Virus record (IMG/VR): IMGVR_UViG_3300020431_000001
Location: 1 to 34,588 of that record
DNA: 34,588 bases
Source: a virus
Lineage: Duplodnaviria > Caudoviricetes
Reading direction: 5' to 3' (one strand)
Shown here: piece by piece, positions 1 through 34,588 of the stretch
How the letters are laid out: every line of letters starts with the position of its first letter
Position numbering within the stretch: the first letter of the stretch is position 1
Translations under genes and position numbers: made by a program
The notes under the pieces: model-generated
What the model was told of the DNA's origin: nothing
Seen by the model: only the letters and a program-made list of their open reading frames with translations
The model's database searches: none

Positions 1-77
1 ACCAACCCACAATTAAGGACAACTACCATTAAGACTTGGATAGATTGGTTTCCAGAGAATGACTGGGGTAGGTTTAG
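1..77. repeat. Terminal overlap, identical to 34512-34588 (circular contig junction)
   Basis: accaacccac...ggtaggtttag occurs at both ends, 77 nt exact; the terL reading frame continues across the junction. Confidence 0.97.
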
Positions 78-1329
78 ATGGTCTGTACCCTTTACTCACC
101 ACATAAAGAAAGGGGATATAGACGCTGAAATTATTTTTTTGGCACTAGATCGCCCAGAAGATGTAAAGAAACTGCTGTCATTAGAGTTAACTGGTATCTG
201 GGTTAACGAAGCAAGAGAGATTCCCAAGTCTATTATAGATGCGTGTACCATGAGAGTAGGCAGATACCCCTCAATGAGGGAGGGAGGACCGAGTTGGTAC
301 GGAGTTATCTGTGATACCAACGCTCCAGAAGAAGATCACTGGTGGCCCATCATGGCTGGCGATACTTTAGTACCAGAACACATTAGTAGAGAAGAAGCAT
401 TGATGTTAGTCAAGCCTGACAACTGGGTATTTTGGAATCAACCACCGGGAATGTTAGAAGATAAGAACGAACAACACGAAATTATAGGATATAAAAGTAA
501 TTCACTTGCCGAGAATAAGAAACATATAACCCCAGACTACTACAAGAATGTAGTAAATGGTAAGACTCGTTCTTGGATTGATATATATGTAATGAATAAG
601 CTAGGTAGATTGGATGATGGCAAGCCTGTATACCCTGATTTTAACAAGTCTACCCACGTTGCGGAGGAATATATACCAGTTGCAAATGGTCAAACAGTCT
701 ATGTAGGTATGGACTTTGGATTGACACCAGCTGCCGTATTCGCCCAAAAAATTCGTGGGAGGTGGCACATACTTAAAGAAATAGTGTGTATAGACATGGG
801 TATTGTTAGGTTTGCCGAGCTACTACGACAGGATATTGCACAGAATTATCAAGGATGTGACTTACAAATGTGGGGAGATCCAGCTGGTGACTTCAGAGCG
901 CAGACAGATGAAAGTACACCCTTCCAGATTATGCGAGGAGCTGGCGTTCAGGTCTATCCAGCACCTAGTAATGACGTATCATTAAGGCTTGAGTCTGTAA
1001 ATGTAGGGCTTACTAGAATGTTAGAAGGAAACTCTGGTGTCATTATAGATAAGAGATGTAAAGAACTAATAGCTGGCTTTGAAGGTGGGTATCACTACAA
1101 AAGGATGCAAGTAACAGGGCAAGAACGCTACCATGAGTCACCAAATAAAAATAGATTTAGTCATGTGCATGACGCTTTACAGTATCTTATGTTAGGATCA
1201 GGAGAAGGTAGAGGTATTACACACGGAAACTTGCAACAGAAAGCGTTTCAAGTTAATACTTCTTTTAATCCTTTTGACAGGAAGAAGAAACCAAAGAACA
1301 AAGAAAGAAATTTCTGGAGTAAGTTTTAA
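1..1329 (+). CDS. terL: Terminase large subunit, C-terminal part (continues from 34317; about 507 aa in total)
   Basis: Frame 1 is open from base 1 (TNPQLRTTTIKTWIDWFPE...). Walker B-like GIWVNEARE, coupling motif CDTNAP, nuclease motifs VGMDFGLTP, WGDPAG and SHVHDALQY. Confidence 0.95.
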   Translation, partial: TNPQLRTTTIKTWIDWFPENDWGRFRWSVPFTHHIKKGDIDAEIIFLALDRPEDVKKLLSLELTGIWVNEAREIPKSIIDACTMRVGRYPSMREGGPSWYGVICDTNAPEEDHWWPIMAGDTLVPEHISREEALMLVKPDNWVFWNQPPGMLEDKNEQHEIIGYKSNSLAENKKHITPDYYKNVVNGKTRSWIDIYVMNKLGRLDDGKPVYPDFNKSTHVAEEYIPVANGQTVYVGMDFGLTPAAVFAQKIRGRWHILKEIVCIDMGIVRFAELLRQDIAQNYQGCDLQMWGDPAGDFRAQTDESTPFQIMRGAGVQVYPAPSNDVSLRLESVNVGLTRMLEGNSGVIIDKRCKELIAGFEGGYHYKRMQVTGQERYHESPNKNRFSHVHDALQYLMLGSGEGRGITHGNLQQKAFQVNTSFNPFDRKKKPKNKERNFWSKF

Positions 1330-1602
1330 ATGGCACATGAAAATAGAAAAAAGTCTCTACTAAAAAAGCACAGACTTAGTGGTGTTAATAAACCTAAAAG
1401 AACACCAAAGCATAAAACAAAATCACATATTGTTTTAGCAGCAAAAGGTCATGTAATGAAGTTAATAAGGTTTGGTCAGCAAGGTAAAACAGGAGACAAG
1501 ACTATGACTAAAAGAGCTAAGTCTTTTAAAGCAAGGCACGCAAAAAATATTAAGAAAGGTATTATGAGCGCAGCTTATTGGGCAAACAAGGTAAAATGGT
1601 AA
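1330..1602 (+). CDS. Small highly basic phage protein (possible nucleic-acid binding)
   Basis: 90 aa, very Lys/Arg-rich; RFGQQG...SFKARH...SAAYWANKVKW pattern familiar from marine phage hypothetical proteins; starts immediately after the terL stop. Confidence 0.75.
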   Translation: MAHENRKKSLLKKHRLSGVNKPKRTPKHKTKSHIVLAAKGHVMKLIRFGQQGKTGDKTMTKRAKSFKARHAKNIKKGIMSAAYWANKVKW

Positions 1603-1603
1603 C

Positions 1604-1720
1604 ATGAGTTTACTAGCAAACATAAGAAAGCGACAGAAGAAAGGTATCTCTAGGTCAAAGAAGAAGTCTACTATTACTAAGAAGGCGTACTCTTTGATGC
1701 AAAAGGGTTGGAAGAAATAA
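1604..1720 (+). CDS. 38-aa basic peptide (MSLLANIRKRQKKGISRSKKKSTITKKAYSLMQKGWKK), absent from the ORF track
   Basis: ATG 1 nt after the previous stop, open to TAA at 1718-1720; fills the gap in the operon. Confidence 0.65.
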   Translation: MSLLANIRKRQKKGISRSKKKSTITKKAYSLMQKGWKK

Positions 1721-1725
1721 TATAA

Positions 1726-1735
1726 TGTGCGTTGT
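1726..1735 (+). promoter_or_regulatory. Putative late promoter/activator motif TGTGCGTTGT, copy 1
   Basis: The same GTGCGTTG core occurs at 5002-5009 and 15932-15939, each upstream of a structural gene block. Confidence 0.55.
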
Positions 1736-1777
1736 TATTGAAACAATTACATTTACCAATGGCGTAAGGATGGAATT

Positions 1778-1981
1778 ATGTGTTTAAAAGTACCAAAGCC
1801 ACCTAAAGAAAGTCAAGATGCAAAAGCAGCAAGAGCTGGACAATTAAAATCAGAGCTTGATGAACGTACTAGACTTAAAGGTGAGCAAACAGAAGCAGCA
1901 AAACTACTACAGTCTGGCTTTGGTAGGCGATCTCTATTAACAGGATCAGGCGGAGGTAGGGGTTATCCTCTAGGTAAATAG
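1778..1981 (+). CDS. Small virion-associated protein preceding the portal
   Basis: MC..PKPP N-terminus and GRRSLLTG C-terminal motif typical of the small pre-portal gene of T7/BPP-1-like podoviruses; upstream AGGA/GGA. Confidence 0.7.
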   Translation: MCLKVPKPPKESQDAKAARAGQLKSELDERTRLKGEQTEAAKLLQSGFGRRSLLTGSGGGRGYPLGK

Positions 1982-1982
1982 C

Positions 1983-3530
1983 ATGGCTGATAAAGGCGAT
2001 GACGTAAAGAGAATACTTGAGCGTTACAAAACTGCTGAAGGTAATAAGTCTTTATGGGTATCTACATTTGAAGAATGTTATGAGTATGCACTACCACAAA
2101 GAGAAAGTTTCTTTTCAGAAAACCCTGGTGCTAATAGAACAGATAAAATATTTGACGAAACAGCTGTGGTTGGTGTGCAAGAGTTTGCATCAAGACTGCA
2201 AGCTGGGATTGTTCCAAACTTTGCCAGATGGGCTGACTTAGTTGCTGGAGGAGAAGTTGATAAAGAGGAGAAATTAGATGTTAACAAAGCTCTTGACGAT
2301 GTTACAGAGTATGTATTTGAAGTTCTGCAAAACAGTAACTTTAATCAAGAAGTACACGAAAGCTTTCTTGATTTGGCTGTGGGAACAGGTTGTTTACTTA
2401 TTGAAGAAGGCGATGCCCTTAACCCAGTTACGTTTACAGCAGTTCCGCTCCCTCATGTATGCATGGATACAGGACCTAAAGACGATATTGATACGGTTTA
2501 TAGGAAAAGACTAATACGCTGTAAAGATATTTTAATTGCATACCCTGATGCAGAGCTAACACCTCAAATGTTAAAGGATATGACAGAGAATCCTGACAGA
2601 AAAAAAGCATATATAGAAACTGTATATAGAGATTATGATGTATTACCTGATGAACGTAATCATTTCTGCGTTATATCTGAATCAGATAAAAAGAAAATAG
2701 TACATAGAACATTTGACGGAGTAGGATCTAATCCTTATATTTGTTTTAGATGGGGTAAATGTGCTGGTGAAACATATGGTCGTGGGCCTTTAATGAACGC
2801 AATGGCTGCAATTAAAACCACTAACCTAACAGTAGAAATGATTTTAGAAAATGCCCAGATGGCTATCTCAGGTATATATCAGTTGGAAGATGATGGTATT
2901 GTCAATACAGATACAATACAATTACTACCTGGTACGGTTATACCAAAAGCACCAGGTTCGGCTGGGCTTCAACCTATACAGTCTGCTGGTGATTTTAGAG
3001 TATCTGAGCTTATACTTTCAGATATGCGTAATAATATTAAAAGAGCTTTATACAATGATATGTTGGGTGATCCAAACAGAACACCAGCCAGTGCAACAGA
3101 AGTTGCAGAAAGAATGGCAGACCTATCACGAAGAATTGGATCTGCCTTTGGTAGATTACAAGCCGAATTGGTCACTCCAATCTTACGAAGAGTTATATAC
3201 ATCCTTAAGAAACAAGGTAGGATCGAAGTACCACAAGTAAACGGAAGAGAAGTTAAAGTAGTAAGTATATCACCACTTGCACAAGCACAGATGCAAACAG
3301 ATATAGCTTCCGTAGATCGTTTTTTAGAATTAGTTATGGCTAGATTTGGTCCACAAATGTTACCAATGTTAGTCAAAGGGAATGAAGTTGCTAAGTTCCT
3401 TGCTAAGAAGTTTTCTGTACCAGAAGATTTACTTATGACTGATGCTGATCGTCAACAAATAATGCAACAAGCGCAACAAATGGGAGCTATACCAAATGCC
3501 ACAAACGAAGAAGAAGATCCTCGGACCTGA
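1983..3530 (+). CDS. Portal (head-tail connector) protein, T7 gp8/BPP-1-like
   Basis: 515 aa; IFDETA, LDLAVGTG, RWGKCAGETYGRGP, SATEVAER, FGRLQAELVTP, ISPLAQAQ motifs. Confidence 0.95.
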   Translation: MADKGDDVKRILERYKTAEGNKSLWVSTFEECYEYALPQRESFFSENPGANRTDKIFDETAVVGVQEFASRLQAGIVPNFARWADLVAGGEVDKEEKLDVNKALDDVTEYVFEVLQNSNFNQEVHESFLDLAVGTGCLLIEEGDALNPVTFTAVPLPHVCMDTGPKDDIDTVYRKRLIRCKDILIAYPDAELTPQMLKDMTENPDRKKAYIETVYRDYDVLPDERNHFCVISESDKKKIVHRTFDGVGSNPYICFRWGKCAGETYGRGPLMNAMAAIKTTNLTVEMILENAQMAISGIYQLEDDGIVNTDTIQLLPGTVIPKAPGSAGLQPIQSAGDFRVSELILSDMRNNIKRALYNDMLGDPNRTPASATEVAERMADLSRRIGSAFGRLQAELVTPILRRVIYILKKQGRIEVPQVNGREVKVVSISPLAQAQMQTDIASVDRFLELVMARFGPQMLPMLVKGNEVAKFLAKKFSVPEDLLMTDADRQQIMQQAQQMGAIPNATNEEEDPRT

Positions 3531-3768
3531 CGGTTACGAGAGAACACCAGAAGATGAGAAACATATTAACGATTTAATTGTTACTACATTCAATACGCAA
3601 GCTGGAATAGAAACTTTAAAGTATCTTAAATCTATTACAACAGAAAGAGTATCTGGTCCTGATATAGAAGCAAATCATTTGTTTCATAATGAAGGAGCAA
3701 GGTTTATTGTTGCTATATTAGAAACAAGAATCAGACAATATGAAACTCTAAAAGAAGGAGATAAATAA
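3496..3768 (+). CDS. Bbp19-like conserved podovirus protein
   Basis: TF.T.AG..TLKYL and L.HNEG.R motifs; lies between portal and scaffold. Confidence 0.7.
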   Translation: MPQTKKKILGPDGYERTPEDEKHINDLIVTTFNTQAGIETLKYLKSITTERVSGPDIEANHLFHNEGARFIVAILETRIRQYETLKEGDK

Positions 3769-4544
3769 TGTCAGAAGAATCACTCGTAGATGTAAATGCA
3801 ACCCCTGTTGCAGAGGAGTCTGGGGATCATCCTCCCACACTTGCACCAAACGAAACTCAGACTCCGCCTTTACCTGATGGTATACCAGAAAAATTTATAG
3901 ATAATGGTGTAGTTAAGATAGAAGATTTAGCTAAGTCCTATAAAGAATTAGAATCTAAAATTGGTAAAAGTAAAGATGACTGGAAAGAAGAATTAGTTGG
4001 TGAGCTTAAAGCAGAGCAAATGAAAGACAGACCAGCAGATGAAGATTCATATACAGTACCAGAGATTGAAGGCTTTACTCAAGAAGAAATACTAAGCAAT
4101 CCTTTACTAGACTGGTGGAAGAAAACAAGTTTTGAATCTGGTTTTAGTGATGAGCAATTTCACGAAGGCATTAAACAGTTTGCTGATTCTGGAGTTGAAG
4201 AAGTAGACCTAGATGCAGAAATAGCTAAACTAGGTGAAAACGCACAAGCAAGAATAGATAGTGTAACTGGCTGGGCTACTAAAAATCTTACAGAAGATGA
4301 GCAAAGAATAGCTGTAGATATTGGTGCTAGTGCAGAAGGTGTTAGATTCTTAGAGAAAGTAATGAATATGAATAAGACATCTATATCTAGTGCTGATAAA
4401 ATAGACAAGGGTACTGGTAAATTAACGATAGCTGACTTACGAGCTAAGATGCAAGATCCTAGATACCATGATCCACAACGTAGAGATCAAAGTTATATAG
4501 ATGAGATAGAAAGAGGATTCCAAAGTTTAGCTGATGGGAATTAA
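3768..4544 (+). CDS. Capsid assembly (scaffolding) protein
   Basis: Acidic; PEKF...LAKSYKELESKIG and C-terminal MQDPRY motifs of T7 gp9-like scaffolds. Confidence 0.85.
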   Translation: MSEESLVDVNATPVAEESGDHPPTLAPNETQTPPLPDGIPEKFIDNGVVKIEDLAKSYKELESKIGKSKDDWKEELVGELKAEQMKDRPADEDSYTVPEIEGFTQEEILSNPLLDWWKKTSFESGFSDEQFHEGIKQFADSGVEEVDLDAEIAKLGENAQARIDSVTGWATKNLTEDEQRIAVDIGASAEGVRFLEKVMNMNKTSISSADKIDKGTGKLTIADLRAKMQDPRYHDPQRRDQSYIDEIERGFQSLADGN

Positions 4545-5037
4545 AATACAACAACCAGATGTTGAAATGGTTATGGATCTTGCTGAAAATTTATGTGAAG
4601 AAGATATTGTTGAATGTGAGTTGTTTGGGTGCAGTCCACAAGAAGCTTGTATGCAAGCACTTATAAAAACAGACCAAGATGTTTGTTGGATGGCTACTAG
4701 AAACGATGTACCGTTATGTATGTGGGGTGTTCATAAAGAAAACCCTCCTGTTATACTAGGCAAAATGTTTAAAACATCTGGAAGAGTATGGATGTTAATG
4801 GCTAAAGATGTATCAAAGCTAGACAAGTTTACAATACTAAGAGAGTCTTTAAAGTGGGTAGAAATCTTTAACTCACACTATGATTTGTTATTTAATATTG
4901 CAGATTCTAAAAGGCAAGGTATTAAAAAGTTTCTTAAATTTGCTGGCTTTGACATACTAGACTTTACAGAGCCACCATATAGTACGGACCATATATACTT
5001 TGTGCGTTGTAACCCTAAAGATAATGTTATTCATTGA
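4534..5037 (+). CDS. T7 gp13-like (internal virion protein A / GNAT-like) protein
   Basis: NL..ED..EC, CMWGV, GRVWML, LFNI, FLKFAGF pattern. Confidence 0.65.
   Translation: MGIKIQQPDVEMVMDLAENLCEEDIVECELFGCSPQEACMQALIKTDQDVCWMATRNDVPLCMWGVHKENPPVILGKMFKTSGRVWMLMAKDVSKLDKFTILRESLKWVEIFNSHYDLLFNIADSKRQGIKKFLKFAGFDILDFTEPPYSTDHIYFVRCNPKDNVIH
5001..5010 (+). promoter_or_regulatory. Putative late promoter/activator motif TGTGCGTTGT, copy 2
   Basis: Identical 10-mer to 1726-1735, 130 nt upstream of the major capsid gene. Confidence 0.55.
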
Positions 5038-5140
5038 GCTTAACTGCCCAAAAGTATATGGACAACCCTATTAGGATAATTGTACCCAGCACTCACGGAT
5101 AACAGGATGTATAATTTAACTTTAAACTAGGAGAAGATTA

Positions 5141-5965
5141 ATGGCATTAACCATTGACCAAGCGTTTATAACGCAATTCGAAAGTGAAGTTCATCTTGCT
5201 TACCAAAGACAGGGTGCTAAACTTAAGAATACTACAAGACAAGTCAATAATGTAACTGGTTCTACTGCACGCTTTCAAAAAGTAGGCAAAGGAACTGCTG
5301 TTACTAAGTCTCGTCACGCTGAAATATCTAGCATGGACATCACACATACTAATGTAGATGTATCATTAACAGATTTTTATGCAGCTGATTATATTGACAC
5401 ACTCGACCTACTTAAAACTAACATTGATGAAAGACAAGTTGTTGCAACAAATGCAGCAGCAGCTCTAGGTCGTAAGACTGATGACATCATCATTACAGCT
5501 TTAGGTGGCGCTGGCAATTCCATAGCACATGGATCTGCTGGATTAACAAAAGCAAAAGTTCTACAAACATTTGTTGGTATGAACGAAGCTGACATTCCTG
5601 ATGATGGACAAAGATATTTTGTTGTATCACCAGAAGGTTGGTCTGACTTGCTTGCGATTAATGAGTTTGCAAATATGGACTACATTGGCCCAGGTCAACT
5701 TCCGTTCCCATCTGGCGTAACTGCTAAATCATGGCTAGGATTTAACTGGATGCTACACTCTGCATTACCTAAGACTGGTAATAACAGAGATTGCTTTGCA
5801 TACCACAAATCTGCTATCGGTGTAGCAACAGGCTCAGATGTAAGAACAGAAGTTAATTACATACCTGAAAAAGTTAGTAACCTTGTTACCTCATATATGT
5901 CTATGGGAGCTGTCGCTGTCGACACTTCTGGCATATATAAAGTAACCATTGACGAAACAGCTTAA
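5141..5965 (+). CDS. Major capsid protein
   Basis: FITQFESEVHLAYQRQG N-terminus, AAAALGRKTDDIII, WLGFNW; strong RBS (GGAGA); follows the scaffold gene. Confidence 0.93.
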   Translation: MALTIDQAFITQFESEVHLAYQRQGAKLKNTTRQVNNVTGSTARFQKVGKGTAVTKSRHAEISSMDITHTNVDVSLTDFYAADYIDTLDLLKTNIDERQVVATNAAAALGRKTDDIIITALGGAGNSIAHGSAGLTKAKVLQTFVGMNEADIPDDGQRYFVVSPEGWSDLLAINEFANMDYIGPGQLPFPSGVTAKSWLGFNWMLHSALPKTGNNRDCFAYHKSAIGVATGSDVRTEVNYIPEKVSNLVTSYMSMGAVAVDTSGIYKVTIDETA

Positions 5966-5977
5966 GGAGAATAGAAC

Positions 5978-6223
5978 ATGGCTTTAACACTAAGTGAATT
6001 AAAAAAAGTCGGTGGCTCTTCACCAGCAATATGGTACTACAAATCTACGGATGCTGTAGGTACTATTTCCGGCTCTGGTTATTTTAACAACGCTACTAAT
6101 GAGCTTAAACAGTTTGATATAATTTTAACTGTTTCAGCAACAGGTGGCACTGCCGCTGTTGACGTACTTACTGTATCTTCAACATCTGGTAATGCAACTG
6201 TAACGACTGCTGCGTTAGCATAA
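5978..6223 (+). CDS. Small capsid decoration/cement-like protein
   Basis: 81 aa, Thr/Ser/Ala-rich, SGYFN motif; RBS AAGGAG; between MCP and a terminator. Confidence 0.6.
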   Translation: MALTLSELKKVGGSSPAIWYYKSTDAVGTISGSGYFNNATNELKQFDIILTVSATGGTAAVDVLTVSSTSGNATVTTAALA

Positions 6224-6235
6224 CTTAAAGGATTT

Positions 6236-6268
6236 AGGGAGGGTAGCGATTGCGCCCTCCCTTTATTT
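6236..6268 (+). terminator. Rho-independent terminator after the capsid genes
   Basis: agggagggt/gccctccct stem followed by ttattt. Confidence 0.8.
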
Positions 6269-6275
6269 GAAATAA

Positions 6276-6893
6276 ATGGCATCAACAGCTTCAACAAGCG
6301 ACATAGACATTGCATCAAGAGCATTAGTATTGATAGGCGCAGAGCCTATTTCGTCGTTTTCAGGAACAACAACAGAATCACAAGTAGCTACAAACCTATA
6401 CGAAGATATAGTTAGGTCCTCCTTAACTCAAACTCGTTGGAGATTTGCTAGTAATATTGCACAACTATCAAGACTAACAGACGTTCCTGTAGACGAAAGC
6501 AAGTATGCATCAGCATACCAAATACCAACAGAATCATTAATAATACATGGCATAGCTGTCAACGGACAGCAAATAGACTACGATATATTTACAAAGAAAA
6601 TATTTTGTAATGCAAATACAAACGATATTGTTATAGGTGAATACACTTATAGACCAGATACAACAGAATTTCCTCCATATTATATACTTGGCTTACAGTT
6701 TCATTTAGCTTCTGTATTTTCTGGAGCAATAGCAGAAGATGAAAACAAGTCTTTACTCTTTGAGCAAAAAGCACAGCAACAATATATGATTGCTAGAAAT
6801 ATAGACTCACAACAAACAACAACAGAAAGACTTAACCTTAACAGATTTTCTACTTTCAGAGGTAACACACGCACACTATCTAGGAAATTCTAA
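6276..6893 (+). CDS. Tail tubular protein A (adaptor)
   Basis: DIASRAL..IGAEPI.S, RWRFA, AYQIP motifs; synteny. Confidence 0.88.
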   Translation: MASTASTSDIDIASRALVLIGAEPISSFSGTTTESQVATNLYEDIVRSSLTQTRWRFASNIAQLSRLTDVPVDESKYASAYQIPTESLIIHGIAVNGQQIDYDIFTKKIFCNANTNDIVIGEYTYRPDTTEFPPYYILGLQFHLASVFSGAIAEDENKSLLFEQKAQQQYMIARNIDSQQTTTERLNLNRFSTFRGNTRTLSRKF

Positions 6894-9385
6894 TGGCTAA
6901 AGGAAAAATAAAATTTGTTCAAACTAATTTTACTGCTGGCGAATTAGATCCCAGAATGAAAGCAAGAATTGACATTCCAGCATATGAAGGTGGCTGTCTT
7001 AAGCTTAGAAACGCAGTTTTAACTTCGCAAGGCTCTGCCTTCCGCAGACCAGGAACACTATTCGTTGACTCTCTATCAGCTTCAGACGTTGATAATGTAA
7101 GGTTAGAGTCTTTTATATTTTCTGAAACACAAGAATACTTGTTTTGTTTTGAAGTAGGTAAGCTAACTGTATATGAAATAAACAATACTACTGGAGCTAC
7201 AACAGAAGTAGGATTGCCTTCTAACAATGTACCAATTACTACTTATCTATCTGGAGGTGTTAATGTTGCATTTCCTATTAATGCAGACAACATAAGAGAG
7301 TTTACTTTTGCACAGCAAGGAGACACTTTTATTATATGTCACAATACATTTACTCCTATTATAATACAAAGAGCAAGTGCTACAAGTTTTACAGCTAAAG
7401 CTTTAACATTTAAAGTTTCTTCTAACAATGAGGAAACATATCAACCTTACACAAAGCTGGCAGATAGTGACGTAACAATATTACCTAGCTCCAATATTGG
7501 ATCAATTACACTAACTGCCAGTGAATCTATTTTTACATCAGAATGGGTAGGCGAGTCAATACAGTGGCATGGAAAGGAAATATTAATATCTGCTTATACT
7601 AGCGGAACTGTAGTAACTGGTACAGTTAAAGACAGACTGGAAATTGAATTAGGTCTTAATCCTTTCCGCTCTATATCTGGTACAAATACAGTAGAGATAA
7701 CATTAGTTAATCATGGATTTGCAGCTGGAGATAAAATATCTTTAGAAGGATTTGCTGGAGAACCTGGTCTTATCAATAGGTCTGGATTAAATGGTACATT
7801 CCAAATAGGTCGTATTGTTAATGACGATGCGTTTATGATTCAATCTACAACAACTACAAATCAAACTATAAGTCCATTTGGATTTTTCTTTACAGGAGCT
7901 TATACCGCAGCTGGAGGATTTGCTGTTGGTGGCGGAGCTATATCAGGATGGGCCACATACAATTCTGACAATGAAGTAGCTGGGTATACAGGAACTTCTG
8001 CTAATACAAACCCTAACGGCAATGGATCAAGAGACTTTGGTGGTGCTAGTATTAAGATAACTGGTGCAGACTTACCTCCTTCTAGGTCATGGAAGGAACA
8101 AGCATTTGGAACTAGGAATAAATTTCCAAGAGCAATTACGTTTCATCAAAATAGATTATGGTTTGGTGGTACAACCAGTCAACCTGATGCCTTATTTGCG
8201 TCACAATCTGGTGACTACTTTAATTTTGACGTAGGTACTGGAGCAGCAAATGATTCAATACAAACTATACTAGCGTCTGACCAACTTAACGAAGTAAACC
8301 ATATTATATCTAATAAAGGTTTATCTATATTTACAAGCGGTGGTGAGTTTGTTGTGTTACAAGAAGCTGGTACACCATTAACACCAACTAACATACAAAT
8401 AGAGAGGATAACAAGTTATGGATCAACCAGAGTATCTCCTTATATTTGTAATGGTAATACTTTTTTTGTCCAAAGAAATGGTAGGACTATACGAGCTGTT
8501 GAAACGTCAGGTCAAAGCGCATTTGTACCAGCAGACATTTCAATACGTTCTAGTCATCTTATTAACAACCCTATTGATTCTAGCTCTTTTAATGGTTCTA
8601 ACACAAGACCAGAGGAATTTGTTTACTATGTTAATGCAGACGGAACTGTTGGAGTATTCCATACTGCTATAGGAGAAAGCATAGCTTGTTGGGTACTGTG
8701 GGATAATACAGATCAAACTCCTGGGCAAAATGGTTATTTAAAAAAAGTAAAATCAATATCATCTGTAAACGAACATTTGTTTTGGGTTACACAAAGAGAA
8801 GGTTTAGGAACACAAATAGAAAAATTCACTAACTTTGATGAGTCAGATATAACAAAAGAAAATTACTTAGATGATGCTGTTGCTGTTACTGTTGCAAGTA
8901 ATCAAACTATATCTGGTATTCCTAGTCATTGGCATAACAGAACTGTTCATGTTATAAAAGATGATGGTAGTTACAGAGGTACTCAAACTGTATCAGCAAC
9001 AGGAACTTTAGATCCAGTTGCATTAAATTTAAAGTATGAAACAAGTGAAGTTTTTGATAGAGCATATATAGGGTATTCATATTTCTTGAACATAGAAACT
9101 ATGCCAGTAGACTATGCTTACACAGGAGGTTCGTTGACTGGTGGTAGAAGAAGAATAGCCAGAGTAAACGTAGAGACAGAAGGATCGTTATCAATGTCAG
9201 TAAATGGTAAAGAACTATTTAACAGAACAACAGCAACAGGGTTAATACAACAAGATCCTAAAAGAGTTACTGGTAGGCAAGACTTTAGAGTATTAGGTTA
9301 TTCTAAAGATCCAACAATAGTTATTAAACAAACGCTACCAAACTCTTGCGGTGTGTTACAGCTTAGTAGTGAGGTAACTATATAA
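6893..9385 (+). CDS. Tail tubular protein B (nozzle)
   Basis: QTNFTAGELDP, RRPGT, FPRAITFHQNRLWFGG, SQSGDYFNF, FVQRNG motifs. Confidence 0.9.
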   Translation: MAKGKIKFVQTNFTAGELDPRMKARIDIPAYEGGCLKLRNAVLTSQGSAFRRPGTLFVDSLSASDVDNVRLESFIFSETQEYLFCFEVGKLTVYEINNTTGATTEVGLPSNNVPITTYLSGGVNVAFPINADNIREFTFAQQGDTFIICHNTFTPIIIQRASATSFTAKALTFKVSSNNEETYQPYTKLADSDVTILPSSNIGSITLTASESIFTSEWVGESIQWHGKEILISAYTSGTVVTGTVKDRLEIELGLNPFRSISGTNTVEITLVNHGFAAGDKISLEGFAGEPGLINRSGLNGTFQIGRIVNDDAFMIQSTTTTNQTISPFGFFFTGAYTAAGGFAVGGGAISGWATYNSDNEVAGYTGTSANTNPNGNGSRDFGGASIKITGADLPPSRSWKEQAFGTRNKFPRAITFHQNRLWFGGTTSQPDALFASQSGDYFNFDVGTGAANDSIQTILASDQLNEVNHIISNKGLSIFTSGGEFVVLQEAGTPLTPTNIQIERITSYGSTRVSPYICNGNTFFVQRNGRTIRAVETSGQSAFVPADISIRSSHLINNPIDSSSFNGSNTRPEEFVYYVNADGTVGVFHTAIGESIACWVLWDNTDQTPGQNGYLKKVKSISSVNEHLFWVTQREGLGTQIEKFTNFDESDITKENYLDDAVAVTVASNQTISGIPSHWHNRTVHVIKDDGSYRGTQTVSATGTLDPVALNLKYETSEVFDRAYIGYSYFLNIETMPVDYAYTGGSLTGGRRRIARVNVETEGSLSMSVNGKELFNRTTATGLIQQDPKRVTGRQDFRVLGYSKDPTIVIKQTLPNSCGVLQLSSEVTI

Positions 9386-9804
9386 TGGACCCAATACTTT
9401 ATTTATTAGCTGGTGGAATTGGAGCAATAGGATCAATTTATTCTGGAAAAGCAGCAGAAGCTTCTGCAAAAGCTCAAGCTAATGAACTTAGAATACAAGA
9501 AAAAAATGCAATATTAAATTCCATTGCAGAAGAAAATGAAATTGTAAGAGAAAATTTTAAAATACAGCAAGCAAATTTAGCTATGACTCAAGGTGGAGAA
9601 TCTGATTTAGCAATAATACAAGACAACACAAAAACAATGTCAGAAGATTTATCAACAAGTAAAACAAAATCTATCTTGCAAATAGATTCTTTAAGAAGAA
9701 GTAGAATAGGAGTTTTACAAGGTGGGAAAATGGCTAAAAAAGGATCTTTAATAGAAGCTGGTGGTCAGGTAGCTGGAGGGTACGCTAAGTACAAAAATTC
9801 ATAA
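9385..9804 (+). CDS. Internal virion (ejection) protein, gp14-like
   Basis: MDP start, Gly/Ala-rich hydrophobic N-terminus, coiled-coil; position after tail tube B. Confidence 0.7.
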   Translation: MDPILYLLAGGIGAIGSIYSGKAAEASAKAQANELRIQEKNAILNSIAEENEIVRENFKIQQANLAMTQGGESDLAIIQDNTKTMSEDLSTSKTKSILQIDSLRRSRIGVLQGGKMAKKGSLIEAGGQVAGGYAKYKNS

Positions 9805-12161
9805 TGGCAATAAAGAATAAAAGATTAGTAACTTCTATAGGTAATATCTCAGTAGGACAATCTTACGCTGGAGGAGAAGCAGCAAAACAAGTAGGCAAAG
9901 CAATATCTGGGCTAGGAGATGTATTAGATAGTACAGTAACATATGCAAACAGAAAAAATAGTAGTGGTCTATCAATAGAATATATTAATACATTAGGTCA
10001 AATACAAAGAAATGAAATTAAAAATGTAGATGAAATAAGTGTAGCAGATGAAACAGAGCAAGCTAAACTTACACAAGCATTTTTAAACCAGGATTATGAA
10101 GCAGACCAAAGAATAACAACTGACAGTGTAGCTACAAGACTTTTTGTTGGGCCAATAAATGATTATATAAATAAACATTTTGATACAACACAAGCTGGAA
10201 CTATACCATTTGGAAATAATTTAGATGATTTTGATCCAGAAGCAGAATTTGATAATTTAATAAAAATATTTAAAGATGGAGAATTTGATTCTTTAAGTGA
10301 AGAAAATCAAGAAACAATTAGAAGTAAAATTATTTTACAAATGTCAAACAAAGTAAGCTCTTTACGACAAAGTCACAATACGATTGTAAGAGCTACTGCA
10401 GACAACAAAGAATGGAATCAATATCAGGATTCTTATTCTGATGGTGTTGAAACAGCAGTTGCTACAAACGGTCTTGGTGGTTTGTTAGTATACAATAAAA
10501 ACTATGAAAATACTGCTGTAGAATTAGCAGTAAAGTTACGAAAAACATATCGTAGAGGTTCAATTACCGCTGCGAATTTACAAATTTTTACTGACGCTAT
10601 AATAGATCAAGCATATCAATCTGATGAAGGACAAGACTATATAAAATCATGGATTAAAGTATTAAACAATAAACAAGAATCTGTTGGCGTTTCTATAGAT
10701 GGTAAAACAGAATTTATTACTAAAGATGATTTAAACGACTATGGTATTAATCCAGAAAATCAAGTTGAGTTTGAAAGAGAGCTTACAGATCATTTAAACT
10801 TAAGTGTTTCTATACAATCTGGAGTACAATTTTTAGGAGCTGGTGGTTCAAACGGCATATATACAGATGTTCAAGCAGCAGAAATAGAAAAAGTTACAAC
10901 CTCTGCAATAGAAGAGTTAACAACCAATCAAGTAGATTCAAATTTTGCTAACATGCCAGTAGAAGAAAAAAGAAAATATTTTAAAAGTTTTGCTTTTACA
11001 ATAGCTTCAGAAAGTAATTATGTAGGAAACAGTATGTCAGATGAAATAGTTAATCAACTTGTAACATCTGGAAACATAGTCGAAATAATGGAAATAGTTT
11101 CTACGTTTGCTAAAATAGAATCTGTTAATACAGGAGCTATTGAATATGGAGATGGTGAAAGTGCTAAAAAATTAGAAAATTTAATAAAACATTATACTGT
11201 TGATCCAGAATTTAGTTTACTTTCTGGTAACAGCATAAGTGAAAGAGTGCAAAATTTTTTACAAAACAACGAACCTATGATTAACGCAGAAAGAGTAACT
11301 GTTTCAATGAAAACAAAATCTGGTAATCTTGATAGTAGTGTAAAATTAAGTAATCTTTTAGGAGTAGGTAGTAATGTTTTAAGTGTTAACGATCAAAAAT
11401 CTTTTACAGATTTATTGTCTGATGGGTTAAGTGAACTTAATAGAAACGAAAGAAATAAAATTCAAGCGACTTTAGGGTTAGACGAAACATTTAGAAAATC
11501 AGATAAAAAAGACGTAGCTAAATTTTCACAAATGCTTACATCAAGAGATCCTATATTTGCAGACTTTATAAAAAACGAAATTTTACTTTCTGTAAGCAAT
11601 CAACTAAATAATACAGAAGAAGGTAATAACGAAGCTATTGATTATAATACATTAAAAGCATATTCAGTTAATGCTGTTGTTAAATTTTCAAAACAATTTA
11701 CATATGATCCTGATAGTAGAAATGGATTTGTTAAAAAAAATAGAGTGCCTGTTACTGCTAAAACATTAAATCTTCCTAAAGAACAACAAGTTAGAATAGT
11801 AGAAAGTAGTGGCGATAAAATATTTAGTTATATAGACAATACAGATAAAGGATTTTATGACAAAGATGATTTACAATTAGAGTATACTGGTGAGGTTGGT
11901 ATTAAAAATGAGGGAGAAGATTTTGTAGCTAGAGCTTTTCAAGTTTATATTTTAAATGATGCTGGTATTTCAGTAGAAGCATATAGAATTACTGAAGATG
12001 GTACTAGAAAAAATATAATTTGGTATGACACAGGGGACAAGCCTCTTACACAAGAAGAATTAAAAAAGAAAGCAAAAGAAAAATTAACAAGTATTAATAA
12101 TTCTCAATCAAAAATTGAAGAGATACTCAATCCTTTTGGATTTAGTAGAGAAGTGTACTAA
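9804..12161 (+). CDS. Internal virion (ejection) protein, gp15-like
   Basis: 785 aa, largely helical, TAATG-coupled; assignment by synteny. Confidence 0.6.
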   Translation: MAIKNKRLVTSIGNISVGQSYAGGEAAKQVGKAISGLGDVLDSTVTYANRKNSSGLSIEYINTLGQIQRNEIKNVDEISVADETEQAKLTQAFLNQDYEADQRITTDSVATRLFVGPINDYINKHFDTTQAGTIPFGNNLDDFDPEAEFDNLIKIFKDGEFDSLSEENQETIRSKIILQMSNKVSSLRQSHNTIVRATADNKEWNQYQDSYSDGVETAVATNGLGGLLVYNKNYENTAVELAVKLRKTYRRGSITAANLQIFTDAIIDQAYQSDEGQDYIKSWIKVLNNKQESVGVSIDGKTEFITKDDLNDYGINPENQVEFERELTDHLNLSVSIQSGVQFLGAGGSNGIYTDVQAAEIEKVTTSAIEELTTNQVDSNFANMPVEEKRKYFKSFAFTIASESNYVGNSMSDEIVNQLVTSGNIVEIMEIVSTFAKIESVNTGAIEYGDGESAKKLENLIKHYTVDPEFSLLSGNSISERVQNFLQNNEPMINAERVTVSMKTKSGNLDSSVKLSNLLGVGSNVLSVNDQKSFTDLLSDGLSELNRNERNKIQATLGLDETFRKSDKKDVAKFSQMLTSRDPIFADFIKNEILLSVSNQLNNTEEGNNEAIDYNTLKAYSVNAVVKFSKQFTYDPDSRNGFVKKNRVPVTAKTLNLPKEQQVRIVESSGDKIFSYIDNTDKGFYDKDDLQLEYTGEVGIKNEGEDFVARAFQVYILNDAGISVEAYRITEDGTRKNIIWYDTGDKPLTQEELKKKAKEKLTSINNSQSKIEEILNPFGFSREVY

Positions 12162-15100
12162 TGCCACTTTTTGAAGATGATAATATAGGAAGTATAGAAA
12201 GAGATTTTTTTAAAAAAATAGAACCTATTGAAACAGAAACAGAAAATAAAGCTGAAGGTATTGGCTTTAAAGATATATCAAGTTTGCCATCCCTTGCTTC
12301 ATATGTATTAAATAATTCATCACAAATATGGGATGATGTTTCAACTCTTTGGAAAACATTGCCAGTCTCCGAAATAAGTACTTTAATACAAAGAGAGAGT
12401 GTAGTTAAACAATTTGGTGTTGATGAAGATTTTGTTAATAACGAATTATGGTGGCAACAAGCTGACAAAGAATTGCTTTTTCATCAGAATGGAAAATTTG
12501 TTAAAGCAATAAGTGAAGCTAATAACTCTCAAGAATTAAAAATAATACAAGATAATATCTATGAAAACCTAGAAGCAAAAGAAAAAATAGGTGATTACAA
12601 TATGGGTTATCAATTATTTTTGTGGAGTACATCTTTAGCCCAAGATCCTTTTATGGTGTTAAATCCAACAAAAGGTATTCATACTTTAAATAGTGCAAGT
12701 AAAAATTTTGCAATAGCTGCAACAAGAACAGCAGCACTAACAATGCCATGGGAAGTAGCAAGATTACAATTAGATCCAACATCAGATTTTAAAGAACTAA
12801 AATATACTTTAGGTGGAGCAATGTTATTTGGCGGAACTATTGGTTCTTTAATGGGAAAGTATAGTAAAAAATTAAGGCATAAAGAAATAGACAAAGTTTT
12901 GAATGATTCCTGGGATGAAATAAATGATCTTATTGATATGCCAAGAAACGAAATGTATTTACTTGGATCAAAGCAAAGAACAAAAGATATAAATTTTAAT
13001 GAGATAGATGAAATATCAGATCAATCATGGAGAAATGATATTTTAAGAGATATAGATGTTAGTAATATTGCTTTTAGAGTAACAAGAAATATTTTAAAAA
13101 GACCTTTTGGTTTAGATAAATCTTGGTTAGATGAGTCTTACGATTCTGTAACTGTTTTAGTAAAAGGAAAAAAAATATCTATTAAAGAAGGTAATGAAAT
13201 ACTAGACATAACAACTAATTTATCTGGAGACAATAGTTATTTACTTACTAAAACTGATGAAACAGTAGAAGCTTCTGTAAATACTCTTTATCAAAAAAAT
13301 CAATATGGAAAAATTCATACAGTAAAAAAATCTATTAATGATGCTTTTTTAGAAATAAATGACATTCAAAGAGGTTATGGATTAGGAGGATTTTTTGGAG
13401 ACATAGATCTTAATATGCAAGCAAAAAGATTAGGAACTACTATTAACAAAGTTAGTCCTATAAAAGTAACAGAAGATGTATTAATTAAGAAAAAAGATAT
13501 AGAAACTTTATTATATTTTGAAAGAGGTTATGCATCAAAAAATTTAGATGAGTTTATAAATAATCATAAAGAAATAATACTAACTAATGATCGTGAAAAA
13601 ATAGCAAAAATATATAAAGCTGTTAAAGAACAATCTAAAGTTTATGGTTCTGTTTATGATGATGTTAAAGCTGATTTAATAAGCGTTGGATTATTAAATG
13701 ACGATTACTCTGCTACCTTAAGAAAAACTATAGATGATTTAGAAGCAAAAATTTCTAAATACAATAACTTAATAAAACAAACAAAAGCAAAAAAAAATAT
13801 AAAAAAAGAAACTAAAGATTTAATTTTATCAAGGTATCAAAACGAATTAGATAAAGTAAGTTTAGTGCTAAGAGCAGAAAAAGAAAACTTAGCAGACTAC
13901 AAGCCAACTGTTGAAACAAAATTTCAAAGTGATTATGTTCCAATTATATATGACACAGGAGCAATAAGAAGAAATAGAGAGTGGGTTACAAATGAAATAA
14001 CAAAAATATATAGTGGGCCTAGAAAGTTAGCAAGAAAAAGAGCAGAAGAAACAATAAAAAAAATATTAAAAGAAGGTGATGGTAATTTTCAAAACACATC
14101 TGGTGTTGGAAGAAAAAAAGGATCTTCTTTTTTACTAGAAAGATCCTTAGATTTACCACCTCATATATTAAAAGTAATTGGTGTAACAGATCCAGAAATT
14201 GTTTTTAAAACATACATTAGAAAAATTGGACCTAGAATTGAAATAGCTAAAAAATATGATGGAGACTTATCATTATCAAAACAACTCGATAGAGTAGATG
14301 AAATATTTAATGATGCTATATTAAAAGCAAAATCTAAAAAAGAAATCAATAGTCTTGATTTACAAAGAATGTTGCACAAACAAAACATAGAAGATATGCG
14401 AGATTCTTTATTAGGCAATCTTATAAAAAATTCTGATGGTAATAGAATAGATGCAAAAATTGCTAGAGATTTAAAAAACTCAGCAGCAATGGCTTTAGGT
14501 GGTACGTTTGGTGTAAATAGTTTTATTGATATGACAAACATTTTAGCTGCTCAAGGATTTAAACCAATTTTTAATACAGCAAAAAATTTATTAACATCTA
14601 CTAAAGCTGCAAGAATTGCTTTAGCAGAAAATAAACAGTTATTAAAAAGCTGGGGTATTTTAAGTGAAATGTCTATGTCAACAGTTGGAGCTAGAGTAAT
14701 AGAAGATGACGGTGTTTTTCCTACTGGCAATAGAATAAGTATGCTTATGGACAAAGGAGCAAATGAAGTACACAAATATAGCGGACTAGGACCTATAACA
14801 AATTTTTTAAAATCAATATCAGGAAGAATATCTCAACAATCATTTATTGAAACATCAATAGAAATTGCTAAAGGTGTAACATATGTAAATGGTAAACCTA
14901 AAGTAAGAATAGACCATAAAAAAAGATTACACATATTAAATATGTACGGTCTTTCTTTAAGAGATGTTTTAGATATAGGACTACAAAGAGCTGGTTCTGG
15001 TGTAACATACACAGAAACAAAAGGATTAGGAACAAAACTTTATAATGTAAATACTGATGCATGGAAAGGAGCAAGAGGTCAAGAACTTGCAGATAAATTT

Positions 15101-15931
15101 AGTACAGCAGTATGGGCAGAAACAAATGCTTTAGTAATGACTCCATCAATGGCTCAAATACCAGGATGGCAAAAAGGTGTATGGAGAGGTGTGCCAATAC
15201 TTCCTTTTACTCAAGACATGGGTTTAAAAACAAGATTAAAATTAGAAAAAGATGCAGTTATTATTACAAAAGAACTGCAATCTGCTTATAAATCTGGTGA
15301 TAAAATAAGAATACAAGAAGCGCAAGATAAATTTTTTGCAAACAAATCTGAAATAACAAATGCTGGTAGAACTTATGCTCCATTATTTTCAATGATGTTT
15401 CAGTTTCTTAATTTTGGAATTGGTGCAACACAAAAAATACTTGGTGCATACACACAAGGCAGACACCAAGCTAAATTAATAGGGTTAACATCTGCTATGA
15501 TGATGTCGTGGACTGTTCAAAATATAAAAAATCCATACTTTGACCAACTTTCAATGGAAGAACAATTTTTAAAAACAGCTGAGTATATTGGCCCAGCATC
15601 ATGGGTATTTAATGCAGAAAATTATATAAATACATTATCACCATTTTTACCAGAAGAAATAAATGGTGGTAATCCTATAGGTTTTAGAAGCGCATTAGGT
15701 GTAGATCCTCAATTTGATGTTAGCTCACAAGAATCTGTTGCTAGACTAGGAGGAACTCCTTTACATATTCCAATTACAGTAGCAAAAGTATTGTTTGAAG
15801 ATGATTTAAGTACATCTAACAAACTTAGTTTATTAAGAAGTACATTACCTTTTATGAATTTACCTTATACAAAACCAGCTGCTAAAAAAGCACAAAATTT
15901 TTATGAAGATAATTTTCTACTAGGAGATTAA
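12161..15931 (+). CDS. Large internal virion (ejection) protein, gp16-like
   Basis: 1256 aa; YVP.IYD motif, C-terminal MMFQF..F and LPF.N motifs; synteny. Confidence 0.7.
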   Translation: MPLFEDDNIGSIERDFFKKIEPIETETENKAEGIGFKDISSLPSLASYVLNNSSQIWDDVSTLWKTLPVSEISTLIQRESVVKQFGVDEDFVNNELWWQQADKELLFHQNGKFVKAISEANNSQELKIIQDNIYENLEAKEKIGDYNMGYQLFLWSTSLAQDPFMVLNPTKGIHTLNSASKNFAIAATRTAALTMPWEVARLQLDPTSDFKELKYTLGGAMLFGGTIGSLMGKYSKKLRHKEIDKVLNDSWDEINDLIDMPRNEMYLLGSKQRTKDINFNEIDEISDQSWRNDILRDIDVSNIAFRVTRNILKRPFGLDKSWLDESYDSVTVLVKGKKISIKEGNEILDITTNLSGDNSYLLTKTDETVEASVNTLYQKNQYGKIHTVKKSINDAFLEINDIQRGYGLGGFFGDIDLNMQAKRLGTTINKVSPIKVTEDVLIKKKDIETLLYFERGYASKNLDEFINNHKEIILTNDREKIAKIYKAVKEQSKVYGSVYDDVKADLISVGLLNDDYSATLRKTIDDLEAKISKYNNLIKQTKAKKNIKKETKDLILSRYQNELDKVSLVLRAEKENLADYKPTVETKFQSDYVPIIYDTGAIRRNREWVTNEITKIYSGPRKLARKRAEETIKKILKEGDGNFQNTSGVGRKKGSSFLLERSLDLPPHILKVIGVTDPEIVFKTYIRKIGPRIEIAKKYDGDLSLSKQLDRVDEIFNDAILKAKSKKEINSLDLQRMLHKQNIEDMRDSLLGNLIKNSDGNRIDAKIARDLKNSAAMALGGTFGVNSFIDMTNILAAQGFKPIFNTAKNLLTSTKAARIALAENKQLLKSWGILSEMSMSTVGARVIEDDGVFPTGNRISMLMDKGANEVHKYSGLGPITNFLKSISGRISQQSFIETSIEIAKGVTYVNGKPKVRIDHKKRLHILNMYGLSLRDVLDIGLQRAGSGVTYTETKGLGTKLYNVNTDAWKGARGQELADKFSTAVWAETNALVMTPSMAQIPGWQKGVWRGVPILPFTQDMGLKTRLKLEKDAVIITKELQSAYKSGDKIRIQEAQDKFFANKSEITNAGRTYAPLFSMMFQFLNFGIGATQKILGAYTQGRHQAKLIGLTSAMMMSWTVQNIKNPYFDQLSMEEQFLKTAEYIGPASWVFNAENYINTLSPFLPEEINGGNPIGFRSALGVDPQFDVSSQESVARLGGTPLHIPITVAKVLFEDDLSTSNKLSLLRSTLPFMNLPYTKPAAKKAQNFYEDNFLLGD

Positions 15932-15939
15932 GTGCGTTG
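15932..15939 (+). promoter_or_regulatory. Putative late promoter/activator motif GTGCGTTG, copy 3
   Basis: In the 41-nt intergenic gap before the tail fibre block. Confidence 0.5.
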
Positions 15940-15972
15940 CGTATTAACTAACAATAAGGAAAGTAAGACATT

Positions 15973-18225
15973 ATGGCTATAAGTGTATCAGATACAACTC
16001 CAAGAATAGAGTATACAGCACCAAGTAGTGGACAAACAGTATTTTCAGTACCTTTTGCTACCGAAGTAGCAACAGATATTAATGTATATGTTAATGATGT
16101 CCAAGCTACTTATGTTGCTAGTCTTGCTGGGCAAACAGGAACAGCGTTTACTTTAAATAATGTAGGTACTGCTAACAGTACAACTGTAGAGTTTGCTTCC
16201 TCACAAAAAAGTGTGACTATTGATATAATTAGAAACGGTGCTATATCTAGGACAACAGACTATAACACCGGTGGATTCTTTGACATCGAAACATTGAATA
16301 GTGAGCTGTCAAGAATCACCAGAAACCTACAGGACTTAGAGTTAAGAATTGACCAATCGATTAAAGCACCTATACAAGAAGGCGGTACTGGTACTCTACC
16401 GACAGCTTCCTCGAGAGCTGGAAAGCTCTTGGCTTTTGACGCATCTGGTAATGTCACCACTCAAACATCTGCTATTACTGAGTACCTTGGAGCTTTTGCG
16501 TCTGATTTAACAAACAGACCTGATGGTTCTTCATTACAAGTAGGTGACATATATTACAATACTACTCAAACAGAAACTCGTATATGGACAGGAAGTAATT
16601 GGGATTTAGTATTTGGTAGAGTACAACCTTTATCAACAACCTACACAAGTTCAGGATTAACAACAATAACACTTACTGCCAGACCAAGCTCTGTGCTTGC
16701 TATACTAGTTATTATTGATGGCATACTGCAAAACGTAAACAATTACACATTAAATGATAATGTTATTACATTTTCAACAGCTCCCCCTATTGGATCTTCT
16801 GTAGAAATTAGAGACTTTAGCTCTACTGTTTCTTCTGGTAGTGGAACTATTATTAATGTAGCTAGTGGATCAGAAGTTACACAGGCCAATATTGATATTG
16901 ATAAACTAATGGTAGACCTTGCAGCAGCTACAGGAAGAATTGATACATCACAACTATCAACTTCTTTACAAAATCAAATAGCAAATATATCTACTGTAGA
17001 AGGAAGAACATTAATTCTGGAAAACATTATTACACAAAGTGGTGTTAATGTAGTTACAGAGCAAGGCACAAAGATTACAGCATTAGAAACATTAACATCT
17101 GGTTTAGATAATACAGTTAATGGTTCTGCATCTACATCATTAGCTTCAAGAGTTTCTGCTTTAGAAGTATTACAAGTACAAGGCACTGGTAGTATAACAT
17201 TAGACCTTAATAGAATTACTAATCTGGAATCACAAGCATTTGAAGCAGATGGAACAACACCAAGATTAGCTACACTAAATCAACACAACTCATTAAACGC
17301 TACTGTCAGCACTCTTAATGGTACTACATCATCACACGCTACACAAATTTCAAACTTAGAATCTATTGTAACTGGTGGTACTGGAACAAGTATTTTAGCA
17401 AGTATATCAGAATTAAACCTTGTAAAAACAGATGTAGCAACAGCAAAAAGTGATGCTTTTACGGCAGCTGCTCAAGTATCAACTTTAAATACTACTTTAG
17501 GTGCTAACTCATTTACTATTACACAAACTACAGAAGCAGTTAATGGATTAAAAGGAAAGTATGGAATAAAAATTAACAACAATGGTCATATAGGTGGCTT
17601 TGGTCTTAACTCATCAGCTAATGAAGTAGGTGGTTCTACATTTACGTTTGCAGTTAATGCTGATAGATTTTTTATAGCAGATGACAATAATGTTGGATCA
17701 CCTCAAAAACCATTTAGTGTTACAAATGGTATAACAAACATTCGTGATGCTGCTATTGATTCTTTACAAGCTAATAAAATTAGAGGTGATGTTAATAAAG
17801 TAAATGTTGTTGAAACAACAAGCTCATCAACTACAAGCACTAGCTATCAATTAAAGTTATCTTGTGTTGTTCCTCAACCAGATAATACAGGATCAACTTC
17901 TGAAGGTCATGCTCCATTAGCTATTGCAAATGTATACTTTGATAACACAGCTAACGGAATGACTGTTAAACTTACTGCTGCAACTTGCGCAGATGACCAA
18001 GGTAATAATCCTGGTACAGAATATCTTATCCTTGAAACAGGAGAAGATTATTATGTTTCTAACTTTCATTTAAGTGGAGGAGTGCCATATCAAATTAGTG
18101 CATCTGGCAAAACATTAGCTCCAGTACTTTTTAGATTATATGTAAAATCTGGAGGTGCTGGTTTTGGTGGAGCTGTAAATGCAAATTTAACTAAAGCTAA
18201 TATTATAGGGTGGGGATTAAGATAA
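15973..18225 (+). CDS. Tail fibre protein with T7 gp17-like N-terminal adaptor
   Basis: YTA..GQTVFSVPF, LNSEL, R.GKLLAFDASG; coiled-coil repeats; GGFGL...FAVNADRF segment resembling lambda J/DUF1983-type C-terminal regions. Confidence 0.85.
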   Translation: MAISVSDTTPRIEYTAPSSGQTVFSVPFATEVATDINVYVNDVQATYVASLAGQTGTAFTLNNVGTANSTTVEFASSQKSVTIDIIRNGAISRTTDYNTGGFFDIETLNSELSRITRNLQDLELRIDQSIKAPIQEGGTGTLPTASSRAGKLLAFDASGNVTTQTSAITEYLGAFASDLTNRPDGSSLQVGDIYYNTTQTETRIWTGSNWDLVFGRVQPLSTTYTSSGLTTITLTARPSSVLAILVIIDGILQNVNNYTLNDNVITFSTAPPIGSSVEIRDFSSTVSSGSGTIINVASGSEVTQANIDIDKLMVDLAAATGRIDTSQLSTSLQNQIANISTVEGRTLILENIITQSGVNVVTEQGTKITALETLTSGLDNTVNGSASTSLASRVSALEVLQVQGTGSITLDLNRITNLESQAFEADGTTPRLATLNQHNSLNATVSTLNGTTSSHATQISNLESIVTGGTGTSILASISELNLVKTDVATAKSDAFTAAAQVSTLNTTLGANSFTITQTTEAVNGLKGKYGIKINNNGHIGGFGLNSSANEVGGSTFTFAVNADRFFIADDNNVGSPQKPFSVTNGITNIRDAAIDSLQANKIRGDVNKVNVVETTSSSTTSTSYQLKLSCVVPQPDNTGSTSEGHAPLAIANVYFDNTANGMTVKLTAATCADDQGNNPGTEYLILETGEDYYVSNFHLSGGVPYQISASGKTLAPVLFRLYVKSGGAGFGGAVNANLTKANIIGWGLR

Positions 18226-18686
18226 TGCCAAGATTAACAGAACAACAAATGATAGATGCACAAAAAAAAGCATCAAAAGATATTGAAGAAAGTCAGGTAA
18301 GAATTGAAAAAGAAGATAAAGAATATCAAGAGTTATTAACAAAACAACAAAACAAATCAACTGAAACTGAAAATGGTTATTATATTAAAGTTATTAACGA
18401 CAATGAATACGATCAACAAATGGGCAGAATTAAACATGATGATAGTTATGAATTAATAATTCCATTTGAAGGTACTGTTAGTAGTGGACATGAAATATAT
18501 ATTGCCAGAAATGACAAAGGTATATTAGAACAAAGAGTTAGAAGAAGAGATTTAAATTACCAAGAAGAAAGAATATTAAAGTACCCACAAATAGCAGAAC
18601 AATTAGATATGATATATCACGACATAGATAAATGGAAAGAAACTATAAAAGAAATTAAAGAGTTACACCCTAAAGGAGAGAACTAA
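18225..18686 (+). CDS. Tail fibre-associated (assembly/chaperone-like) protein
   Basis: The likely start is the ATG overlapping the previous stop (TAATG at 18223-18227); C-terminal YQEER..KYP.IAEQLDMIYHD..W...IK..HPK motif common beside marine phage fibres. Confidence 0.65.
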   Translation: MPRLTEQQMIDAQKKASKDIEESQVRIEKEDKEYQELLTKQQNKSTETENGYYIKVINDNEYDQQMGRIKHDDSYELIIPFEGTVSSGHEIYIARNDKGILEQRVRRRDLNYQEERILKYPQIAEQLDMIYHDIDKWKETIKEIKELHPKGEN

Positions 18687-21600
18687 TGACTATTACTACA
18701 GTACACGGTAGAATGATAACAGATGGATCTGTTGGAACTGCTGACCTAGATGGTAGCGGTGTAACTACTGGATTTACTGGTGTAAGTAAAACAGATAATG
18801 GCGATGGTACATTTGATATTATTTTTACAGCTGTTGGTGGTGCTACATATAGCATTACAACTCCTGATTTAACTGGGCCGACAGGACTTACTGGTAGTGC
18901 TGGTACTCCTGGCGCTCAAGGACAACAAGGTCAAATTGGACAACAAGGTACTACAGGCAATGCTGGACCTCCTGGTACATCTGGCATAACTATAACTAAT
19001 GCTTCTAGGACAATTAACTCTAATTACACTCTTACATTTAACTTTACTTTTTCTGATGGAAGTAGCCATAGTTTTACATCTCAAAATTTAAGAGGAGCTC
19101 AAGGCGCTCAAGGTAATATAGGAAACACTGGTCCTCAAGGTGACCAAGGTGTTCAAGGCGATCAAGGTATACAGGGCTTAACAGGACAGACAGGACAGAC
19201 AGGAACTACAGGAAATACAGGCGCAACTGGAACATCAATTAGTAGTATTGCATCAACTGATAATGGAAATTACACATATGATGTAGTACATACTATGTCA
19301 GATGGCACTACTCAAACAATAACAACTCCTAATTTAAGAGGTCCTATTGGAGCAACTGGTCCTCAAGGTTCTGGTTTAACAGATCTTCAATCTGATACTA
19401 CACCGCAACTAGGTGGAAACTTAGATGCTAATGATAAATCTATTACTAATGCAACAATAGTATCTGGTAAAAACATTTCTTCTGAGTATGGATCTTCTTC
19501 TGCTCCTGTAACTTTTGTTGTAACAGTAGCAAGTAAAACATCAGCTCATGTTTATAATGGTGATGGTAGTGGTAGCGGTTATTTTATTGATGGTGTTGAA
19601 TCACCGGCATTAAACTTTGGTGGTGCTGATTCTACTACATCTAACTCAGGTTATGTTTATAAGTTTGACCAATCAGACAATACTAATTCTGGTCACCCTT
19701 TATTATTTTATACTGATGCTGCTAAAACTACAGCTTACACAACAAACGTAACTACTTCTGGAACTCCTGGTTCTTCTGGAGCTTACACTCAAATAGAAGT
19801 AACAGAATCTACTCCTAATATTTTATACTATCAATGTTCTGCTCATGGATATATGGGTAACTACGCAACTACTCCTTCTAAAAATTTAGGAACTGCTGCA
19901 TCATCTGATGCTTCTGCGTTTGCAACATCTGCCCAAGGAACTTTAGCAGATAATGCTTTAGCTTCTAGCAATAACTTATCTGATTTAGGTAGCTCTAGCA
20001 CAGCAAGAACTAACTTAGGATTAGGAACAGCATCTACTTTAGCATCTGGTACATCTGCTAATCAGTTATTGCAATTAGATAGTAATGCAAAAATACCGGC
20101 AGTAGATGGATCACAAATTACTGGCATTGAAGCTGGTGGTTTAGGTGGTAGAAAAACCTTAACTGCAAGTGGAGCTGTAACAGCACATGATCCTATTGCT
20201 TTACTAAGTAACGGACAAGGAATTAAAATTGTTGAAACTGTTGCTTCAGAAGTAAGTAGTGTAAGCATACAAGCTGAAGCTCAATCAAGTACTTACACAG
20301 GTTGGCCCAATCAACTTGGAGAAGGAATTGGTAGTACTGTAAGTAATGCACAAGTCTTTGGTAACTTTGGTGCTAGACCTATAATTTTTAATACTGTTAA
20401 TAATTATTTTGTTTGTGCTTTTGGATCTAATGACAATAGTGGCAACGTAAGATTAAGAGCTTTTACTTGTGACTCTTCTGGTAATTTTGAGTTTGGAACT
20501 ACTGTTATAGGTTACACTCAAAGAGCAACAATGTTTGAAATATGCTATAACCCAGATCAAAATTTTGTTCATATGATTTTAAGAAAAAATAGTGACGGTG
20601 GTATTAAATTAAAAACAATATCTTGTGCAAACAATTTAACTCTTAGTGTAATAGCAGATTCAGATCCATTTAGTGGTGCTGGAAATTGTACTTGGGCAAG
20701 CATTATGTATTGCACAGTATTAAATAGTTTAGTTATGGTTACAAAAGGTACAGCTCCTTATCCTTGGAGTGGTAGCAACCAAATGCTTTTTAGAAATTAT
20801 ACTGTATCTGCTAATGGATCAACAAGTAATGGTAATGGTTTTATTTCTTATTGGGGACAATTTGAGCCTTTTGGTGGCACAGGTTATGGAGATGGAGATT
20901 ATTTTTTAGTAGCATTACCAACTGGTACTACTGGTTCTACTACTTCTCCTGGAGATAGTTTTGGTACTGTAAACGATAGACCTACTGGAGTTTTAATAGG
21001 CGGAAATCCTACTGGAAGTTATTATGTTGAAACTAAATTTTTTCATGGAGCTGCTAATAGTTCTGGTACTACTTTTTATAGAGGTGAGCAAAAGTCATTA
21101 ACATCACTTACTACTTCTACATCTAACTGGTGGAGAATGACAGCTCAATATGATCCATCATCTGAAAGTGTTATTCTAGCTGGAGTAACTCAACATCCTT
21201 CATACCGACCTTGGTACACTGCTATTGCTGCTAAAAATTTAGGTAATAGCACATCATCAACTAATGGTTACTGGTCAATGACAACACCATATAATAATGG
21301 TCTTAATTATTTAGCTAGTAATGATGGTAGATCAAATTATGCACCACAAATTGCACCAGACTCATCTAATAATAAAGTTCTTATTTCATACGTTGGTAAT
21401 CATAATGGTTCGTACACTGCTACTGATTTAAATAAAGTTGTTGTATATAACTTAAGTGTTGCTGGTACTCCACAAAGCGCACCAACATTTACTTTGTCAT
21501 CTAATGTTCAAACACCAGTTATGCAAGACACAGATGGCGATCATTATTTAGCACAACAATCTAATGGTACAGCAATATGTTTTGATAACTCTGGTAATGG

Positions 21601-22573
21601 TGTTATTGGAGCGGTAAGAAGTAGTACATCATATGGTACTGGTGCTGGTTGGGGAACAGAAGGACTTGCACACTTTACACAATTAGGAACAGCAGTTACT
21701 TCTACTCAAAGTGACTTTGTTGGGGTAGCTCAAGCATCAGCTACTTCTGGTTCAAGTTTTATTGTTGCTACAAAATCATCAATATCTAAAGGACACTCAG
21801 GTTTAACTGTTGGAGCTAGTTATTATACATCAACAACTGGAGTAATTTCTACTACAGATACAGGATTGTTTATTGGTAAAGCAATTAGCGCAACAGAAAT
21901 ATTATTAAGTGCAAGTCAAGTAGATGGATATGAAATTGCACCTGGAAATAAAAGCATTGTTGTAACAGATAGCACAGGATCTTTACCAAAATTAAATGGA
22001 TCTAATTTAACAAACATAGCTGGTGCTACTGGGCCTGTATATTTAGGGGGAGCTACATGGACTGATAGCTCTACAAATACAAAATCTGTAAGTGTTGCTG
22101 GATTAGATGATAAGTATGATTTCTTACTTATTAAATGGTATGGTCATTGTGAAAGCGGTTCAATGCGTCCAGCTATAAGATTAGACAATACAACAAGCTC
22201 ATATCAAAATTATTTTAGATATAATTATCATTCAAGTACAGATTATAATAACAGTCAAAGTTGGTGGAGAATTACACGAGACAGTATAGCTCAAACAAAT
22301 AGATTTATGTTTCATGGAAAAATTTATTTTCACAAACTAGAATCAAATTATGACAGCAACTATAGCACAGATGGTGGTGGTGATGGTCATATGATGTATG
22401 GTAATTTTTATTCTTCAAATGAAAGCAACAATGCTAGAGTAAGAACTGAAAGTTTTTTAAGACATAGTCAATTAACTTCTCCAGTAAGTGAAATAGAATT
22501 TGGAGCTGAAACAAGCAGTCATTACTTTAGAGAAAATACATACGTAAAAGTATGGGGAGGAGTAGGAATATAA
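18686..22573 (+). CDS. Long tail fibre / receptor-binding protein with collagen-like repeats
   Basis: Gly-X-Y runs; DTTPQLGGNLD, FDQSD.TN.GHPL and LYYQC..H.YMG, NNLSDL...TARTNLGLG motifs; Ser/Thr/Gly-rich beta domains. Confidence 0.88.
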   Translation: MTITTVHGRMITDGSVGTADLDGSGVTTGFTGVSKTDNGDGTFDIIFTAVGGATYSITTPDLTGPTGLTGSAGTPGAQGQQGQIGQQGTTGNAGPPGTSGITITNASRTINSNYTLTFNFTFSDGSSHSFTSQNLRGAQGAQGNIGNTGPQGDQGVQGDQGIQGLTGQTGQTGTTGNTGATGTSISSIASTDNGNYTYDVVHTMSDGTTQTITTPNLRGPIGATGPQGSGLTDLQSDTTPQLGGNLDANDKSITNATIVSGKNISSEYGSSSAPVTFVVTVASKTSAHVYNGDGSGSGYFIDGVESPALNFGGADSTTSNSGYVYKFDQSDNTNSGHPLLFYTDAAKTTAYTTNVTTSGTPGSSGAYTQIEVTESTPNILYYQCSAHGYMGNYATTPSKNLGTAASSDASAFATSAQGTLADNALASSNNLSDLGSSSTARTNLGLGTASTLASGTSANQLLQLDSNAKIPAVDGSQITGIEAGGLGGRKTLTASGAVTAHDPIALLSNGQGIKIVETVASEVSSVSIQAEAQSSTYTGWPNQLGEGIGSTVSNAQVFGNFGARPIIFNTVNNYFVCAFGSNDNSGNVRLRAFTCDSSGNFEFGTTVIGYTQRATMFEICYNPDQNFVHMILRKNSDGGIKLKTISCANNLTLSVIADSDPFSGAGNCTWASIMYCTVLNSLVMVTKGTAPYPWSGSNQMLFRNYTVSANGSTSNGNGFISYWGQFEPFGGTGYGDGDYFLVALPTGTTGSTTSPGDSFGTVNDRPTGVLIGGNPTGSYYVETKFFHGAANSSGTTFYRGEQKSLTSLTTSTSNWWRMTAQYDPSSESVILAGVTQHPSYRPWYTAIAAKNLGNSTSSTNGYWSMTTPYNNGLNYLASNDGRSNYAPQIAPDSSNNKVLISYVGNHNGSYTATDLNKVVVYNLSVAGTPQSAPTFTLSSNVQTPVMQDTDGDHYLAQQSNGTAICFDNSGNGVIGAVRSSTSYGTGAGWGTEGLAHFTQLGTAVTSTQSDFVGVAQASATSGSSFIVATKSSISKGHSGLTVGASYYTSTTGVISTTDTGLFIGKAISATEILLSASQVDGYEIAPGNKSIVVTDSTGSLPKLNGSNLTNIAGATGPVYLGGATWTDSSTNTKSVSVAGLDDKYDFLLIKWYGHCESGSMRPAIRLDNTTSSYQNYFRYNYHSSTDYNNSQSWWRITRDSIAQTNRFMFHGKIYFHKLESNYDSNYSTDGGGDGHMMYGNFYSSNESNNARVRTESFLRHSQLTSPVSEIEFGAETSSHYFRENTYVKVWGGVGI

Positions 22574-22574
22574 C

Positions 22575-22880
22575 ATGGCAACAATAGTAACATACAAACT
22601 ACCACATGACGTTGATGAAGAAGGTAATCCAATAGATGATATTTATACTGGATTGTTTTTAGAAAGATTAGAAGATGATAATGATTACACGCAAGATGAA
22701 AATGGTTTAACTCGTATAGATGATGATGGTGTTTTAATTTTTAAAGCACACTCATCTGTTAATACTAATGTTTATTACAATATCAGTGAAGAAACTTTAC
22801 CAGAAGATTTAGTTTTTCATAAATATTTTTTTAATGGAACTGATTGGACTTTAAATTCTAATTATGTAGATCCAGAATAA
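22575..22880 (+). CDS. Acidic hypothetical protein, probably fibre-associated
   Basis: 101 aa, RBS upstream; C-terminal KYFFNGTDWTLNSNY. Confidence 0.65.
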   Translation: MATIVTYKLPHDVDEEGNPIDDIYTGLFLERLEDDNDYTQDENGLTRIDDDGVLIFKAHSSVNTNVYYNISEETLPEDLVFHKYFFNGTDWTLNSNYVDPE

Positions 22881-23089
22881 TGTCTGGTCTTTCTCCACTT
22901 GAACAAGGCAAGCTTCTTGAAGCAGTTAATAGATTGTCAGATCAGGTGGAAGATCTTAATGACAGACTTTTAGTAATGGAAGCACAGGTTGCAAGAGGTA
23001 GAGGATTACTCTTTGGAATAATTTTTGCAGCTGGTGGTCTATCAGCTGGTCTAACAAATTTTTTATCCACATACTTTGGAGGTAACTAA
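22880..23089 (+). CDS. Small coiled-coil protein with C-terminal TM segment (lysis-module-like)
   Basis: G.L...V..L coiled coil followed by hydrophobic GLLFGIIFAAGGLSAGL. Confidence 0.6.
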   Translation: MSGLSPLEQGKLLEAVNRLSDQVEDLNDRLLVMEAQVARGRGLLFGIIFAAGGLSAGLTNFLSTYFGGN

Positions 23090-23229
23090 TGAAAAAATCA
23101 TTAGCAGTAGTATTTATTTGTACGTTTACCTTTGTTGGTTGTGCATCATCACACATAAATGTGAGCACAAATGTACCAACAGGGAAAAACATATCAATTA
23201 AGATAGAAACTACAGACAAAATAGATTAG
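23089..23229 (+). CDS. 46-aa predicted lipoprotein, absent from the ORF track
   Basis: GGAGG RBS, TAATG coupling; MKKSLAVVFICTFTFVG-C signal peptide with lipobox. Confidence 0.7.
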   Translation: MKKSLAVVFICTFTFVGCASSHINVSTNVPTGKNISIKIETTDKID

Positions 23230-23343
23230 TAGTATTTAAACAAACACAGAAGCTCATACAGTTAATGTTTTAATTCTGTATCTTCTACTATTCAAACAAA
23301 ATTTTAACTGTACTGGTGCTTATTTATAGGAGAATTTTTTCTG

Positions 23344-23781
23344 ATGATCGCATTACTCGGCTCAGTTTTGGGCTTTACATCCAGTACTCTACCAAGTGTA
23401 TTAGGATTCTTTGAAAAAAAACAAGAACACAAACAACAACTAGCATTATTAGAAGCTCAAGCTAAATATAAAGTGTCTGTTGCTCATGCTGAAGCTGATG
23501 GAAAAGAAGCTGAAGGATTATACAAGCATGATTCAACACTAGCTACTCACTCTGCCAAGTGGGTTACAACTTTTGCTAGTACTTGTAGACCAGTCATTAC
23601 ATATTTATTTTTATTCTGTTACTTAGGTGCAAAGACTGTTGCTATTGTGCAATCATATCAAAATGGTATAGAGTTACACAAGAGTATTGATTTGATCTAC
23701 ACAGAATATGACGCTGGTATCATGGCTAGTATAATTTCTTTCTGGTTTGGTCAACGTGCTATGATGAGGAGAAAATCGTGA
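23344..23781 (+). CDS. Holin-like membrane protein
   Basis: Hydrophobic N-terminus; RPVITY and IISFWFGQR motifs of 3TM GTA-type holins; RBS AGGAG. Confidence 0.7.
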   Translation: MIALLGSVLGFTSSTLPSVLGFFEKKQEHKQQLALLEAQAKYKVSVAHAEADGKEAEGLYKHDSTLATHSAKWVTTFASTCRPVITYLFLFCYLGAKTVAIVQSYQNGIELHKSIDLIYTEYDAGIMASIISFWFGQRAMMRRKS

Positions 23782-24068
23782 AGGTATCAGACTCAAGTGT
23801 AATATCTATACCATTAAGAAACTTGGTAAGTTTAGTTGGTGGTGCAATGATACTTGTTTATGGTTACTTCGGTGTAACAGAACGATTAAATTTTTTAGAG
23901 CATGAGTTAGAACTACAAGATAAAGATATTATTCTTAACTCTGAGTTTAGAATTAAATGGCCCAGGGGAGAGATGGGTTCTTTACCAGATGATGCACGTC
24001 AAGACATGATGATTGATATGTTAAAAGATGAAGTGGCTACAATTAAAACAGAACTAGAAAAACAATAG
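23778..24068 (+). CDS. Conserved hypothetical membrane-anchored protein
   Basis: GTGA overlap; TM segment then FRIKWPRGEMGSLP.D..Q motif and coiled coil. Confidence 0.65.
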   Translation: MKVSDSSVISIPLRNLVSLVGGAMILVYGYFGVTERLNFLEHELELQDKDIILNSEFRIKWPRGEMGSLPDDARQDMMIDMLKDEVATIKTELEKQ

Positions 24069-24076
24069 GAGCTAAT

Positions 24077-24289
24077 ATGATTAACCAAGAAACTTTTTTA
24101 GAAGATGTAATAGAGGATGACCAACAAGTATATGTCATACCTTATGCAGACAAGTTAAGGATATGCGTTAATAACAAAACAGTCTGGAAGCCTATGACTG
24201 TTGATGCGTATATGCACTTTATTGTTGGATGTATAGACTCAATGCAAGAGATGAGAAGATTAAACAAATGCAAGTGTGGTAAAAACTAA
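24077..24289 (+). CDS. Hypothetical protein
   Basis: AGGAG RBS; coupled to the next gene. Confidence 0.65.
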   Translation: MINQETFLEDVIEDDQQVYVIPYADKLRICVNNKTVWKPMTVDAYMHFIVGCIDSMQEMRRLNKCKCGKN

Positions 24290-25326
24290 TGCCTATGCCA
24301 CCTGTACCAGAGGAAGAATTGTTAGAAGTTCTTACTGCTGATGAAAGTTTCAACAACAGATACGAAGCTGCTGAATCTTTAGGATTAAAATACGCAACCT
24401 ATATGCAAAGATTACATAAGGCTAAAAACTTACAACCTGATTTTGAAATACCAGATCTTCCTAATGAAGAGATGGACATAGAAGAATTAGTACAGACTGT
24501 AACAGATAGATACGAAAGAAGAGCTAAAGCAAAAGATGCTCAAGACTGGATTGATATTAAAGTAAATATTGATGGGCCTATAGGTATACTATGGATGGGA
24601 GATCCACACATAGATGATAACTACTGTAACTGGACTAGACTAAGAGAAGATATAAAACTTATACAATCTAACTCAGCTATTAAAGGTGCGTCTATAGGTG
24701 ACGTTCATAATAATTGGATAGGTCGTCTCAGTTTGAAATGTAGCCCTGAGCAAGAGACCACTACGGCACAGACTTATGCTCTTATACACTGGCTTATAAA
24801 CAATATGGATCCTCTTATATTAATTAGGGGTAACCATGATTGTTGGACACCGTTTCATAAGGATGCAATGACATGGATGTCACAACCTAAAAGCATTACT
24901 AATGACTGGCAAGTAAAGTTTAAATTAAATTTTCCTAATGGGTATAGTCTTAGTGTAGATTCTCGTCACGATTTTCCAGGTCACTCTCAGTATAATCCTC
25001 TTCATGCTCAGATGAAAGCTTCTCTTTGGAATAGTGATGCTGATCTGTATATTGCTGGTCATCGTCATAACTGGGCAATCCAGAAAATAGAACAACGAAA
25101 TGGGAAAGTTGCTTCGTTAGTTCGGTTAAAAGGATATAAAGATTACGATCAGTATGCTGTTGAGAAAGGGTTTTCTCAGCAGAAACATGGTCAATCAATA
25201 CTGCAAGTGATTGATCCATACTCTTCATCAGAGTCAAAACAGAATTTCTTTGAGAATCCTCAAGAAGGTCACGACTTTCTTTTGTATCTTCAAGATAAGT
25301 ATGGTAAAGATCCACATAAGAAGTAA
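24289..25326 (+). CDS. Calcineurin-like metallophosphoesterase with N-terminal HTH-like segment
   Basis: GDPH, GDVHN, GNHD, RH, GHRH metal-binding motifs; AAESLGLKYATY..RL HTH-like start. Confidence 0.85.
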   Translation: MPMPPVPEEELLEVLTADESFNNRYEAAESLGLKYATYMQRLHKAKNLQPDFEIPDLPNEEMDIEELVQTVTDRYERRAKAKDAQDWIDIKVNIDGPIGILWMGDPHIDDNYCNWTRLREDIKLIQSNSAIKGASIGDVHNNWIGRLSLKCSPEQETTTAQTYALIHWLINNMDPLILIRGNHDCWTPFHKDAMTWMSQPKSITNDWQVKFKLNFPNGYSLSVDSRHDFPGHSQYNPLHAQMKASLWNSDADLYIAGHRHNWAIQKIEQRNGKVASLVRLKGYKDYDQYAVEKGFSQQKHGQSILQVIDPYSSSESKQNFFENPQEGHDFLLYLQDKYGKDPHKK

Positions 25327-25570
25327 GAATATTTTTATCTAATACCTCTGCTTTCTTACAACCATGCATTATAGTTGAATGATCTTTGTTAAACTTGTGT
25401 CCTATCTGTGTGTAAGATAAGTTAGTAAATTTTCTTGATAAGTAATAGGATATAAACCTAGCGTTGACTATAGCTTCGGTACGTCTTGAGCTTTTGATTT
25501 CATCCCATGAAGTATTGTTATCTTCTAATACTTTATTGATAACTTTGTTAAGTGATTTGTTTTTGAACAT
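24950..25570 (-). CDS. DnaA domain IV-like (Bac_DnaA_C) HTH DNA-binding protein
   Basis: S.RR...IV.AR.I.YYLSRKFT.LSY..IG..F.KDHSTIMHG..K; likely start ATG at 25570 with AGGA RBS; C-terminal tail overlaps the phosphoesterase antisense. Confidence 0.8.
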   Translation of the reverse strand: MFKNKSLNKVINKVLEDNNTSWDEIKSSRRTEAIVNARFISYYLSRKFTNLSYTQIGHKFNKDHSTIMHGCKKAEVLDKNILTSYVDLYHTYLEDTKESRDLLEDSQRNSVLTLMKSMDQSLAVLIDHVSAEKTLSQQHTDRNLYILLTELTKQLSHFVVLFSGLPSYDDDQQYTDQHHYSKEKLSSEHEEDYTESDLENRDENLH

Positions 25571-25613
25571 AAGATTTCCTTTATAACATTTATATTTTTT
25601 TTTGGTACGCACT

Positions 25614-25654
25614 AAAAAAATAACCAGAGATCGCCGTTACGAAATCTCTGGTTA
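25614..25654 (-). terminator. Rho-independent terminator downstream of ssb
   Basis: taaccagagat/atctctggtta stem; the A7 at 25614-25620 gives a U-tract on the - strand. Confidence 0.7.
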
Positions 25655-25717
25655 ATAACTTCTAAGACACAATGATAGACTGATAACCTTATAAGTTTAA
25701 TGGAGTGTTATCAGTCC

Positions 25718-26137
25718 TTAGAACGGTATATCACTATCATGTTTCTTTGATTCTATAGCTGGTGTTGATGCAGAAGTGTCTGTGTTTGCGTCAGATTTTT
25801 TGTCAAGAATCATAATCTCTCCACCAAATGACAGCTCAACACTATACATCTTAATTGTTTTACCATCATCTGTGTCCATCTTATAGTACTTAAGATCTCC
25901 TTTGATGTATAGCTTAGCACCTTTCTTTATATATGGAATTATATATTTATCTATTGTGCTTTCATTCCAGACTACTACTCTATGCCATAATGTTTCTTCA
26001 TCATTAGCACCAGTCTTAATCTTTGTTGCTATAGAAAGTACGGCATACTTCTTGCCGTTGTTTGTTTCTTTAATCTCTGGATCATTCCCTAGATTACCTA
26101 TTAGTTCTGTTGTTGCAAGTGTACCTGAGTAACTCAT
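25718..26137 (-). CDS. ssb: Single-stranded DNA-binding protein
   Basis: LIGNLG.DPEIK, T.WHRVVVW, KKG..LYI.G.L, acidic C-terminal DSDIPF. Confidence 0.95.
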   Translation of the reverse strand: MSYSGTLATTELIGNLGNDPEIKETNNGKKYAVLSIATKIKTGANDEETLWHRVVVWNESTIDKYIIPYIKKGAKLYIKGDLKYYKMDTDDGKTIKMYSVELSFGGEIMILDKKSDANTDTSASTPAIESKKHDSDIPF

Positions 26138-26544
26138 TTTATGCTCCTGTTATCATTGTTGTTTTTAAAATCGTCTGACTCTACGTCACTATAGAATGTA
26201 GAGTATACATCAACACATTTAAGAACGACTCTATCATGCGCTCTCTTCTCTGCCATAGCCAAAGGGTATGCGTTGTGTGTATTCTTACTGCTAGTCTCAC
26301 CAAAGGATTCAATTTGTAATCCTGTTACTGTATTCTTTGCAGTTGCTTTAAGATATATGTTGCCTAGTATTTCTTTAGGCTCACTATATGTTACGATAAT
26401 TTTATTGTAAGCAGCAATTCTTTGGCAAGCTTGGTTACTTAATATCCATTGCTTGTTTTGTTTTAACTGCCATGCAAGTTTATCGTTTGGTTCTATGTCT
26501 GGGCAAAGACTTTTAATCTTTTCCCACGCTTGTTGTTTATCCAT
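26134..26544 (-). CDS. Putative ssDNA-annealing/recombination protein
   Basis: SFGE.S..N...AYP.AMAEKRA.DR..LK motif; sits between exonuclease and ssb. Confidence 0.55.
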   Translation of the reverse strand: MDKQQAWEKIKSLCPDIEPNDKLAWQLKQNKQWILSNQACQRIAAYNKIIVTYSEPKEILGNIYLKATAKNTVTGLQIESFGETSSKNTHNAYPLAMAEKRAHDRVVLKCVDVYSTFYSDVESDDFKNNNDNRSIK

Positions 26545-26548
26545 TGTG

Positions 26549-27448
26549 TTATCCTTTTAGTCTTATTGATAGGTCATTTCTTTTATTACGGCTGACCACA
26601 ACACCGTTGCAAGTAACAGACTTTGCGTCATCTGGTACTAATTCTTTGAGAGCTTCGGCTGTTTGTTTGCGTCGATCCTCAGACTCTTTGGCAGTCTGAT
26701 GCTCGACTTTATAATCGTAACTTAAGTTGTTAAACTCATTACCAAACGCTTCGTCTTTCCTCTCATCAAGATTATATATCACACCTTTGTCTGTTGCAAT
26801 CTTTAACTTCTTGTTTATATTATCTTTTGTCCAGACAGGAAGCGCTCTACTAAACTCTTCGTCATCCATCATCTCTTGCTTAAACCAATCATCAGTCTGG
26901 AAATTTTCTATTAGATCTAATATATCTTTGCATCTATCATAATAAGTTTCAATAAATTCAGAGTCTCTATATACAGTACAATAATCATGTGATGCATTAC
27001 CAAATATACAAGAGAATATTATTTCTTCTTTACCAGATACCATCATATGATGTTGTAATTGTGGGTAGTAATAAGCCATTGCTTTGTCTAATGTATTACG
27101 TTCATTAGTGTGCTTAACTTCTATAATATAACCACTATAAACAGCGTCTACTGTACTGACTAATCTACCTTGATAACGTTTAAAGTGTTCTTGTTCATTC
27201 ATTATTTGTGGAACAAAAATATCTTTATCTTTATTAAGTTTTTTGCGTAACCATTCTAAGTGAAATGACTCAGTTAATATACCTAACTGTACTGGTAGCA
27301 CAGCAGACAAATCATCTGGATCTTTGAGAAAGAATTTTTCTTTCATCATGTTGGTTATCTTTCCGGTGGCTATACTAATAGCATCACTGCTACCTATTTT
27401 TGTACTGTAGTATAGCTGTCGTTCTCCTTCTTTATATTCATCGTTCAT
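26549..27448 (-). CDS. YqaJ/lambda-exonuclease family recombination nuclease
   Basis: IGSSDA, STVDA, IIEVKH, YYPQLQHHM motifs. Confidence 0.85.
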   Translation of the reverse strand: MNDEYKEGERQLYYSTKIGSSDAISIATGKITNMMKEKFFLKDPDDLSAVLPVQLGILTESFHLEWLRKKLNKDKDIFVPQIMNEQEHFKRYQGRLVSTVDAVYSGYIIEVKHTNERNTLDKAMAYYYPQLQHHMMVSGKEEIIFSCIFGNASHDYCTVYRDSEFIETYYDRCKDILDLIENFQTDDWFKQEMMDDEEFSRALPVWTKDNINKKLKIATDKGVIYNLDERKDEAFGNEFNNLSYDYKVEHQTAKESEDRRKQTAEALKELVPDDAKSVTCNGVVVSRNKRNDLSIRLKG

Positions 27449-27451
27449 TGT

Positions 27452-28009
27452 TTACTCCTTAAGTTGTTGGCATACTTGTTTATGTAAAGTGATTAAGTAT
27501 TTTTTAAGTATGCGTTTTGGTATATCTACTTCGTTACTGTACTTAATCAATACAGCAATAGTAGGGTAGTCACCTGTAGTTATTACTTTAGTACAGGCAT
27601 ATTCCAAAGCTACTAAACTGTATTCTTTTAGTGCTTCGTAATATAAGTTAATAAAATTATCAGCATCGTTATCTGGTATTATTTTGGGCCAAAGTAAAAA
27701 TACTTTAGACAACAGCTCAACAAATGCTTCTTCATCTAATGGTACTAATAACTTAGTAACATTAAATAGATCTGCTTCAACATCATCTAAGGCATTACTT
27801 AGTTCTGTCTGAGATAGAGATGATGGTATCTCTATTTGTGCTAGAAACTTTACTCCTTCCAGATATTGCGTTGCGAATTTTGTCAGCGGCATCCGTGCTT
27901 TCTGCAACAGGGTATTCATCTGTCCATCTTCCTGATTGTAGCCAGTTGTTTGCGTGCTGTGTGTACTGATTTGATTCTTTAATAAATTTTTTGTATCGTC
28001 TTGCTCCAT
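27452..28009 (-). CDS. Putative helicase loader/replication accessory protein (start uncertain, probably downstream of 28009)
   Basis: LYYEALKEY....LEYAC......YPTIA.L resembles phage loader-type proteins that follow initiators. Confidence 0.5.
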   Translation of the reverse strand: MEQDDTKNLLKNQISTHSTQTTGYNQEDGQMNTLLQKARMPLTKFATQYLEGVKFLAQIEIPSSLSQTELSNALDDVEADLFNVTKLLVPLDEEAFVELLSKVFLLWPKIIPDNDADNFINLYYEALKEYSLVALEYACTKVITTGDYPTIAVLIKYSNEVDIPKRILKKYLITLHKQVCQQLKE

Positions 28010-28172
28010 CTATTATCTCCTCCGATGTTGCATCACCATCTTGTATTGCTAATACAAAGTAGTATTGTGCTGACCACTTGTTAGTATGTAGGGGGTACTG
28101 TTCCCAGAAAGAATTAAACTCTGATTCTAAGTTAGCTTTCTTTAGGTCTTTTGGTTTTAATATTTTCATCAT
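27795..28172 (-). CDS. Replication initiator-like protein (C-terminal-domain type)
   Basis: F..FW..YP...K..A and H...WL...RW.DE motifs seen at the C-termini of phage replication proteins. Confidence 0.6.
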   Translation of the reverse strand: MMKILKPKDLKKANLESEFNSFWEQYPLHTNKWSAQYYFVLAIQDGDATSEEIIDGARRYKKFIKESNQYTQHANNWLQSGRWTDEYPVAESTDAADKIRNAISGRSKVSSTNRDTIISISDRTK

Positions 28173-28419
28173 GTTCCTCTATGTTTATTCTACACTGCAA
28201 AGCAGTAGCCCATGATGTAAGATTAAATGCACCTGGACTACGATCTCCACACTCCCACTTAGATACAAGACCATCGGCATTGCCCATTACATGGTCAAGG
28301 TCAGACTGTGATAAGCATAACTCTTCACGTCTAACCTTAAACATATAGACTAATTCCCAATACCAGTCTGGCTTGTATTGTTTAGTCTGCCTTGTACTTA
28401 TCCATGATTGTAGATCCAT
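28132..28419 (-). CDS. XRE-family HTH regulator
   Basis: RREEL.LSQ.DL...MG.....VSKWE.G.RSP. Confidence 0.85.
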   Translation of the reverse strand: MDLQSWISTRQTKQYKPDWYWELVYMFKVRREELCLSQSDLDHVMGNADGLVSKWECGDRSPGAFNLTSWATALQCRINIEEHDENIKTKRPKES

Positions 28420-28438
28420 GGCTAAGCATAGAATTGTT

Positions 28439-28876
28439 TTAGATCTTAGGCAAGTAAGTTTCTGCTAACTTGTTGTAAACAATATCAAGATCTACTGGCC
28501 CATGTAACTTAGGTTTGTAAGCTGTCATGTGATAATCACAATCCATTTTAATTTTTTCTTCTAAGTTATTAAAGTGCCATGTAGGTTTAGTTACAAATGT
28601 TACATCATCTTCTATATATTTAACTTGATAGTATTGATCTGCATCTGTAACCATTAAGAAGTTATAACCATGACTATCATTAAGTTCTTTTAATGCGTCA
28701 TTATATAACTTATCTATTGTCTTAACACTTTCTTTTGCACGCTGTAGTTTTTCATACAAATCTTTCAAAGGTTTTAATTCCTTTGAATGTTTTTTGTTTA
28801 ACGCTGATATAAGTTTATCAGCATTATCTCTTAGTCTGTTAGTTAGTTCTGTTTTTATTTGCGCACTTAGTCTCAT
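28439..28876 (-). CDS. Hypothetical protein (coiled-coil)
   Basis: 145 aa; AGGAG RBS; ATGA overlap with the upstream gene. Confidence 0.7.
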   Translation of the reverse strand: MRLSAQIKTELTNRLRDNADKLISALNKKHSKELKPLKDLYEKLQRAKESVKTIDKLYNDALKELNDSHGYNFLMVTDADQYYQVKYIEDDVTFVTKPTWHFNNLEEKIKMDCDYHMTAYKPKLHGPVDLDIVYNKLAETYLPKI

Positions 28877-29118
28877 TGTATTCTCCTTTTAACTAATGCA
28901 CTGATGTCTTGAATAACATCAGTTATGTTGACCAGTTTTTTTAATGATACATTAACAACATACTGGTCTGGACTATTGTTAATATATTTTTCTGCTTCAT
29001 CTGTTGAGTTAGCTTGTACTACATAATCTACCTCAACAAATCGCATCTCTAATCTTTTAGTGTGGTACTCTTTCTTAGGTGTACCAGTTCTACCTCTGAT
29101 TCTACCTCTACTAGTCAT
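28873..29118 (-). CDS. Hypothetical protein
   Basis: Likely start MTSRGRIRG at an ATGA overlap; V.A.S..EA motif. Confidence 0.6.
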   Translation of the reverse strand: MTSRGRIRGRTGTPKKEYHTKRLEMRFVEVDYVVQANSTDEAEKYINNSPDQYVVNVSLKKLVNITDVIQDISALVKRRIQ

Positions 29119-29267
29119 GCGTATATCCAGCATTTGTATTGACCACACTCACCATCATCTGTTTCAACGCCACAGTGCACGCATATGCCTTCTTTCTTTG
29201 CTTCTTCTAATTGTTCCAGATGTTCTTGAGCTTCAGCTGCCCAAGTATTAAATGTTTCTTTACTCAT
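29115..29267 (-). CDS. 50-aa Cys-containing (Zn-finger-like) protein
   Basis: GGAGG RBS before MSKETF; CVHC...C...C. Confidence 0.65.
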   Translation of the reverse strand: MSKETFNTWAAEAQEHLEQLEEAKKEGICVHCGVETDDGECGQYKCWIYA

Positions 29268-29439
29268 AGTTATCCTCCATTGTGATTTTATATTCACTGG
29301 TAGTGTGAATAATTTTTTTTCTTCTATGCTTACCGTGTACTAATTCTACAGGTATACTACCATTTACTGTTACGTTACATAACAGTACCGCAAATAAAAA
29401 TATCGTGTTTGTTATTAGGTTCTTCCAATGAGTATTCAC
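29260..29439 (-). CDS. 59-aa hypothetical protein with N-terminal hydrophobic segment, absent from the ORF track
   Basis: GGAGG RBS, GTG start, MNTHWKNLITNTIFLFAVLLCNV...EDNYE. Confidence 0.45.
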   Translation of the reverse strand: MNTHWKNLITNTIFLFAVLLCNVTVNGSIPVELVHGKHRRKKIIHTTSEYKITMEDNYE

Positions 29440-29517
29440 CCTTACCTCCCACAGTAATAGGTAATACTAGGGAATAAATACTATATAACTAGCTTGACAG
29501 TTACGTTTTTTTTAGTG

Positions 29518-29604
29518 TCAGTTTATACTTAATTGTACTTGTATTGTAATAAACAACACGAGTATAAGTATTGTAACTATCAAAGCTTTTGCACCGCTAT
29601 CCAT
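29518..29604 (-). CDS. 28-aa hydrophobic peptide, absent from the ORF track
   Basis: TAATG coupling and GAGGAG upstream; MDSGAKALIVTILILVLFITIQVQLSIN. Confidence 0.5.
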   Translation of the reverse strand: MDSGAKALIVTILILVLFITIQVQLSIN

Positions 29605-29792
29605 TAAAACTCCTCTACTATTTCAGACGCATCAATAGTTATTTCGCATCTGGTATTTTTTGTACTAGCTTTATTTATCTTATTAATTATCTTGTGATAA
29701 AAATCTTTTGTCTCATCATCTTGTATACTACATAGGTATAGTATACTTGTCAGACTTTGACAGTCATCTTCGTTTAAATATATTGATGTCAT
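29604..29792 (-). CDS. Hypothetical protein
   Basis: AAGGAG RBS; coupled stop/start. Confidence 0.65.
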   Translation of the reverse strand: MTSIYLNEDDCQSLTSILYLCSIQDDETKDFYHKIINKINKASTKNTRCEITIDASEIVEEF

Positions 29793-29974
29793 TATAACTC
29801 CTTATCATTGTGTTTGTGTTCTGCTACCCAGATACAATCTTTTAATTCATCTCTATAGAATTGTTTTTCTCCATGAGTTATAGCTTTACGAAGCATTTTT
29901 CTTGCTCTTGTAATGCGTTCAATCAATCGTATCTTACTGTCGTTGACAGGATTATCTTCTGGTATCATCATCAA
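29792..29974 (-). CDS. Hypothetical protein
   Basis: AAGGA RBS; within the operon. Confidence 0.6.
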   Translation of the reverse strand: MMMIPEDNPVNDSKIRLIERITRARKMLRKAITHGEKQFYRDELKDCIWVAEHKHNDKEL

Positions 29975-30365
29975 TCATTCCTTTATTAAGTATTCTTCTG
30001 CGACCTTGACGAGTCAAACCAAAGACTCGTTGCTCACATCCAGATAATCCTTTACGTTTCATTACTGGTATTTCACCAGCAGTTCTAACGTTACCATTCC
30101 AGTTAGCTTGGAAATCATGGAACACAAATGCGTACCCACCTTTAACAAGCTGACTTAATCTTGATGATACAGACACTTCTTTAGATGATATGTCATAAGC
30201 TATGTGTGAAAAGGTGCTGCCTCTATGACCAGCACGCCACATACTATGTAAAATTTTATCATCAAGAGTAACCTTAACTTTATTCTTAGATGTTACTGGA
30301 TCTGTCTTGCGGTAAGGTGTAGCTGTATATAGTTCAACTACTTTGTCATCATAATCTACTATCAT
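29952..30365 (-). CDS. Winged-helix DNA-binding-like protein
   Basis: R.TDP.TS then G.T...IA......SVSSRLSQLVKGG, ...RVFGLT..G. Confidence 0.6.
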   Translation of the reverse strand: MIVDYDDKVVELYTATPYRKTDPVTSKNKVKVTLDDKILHSMWRAGHRGSTFSHIAYDISSKEVSVSSRLSQLVKGGYAFVFHDFQANWNGNVRTAGEIPVMKRKGLSGCEQRVFGLTRQGRRRILNKGMIDDDTRR

Positions 30366-30610
30366 TACTTCTCTCCATTATCTTCTGTTGCAAGGTCATC
30401 ATTCATGGCGTTAATAAAACCACCAATCATTAGACCTTTATGTGCTTCACTAAGCTCTGGGTTATTTAATATATCTATTACATTACCCATTACATGGTCG
30501 ACATACTTGGTCTTGTATTCATCAAGATAACCACCGTTATCTTTGATTACTTTATTCTTCATGCCAGTAACTAAAGCGTCAGCTGGACTTGGTATTTTTT
30601 TATCAGTCAT
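30365..30610 (-). CDS. Hypothetical protein
   Basis: AGGAG RBS; coupled to the next gene. Confidence 0.65.
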   Translation of the reverse strand: MTDKKIPSPADALVTGMKNKVIKDNGGYLDEYKTKYVDHVMGNVIDILNNPELSEAHKGLMIGGFINAMNDDLATEDNGEK

Positions 30611-30674
30611 TGTGTTCTCCTATATGATAAAATTATTATAGCACTATACACATTAATCCACAAGCTCTGCTATA

Positions 30675-30947
30675 TTAAACTTGCTTGGTAAACTCAAGTT
30701 CATACTCACCTTTATTAAGATGGGCCTCTACTAATACTTTGTTGTTAATAGAAAACCTAAAGGTTTGAGATCCGTCATCATTTTTTTTATGTGTAACTCT
30801 GTGGTCACATAAAGTGTGACTGTTCATAGATGATGTGCCTACTTTAATAGTAACACAACCATCTTTTCTGTTACCGTATGACTTACTGCCTTGATACAAA
30901 CAGTTAGTCACGTCATTCCATATTGGGTATTGTCTAGTCATTGTCAT
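30675..30947 (-). CDS. Hypothetical early protein
   Basis: AAGGAG RBS; YPIWN.V..C.Y..SKSYG motif. Confidence 0.7.
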   Translation of the reverse strand: MTMTRQYPIWNDVTNCLYQGSKSYGNRKDGCVTIKVGTSSMNSHTLCDHRVTHKKNDDGSQTFRFSINNKVLVEAHLNKGEYELEFTKQV

Positions 30948-31187
30948 CTCCTTTTGTTATATCTGCTTGCACTTTTAAAGTCGTTCCATCCCAACAGATT
31001 AAAAGATGGTGGTGACTATTAGAATTTTTTTCTGTTGTTCACCTAGTGTTTTACGAAAGTGGCTTTTACCCTGGGGAAAGGGAAGCCGGTGGCATTAGCT
31101 ACGTGCCTCAATTCTTCACCAGATGAACAACATAGTCTGCAAAGCATTGTTAAAAATAATGATTTAACAATAACCGTTAAATGCAGA

Positions 31188-31218
31188 CAAAAGAATAGCC
31201 GAATAAATCGGCTACTCT
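31188..31218 (-). terminator. Rho-independent terminator of the 204-aa gene
   Basis: The - strand reads agagtagccga-tttat-tcggctattct-tttg, starting 10 nt after the stop codon. Confidence 0.7.
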
Positions 31219-31228
31219 AAATCTTAGA

Positions 31229-31843
31229 TTACTTTATCTTAGATAGTTTTAGCTTTTGTTCTTTTAACAATTGCTCTGTTGACTTAACCGTAACTGATGG
31301 TTTCTTAGAATCTTTATTCCATCTCTTTTGTTGGGCTACCTGATATTCATTATAAGTTTGACCAAAGAAGAATGTCCAAAGATAATCACCAGTATAGAGT
31401 CTTTTCTCTTTCGCAAACTTATCTAGCTGTGCTTGGTTTAAGTCGATGAAAATGTCATGCGTATTTAGTCTAGCTAAAGCACCAAGTTCTGGTGAATGAA
31501 AAGGTCGACCATTTTCATCGGTAGTACCATCTCTAAGAGATTCTTCTTCGAAGTTCTTAAGCATTTTAGAGATGTCTGCGTCAATCCAATCGTTTTCTGC
31601 CATAATTTGGTGATACTTTTGTTGATGGATTGTTATGCTTCTAGTGAAGCAACTTATATTATGATTAACTTCCTTAAGTTTACCTTTGATTAAGTCTCGG
31701 GCTATCTTATTTGGGTAGTGTTGACCAGCTAAATTACCATTAAGGTAAATTCCAGCTCTCTTACCATCCTTGTAAGTATCTAACTCTGAAACGGAAGCGT
31801 TTAGTAGTTCCTCGACGAGGTCGTTTTGATTTTTTAAAGACAT
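31229..31843 (-). CDS. 204-aa orphan protein forming the left arm of the inverted repeat
   Basis: Intact ORF with AGGAGA RBS, own promoter and terminator; no family recognised. Confidence 0.8.
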   Translation of the reverse strand: MSLKNQNDLVEELLNASVSELDTYKDGKRAGIYLNGNLAGQHYPNKIARDLIKGKLKEVNHNISCFTRSITIHQQKYHQIMAENDWIDADISKMLKNFEEESLRDGTTDENGRPFHSPELGALARLNTHDIFIDLNQAQLDKFAKEKRLYTGDYLWTFFFGQTYNEYQVAQQKRWNKDSKKPSVTVKSTEQLLKEQKLKLSKIK

Positions 31844-31879
31844 AGTTATTCTCCTATCTGTCTGTTAATGGGATATACC

Positions 31880-31907
31880 ATTATGCTAACCCCACATACA
31901 TTTTCAA
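31880..31907 (-). promoter_or_regulatory. sigma70-like promoter for the 204-aa gene
   Basis: The - strand reads TTGAAA-16 nt-CATAAT, with an A-tract upstream; -10 about 36 nt before the ATG. Confidence 0.6.
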
Positions 31908-32049
31908 ACGAACTCTTTTTTGCACCCTCTTGGGGGTATATGTTTCATAAAAACATATACGAATAATATCTGGAAACAAGAATCGCCGGAAAGCTTGCTT
32001 GAGGAATCGACTGAAATACTTCAGTCGTTCTATTCTTGGTGTAGGATAT

Positions 32050-32819
32050 TGCAAAATCGGATTGAATCTGTATTTGTTGGGTTTGCTTTGGTATATGCTT
32101 TTGACAGACAGATAGGCAGAATGACTAGTCTTTACAAAAGCGAAACGCCCTCGGCGTTGGAACTGCTTAACGGTTGCGTTTCAGAGTTAGAAACTTACAT
32201 CTCCTCGCCTTGGGCGTGGTGAGTAGGATGGTCTGGAATTTCCTTGATGGTCATTTAGATGTGTTGTCAACACACCCAAATGAGATGGCACGTGACTTTA
32301 ACAAAGGTAACTTAAGAAGTTAATTGTAATATAAGTTAGGTGAACTTGAAGTATCACAAGCCATCAAGAAAATATCCCAAATTATCAGAAAAGGATGGAT
32401 TGTCCAGACTTCCTAAAATCTTAGAAGTTCGGAGAAGAATGTCTTAGTAGATGGTCTCCGATGACAATGTCACCTTTTCACCACCAGGAGTTGGCGGTTT
32501 AGCAGACTAAATGCATGACATTCTTCATTGACTTAAGCCTAGCACTGCTGATAAGTTTGCCGTAAGAGAAAAACGAATAGACTGGTAGGTTATCTTGGAC
32601 TTTATTCTTTGGTACAAACTTGTTATGAATATGAGGTAGGCAAACAAAAGTTTAGATGGAATAGATTCTAAGGAATCGTCAGTTGCTTAAGTCAACAGAG
32701 TGATTGTTAAAAGTTACAAACGCTAAACTATCTACGATTAAGTAATCTTGATTTAGAGTAGACTATTTATGAGACCTATTCTTAGGTCTGCTTTTAACAA
32801 TCAACAATGCTTTGCAGAC
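32050..32819 (+). pseudogene. Non-coding inverted mirror of the 204-aa transcription unit (probably a structural arm rather than a simple pseudogene)
   Basis: Start codon deleted (ctATGtc -> ctagtc), RBS interrupted (aggaga -> aggcaga), -10 destroyed, many frameshifting indels; residual translation ELLNGCVSELETY vs ELLNASVSELDTY. Confidence 0.8.
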
Positions 32820-32977
32820 GGTAGTTACAACCATAGCTATCCTGATAATACTATAATGTAGATTACTCGAATCTAATAAGTCAATCAGCCGTGTTGTCAC
32901 TTCGTGACTGCCCGCACCCAGACTGTTGACTTTTAGATTACAAGCAATCTTGTGATTGCGTATAACAGGAGATAACT

Positions 32978-33163
32978 ATGGACATAACTACTCAACAAAA
33001 CATTGCAGATATTATGATTACAAGCACTCTTTTCTTAGCAGTCGCTATACTAAGCTATGTAACTTACATCGCATTTAAACAAGAATTAACGCTCTGGATT
33101 AGAATACCAGCACTTATCTTAGCGATGCTAAGTCTAGTGCTTCTGTCATTATCTGGACTATAA
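32978..33163 (+). CDS. Small two-TM membrane protein
   Basis: AGGAGA RBS; two hydrophobic helices. Confidence 0.7.
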   Translation: MDITTQQNIADIMITSTLFLAVAILSYVTYIAFKQELTLWIRIPALILAMLSLVLLSLSGL

Positions 33164-33196
33164 ACAGATATATTTAGACATATGTTGATAACTGTA

Positions 33197-33225
33197 TTGA
33201 CATATTTATAATCTATCCCTACTCT
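33197..33225 (+). promoter_or_regulatory. sigma70-like promoter upstream of terS
   Basis: TTGACA-17 nt-TACTCT. Confidence 0.65.
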
Positions 33226-33264
33226 TTAAGTAACACGATTCATTACTTAATTTGAGGTTAACAT

Positions 33265-33648
33265 ATGTCTAAAGTACCCAGTACAAATAACCAATCGCTG
33301 ACACAGCTTCAGCAGAGTTTTGTAGATAACTACTTAGCCAATGGTGGCAATGGTAAACAGGCTTGCATAACGGCAGGATACAGCGAGAACTCAGCTCATG
33401 TTCAGGCGAGTAAATTGGTTAAGCTTCCACACATACAGCAAGCCTTACTCAAAGGTACTGCAGAAGCCATTGGTCTAGGCTCTGCTAAAGCTGTTCAGAA
33501 GTTAGTGTCTCTATCTGGCGGAGCTAAGTCAGAGTATGTTCAGCTTGAAGCATCTAGGGATTTATTAGACCGTGCTGGATTTAAAGCACCAGATAGAGCC
33601 GATATACGGCTTGATAGTGATATAAAGATTAGTATTGATTTAACGTAG
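33265..33648 (+). CDS. terS: Terminase small subunit
   Basis: LT..Q..FVD.Y...GGN...A...AGYS..SA...AS.L...P.I; SEYVQLEAS.DLLDRAG; GAGG RBS. Confidence 0.9.
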   Translation: MSKVPSTNNQSLTQLQQSFVDNYLANGGNGKQACITAGYSENSAHVQASKLVKLPHIQQALLKGTAEAIGLGSAKAVQKLVSLSGGAKSEYVQLEASRDLLDRAGFKAPDRADIRLDSDIKISIDLT

Positions 33649-33721
33649 GGGGGGGTTAAAACTCAAGCGTGATGTTATGTTACTTCACCTTTACTAACAT
33701 TATTTTTTAAAAAGGTTCGTT

Positions 33722-33991
33722 ATGACTGATGAAGAAGATCCAGACAACATAGTACATATAGAGTTTAGCCCTGATGGGCCTAAGACTCCATCTAGTGTTA
33801 TTAAATTTTTAAGTACCAAAAGTAAGGATATAGTTGGTATTACTTGCATTGTTGAGTTTGATGATGGTAGGATGGGTTTATATGCAAATGATAAGGATAT
33901 ATATTCCTTTTTGTTTGAACAAAGGTTTTTAAAATATTTTGTAGACCAGGAGTTTGAAGGAAGAATTGGCTTATACACAGAAGAAAAGTAA
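33722..33991 (+). CDS. Hypothetical protein
   Basis: 89-aa ORF coupled to the next gene. Confidence 0.6.
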   Translation: MTDEEDPDNIVHIEFSPDGPKTPSSVIKFLSTKSKDIVGITCIVEFDDGRMGLYANDKDIYSFLFEQRFLKYFVDQEFEGRIGLYTEEK

Positions 33992-34143
33992 TGGTAAAAA
34001 GAAATCAACCACCACACCGCCCAAGGGTAGAAGAAAGATTGGCACACTGCGTGCAATGTCAAAGAAGTCTAAGTCGTACTGATAAATACGTCATCAATAT
34101 GTTAGATGATTTTACTTGCCTAGCCTGTTACGAAGGTAGATAA
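33991..34143 (+). CDS. 50-aa CxxC...CxxC zinc-finger-like protein, absent from the ORF track
   Basis: TAATG coupling; MVKRNQPPHRPRVEERLAHCVQCQRSLSRTDKYVINMLDDFTCLACYEGR. Confidence 0.65.
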   Translation: MVKRNQPPHRPRVEERLAHCVQCQRSLSRTDKYVINMLDDFTCLACYEGR

Positions 34144-34326
34144 ATGGATAAATCTAAAAAGAAAGAACAAAGTGGTATTGATATACTAGGAAAATTCCTT
34201 GAATCAGAAGATAGTATGGAATGTTCTAAATGTTCTACGAATATAAACTTTGATGATAATTTTGTTTTTACACACGACAGTAGATTGTTATGTAGAAGTT
34301 GTTTTGAGCATAGTAAATGCAATTAA
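34144..34326 (+). CDS. 60-aa CxxC...CxxC zinc-finger-like protein
   Basis: CSKC...CRSC; starts right after the previous stop and overlaps the terL start. Confidence 0.65.
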   Translation: MDKSKKKEQSGIDILGKFLESEDSMECSKCSTNINFDDNFVFTHDSRLLCRSCFEHSKCN

Positions 34327-34588
34327 AGTATAAGCCAGACGGTGTAACTCTTAAAAAATTTATGAAGAATGATAGCTTCTTTAGAGGATTGCGTGGTCCT
34401 GTTGGTAGCGGTAAGTCTGTTGCCTGTTGTATTGAAATATTCAGAAGATGTTTGCTGCAAGAACCTAATGAAGATGGTATACGCAAATCAAGATGGGCAG
34501 TTATAAGGAATACCAACCCACAATTAAGGACAACTACCATTAAGACTTGGATAGATTGGTTTCCAGAGAATGACTGGGGTAGGTTTAG
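34317..34588 (+). CDS. terL: Terminase large subunit, N-terminal part (joins 1-1329)
   Basis: MQLKYKPDG...RGLRGPVGSGKS (Walker A)...RWAVIRNTNPQL. Confidence 0.93.
   Translation, partial: MQLKYKPDGVTLKKFMKNDSFFRGLRGPVGSGKSVACCIEIFRRCLLQEPNEDGIRKSRWAVIRNTNPQLRTTTIKTWIDWFPENDWGRF
34512..34588. repeat. Terminal overlap, identical to 1-77
   Basis: Exact 77-nt match. Confidence 0.97.

Follow-up and report, generated by a model that had tools for sequence, protein, structure and literature searches.

We report that, in the phage genome analysed here (the window, a stretch of 34,588 nucleotides), an entire leftward gene is paired with a non-coding mirror of itself, that this mirror is a copy co-evolving with the gene and kept by selection, and that, in the long rods formed in this way, the selection for folding is confined to the template strand (+) of the gene.

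The initial annotation had described the two arms as collinear reverse complements, and self-BLAST bears this out: positions 31176-31907 align with 32798-32062 at 604 of 769 columns (79% identity, 69 gap columns, E 3e-147), the stem pairing reaching slightly further than first described, to 31925/32049. The gene arm (31135..31925, + strand) holds, as template strand, the whole unit of terminator, CDS, RBS and promoter, and the non-coding mirror arm (32049..32819, +) has the same sense as the mRNA; in the DNA fold, the stretch 31926..32048 (+) forms an apical loop with two small hairpins. The rod ends in a perfect outer stem of 17 bp (31135..31151, partner 32803-32819; +; self-BLAST), and within the arms the longest perfect runs are of 15-16 bp. 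A side hairpin is inserted in the mirror at 32200..32222 (+), with a longer insert at the same place in the mirrors of two related loci (L001 and L012), and the intrinsic-terminator-like hairpin of the gene (31192..31218, − strand) is covered by the mirror. As had been claimed, the mirror has lost the ATG, RBS and reading frame of the gene: neither a start codon nor an RBS is found at the corresponding position, and reading through meets 11 stops. Folded as DNA, the + strand reaches -534 kcal/mol, whereas 15 dinucleotide shuffles give -168 ± 8; in this fold 82% of the bases pair, and 653 of the pairs are long-range. This is the only long inverted repeat of the genome (strict fold-back score 593, genome median 15). 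It is confirmed as real and not a product of assembly, an artefact being ruled out by single contigs from independent DNA runs that span 31119-33053 (run X3), 31119-32814 (X8) and 31462-32490 (X2). Contigs of these three runs cross the loop and one or both arms; a further run, X11, gave short pieces only.

The window represents a complete circular phage genome of 34.5 kb with a 77-nt terminal overlap. It belongs to a podovirus encoding terminase, portal/head-tail connector and capsid proteins, and among cultured phages it is closest to Pelagibacter phage EXVC031P Hodr (OQ414635; portal 64%, capsid 63%); we infer a marine alphaproteobacterium as the host. The gene for the terminase small subunit (33265..33648, +; PF03592, E 7e-14) is the landmark that fixes the slot discussed below, namely the first leftward gene just upstream of it. 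Among the 12 window proteins scanned, primase, polymerase and helicase are absent and one YqaJ/RecE-like exonuclease is present; a protein with a DnaA C-terminal helix-turn-helix and this exonuclease are encoded at 24950-25612 (−) and 25718-28172 (−), respectively, adjoined by SSB-like and annealing-protein-like genes as judged by eye. By eye, too, contig ends do not cluster sharply enough anywhere to mark a physical end of the genome.

The mirrored gene itself (31229..31843, −) is an ORF of 204 amino acids with an AGGAG RBS, and it is the first of a leftward operon that is likely the early operon. The gene had been regarded as an orphan, a description that has to be abandoned: homologues of its product at 47-49% identity occur in other phages at the same slot, and the protein groups with the 210-215-aa first-gene products of sister phages. 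The family is all-helical and has no assigned function, the 204-aa protein gaining no Pfam, PHROG, PDB-sequence or Atlas assignment, and no additional relatives emerged from a profile search against 1.8 billion representatives. Its structure model is poor (pLDDT 42). There is a weak link (hhalign probability 32%) to a second family of first genes, encoding proteins of 134 amino acids, which is modelled confidently (pLDDT 91) as a three-helix bundle that includes a long helical hairpin and for which Foldseek gave no match at E 0.001 or better. The sole match to the 134-aa family among 185,579 species genomes (L093) lies on a contig in an archaeal MAG and is probably a mis-binned phage. Because ArdC-like genes come after the slot in Hodr and L001, an anti-defence role for the 204-aa gene is plausible.

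Relatives with the gene and no mirror were sought as a refutation, and the mirror was found in all seven homologue loci with enough upstream DNA, which represent three lineages and include L008, the same phage (L003 and L011 were excluded for missing upstream DNA). A mirror is 80-84% identical to its own gene and 62-64% to the gene of another lineage, shuffled sequences giving 55-61%. The covariation between arms that had been expected across genomes is likewise seen: in the comparison of L001 with L009, paired sites changed on both sides number four and are all still Watson-Crick, that is, there are four double changes from one Watson-Crick pair to another against 0.4 expected, and changes confined to the mirror fall on 9 of 95 mismatch sites versus 4 of 622 paired sites. 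Covariation is modest among 11 pairs from the 134-aa family, for which the pairings come from a loose aligner. Gene and mirror together make up an exchangeable cassette (31133..32843), replaced in the near-identical genome L013 by a different cassette of 1.5 kb, whose 214-aa gene is distantly related and forms a shorter rod of its own; the same allele occurs in two other runs. Beside the rod of L013, about 500 nt of non-coding DNA (4050-4560 of that sequence) are densely filled with separate local hairpins showing no strand preference. Common to both cassette alleles is a short structured non-coding segment at window positions 31021-31132, with variable DNA on either side; in other strains it is joined directly to 30621, the 90-aa ORF at 30675-30947 being dropped.

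The terminase small subunit led us to 80 loci, and the 64 of them with at least 1 kb of upstream DNA were scored. A fold-back at the slot scores at least 25 in 44 of these 64 relatives, as against none of 52 downstream and none of 51 further-upstream control stretches, the loci being redundant and the controls mostly coding. The rod at the slot always involves the first leftward gene; it mirrors the whole gene in L085, L090 and L092 and the promoter with the 5' part in other loci, and in Hodr it measures about 700 nt and extends into the terminase gene. In Hodr (L005, 11942-12635), as well as in L034, L036, L047 and L050, the mirror arm continues into the 5' coding region of the terminase small subunit, part of which doubles as mirror. 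Under strict scoring, 58 of 72 loci with a first gene of the 134-aa family score at least 40 (controls 0 of 59), with the core of the rod most often located from about -70 to +50 around the start codon; a looser scoring, by which all 72 were positive, was set aside because control DNA aligned nearly as well (107-173). The cultured relatives MEP301, Vibrio 22O28-1, SI2, ZP6 and Skadi-6 have no such fold-back, and the equivalent slot of HTVC010P has a weak AT-rich one only (score 41). This last fold-back (L176, 34563-34892 plus 1-70) lies over the start of the first leftward gene and straddles the end of the GenBank record, its partner arm apparently containing an unannotated rightward ORF.

The way in which the arms mismatch indicates which strand folds. 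On the + strand of the window, the appositions comprise 25 G·T, 21 T·T, 16 A·G, 12 G·G and 10 C·T, with A·A (3), A·C (3) and C·C (0) being rare, while simulated neutral decay of the same arm gives about 22 G·T and about 20 A·C. The ratio of G·T to A·C is skewed in the same direction in all six long rods (25/3, 30/1, 17/2, 32/1, 56/1 and 27/1), in each of which G·G also exceeds C·C; the bias is absent from the short rods of Hodr, L013, L014, L016 and L018. This strand asymmetry upholds the proposal of the initial annotation that the element is selected for single-strand folding. Its second proposal, that a perfect palindrome is avoided, stands as well, the mismatches being spaced more evenly than chance: the longest perfect run in the alignment is 15 compared with 26 in simulations, the spread of run lengths is below that of 60 out of 60 simulations for the window, L001 and L090, and an earlier partition test gave significant under-dispersion in 6 of 11 rods. 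Energies say less about the kind of nucleic acid involved. Isolated mismatches from a looser aligner are better explained by DNA than RNA parameters (lnL -394.6 vs -406.2, n=385), a gap that closes once the alignment is strict and 3-bp flanks are required (-207.9 vs -208.5, n=194). As RNA, it is the + strand that folds far better (-882 vs -762). Support for DNA comes from the promoter geometry, from the RNA contigs and from the fact that the favoured strand runs antisense to the mRNA. Two further ideas about the sequence of the arms were dropped: avoidance of restriction sites in a heteroduplex, since palindromic 4- and 6-mers are intact as often as by chance in five of five rods, and hairpin-loop motifs (seven C-GNA-G on the + strand, none on the − strand, few UUCG/GNRA), which are too few and redundant.

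An ordinary sigma-70-like promoter of the gene, TTGAAA-16-CATAAT (31880..31907, −), is likely used in double-stranded DNA. By eye, a candidate fold-dependent promoter, TTGCAA-16-TATTTG, can be made out on the mirror (32049..32076, +), the gene-arm partner of its box being GTGCAA with about 5 extra bases; the mirrors of L001 and L012 have TTGAAA-18-TAGTGC and TTGTAA-18-TATCTT, opposite gene arms that, again by eye, show GTG.. and a looped-out hairpin. The pattern is more regular in the 134-aa family. A TTGCGA-like box is kept in both arms; behind it the gene arm has about 15 bases more than the mirror, in most cases as a small hairpin. From 67 loci we hand-picked 27 near non-redundant ones in which each arm has the box inside preset distance windows, the others being duplicates or having no match there. 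In these 27, the box is 46-53 nt away from the 5' hairpin of the mRNA on the gene arm, against 25-34 nt on the mirror. An A at -11, with a spacer of 17 or 18, is present in 26 of the 27 mirrors versus 8 of the 27 gene arms, loci which share ancestry and hence are not 27 independent cases. The 134-aa gene arms have no correct -35 spacing, some of them carrying an extended -10. The mirror promoters of this family mostly do without a T at -7, an absence that PMC8407463 presents as usual among alphaproteobacterial promoters. From these sequences we infer that, in the 134-aa family, a normally spaced sigma-70 promoter, with its start right ahead of the 5' hairpin of the mRNA, would exist only with the template strand folded, because the extra bases of the gene arm then loop out; the rebuilding of promoter spacing by the fold appears clear in that family and weaker in the window. 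The mirror boxes could instead drive rightward transcription in double-stranded DNA. In L094-L173, about 95 nt upstream of the first gene, we also observed a conserved three-way junction, in whose gene arm the TTGCGA-like box is followed by an invariant CAAG/CAAC and a small hairpin; a second conserved hairpin just before the RBS is broken in the mirror.

RNA contigs from four runs of three studies cover the gene arm in all four, at depths of 5-11, and in each run they end at 31870-31871, which fits the ordinary gene-arm promoter at 31907-31880; the start of the candidate mirror promoter would lie near 31888. Short pieces of mirror RNA occur in one of the four runs, contigs attesting presence and being weak evidence of absence. 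These data count against an abundant rod RNA, and they show that the bulk expression of the 204-aa gene is independent of folding. The strains of RNA runs X15-X17 have a deletion of the 60-aa ORF located between the terminase genes (window 34131-34316).

We put about even chances on the rod being a gene-length, Frpo-like transcription template of single-stranded DNA. The template (+) strand would fold back on itself with the mirror standing in as the non-template strand, and the fold would offer host RNA polymerase a duplex promoter and a duplex continuing through to the terminator. From established knowledge, a partner strand along the whole gene would let the mRNA be released, and scattered mismatches would stabilise the palindrome while the DNA is double-stranded and stop the mirror from acting as a gene. 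The likeliest single-stranded moment would be entry, provided that the slot lies at the first-injected end: were the other strand missing or resected 5' to 3', the + strand would be left as a 3' tail. In lambda, the region just upstream of terminase is packaged last and injected first; by analogy, the slot would be injected first and resection would expose the 3' end of the + strand. We know of no single-stranded stage in double-stranded podoviruses of this kind, which counts against the reading. A precedent for the proposed fold is Frpo, which, according to PMC9849209 and PMC11541004, folds on the entering plasmid strand and thereby rebuilds its -35 and -10 boxes. According to PMC2241882, bacterial RNA polymerase on single-stranded templates makes RNA of only about 20-30 nt, and RNA release requires upstream rewinding, a requirement that would explain why the mirror reaches the terminator. 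Against the template reading also count the RNA ends of the 204-aa gene, which fit an ordinary duplex promoter, the short rods that lack a strand bias, and the genes behind Frpo, whose transcription from single-stranded DNA needs no mirror of gene length. The more specific scenario, in which double-stranded marine podoviruses of a widespread family deliver, or have their host resect, a kilobase-long single-stranded 3' leading end that snaps into a heteroduplex gene with a fold-only promoter, amounting to a conjugation-style programme of single-stranded expression in tailed phages, is a tentative one that we hold to be possible but on balance doubtful.

Other explanations of a selected fold deserve consideration. 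If a + strand RNA ran through both arms, it could form a bulged rod evading RNase III and act as a decoy, scaffold or antisense sink; in the long rods G·U outnumbers every other apposition, the + strand does fold much better as RNA, and the energy-model test is compatible with this. We nevertheless consider it rather unlikely, as the contigs that cover the gene arm are nearly devoid of mirror RNA (contigs attesting presence only). The strand that is favoured, being antisense to the mRNA, could not occlude it in cis; a conserved -35-like box spaced as in a promoter is meaningful in DNA; and no Rfam match was obtained. A single-stranded DNA fold might alternatively serve replication or end protection, as an origin primed by RNA polymerase, a snap-back 3' primer or an end cap. 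The same strand bias and promoter geometry would speak for such a role, as would a set of 12 scanned proteins without primase, polymerase or helicase and with a YqaJ/RecE-like exonuclease, and Frpo, as Masai and Arai reportedly found in 1997, also primes DNA synthesis. It is an unlikely role all the same: priming needs no such extent as that of the long mirrors, which end just past the stop codon or terminator (window, L001, L085, L090 and L092), and gene and mirror are exchanged as one cassette. We deem it improbable that the mirror boxes are a rightward promoter of terminase and that the fold transiently regulates an early/late switch, on a displaced strand or in a cruciform driven by supercoiling. 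The promoter consensus of the mirror is indeed better than that of the gene arm, and the mirror reaches the terminase gene in Hodr, L034/L036 and L047/L050, but a cruciform is argued against because it needs both strands to fold and only one is tuned, L001 has a separate consensus promoter to the right of its mirror, and little RNA crosses the mirror.

Two explanations that need no folded template fare worse. A decaying inverted duplication whose arms are kept alike by gene conversion, with a functionless fold, would also make each mirror track its own gene. Conversion or drift, however, predicts symmetric mismatches and long perfect tracts; the observed 3 A·C against 20 expected, the longest run of 15 against 26 and the location of changes on mismatch sites do not agree with this. 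Simple decay or gene conversion is excluded by the strand-biased mismatches together with the short, even runs, and covariation, run lengths and one-strand bias largely refute a gene-converted palindrome, which leaves this explanation very improbable. Finally, the element could be imagined as a DNA copy of a deltavirus- or Obelisk-like rod RNA replicon, a thought prompted by its exchange as a cassette and by a size and layout (1.7 kb with an ORF of about 200 amino acids on one side) resembling those of hepatitis delta virus. The idea is scarcely credible: neither a ribozyme/Rfam match nor a circularising joint was found, there is almost no mirror RNA, the protein groups with first-gene products of this phage family and partial rods occupy the same slot. 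It was rejected on the missing Rfam match, the RNA contigs and the kinship of the protein.

Among known systems, the closest parallels to the single-stranded template reading are Frpo1 and Frpo2 of the F plasmid and ssi of ColIb-P9, which, as described in PMC9849209 and PMC11541004, are likewise non-coding imperfect inverted repeats upstream of first-expressed genes. As in these elements, it is the template strand of the gene behind the fold that is tuned (window G·T/A·C 25/3), and anti-restriction ArdC-like genes follow, here in two relatives. That one strand, by folding, would rebuild the -35/-10 geometry is predicted from sequence for the 134-aa family (26 of 27 mirrors), the window having a candidate read by eye (32049-32076). 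Unlike Frpo and ssi, the phage mirror spans the whole gene to the terminator with about 770 nt per arm, it resides in a tailed double-stranded phage, for which single-stranded transfer is not known, and not in the leading region of a conjugative element, and the 204-aa gene also has a normal duplex promoter. No sequence similarity to known Frpo or ssi elements was seen, the comparison with 72,556 plasmid records giving one 48-nt match inside the CDS. The rod would thus work like Frpo if the best reading holds, yet it is not a member of that family.

Strand-specific imperfect rods are also known from the single-strand origins of rolling-circle plasmids and the minus-strand origins of filamentous phages, where host RNA polymerase recognises them; these origins are not known to mirror a coding gene, and no Rep or HUH protein was recognised among the window proteins scanned. 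Hepatitis delta and Obelisk RNAs are circular replicons that fold in both polarities, often with ribozymes. The phage element resembles them as an unbranched rod of about 1.7 kb, about 75% paired, with short helices and an ORF of about 200 amino acids on one side, and differs in being phage DNA that folds in one polarity, with no ribozyme found in Rfam; in the four RNA runs, whose contigs are weak evidence for absence, no circular joint was found and the mirror arm was almost uncovered. The early-promoter hairpins of phage N4, which span a few base pairs and serve a virion polymerase, would under the best reading share with the rod the use of single-stranded DNA hairpins for early transcription. 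Terminal hairpins of poxviruses and parvoviruses are imperfect as well, and they are not known to carry, on one arm, a gene with a co-evolving mirror. The injection stop signal of T5, made of inverted repeats in non-coding DNA of the region injected first, differs in having short repeats and DnaA boxes and no gene mirror (10.1101/866236). In the literature searched, mostly outside the subscription journals, we found no account of a mirror as long as a gene from any tailed phage.

With Pelagibacter phage Hodr (OQ414635) as a cultured carrier, the question is open to direct test. The usual assumption is that tailed phages enter the cell and begin transcription as double-stranded DNA. A gene-long fold-back, specific to the template strand and maintained by compensatory change at a fixed slot, would imply that abundant marine phages pass through a stage in which kilobases of one strand are single, and, if the template reading is true, single-stranded promoters would extend from plasmids to Caudoviricetes. 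The rod would then mark the gene that needs to be expressed first, and it would constitute a natural design for the expression of a whole gene from one strand.

Follow-up and report, generated by a model that had tools for sequence, protein, structure and literature searches.

Fold-back cassettes upstream of the terminase small subunit gene of a podovirus and its relatives as candidate single-strand promoters

The window, that is, the whole stretch of 34,588 nt that was analysed, is the complete circular genome of a podovirus with a 77-nt end repeat, and its record is classed with those having direct terminal repeats. The + strand has the genes of the terminase, portal and capsid, together with those of a T7-like tail and internal virion proteins. 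The early block is on the - strand, and its products include an SSB, a YqaJ/RecE-like exonuclease, HTH proteins and a replication-initiator domain. Neither a relaxase nor a transfer gene was identified among the proteins scanned, no primase or DNA polymerase among the 33 proteins scanned, and no RNA polymerase family was matched by the 785- and 1256-aa virion proteins (family searches, no structure models). The nearest cultured relative is Pelagibacter phage EXVC031P Hodr (OQ414635.1; TerL 63%, capsid 63%, TerS 47%), and the host is probably a marine alphaproteobacterium. Genome matches that might have indicated a host came to five contigs in MAG bins of unrelated taxa and were set aside. The Skadi paper (PMC10504331) mentions 125-bp terminal repeats in related pelagiphage assemblies, the ends of which it leaves unmapped. 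The features described below lie between the leftward early block and the rightward terS operon, at their point of divergence (Table 1).

Table 1. Features of the fold-back region and of the genes discussed (positions in the window)
Feature	Positions	Strand	Remark
YqaJ/RecE-like exonuclease, phage-encoded	26549-27448		
Left (template) arm of rod 1, from the terminator through the whole CDS to the RBS and promoter region	31135-31925	+	
Terminator-like hairpin closing the 204-aa gene	31192-31218	-	rod 1 extends just beyond it
First leftward (early-side) gene, 204 aa, all-helical	31229-31843	-	+ strand is the rod 1 template arm
Small hairpin, 6-bp stem, 23-40 nt before the ATG	31866-31883	-	read by eye
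Candidate promoter of dsDNA type, TTGAAA-16-CATAAT	-35 31907-31902, -10 31885-31880	-	
Rod 1, branched apical loop with small hairpins (one at 32008-32027)	31926-32048	+	
Mirror 1, sense-like but non-coding copy of the unit (promoter, RBS, CDS, terminator)	32049-32819	+	
Candidate fold-dependent promoter in mirror 1, TTGCAA-16-TATTTG	32049-32076	+	
Inserted side hairpin of mirror 1, ~75 nt past the position of the ATG	32200-32228	+	
Cassette 2, hairpin over the start of the 61-aa ORF, mirror upstream	32800-33010	-	
Candidate promoter in the cassette 2 mirror, TTGACT-18-TACATT	32855-32884	-	TATAAT in L001
Hydrophobic 61-aa ORF served by cassette 2	32978-33163	+	hydrophobicity by eye; no family
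Canonical dsDNA promoter(s) of terS, TTGATA-16-TATAAT and TTGACA-17-TACTCT	33185-33225	+	
Terminase small subunit, terS	33265-33648	+	Pfam Terminase_2, E 7e-14

Self-BLAST of the genome revealed a single dominant inverted repeat at 31176-32798 (74.8% over 1697 columns, 955 bits; the runner-up scored 35 bits), and a stricter alignment widened this structure, rod 1, to 31135-32819. Its left arm is the template of the 204-aa gene (ORF 31843-31229), as the earlier note had read it. That note's description of the right arm, mirror 1, was also accurate: it keeps TTGAAT opposite the -35 of the gene, is mismatched and gapped opposite the -10, and pairing resumes at TGGTATAT. Mirror 1 is non-coding, with a broken start codon and 12-24 stops in every one of the six frames, and the longest perfect run between the arms is 15 bp. 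A 100-aa TTG ORF across the loop (31920-32222) was rejected as a gene, having no family and no mutual tblastx match among three mirrors. Rfam gave no match at E up to 1 in 29000-34588. When the interval 31780-32200 was folded as ssDNA, the + strand reached -113.3 kcal/mol (z -18.7, none of 100 shuffles being as stable) and the - strand -96.6 kcal/mol (z -14.4). Rod 1 is not an assembly artefact, because a contig of DNA run X2, from a separate study, bridges arm, loop and mirror (31462-32490, 3 differences) and because relatives at 47% protein identity have rods of their own. Many relatives have, ahead of their first gene, a small hairpin comparable to that before the 204-aa gene, and in the mirrors inspected this hairpin is broken (both by eye).

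A second cassette, overlooked in the earlier note, lies between rod 1 and terS, and in a genome-wide scan the two cassettes were the two strongest of 863 windows. Cassette 2 folds better on the - strand (-38.2 kcal/mol, against -32.0 on the +; z -6.6), which is the template of the 61-aa ORF, and did so in all seven genomes of this genome's clade, the clade searched, by margins that were small in some. Its gene arm carries TTGACT-18-TTGTGA at 32926-32955. Cassette 2 overlaps the end of mirror 1 by 20-30 nt, the two mirrors meeting near 32800, and each cassette has its mirror 3' of the template arm. The two rods overlap or abut (gap of at most 30 nt) in three of the seven genomes and are 196-460 nt apart in the other four; no junction motif was common to the seven.

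The mirror was found to track its own gene. The 204-aa gene occurs in three lineages (this genome; L083/84/87/88; L086) with 47-52% protein identity, and each mirror aligned with its own gene at scores of 566-874 and with those of the other lineages at 171-306. At sites where two genes differ, the mirror matched its own gene rather than the other by 189:9, 192:12, 180:10, 151:4, 146:9 and 118:6. The mirrors of L084 and L086 have an inserted side hairpin at the same place as here (~75 nt after the ATG position). Two-sided changes preserved the pair in 5 of 5 cases between L084 and L083, and among close relatives they kept Watson-Crick pairs in 29 of 30 (14 overlapping comparisons that share members). 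In a separate family of 13 sequences, 16 of 61 consensus pairs had two-sided changes, the RNAalifold structure missing the poorly aligned middle of the stem; the pairs that covary were found at the top of the stem, and both predicted start sites are downstream of them. Between strains, a mirror piece had 0-3 differences. The mirrors are thus non-coding fold-back partners that evolution has kept complementary to the adjacent genes. A single decaying duplication is excluded, because the mirror of each lineage follows its own gene with compensatory changes.

The structure is common among related phages. In a first set of 82 loci (80 IMG/VR loci found with this terS, Hodr and this genome), 40 had a self-complementary stretch at E <1e-6 and 42 had none at that threshold; 43 of 44 hairpin centres were within 1.5 kb upstream of terS. 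A second set comprised Hodr-terS matches and MAG contigs, of which 85 loci were examined and 69 had at least 800 nt upstream: 38 of these 69 had a hairpin, 31 had none at the threshold, and all 41 centres were within 1.5 kb upstream of terS. The location just upstream of terS to which the earlier note had drawn attention therefore holds both here and in the relatives. In the aligned loci listed, the first leftward gene has its promoter region, RBS and start within the left arm, while 8 of 23 representatives of the second set had no such ORF start in the arm. Arm length ranged from <100 to 800 nt. The mirror spans the whole transcription unit to the terminator here, and the promoter, RBS and first 50-300 nt in most relatives; the longest hairpins (this genome, L084, L073, L080 and L180) end at the gene 3' end or terminator. 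The cassette has been exchanged between 95%-identical phages (L001; run X4). Contig left ends were over-represented 0-250 nt before terS (15, compared with 5.2 per bin; 160 loci), which may mark the edge of the variable cassette or be an assembly effect.

Hodr carries the same cassette at 11907-12676, with TTGTTA-16-TATATT in the mirror against TTGTTA-18-TATTAC in the gene, in a region that is unannotated. It differs in that the rod is shorter (~700 nt), the mirror extends into the terS coding region, the strand bias is weak, and the first gene encodes 147 aa with no detectable similarity. An inverted repeat occupies the corresponding place in HTVC010P (34563-31, E 2e-16; it scored 145, and none of 30 shuffles scored above 132). 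Its sequence is very AT-rich and ORFs start in both arms, and it was left out of the cassette counts. No such inverted repeat was present in MEP301 or in Vibrio phage 1.257.O.

Evidence for the strand that folds came from the isolated mismatches of 19 rods (about one per lineage, hand-chosen from the 40, plus L084 and L086). On the + strand these comprised 125 G.T against 7 A.C, 33 G.G against 3 C.C, 63 T.T against 11 A.A, and 52 G.A against 64 C.T. In addition, the + strand folded better than the - strand in 17 of the 19 rods with DNA and RNA parameters alike. Another 23 representatives gave G.T 42 to A.C 8, G.G 5 to C.C 1, T.T 9 to A.A 8 and G.A 30 to C.T 33, such that the T.T excess was not replicated. 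The tally of gene A with mirror G was 71 against 3, contrary to the AT drift expected in a 34% GC genome. Perfect runs were shorter than chance in 4 of the 19 loci, namely this genome, L084, L078 and Hodr (p <=0.04; combined p 0.0005). The template strand, which is the + strand for cassette 1, is the strand selected to fold, and the mismatch asymmetry in both samples bore out the earlier note on this point.

For comparison, we assembled a control of eight hairpins upstream of F and ColIb-P9 leading genes, chosen by eye from 13 genes and named ssDNA promoters by position (PMC9849209, PMC12672017). The control had G.T 13 to A.C 1 and G.A 16 to C.T 4. From DNA parameters, G.A should exceed C.T by a margin resembling that of G.T over A.C. 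An excess of G.A over C.T, which we used as an ad hoc mark of a DNA-type spectrum, was lacking in the phage rods (52:64 and 30:33 against 16:4), and on G.A the rods and the control differed at Fisher p 0.007, a value that rests on few and related control elements. When mismatches were scored with energies specific to their context, the log-likelihood was -165.6 for RNA and -187.4 and -189.0 for DNA, and a plain G/T-enrichment model was best (-151.8). No excess of RNA tetraloops was observed, with one GNRA and no UNCG on the + strand among the hairpins of 34 loci.

The earlier note had placed the promoter at TTGAAA-16-CATAAT. This motif is present as quoted, but it sits on the coding strand of the gene itself and so is a candidate for an ordinary dsDNA promoter; it is not conserved, as the orthologues have TTGCCT/TGTAAG and TTGTTT at the site. 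By contrast, the three mirrors share TTGNAA, then a TCGG-TTG stretch, then a -10-like TA(T/C) box at 15-16 nt, whereas the gene arms of the three lineages have GTGNAA and spacers of 21-36 nt. A signal in the mirror was also apparent across the family. In 35 leftward cassettes (21 of 28 first-scan loci, 7 close relatives having been dropped, and 14 of the 23 second-set representatives, after removal of L122 and the 8 without an ORF start), the sigma70-like score of the mirror averaged 5.69 against 4.52 in dinucleotide shuffles (p 0.005), and that of the gene strand 4.80 against 4.67 (p 0.64). The mirror exceeded the gene in 23 of the 35. The weights were E. coli-type values, and some of the lineages are related. 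Mirror windows farther downstream had no promoter excess (26 windows, p 0.98). Neither strand had stood out clearly in the first scan of 28 loci (4.87 and 5.08, compared with 4.89 and 4.49), and a matrix built from 125 terS promoter candidates placed both arms above chance, with the mirror above the gene in 22 of 40 (p 0.40). For terS itself, a TTGACA-type promoter was found in most loci, with a mean score of 10.1 (27 loci scored).

The mirror boxes are clear in cassette 2, L001, L141, L152, L155 and Hodr. Both arms of L152 and L155 have TTGACA; in the mirror, TAGGTT is 17 nt away only if a 30-nt insert loops out, the distance between the boxes in dsDNA being 47 nt. The gene strand reads GAGGTG. 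Scoring that allowed such looping out gave p 5e-6 over 40 cassettes, by a rule framed after L152 and L155 had been seen; one row of that set, W_cas2, is a misalignment into mirror 1, and we base our conclusions on the 35 leftward cassettes scored as raw sequence. Cassette 1 of this genome is an exception to the family pattern, in that its best match is the gene-strand TTGAAA-16-CATAAT (p 0.03; mirror p 0.71).

Transcript data were limited to unstranded contigs from six RNA runs. In three runs from two studies, the contig over the 204-aa gene stops at 31870/31871 with no loose end, while the contig of DNA run X2 continues; position 31870 is 10 nt after the gene-strand TTGAAA-16-CATAAT. This stop is a weak hint of a 5' end at the promoter, and it fits ordinary dsDNA transcription equally well. 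RNA run X19 had two pieces in the mirror region (32177-32325 and 32773-32935), and RNA run X20 had one piece across the promoter (31745-31905). Runs X15 and X16 were uninformative, with no contig over 31974-32924, and X17 and X18 held relatives with another cassette.

Homologues of the 204-aa protein form one cluster at 47%, and more distant clusters match at 25-30% over ~100 residues; the protein has no PHROG, Pfam or NCBIfam family and no usable Atlas match. Structure prediction (pLDDT 75 in one of five models) and a fold search, both proposed in the earlier note, led to nothing beyond generic coiled coils and phage proteins without a name. A sequence match to PDB chain 8ye6_B ('A32', E 0.065) was not taken up. 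A first-gene family of 130-150 aa, modelled at pLDDT 87, had fold matches of the same generic kinds and did not align with the 204-aa family. An anti-defence or end-protecting role for the 204-aa protein would be a conjecture from the position of its gene.

Several known systems resemble these cassettes in part. N4, also a podovirus, uses template-strand hairpins for its first transcription, with short hairpins and a virion RNA polymerase; the stems here are 100-800 bp with sigma70-like boxes, and no polymerase gene was found. The ssiA and ssiB elements of RSF1010, one per strand, and the minus-strand origin of M13 are single-strand initiation hairpins that prime replication and cover no gene, whereas the phage cassettes cover gene starts or a whole gene. 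T7 has a terminal-repeat hairpin, an inverted repeat in non-coding DNA near the genome end. The injection-stop region of T5 likewise has inverted repeats in non-coding DNA near the genome end (10.1101/866236). The repeats of T5 and T7 are short and mirror no gene, unlike the phage cassettes.

The closest likeness is to Frpo1 and Frpo2 of F and to ssi1-3 and the class 2-3 ssDNA promoters of ColIb-P9 and pESBL (PMC9849209, PMC12672017, PMC11541004). In Frpo, the stem rebuilds the -10 and -35 boxes, and conversion to dsDNA shuts the promoter off (PMC9849209). The F and ColIb-P9 elements share with the phage cassettes an imperfect stem upstream of a gene, a mirror 3' of the template arm, folding of the template strand, and a bias of G.T over A.C; their weak -35 and -10 boxes in the stem have candidate counterparts in the phage mirrors. 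However, the phage is a tailed dsDNA phage without a known single-strand stage; its arms, of up to 800 nt, cover RBS, CDS and terminator and must follow protein-coding sequence; it has two cassettes on opposite strands; and G.A is not favoured. No similarity between the plasmid hairpins and the phage cassettes was seen when they were compared by eye. We therefore describe the phage cassettes as Frpo/ssi-like in geometry and do not class them as members, since the genome has no conjugative leading region and its rods lack the G.A preference. In a literature search that covered few subscription journals, such hairpins were not found described in tailed phages, and single-strand promoters of this type were described only for conjugative plasmids.

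On balance, we lean towards the cassettes being Frpo-like single-strand promoters, most likely acting on 3' overhangs at opened or resected genome ends. The folded molecule would then be DNA. A template strand left without its partner would fold onto its mirror, which would supply the -35 and -10 boxes and a stand-in coding strand, and host sigma70 RNA polymerase would transcribe the gene. The single strand would most likely come from an opening of the genome close to or at the meeting point of the mirrors (~32800), or immediately ahead of terS, after which the phage YqaJ/RecE-like exonuclease or a host nuclease would trim the ends of the virion DNA 5'-to-3'. Because each mirror is on the 3' side of its template arm, such trimming would leave exactly the strands that fold, with the + strand remaining at the right end, the - strand at the left, and a mirror terminating each. 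The first gene could thus be expressed, and the 3' end tucked away, before circularisation; once the duplex was restored, the gene would be turned off or passed to a dsDNA promoter. Trimming in this direction appears to be the simplest layout that uses both cassettes. Entry of the genome as a single strand, one of the sources that the earlier note had suggested, fits poorly, because it needs cassettes on one strand only and the second cassette folds on the opposite strand. The Frpo-like reading offered in that note is retained in respect of the template-strand fold, the geometry and the family-wide mirror signal; it is weakened in respect of the promoter that was named and by a mismatch spectrum that leans to RNA. 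We prefer it because we weigh the geometry and the promoter boxes above the spectrum.

That spectrum is the principal argument for the selected duplex being RNA, which we consider unlikely. A + RNA read through both arms could form a rod that hides its own antisense half, or the mirror promoter could fire rightwards in dsDNA to give an mRNA-like non-coding decoy that pairs with an antisense RNA of the gene; cassette 2 would do likewise on the other strand. G.T far above A.C, G.G far above C.C and G.A equal to C.T fit the energies of RNA 1x1 loops better than those of DNA, and differ from the Frpo/ssi control. The mirror-region pieces of X19 and the promoter-crossing piece of X20 are also in keeping with such RNAs, and the mirror box is a rightward dsDNA promoter as well where its spacing is intact. 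Against this, neither strand of L152 and L155 is a dsDNA promoter, with mirror boxes 47 nt apart and no -10 on the gene strand, and the covarying pairs of the 13-sequence family are upstream of both predicted start sites. The absence of a GNRA or UNCG excess and of Rfam matches, the failure of the T.T over A.A excess to replicate and, as a weak hint, the stopping of contigs from two studies at the promoter also count against RNA. The main rival among DNA explanations is replication priming from the same folds, the cassettes being replication or end-processing signals and transcription of the covered gene secondary. They might serve RNA polymerase as two divergent priming sites, with replication being bidirectional or proceeding by strand displacement. 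Alternatively, they might be fold-back ends that prime themselves and so seal or duplicate the termini. Fold-back copying, for which template switching provides a means, would also explain how the mirror tracks the gene. Opposite-strand hairpins that point away from one point are a layout for priming both leading strands, no primase or DNA polymerase was found among the 33 proteins scanned, and in F the Frpo transcripts prime complementary-strand synthesis (10.64898/2026.01.09.698686). We nevertheless regard this explanation as rather improbable, given that the aligned hairpins include the RBS and start codon and the longest reach the gene 3' end or terminator, which exceeds the needs of a primer, and that cassette 2 was identified only in this clade of seven genomes, the clade searched.

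Two further explanations have less in their favour. In the manner of N4, the folds could be extruded from intact dsDNA by supercoiling together with SSB or a helicase, with no free end needed. The phage encodes an SSB, has a cassette on both strands, and carries a small conserved hairpin on the gene arm near the start site, all of which would suit extrusion. However, the arms are only 60-78% complementary, and in this genome no perfect run exceeds 15 bp, so that extrusion from a perfect duplex would be costly, and the lack of an RNA polymerase family match in the two large virion proteins, a weak point from family searches, also speaks against it; we judge extrusion improbable. A functionless recurrent inverted duplication, kept similar by template switching, would account for arms of <100 to 800 nt and for the swapping of the cassette between 95%-identical phages. 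It is largely refuted, and we give it scarcely any credence, in view of the strand asymmetry against AT drift (71 against 3), the fixed position, the matching side hairpins, perfect runs shorter than chance in 4 of 19 loci, and mirror pieces with only 0-3 differences between strains.

A broader and more tentative proposal, to which we give less than an even chance, is that this widespread marine podovirus family builds both genome ends as fold-back expression cassettes: nuclease attack on the ends of the incoming DNA would let each 3' strand fold onto its spare coding strand, which would trigger the first genes and seal the ends. The first-gene product would then plausibly protect DNA ends or counter nucleases, and a mirror of gene length would serve as a reserve coding strand, its bases co-evolving with those of the protein gene. 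The possibilities can be tested directly in a cultured pair, Hodr and Pelagibacter HTCC1062, and with L152 and L155, whose candidate promoter boxes come into register only through folding. The usual view is that tailed phages are double-stranded from the moment of ejection. A strand-specific fold, at one place in about half of ~150 related marine loci, points to a single-stranded stage, or a large RNA, in the life cycle of these abundant ocean phages. The cassette would mark the first-expressed gene, likely a counter-defence slot that is swapped between close relatives, and in this genome an 800-nt non-coding sequence tracks a protein gene base by base.

Comparison of positions 30961-33000 of the window with the related terS locus L001 and with contigs of close relatives from sequencing run X4 showed the first-gene cassette, comprising the leftward 204-aa gene and its non-coding mirror, to be a swappable module. 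In these phages, which are otherwise 95% identical, a different first gene and mirror were found between about 31030 and 32860.

A small palindrome precedes the first gene in the window, and many loci have a similar one of 5-7 bp situated 20-45 nt upstream of the start codon. Its structure is conserved while its sequence is not, and it is disrupted in the mirrors inspected. The palindrome could function in the mRNA, as a hairpin at the 5' end, or as an operator present only in dsDNA.

Features of the window
Feature	Position	Strand	Remark
Small palindrome, 6-bp stem	31866-31883		precedes first gene
220-aa ORF	24950-25612	-	DnaA C-terminal DNA-binding domain (Pfam, E 2e-20)
345-aa phosphoesterase ORF	24289-25326	+	convergent with the 220-aa ORF
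Sigma70 match, 11 of 12	29757-29784	+	directed antisense into early genes

The two convergent ORFs overlap by about 375 nt. The sigma70 match could be due to chance, as 19 sites were found versus 16.8 expected.

In four relatives (L001, 5067-5527; L002; L003; L005) the two cassettes are separated by 196-460 nt with no obvious gene, possibly another mirror or a packaging start. Left of the first gene, one or two genes past the cassette, are HExxH-motif ORFs of about 325 aa in L002 and L003 and about 350 aa in L005, which by eye resemble ArdC-type antirestriction proteins. HTVC010P has, in the region 34563-34892 and 1-290, an ORF of some 90 aa that is missing from the annotation and begins exactly at the record junction; it is divergent from gp64 and its RBS region is similar.

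Locus L033 has a near-perfect 114-nt hairpin at the terS 3' end (terS +363 to +476), the sole one of the 44 hairpin centres to be downstream of the terS start. In several lineages (L022, L024, L035, L038, L116, and L081, the closest cultured relative, Hodr, 11907-12036) the mirror enters the terS coding region over 50-110 nt, so that terS codons also pair with the template of the first gene.

Follow-up and report, generated by a model that had tools for sequence, protein, structure and literature searches.

A gene-length inverted copy of a complete transcription unit upstream of terS in a marine tailed phage, with mismatches biased toward folding of the template strand

DNA hairpins of phages are known from packaging and transcription, as in the T7 concatemer hairpin and the promoters of the N4 virion RNA polymerase. 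In the single-stranded DNA (ssDNA) promoter Frpo, the template arm lies 5' and the non-template arm lies 3'; Masai and Arai reportedly treated the Frpo/ssi ssDNA promoters in 1997. Passages of two papers place Frpo and ssi (ssp) as ssDNA promoters in the leading regions of conjugative plasmids (PMC11541004, 10.64898/2026.01.09.698686), and the searches for Frpo outlined in the former used regions of 50 to 350 bp (PMC11541004). For the ssDNA hairpins of attC sites, a section of one study gives G:T mispairs at 1.24 versus 0.39 per site in favor of the preferred strand, with an energy difference of 7.6% (PMC5027507).

The window analyzed here is the whole 34,588-nt record, a circular phage contig (34.5 kb, terminal overlap of 77 nt) whose terminase, portal, capsid, and tail genes mark it as a tailed phage. 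The plus strand carries T7-like structural genes and the terminase, and the minus strand carries a leftward block with an SSB, a RecE-like exonuclease, a replication initiator, and an HTH protein, a gene content from which we infer that the block is early. The closest cultured phage is Pelagibacter phage EXVC031P Hodr (TerL, 63%; TerS, 47%), and the sequencing runs containing DNA of the phage carry the label of marine or seawater metagenomes. The last gene of the late block encodes a metallophosphoesterase with the annotation of a DNA repair exonuclease (phrog_7339; 24289 to 25326, plus strand), and an antisense ORF of 220 aa that belongs to no family overlaps it (24950 to 25612, minus strand). 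Two minus-strand ORFs (27452 to 28009 and 27795 to 28172) also overlap, the shorter of which matches replication-initiator families; they are possibly a split or frameshifted replication gene. A 60-aa ORF before terL (34131 to 34316) is absent in related strains, as seen from a joint of 34130 with 34317 in RNA run X17 and the same gap in L007 and L014.

Between the first gene of the leftward block and terS (terminase small subunit; 33265 to 33648, plus strand), here and in relatives, lies a noncoding arm that mirrors the first gene. Local alignment of the gene sense with this mirror gave 633 matches, 100 substitutions, and 94 gap columns and defined a fold-back of 1,685 nt, of which 615 nt are coding. 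On its plus strand, the left arm (31135 to 31924) is the template strand of a whole minus-strand transcription unit. This unit consists of a sigma70-like promoter matching 10 of 12 consensus positions (31880 to 31907), an AGGAG resembling a ribosome-binding site and read off the alignment (31851 to 31855), a 204-aa gene (31229 to 31843), and, after the stop codon, an intrinsic-terminator-like hairpin with a T tail (31182 to 31218). The 125-nt loop (31925 to 32049) contains small hairpins at 31924 to 31937 and 32008 to 32027; the latter is terminator-like on the plus strand, and no such plus-strand site is found in the loop of the related locus L004. The mirror arm (32050 to 32819, plus strand) is 86% identical to its counterpart at aligned columns, with 45 indel events, 14 to 24 stops per frame, and a longest perfect run of 17 nt. 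In the mirror, the -35 region is paired imperfectly, the -10 hexamer is broken, and the counterparts of the ribosome-binding site (interrupted) and start codon are broken; the terminator hairpin is mirrored too, but its own stem is broken within the copy. Promoter-like plus-strand sites lie to the right of the mirror. A second such element was not found in the genome, the next inverted score being 56 compared with 792. The mirror carries extra sequence at the same place, around codons 25 and 26, in this window (13 nt, 32200 to 32216) and in L004 (46 nt, 3586 to 3631).

The predicted structure resembles Frpo/ssi elements in two ways: a hairpin of one strand spans a promoter that precedes the genes required earliest in a new host, and the template strand is, by prediction, the one that folds. 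It differs in belonging to a tailed dsDNA phage without known ssDNA entry rather than to a conjugative leading region or T-strand, in measuring 1.7 kb rather than 50 to 350 bp, and in duplicating a coding region and terminator that co-evolve with a protein sequence. An Frpo hairpin spans the -35 and -10 elements on the template strand; the arm here includes both, but the mirror breaks the -10 hexamer, and consensus promoters are unclear in most relatives. By this analogy the element may work as Frpo does, while its context and size place it outside that group. The T7 and N4 hairpins are likewise strand-specific DNA hairpins near genome ends or podovirus early genes, but they are tens of bases long, and no match to the virion RNA polymerase family was found in this genome. 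No description of such gene-length mirrors was found in open-access PubMed Central and bioRxiv, a search with subscription journals largely outside its range, and the same sources yielded no paper on Hodr.

The 204-aa protein belongs to no PHROG or Pfam family and has no match in cultured phages, no usable match in the Atlas, and one relative at 47% identity. A profile search added eight distant proteins of the L007-L013 type, and extending the locus search with this wider profile yielded no further finds. The predicted structure of the protein is a long alpha-helical hairpin (mean pLDDT, 81.5), and the model of the other main mirrored family is alike. A fold search of the 204-aa protein returned generic helical hairpins only, none a significant match (best Z, 9.0; rmsd, 2.6 over 79 residues). 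With no family match either, these results speak neither for nor against a function like that of the Gam-like DNA-end protection proteins. RNA contigs, which show neither strand, level, nor absence, cover the gene and stop at 31870/31871 in three of four runs (two studies; runs found via this DNA). These ends lie just downstream of the -10 region and are a weak hint of a start near 31874, so that about 50 nt of apparently untranscribed promoter DNA would be mirrored. An earlier note on this DNA, made from its letters alone, held that the folded species is not the mRNA, which is borne out by the contigs, since they end short of the mirror. The mirror was without RNA contigs in three of the four runs, a count that cannot establish absence, and the fourth run had two short contigs in or at the mirror. 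One RNA contig jumps over 30621 to 31119 (window, 30622 to 31118).

The substitutions between the arms are strongly strand biased. Transitions from gene to mirror comprised 20 A>G and 6 C>T compared with 3 T>C and 1 G>A, a ratio of 26:4 toward G-T pairs on the plus strand (binomial P = 3e-5 against 0.5 and 2e-4 against base composition) which was stable over four scoring schemes (26:4, 25:2, 25:2, and 30:6). The hand counts of the earlier note (about 16 A>G and 5 C>T versus about 2 T>C and 0 to 1 G>A) were close to the aligned values for 32100 to 32800 (20, 5, 2, and 1, respectively), its eight quoted motifs are all at the expected places, and the imbalance that it reported persisted in the formal alignment after correction for composition. 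Its doubt that neutral decay produced the bias also proved sound: the 4-fold degenerate sites of this genome predict ratios of 0.84 (plus-strand genes) to 1.81 (minus-strand genes) compared with the observed 6.5 (26 of 30 tested against 1.81, P = 0.006), and G>A was seen once. Transversions, which outnumber transitions 70:30, lean the same way, with A>T at 21 versus 5 T>A and C>G at 14 versus 3 G>C, giving T.T and G.G on the plus strand. Mismatch rates by gene base were 50/271 for A, 28/130 for C, 7/129 for G, and 15/203 for T. Strand-biased G:T mispairs in an imperfect hairpin, 26:4 here, recall the ssDNA hairpins of integron attC sites; this element, unlike those, is more than 10 times longer and has one protein-coding arm. 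No integrase family occurred among the 42 ORFs scanned, and the element is single, with no cassette array.

The mirror also tracks its gene through evolution. The lineage comprising L002 to L006 (48% protein identity) carries its own mirror, with a bias of 29:2 in L004 and 26:4 in L002, and mirrors score 700 to 790 against their own gene and 106 against that of the other lineage. At 261 differences between the gene in this window and that of L004, both mirrors match their own gene at 156, one gene only is matched at 23, 54 show other patterns, and 28 are gapped; insertion points common to both lineages within 1 nt numbered 6 of 12 compared with 0.8 expected. The tracked sites and shared indels therefore indicate one old, co-evolved element. 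Between L004 and L002, which are 97% identical, 5 of 15 gene changes have a matching mirror change (0.35 expected, P = 9e-6); among 14 other close pairs, changes were mostly too sparse or compensation was weak (L028/L035, 11 versus 10.1 expected; L061/L056, 1 versus 0.5). Ten RNA-contig variants fell in the gene arm, of which one restores a mirror match, five break one, two alter an existing mismatch, and two are unaligned; seen apart from their own mirrors, these variants are uninformative.

The substitutions are spread evenly over codon positions (22, 30, and 24) and therefore sit in the noncoding arm. The perfect runs between interruptions are shorter and more regular than in re-aligned simulations in this window, L004, L084, and Hodr; the longest run was 17 nt here (null median, 27; as low a value in 1 of 300 simulations), 13 compared with 25 in L004, and 11 compared with 21 in Hodr. 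The regularity fell short of significance in L086 (P = 0.22) and was borderline in L079 (0.05), and four- and six-base palindromes were not clearly broken above background in five lineages. What is maintained in the noncoding arm is an imperfect complement of one whole transcription unit. This architecture is real, selected, and apparently undescribed.

For relatives, we took the best 80 of 592 terS relatives, dropped 13 with less than 700 nt upstream, and kept 67. An inverted alignment scoring at least 75 lay upstream of terS in 38 of these 67 (drawn from the best 80 of 592), compared with a maximum of 46 in 55 downstream control regions; this threshold was chosen after the control scores, and AT-rich DNA reached 85 to 110 elsewhere, which leaves the weakest cases uncertain. 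Adding this window, L004, and Hodr to the 38 gives 41 loci in 19 clusters, and within this sample of the best 80 of 592, 17 clusters lean to the plus strand, two tie, and none is reversed, some leans being slight (7:5 and 8:6). In all 41 scored loci the arms are inverted and adjacent, with loops of 22 to 158 nt, and in nearly all the left arm overlaps the start of the leftward gene, which belongs to at least two gene families without detectable homology (homology probability of the two main mirrored protein families, 0.4%). The mirror spans the entire gene in the five strongest cases, in four of them (this window, L004, L079, and L084) through the post-stop hairpin, and covers the promoter and 5' part of the gene only in the other relatives. 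It starts 56 to 115 nt upstream of the start codon in most relatives, and the short mirrors of L007 to L013 span about 330 to 550 nt. A clear sigma70 consensus is present in this window and not in most relatives. Ahead of the ribosome-binding site, about 15 to 45 nt from the start codon on its upstream side, many relatives (L028, L041, L067, L079, L084, and L086) carry a short palindrome (operator-like or a 5' leader hairpin); it is broken in the mirror in most of these, not in L086.

Gene and mirror are exchanged as one unit. L007 is about 95% identical to this phage on both flanks, with an identical TerS. The two diverge solely in the interval from 31132 to 32844, whose ends are those of the fold-back, and there L007 has its own, different first gene and a short mirror. 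Loose RNA-contig ends at 31082 to 31119 also point to variation at this border. The cultured pelagiphage Hodr has a mirror that departs from its gene mostly through indels and shows no strand bias; neither do the short mirrors of L007 to L013, and the energies of the two strands do not differ in Hodr (7:5), L007, L008, L011, and L012. The Hodr mirror (L087, record positions 11890 to 12717) overlaps about the first 49 codons of terS (score of 90 versus a null maximum of 39), and two opposite-strand coding genes are thus partial mirror images of each other. The locus tags of the GenBank records named Hodr (L087) and Baldr (L088) bear each other's names, a point to mind in procuring the isolate. 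No clear mirror was found in HTVC010P, Baldr (5 kb examined), or MEP301 (6 kb examined); an alignment scoring 110 in HTVC010P lies at the joined record ends in AT-rich DNA with 20 G.T versus 33 A.C.

Predicted folding energies support a preference for the plus (template) strand. The minimum free energy was -531 kcal/mol for the plus strand and -464 kcal/mol for the minus strand as DNA and -879 and -758 kcal/mol, respectively, as RNA, making the plus strand 14 to 16% more stable. The earlier note had singled out the plus strand as the folding species: the preference stands here, in the second lineage (29:2), and, in direction, in 17 of 19 clusters, and the energy comparison agrees with it both as DNA and as RNA, but the minus strand would also fold well, still pairing 626 (DNA) or 639 (RNA) bases between the arms. 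The symmetric cruciform, which the note had set aside, is unlikely here as well, given 145 interruptions, the 125-nt loop, and an extrusion cost beyond the supercoiling energy: with a duplex at about -2,112 and two hairpins at -995 kcal/mol, the predicted cost is about 1,117 kcal/mol, compared with the 110 to 704 that supercoiling could return.

The reading that we favor, at a probability of about 0.45, is that the mirror is a DNA fold-back that would let the first predicted early gene be read from a single-stranded template strand, a giant Frpo-like element. Early in infection the plus strand would be bared as ssDNA, for instance when host nucleases resect 5' to 3' from a genome end near terS and leave it as a 3' overhang. 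On folding, the mirror would stand in for the non-template strand, and promoter, gene, and terminator would be rebuilt as a duplex which host RNA polymerase might transcribe despite the mismatched -10 region. The regular interruptions may leave the repeat short of the lengths that recombination and hairpin nucleases require and may also prevent extrusion from duplex DNA. In favor of this reading, mirroring extends about 50 nt beyond the apparent transcription start on its upstream side and takes in the terminator at the other end. The order of the arms, template 5' and non-template 3', is that of Frpo, and the co-evolution of the arms, the strand-biased mismatches, the joint exchange of gene and mirror, and the plus-strand promoter-like sites to the right of the mirror likewise favor it. 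Against it, the promoter looks adequate in ordinary duplex DNA, and the RNA contigs therefore need no hairpin; the -10 hexamer is broken on the would-be non-template strand; we know of no single-stranded phase for this phage; RNA energies fit the mismatches better; many relatives mirror the 5' part only; and Hodr and the short mirrors lack the bias.

A plus-strand DNA fold could instead serve genome handling, such as end protection, snap-back priming, or concatemer or terminal-repeat processing near terS, the gene being mirrored as the adjacent sequence. The constant position just upstream of terS, the reach of the Hodr mirror into terS codons (score, 90; null maximum, 39), and the short mirrors without strand bias speak for this reading. 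Parts of the literature provide precedents, in which ssDNA promoter hairpins double as replication barriers and primer sources (10.64898/2026.01.09.698686) and divergent inverted repeats fold back in long ssDNA in yeast (PMC10164571). As for genome ends in other phages, terminal repeats of 125 bp are reported for Skadi (PMC10504331), whereas those of MEP301 are left open (PMC8024684). Genome handling leaves unexplained why long mirrors end at the terminator and start near the -35 region and why a coding gene should bear the cost of co-evolution when a noncoding palindrome would do, and we regard it as rather unlikely.

The energy models lean slightly to RNA over DNA for the folded species, which bears on the suggestion that the folded molecule is a long plus-strand RNA that is antisense to the gene and extends across the mirror, its self-folding serving to neutralize or process antisense read-through. 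Conditional-logit fits of site choice (1,078 isolated columns, six lineages) gave, in their both-strand versions, an lnL of -720 with RNA energies and -736 with DNA energies, the minus-destabilizing term outweighing the plus-stabilizing term. G.T is the commonest mismatch across the six lineages (190 of 503), and an enrichment of U.U would suit RNA; T.T exceeds A.A by 42:3, two mismatches that DNA energies score as equal and whose imbalance neither energy set explains well. The contigs in the mirror in one RNA run also fit such a transcript. Against it, a plus-strand transcript of at least 1.7 kb running against the early block would be required, a plus-strand terminator-like site lies in the loop here (absent in L004), and the two closest lineages show no predominance of G.U over G.G and G.A. 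At template G in this window, the mismatches were 14 G.G, 8 G.A, and 6 G.T, and G.G and G.A were as frequent as G.T in the two closest lineages, a pattern that looks more DNA-like than RNA-like. This frequency, the mirrored promoter DNA, and the terminator-like loop site suggest ssDNA, and damage-type mutation on an exposed plus strand could add to the bias, which would also point to plus-strand ssDNA. Rfam covariance models gave no matches at an E value of 0.1 or below in 30500 to 33500. We consider the folded antisense RNA unlikely.

Three further explanations appear improbable. Occasional template switching or gene conversion might homogenize the arms of a repeat without selected function, and the quick compensation seen in closely related strains could then reflect a copied change instead of two mutations. 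Mismatches ought to vanish under such copying, yet lineages whose genes are 57% identical have indels in common; the interruptions show more regularity than chance would give; and about 770 nt of noncoding DNA is retained in a compact genome, in an architecture that recurs over unrelated genes. Still harder to credit is a mirror that is transcribed on its own into a sense-like decoy RNA, acting in trans by pairing with the template strand or antisense guides: wobble pairs would work in such a hybrid, and two short RNA contigs lie in or at the mirror, but the mirror -10 is broken, untranscribed promoter DNA is copied, and the constant inverted adjacency (loops of 22 to 158 nt, 41 loci) points to pairing in cis. 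Least probable is a recent inverted duplicate decaying under strand-biased mutation, whose one-strand gains of C>T, A>G, A>T, and G>T resemble the damage spectrum of exposed ssDNA and may contribute to the bias. This reading is largely refuted by co-evolution, the mirror tracking the gene over deep and shallow divergence, in a second lineage and with shared indels; the neutral skew is also far too small, and transversions outnumber transitions 70:30.

If the preferred reading, a DNA fold-back of the template strand, is correct, a more doubtful extension would make it a fail-safe in a widespread group of marine podoviruses: an entering genome that loses one strand to host nucleases would fold its survivor onto the co-evolved mirror, rebuild the whole first gene as duplex, and so switch on or preserve a counter-defense gene from ssDNA. 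We know of no reason for a tailed dsDNA phage to keep a gene-length complement of its own gene. What is new is the architecture; should an Frpo-like mechanism hold, the mechanism would be a scaled-up version of a known one. If the fold is DNA, these phages would at some stage, so far unrecognized, have single-stranded DNA near the packaging region, and the ssDNA-driven expression of conjugative plasmids would extend to whole phage genes; if it is RNA, it would be an undescribed kilobase hairpin. Because the cultured Hodr carries a version, the question is open to bench work. Either way, the mirrors flag several uncharacterized, first-expressed protein families as candidates for roles in host takeover or counter-defense.
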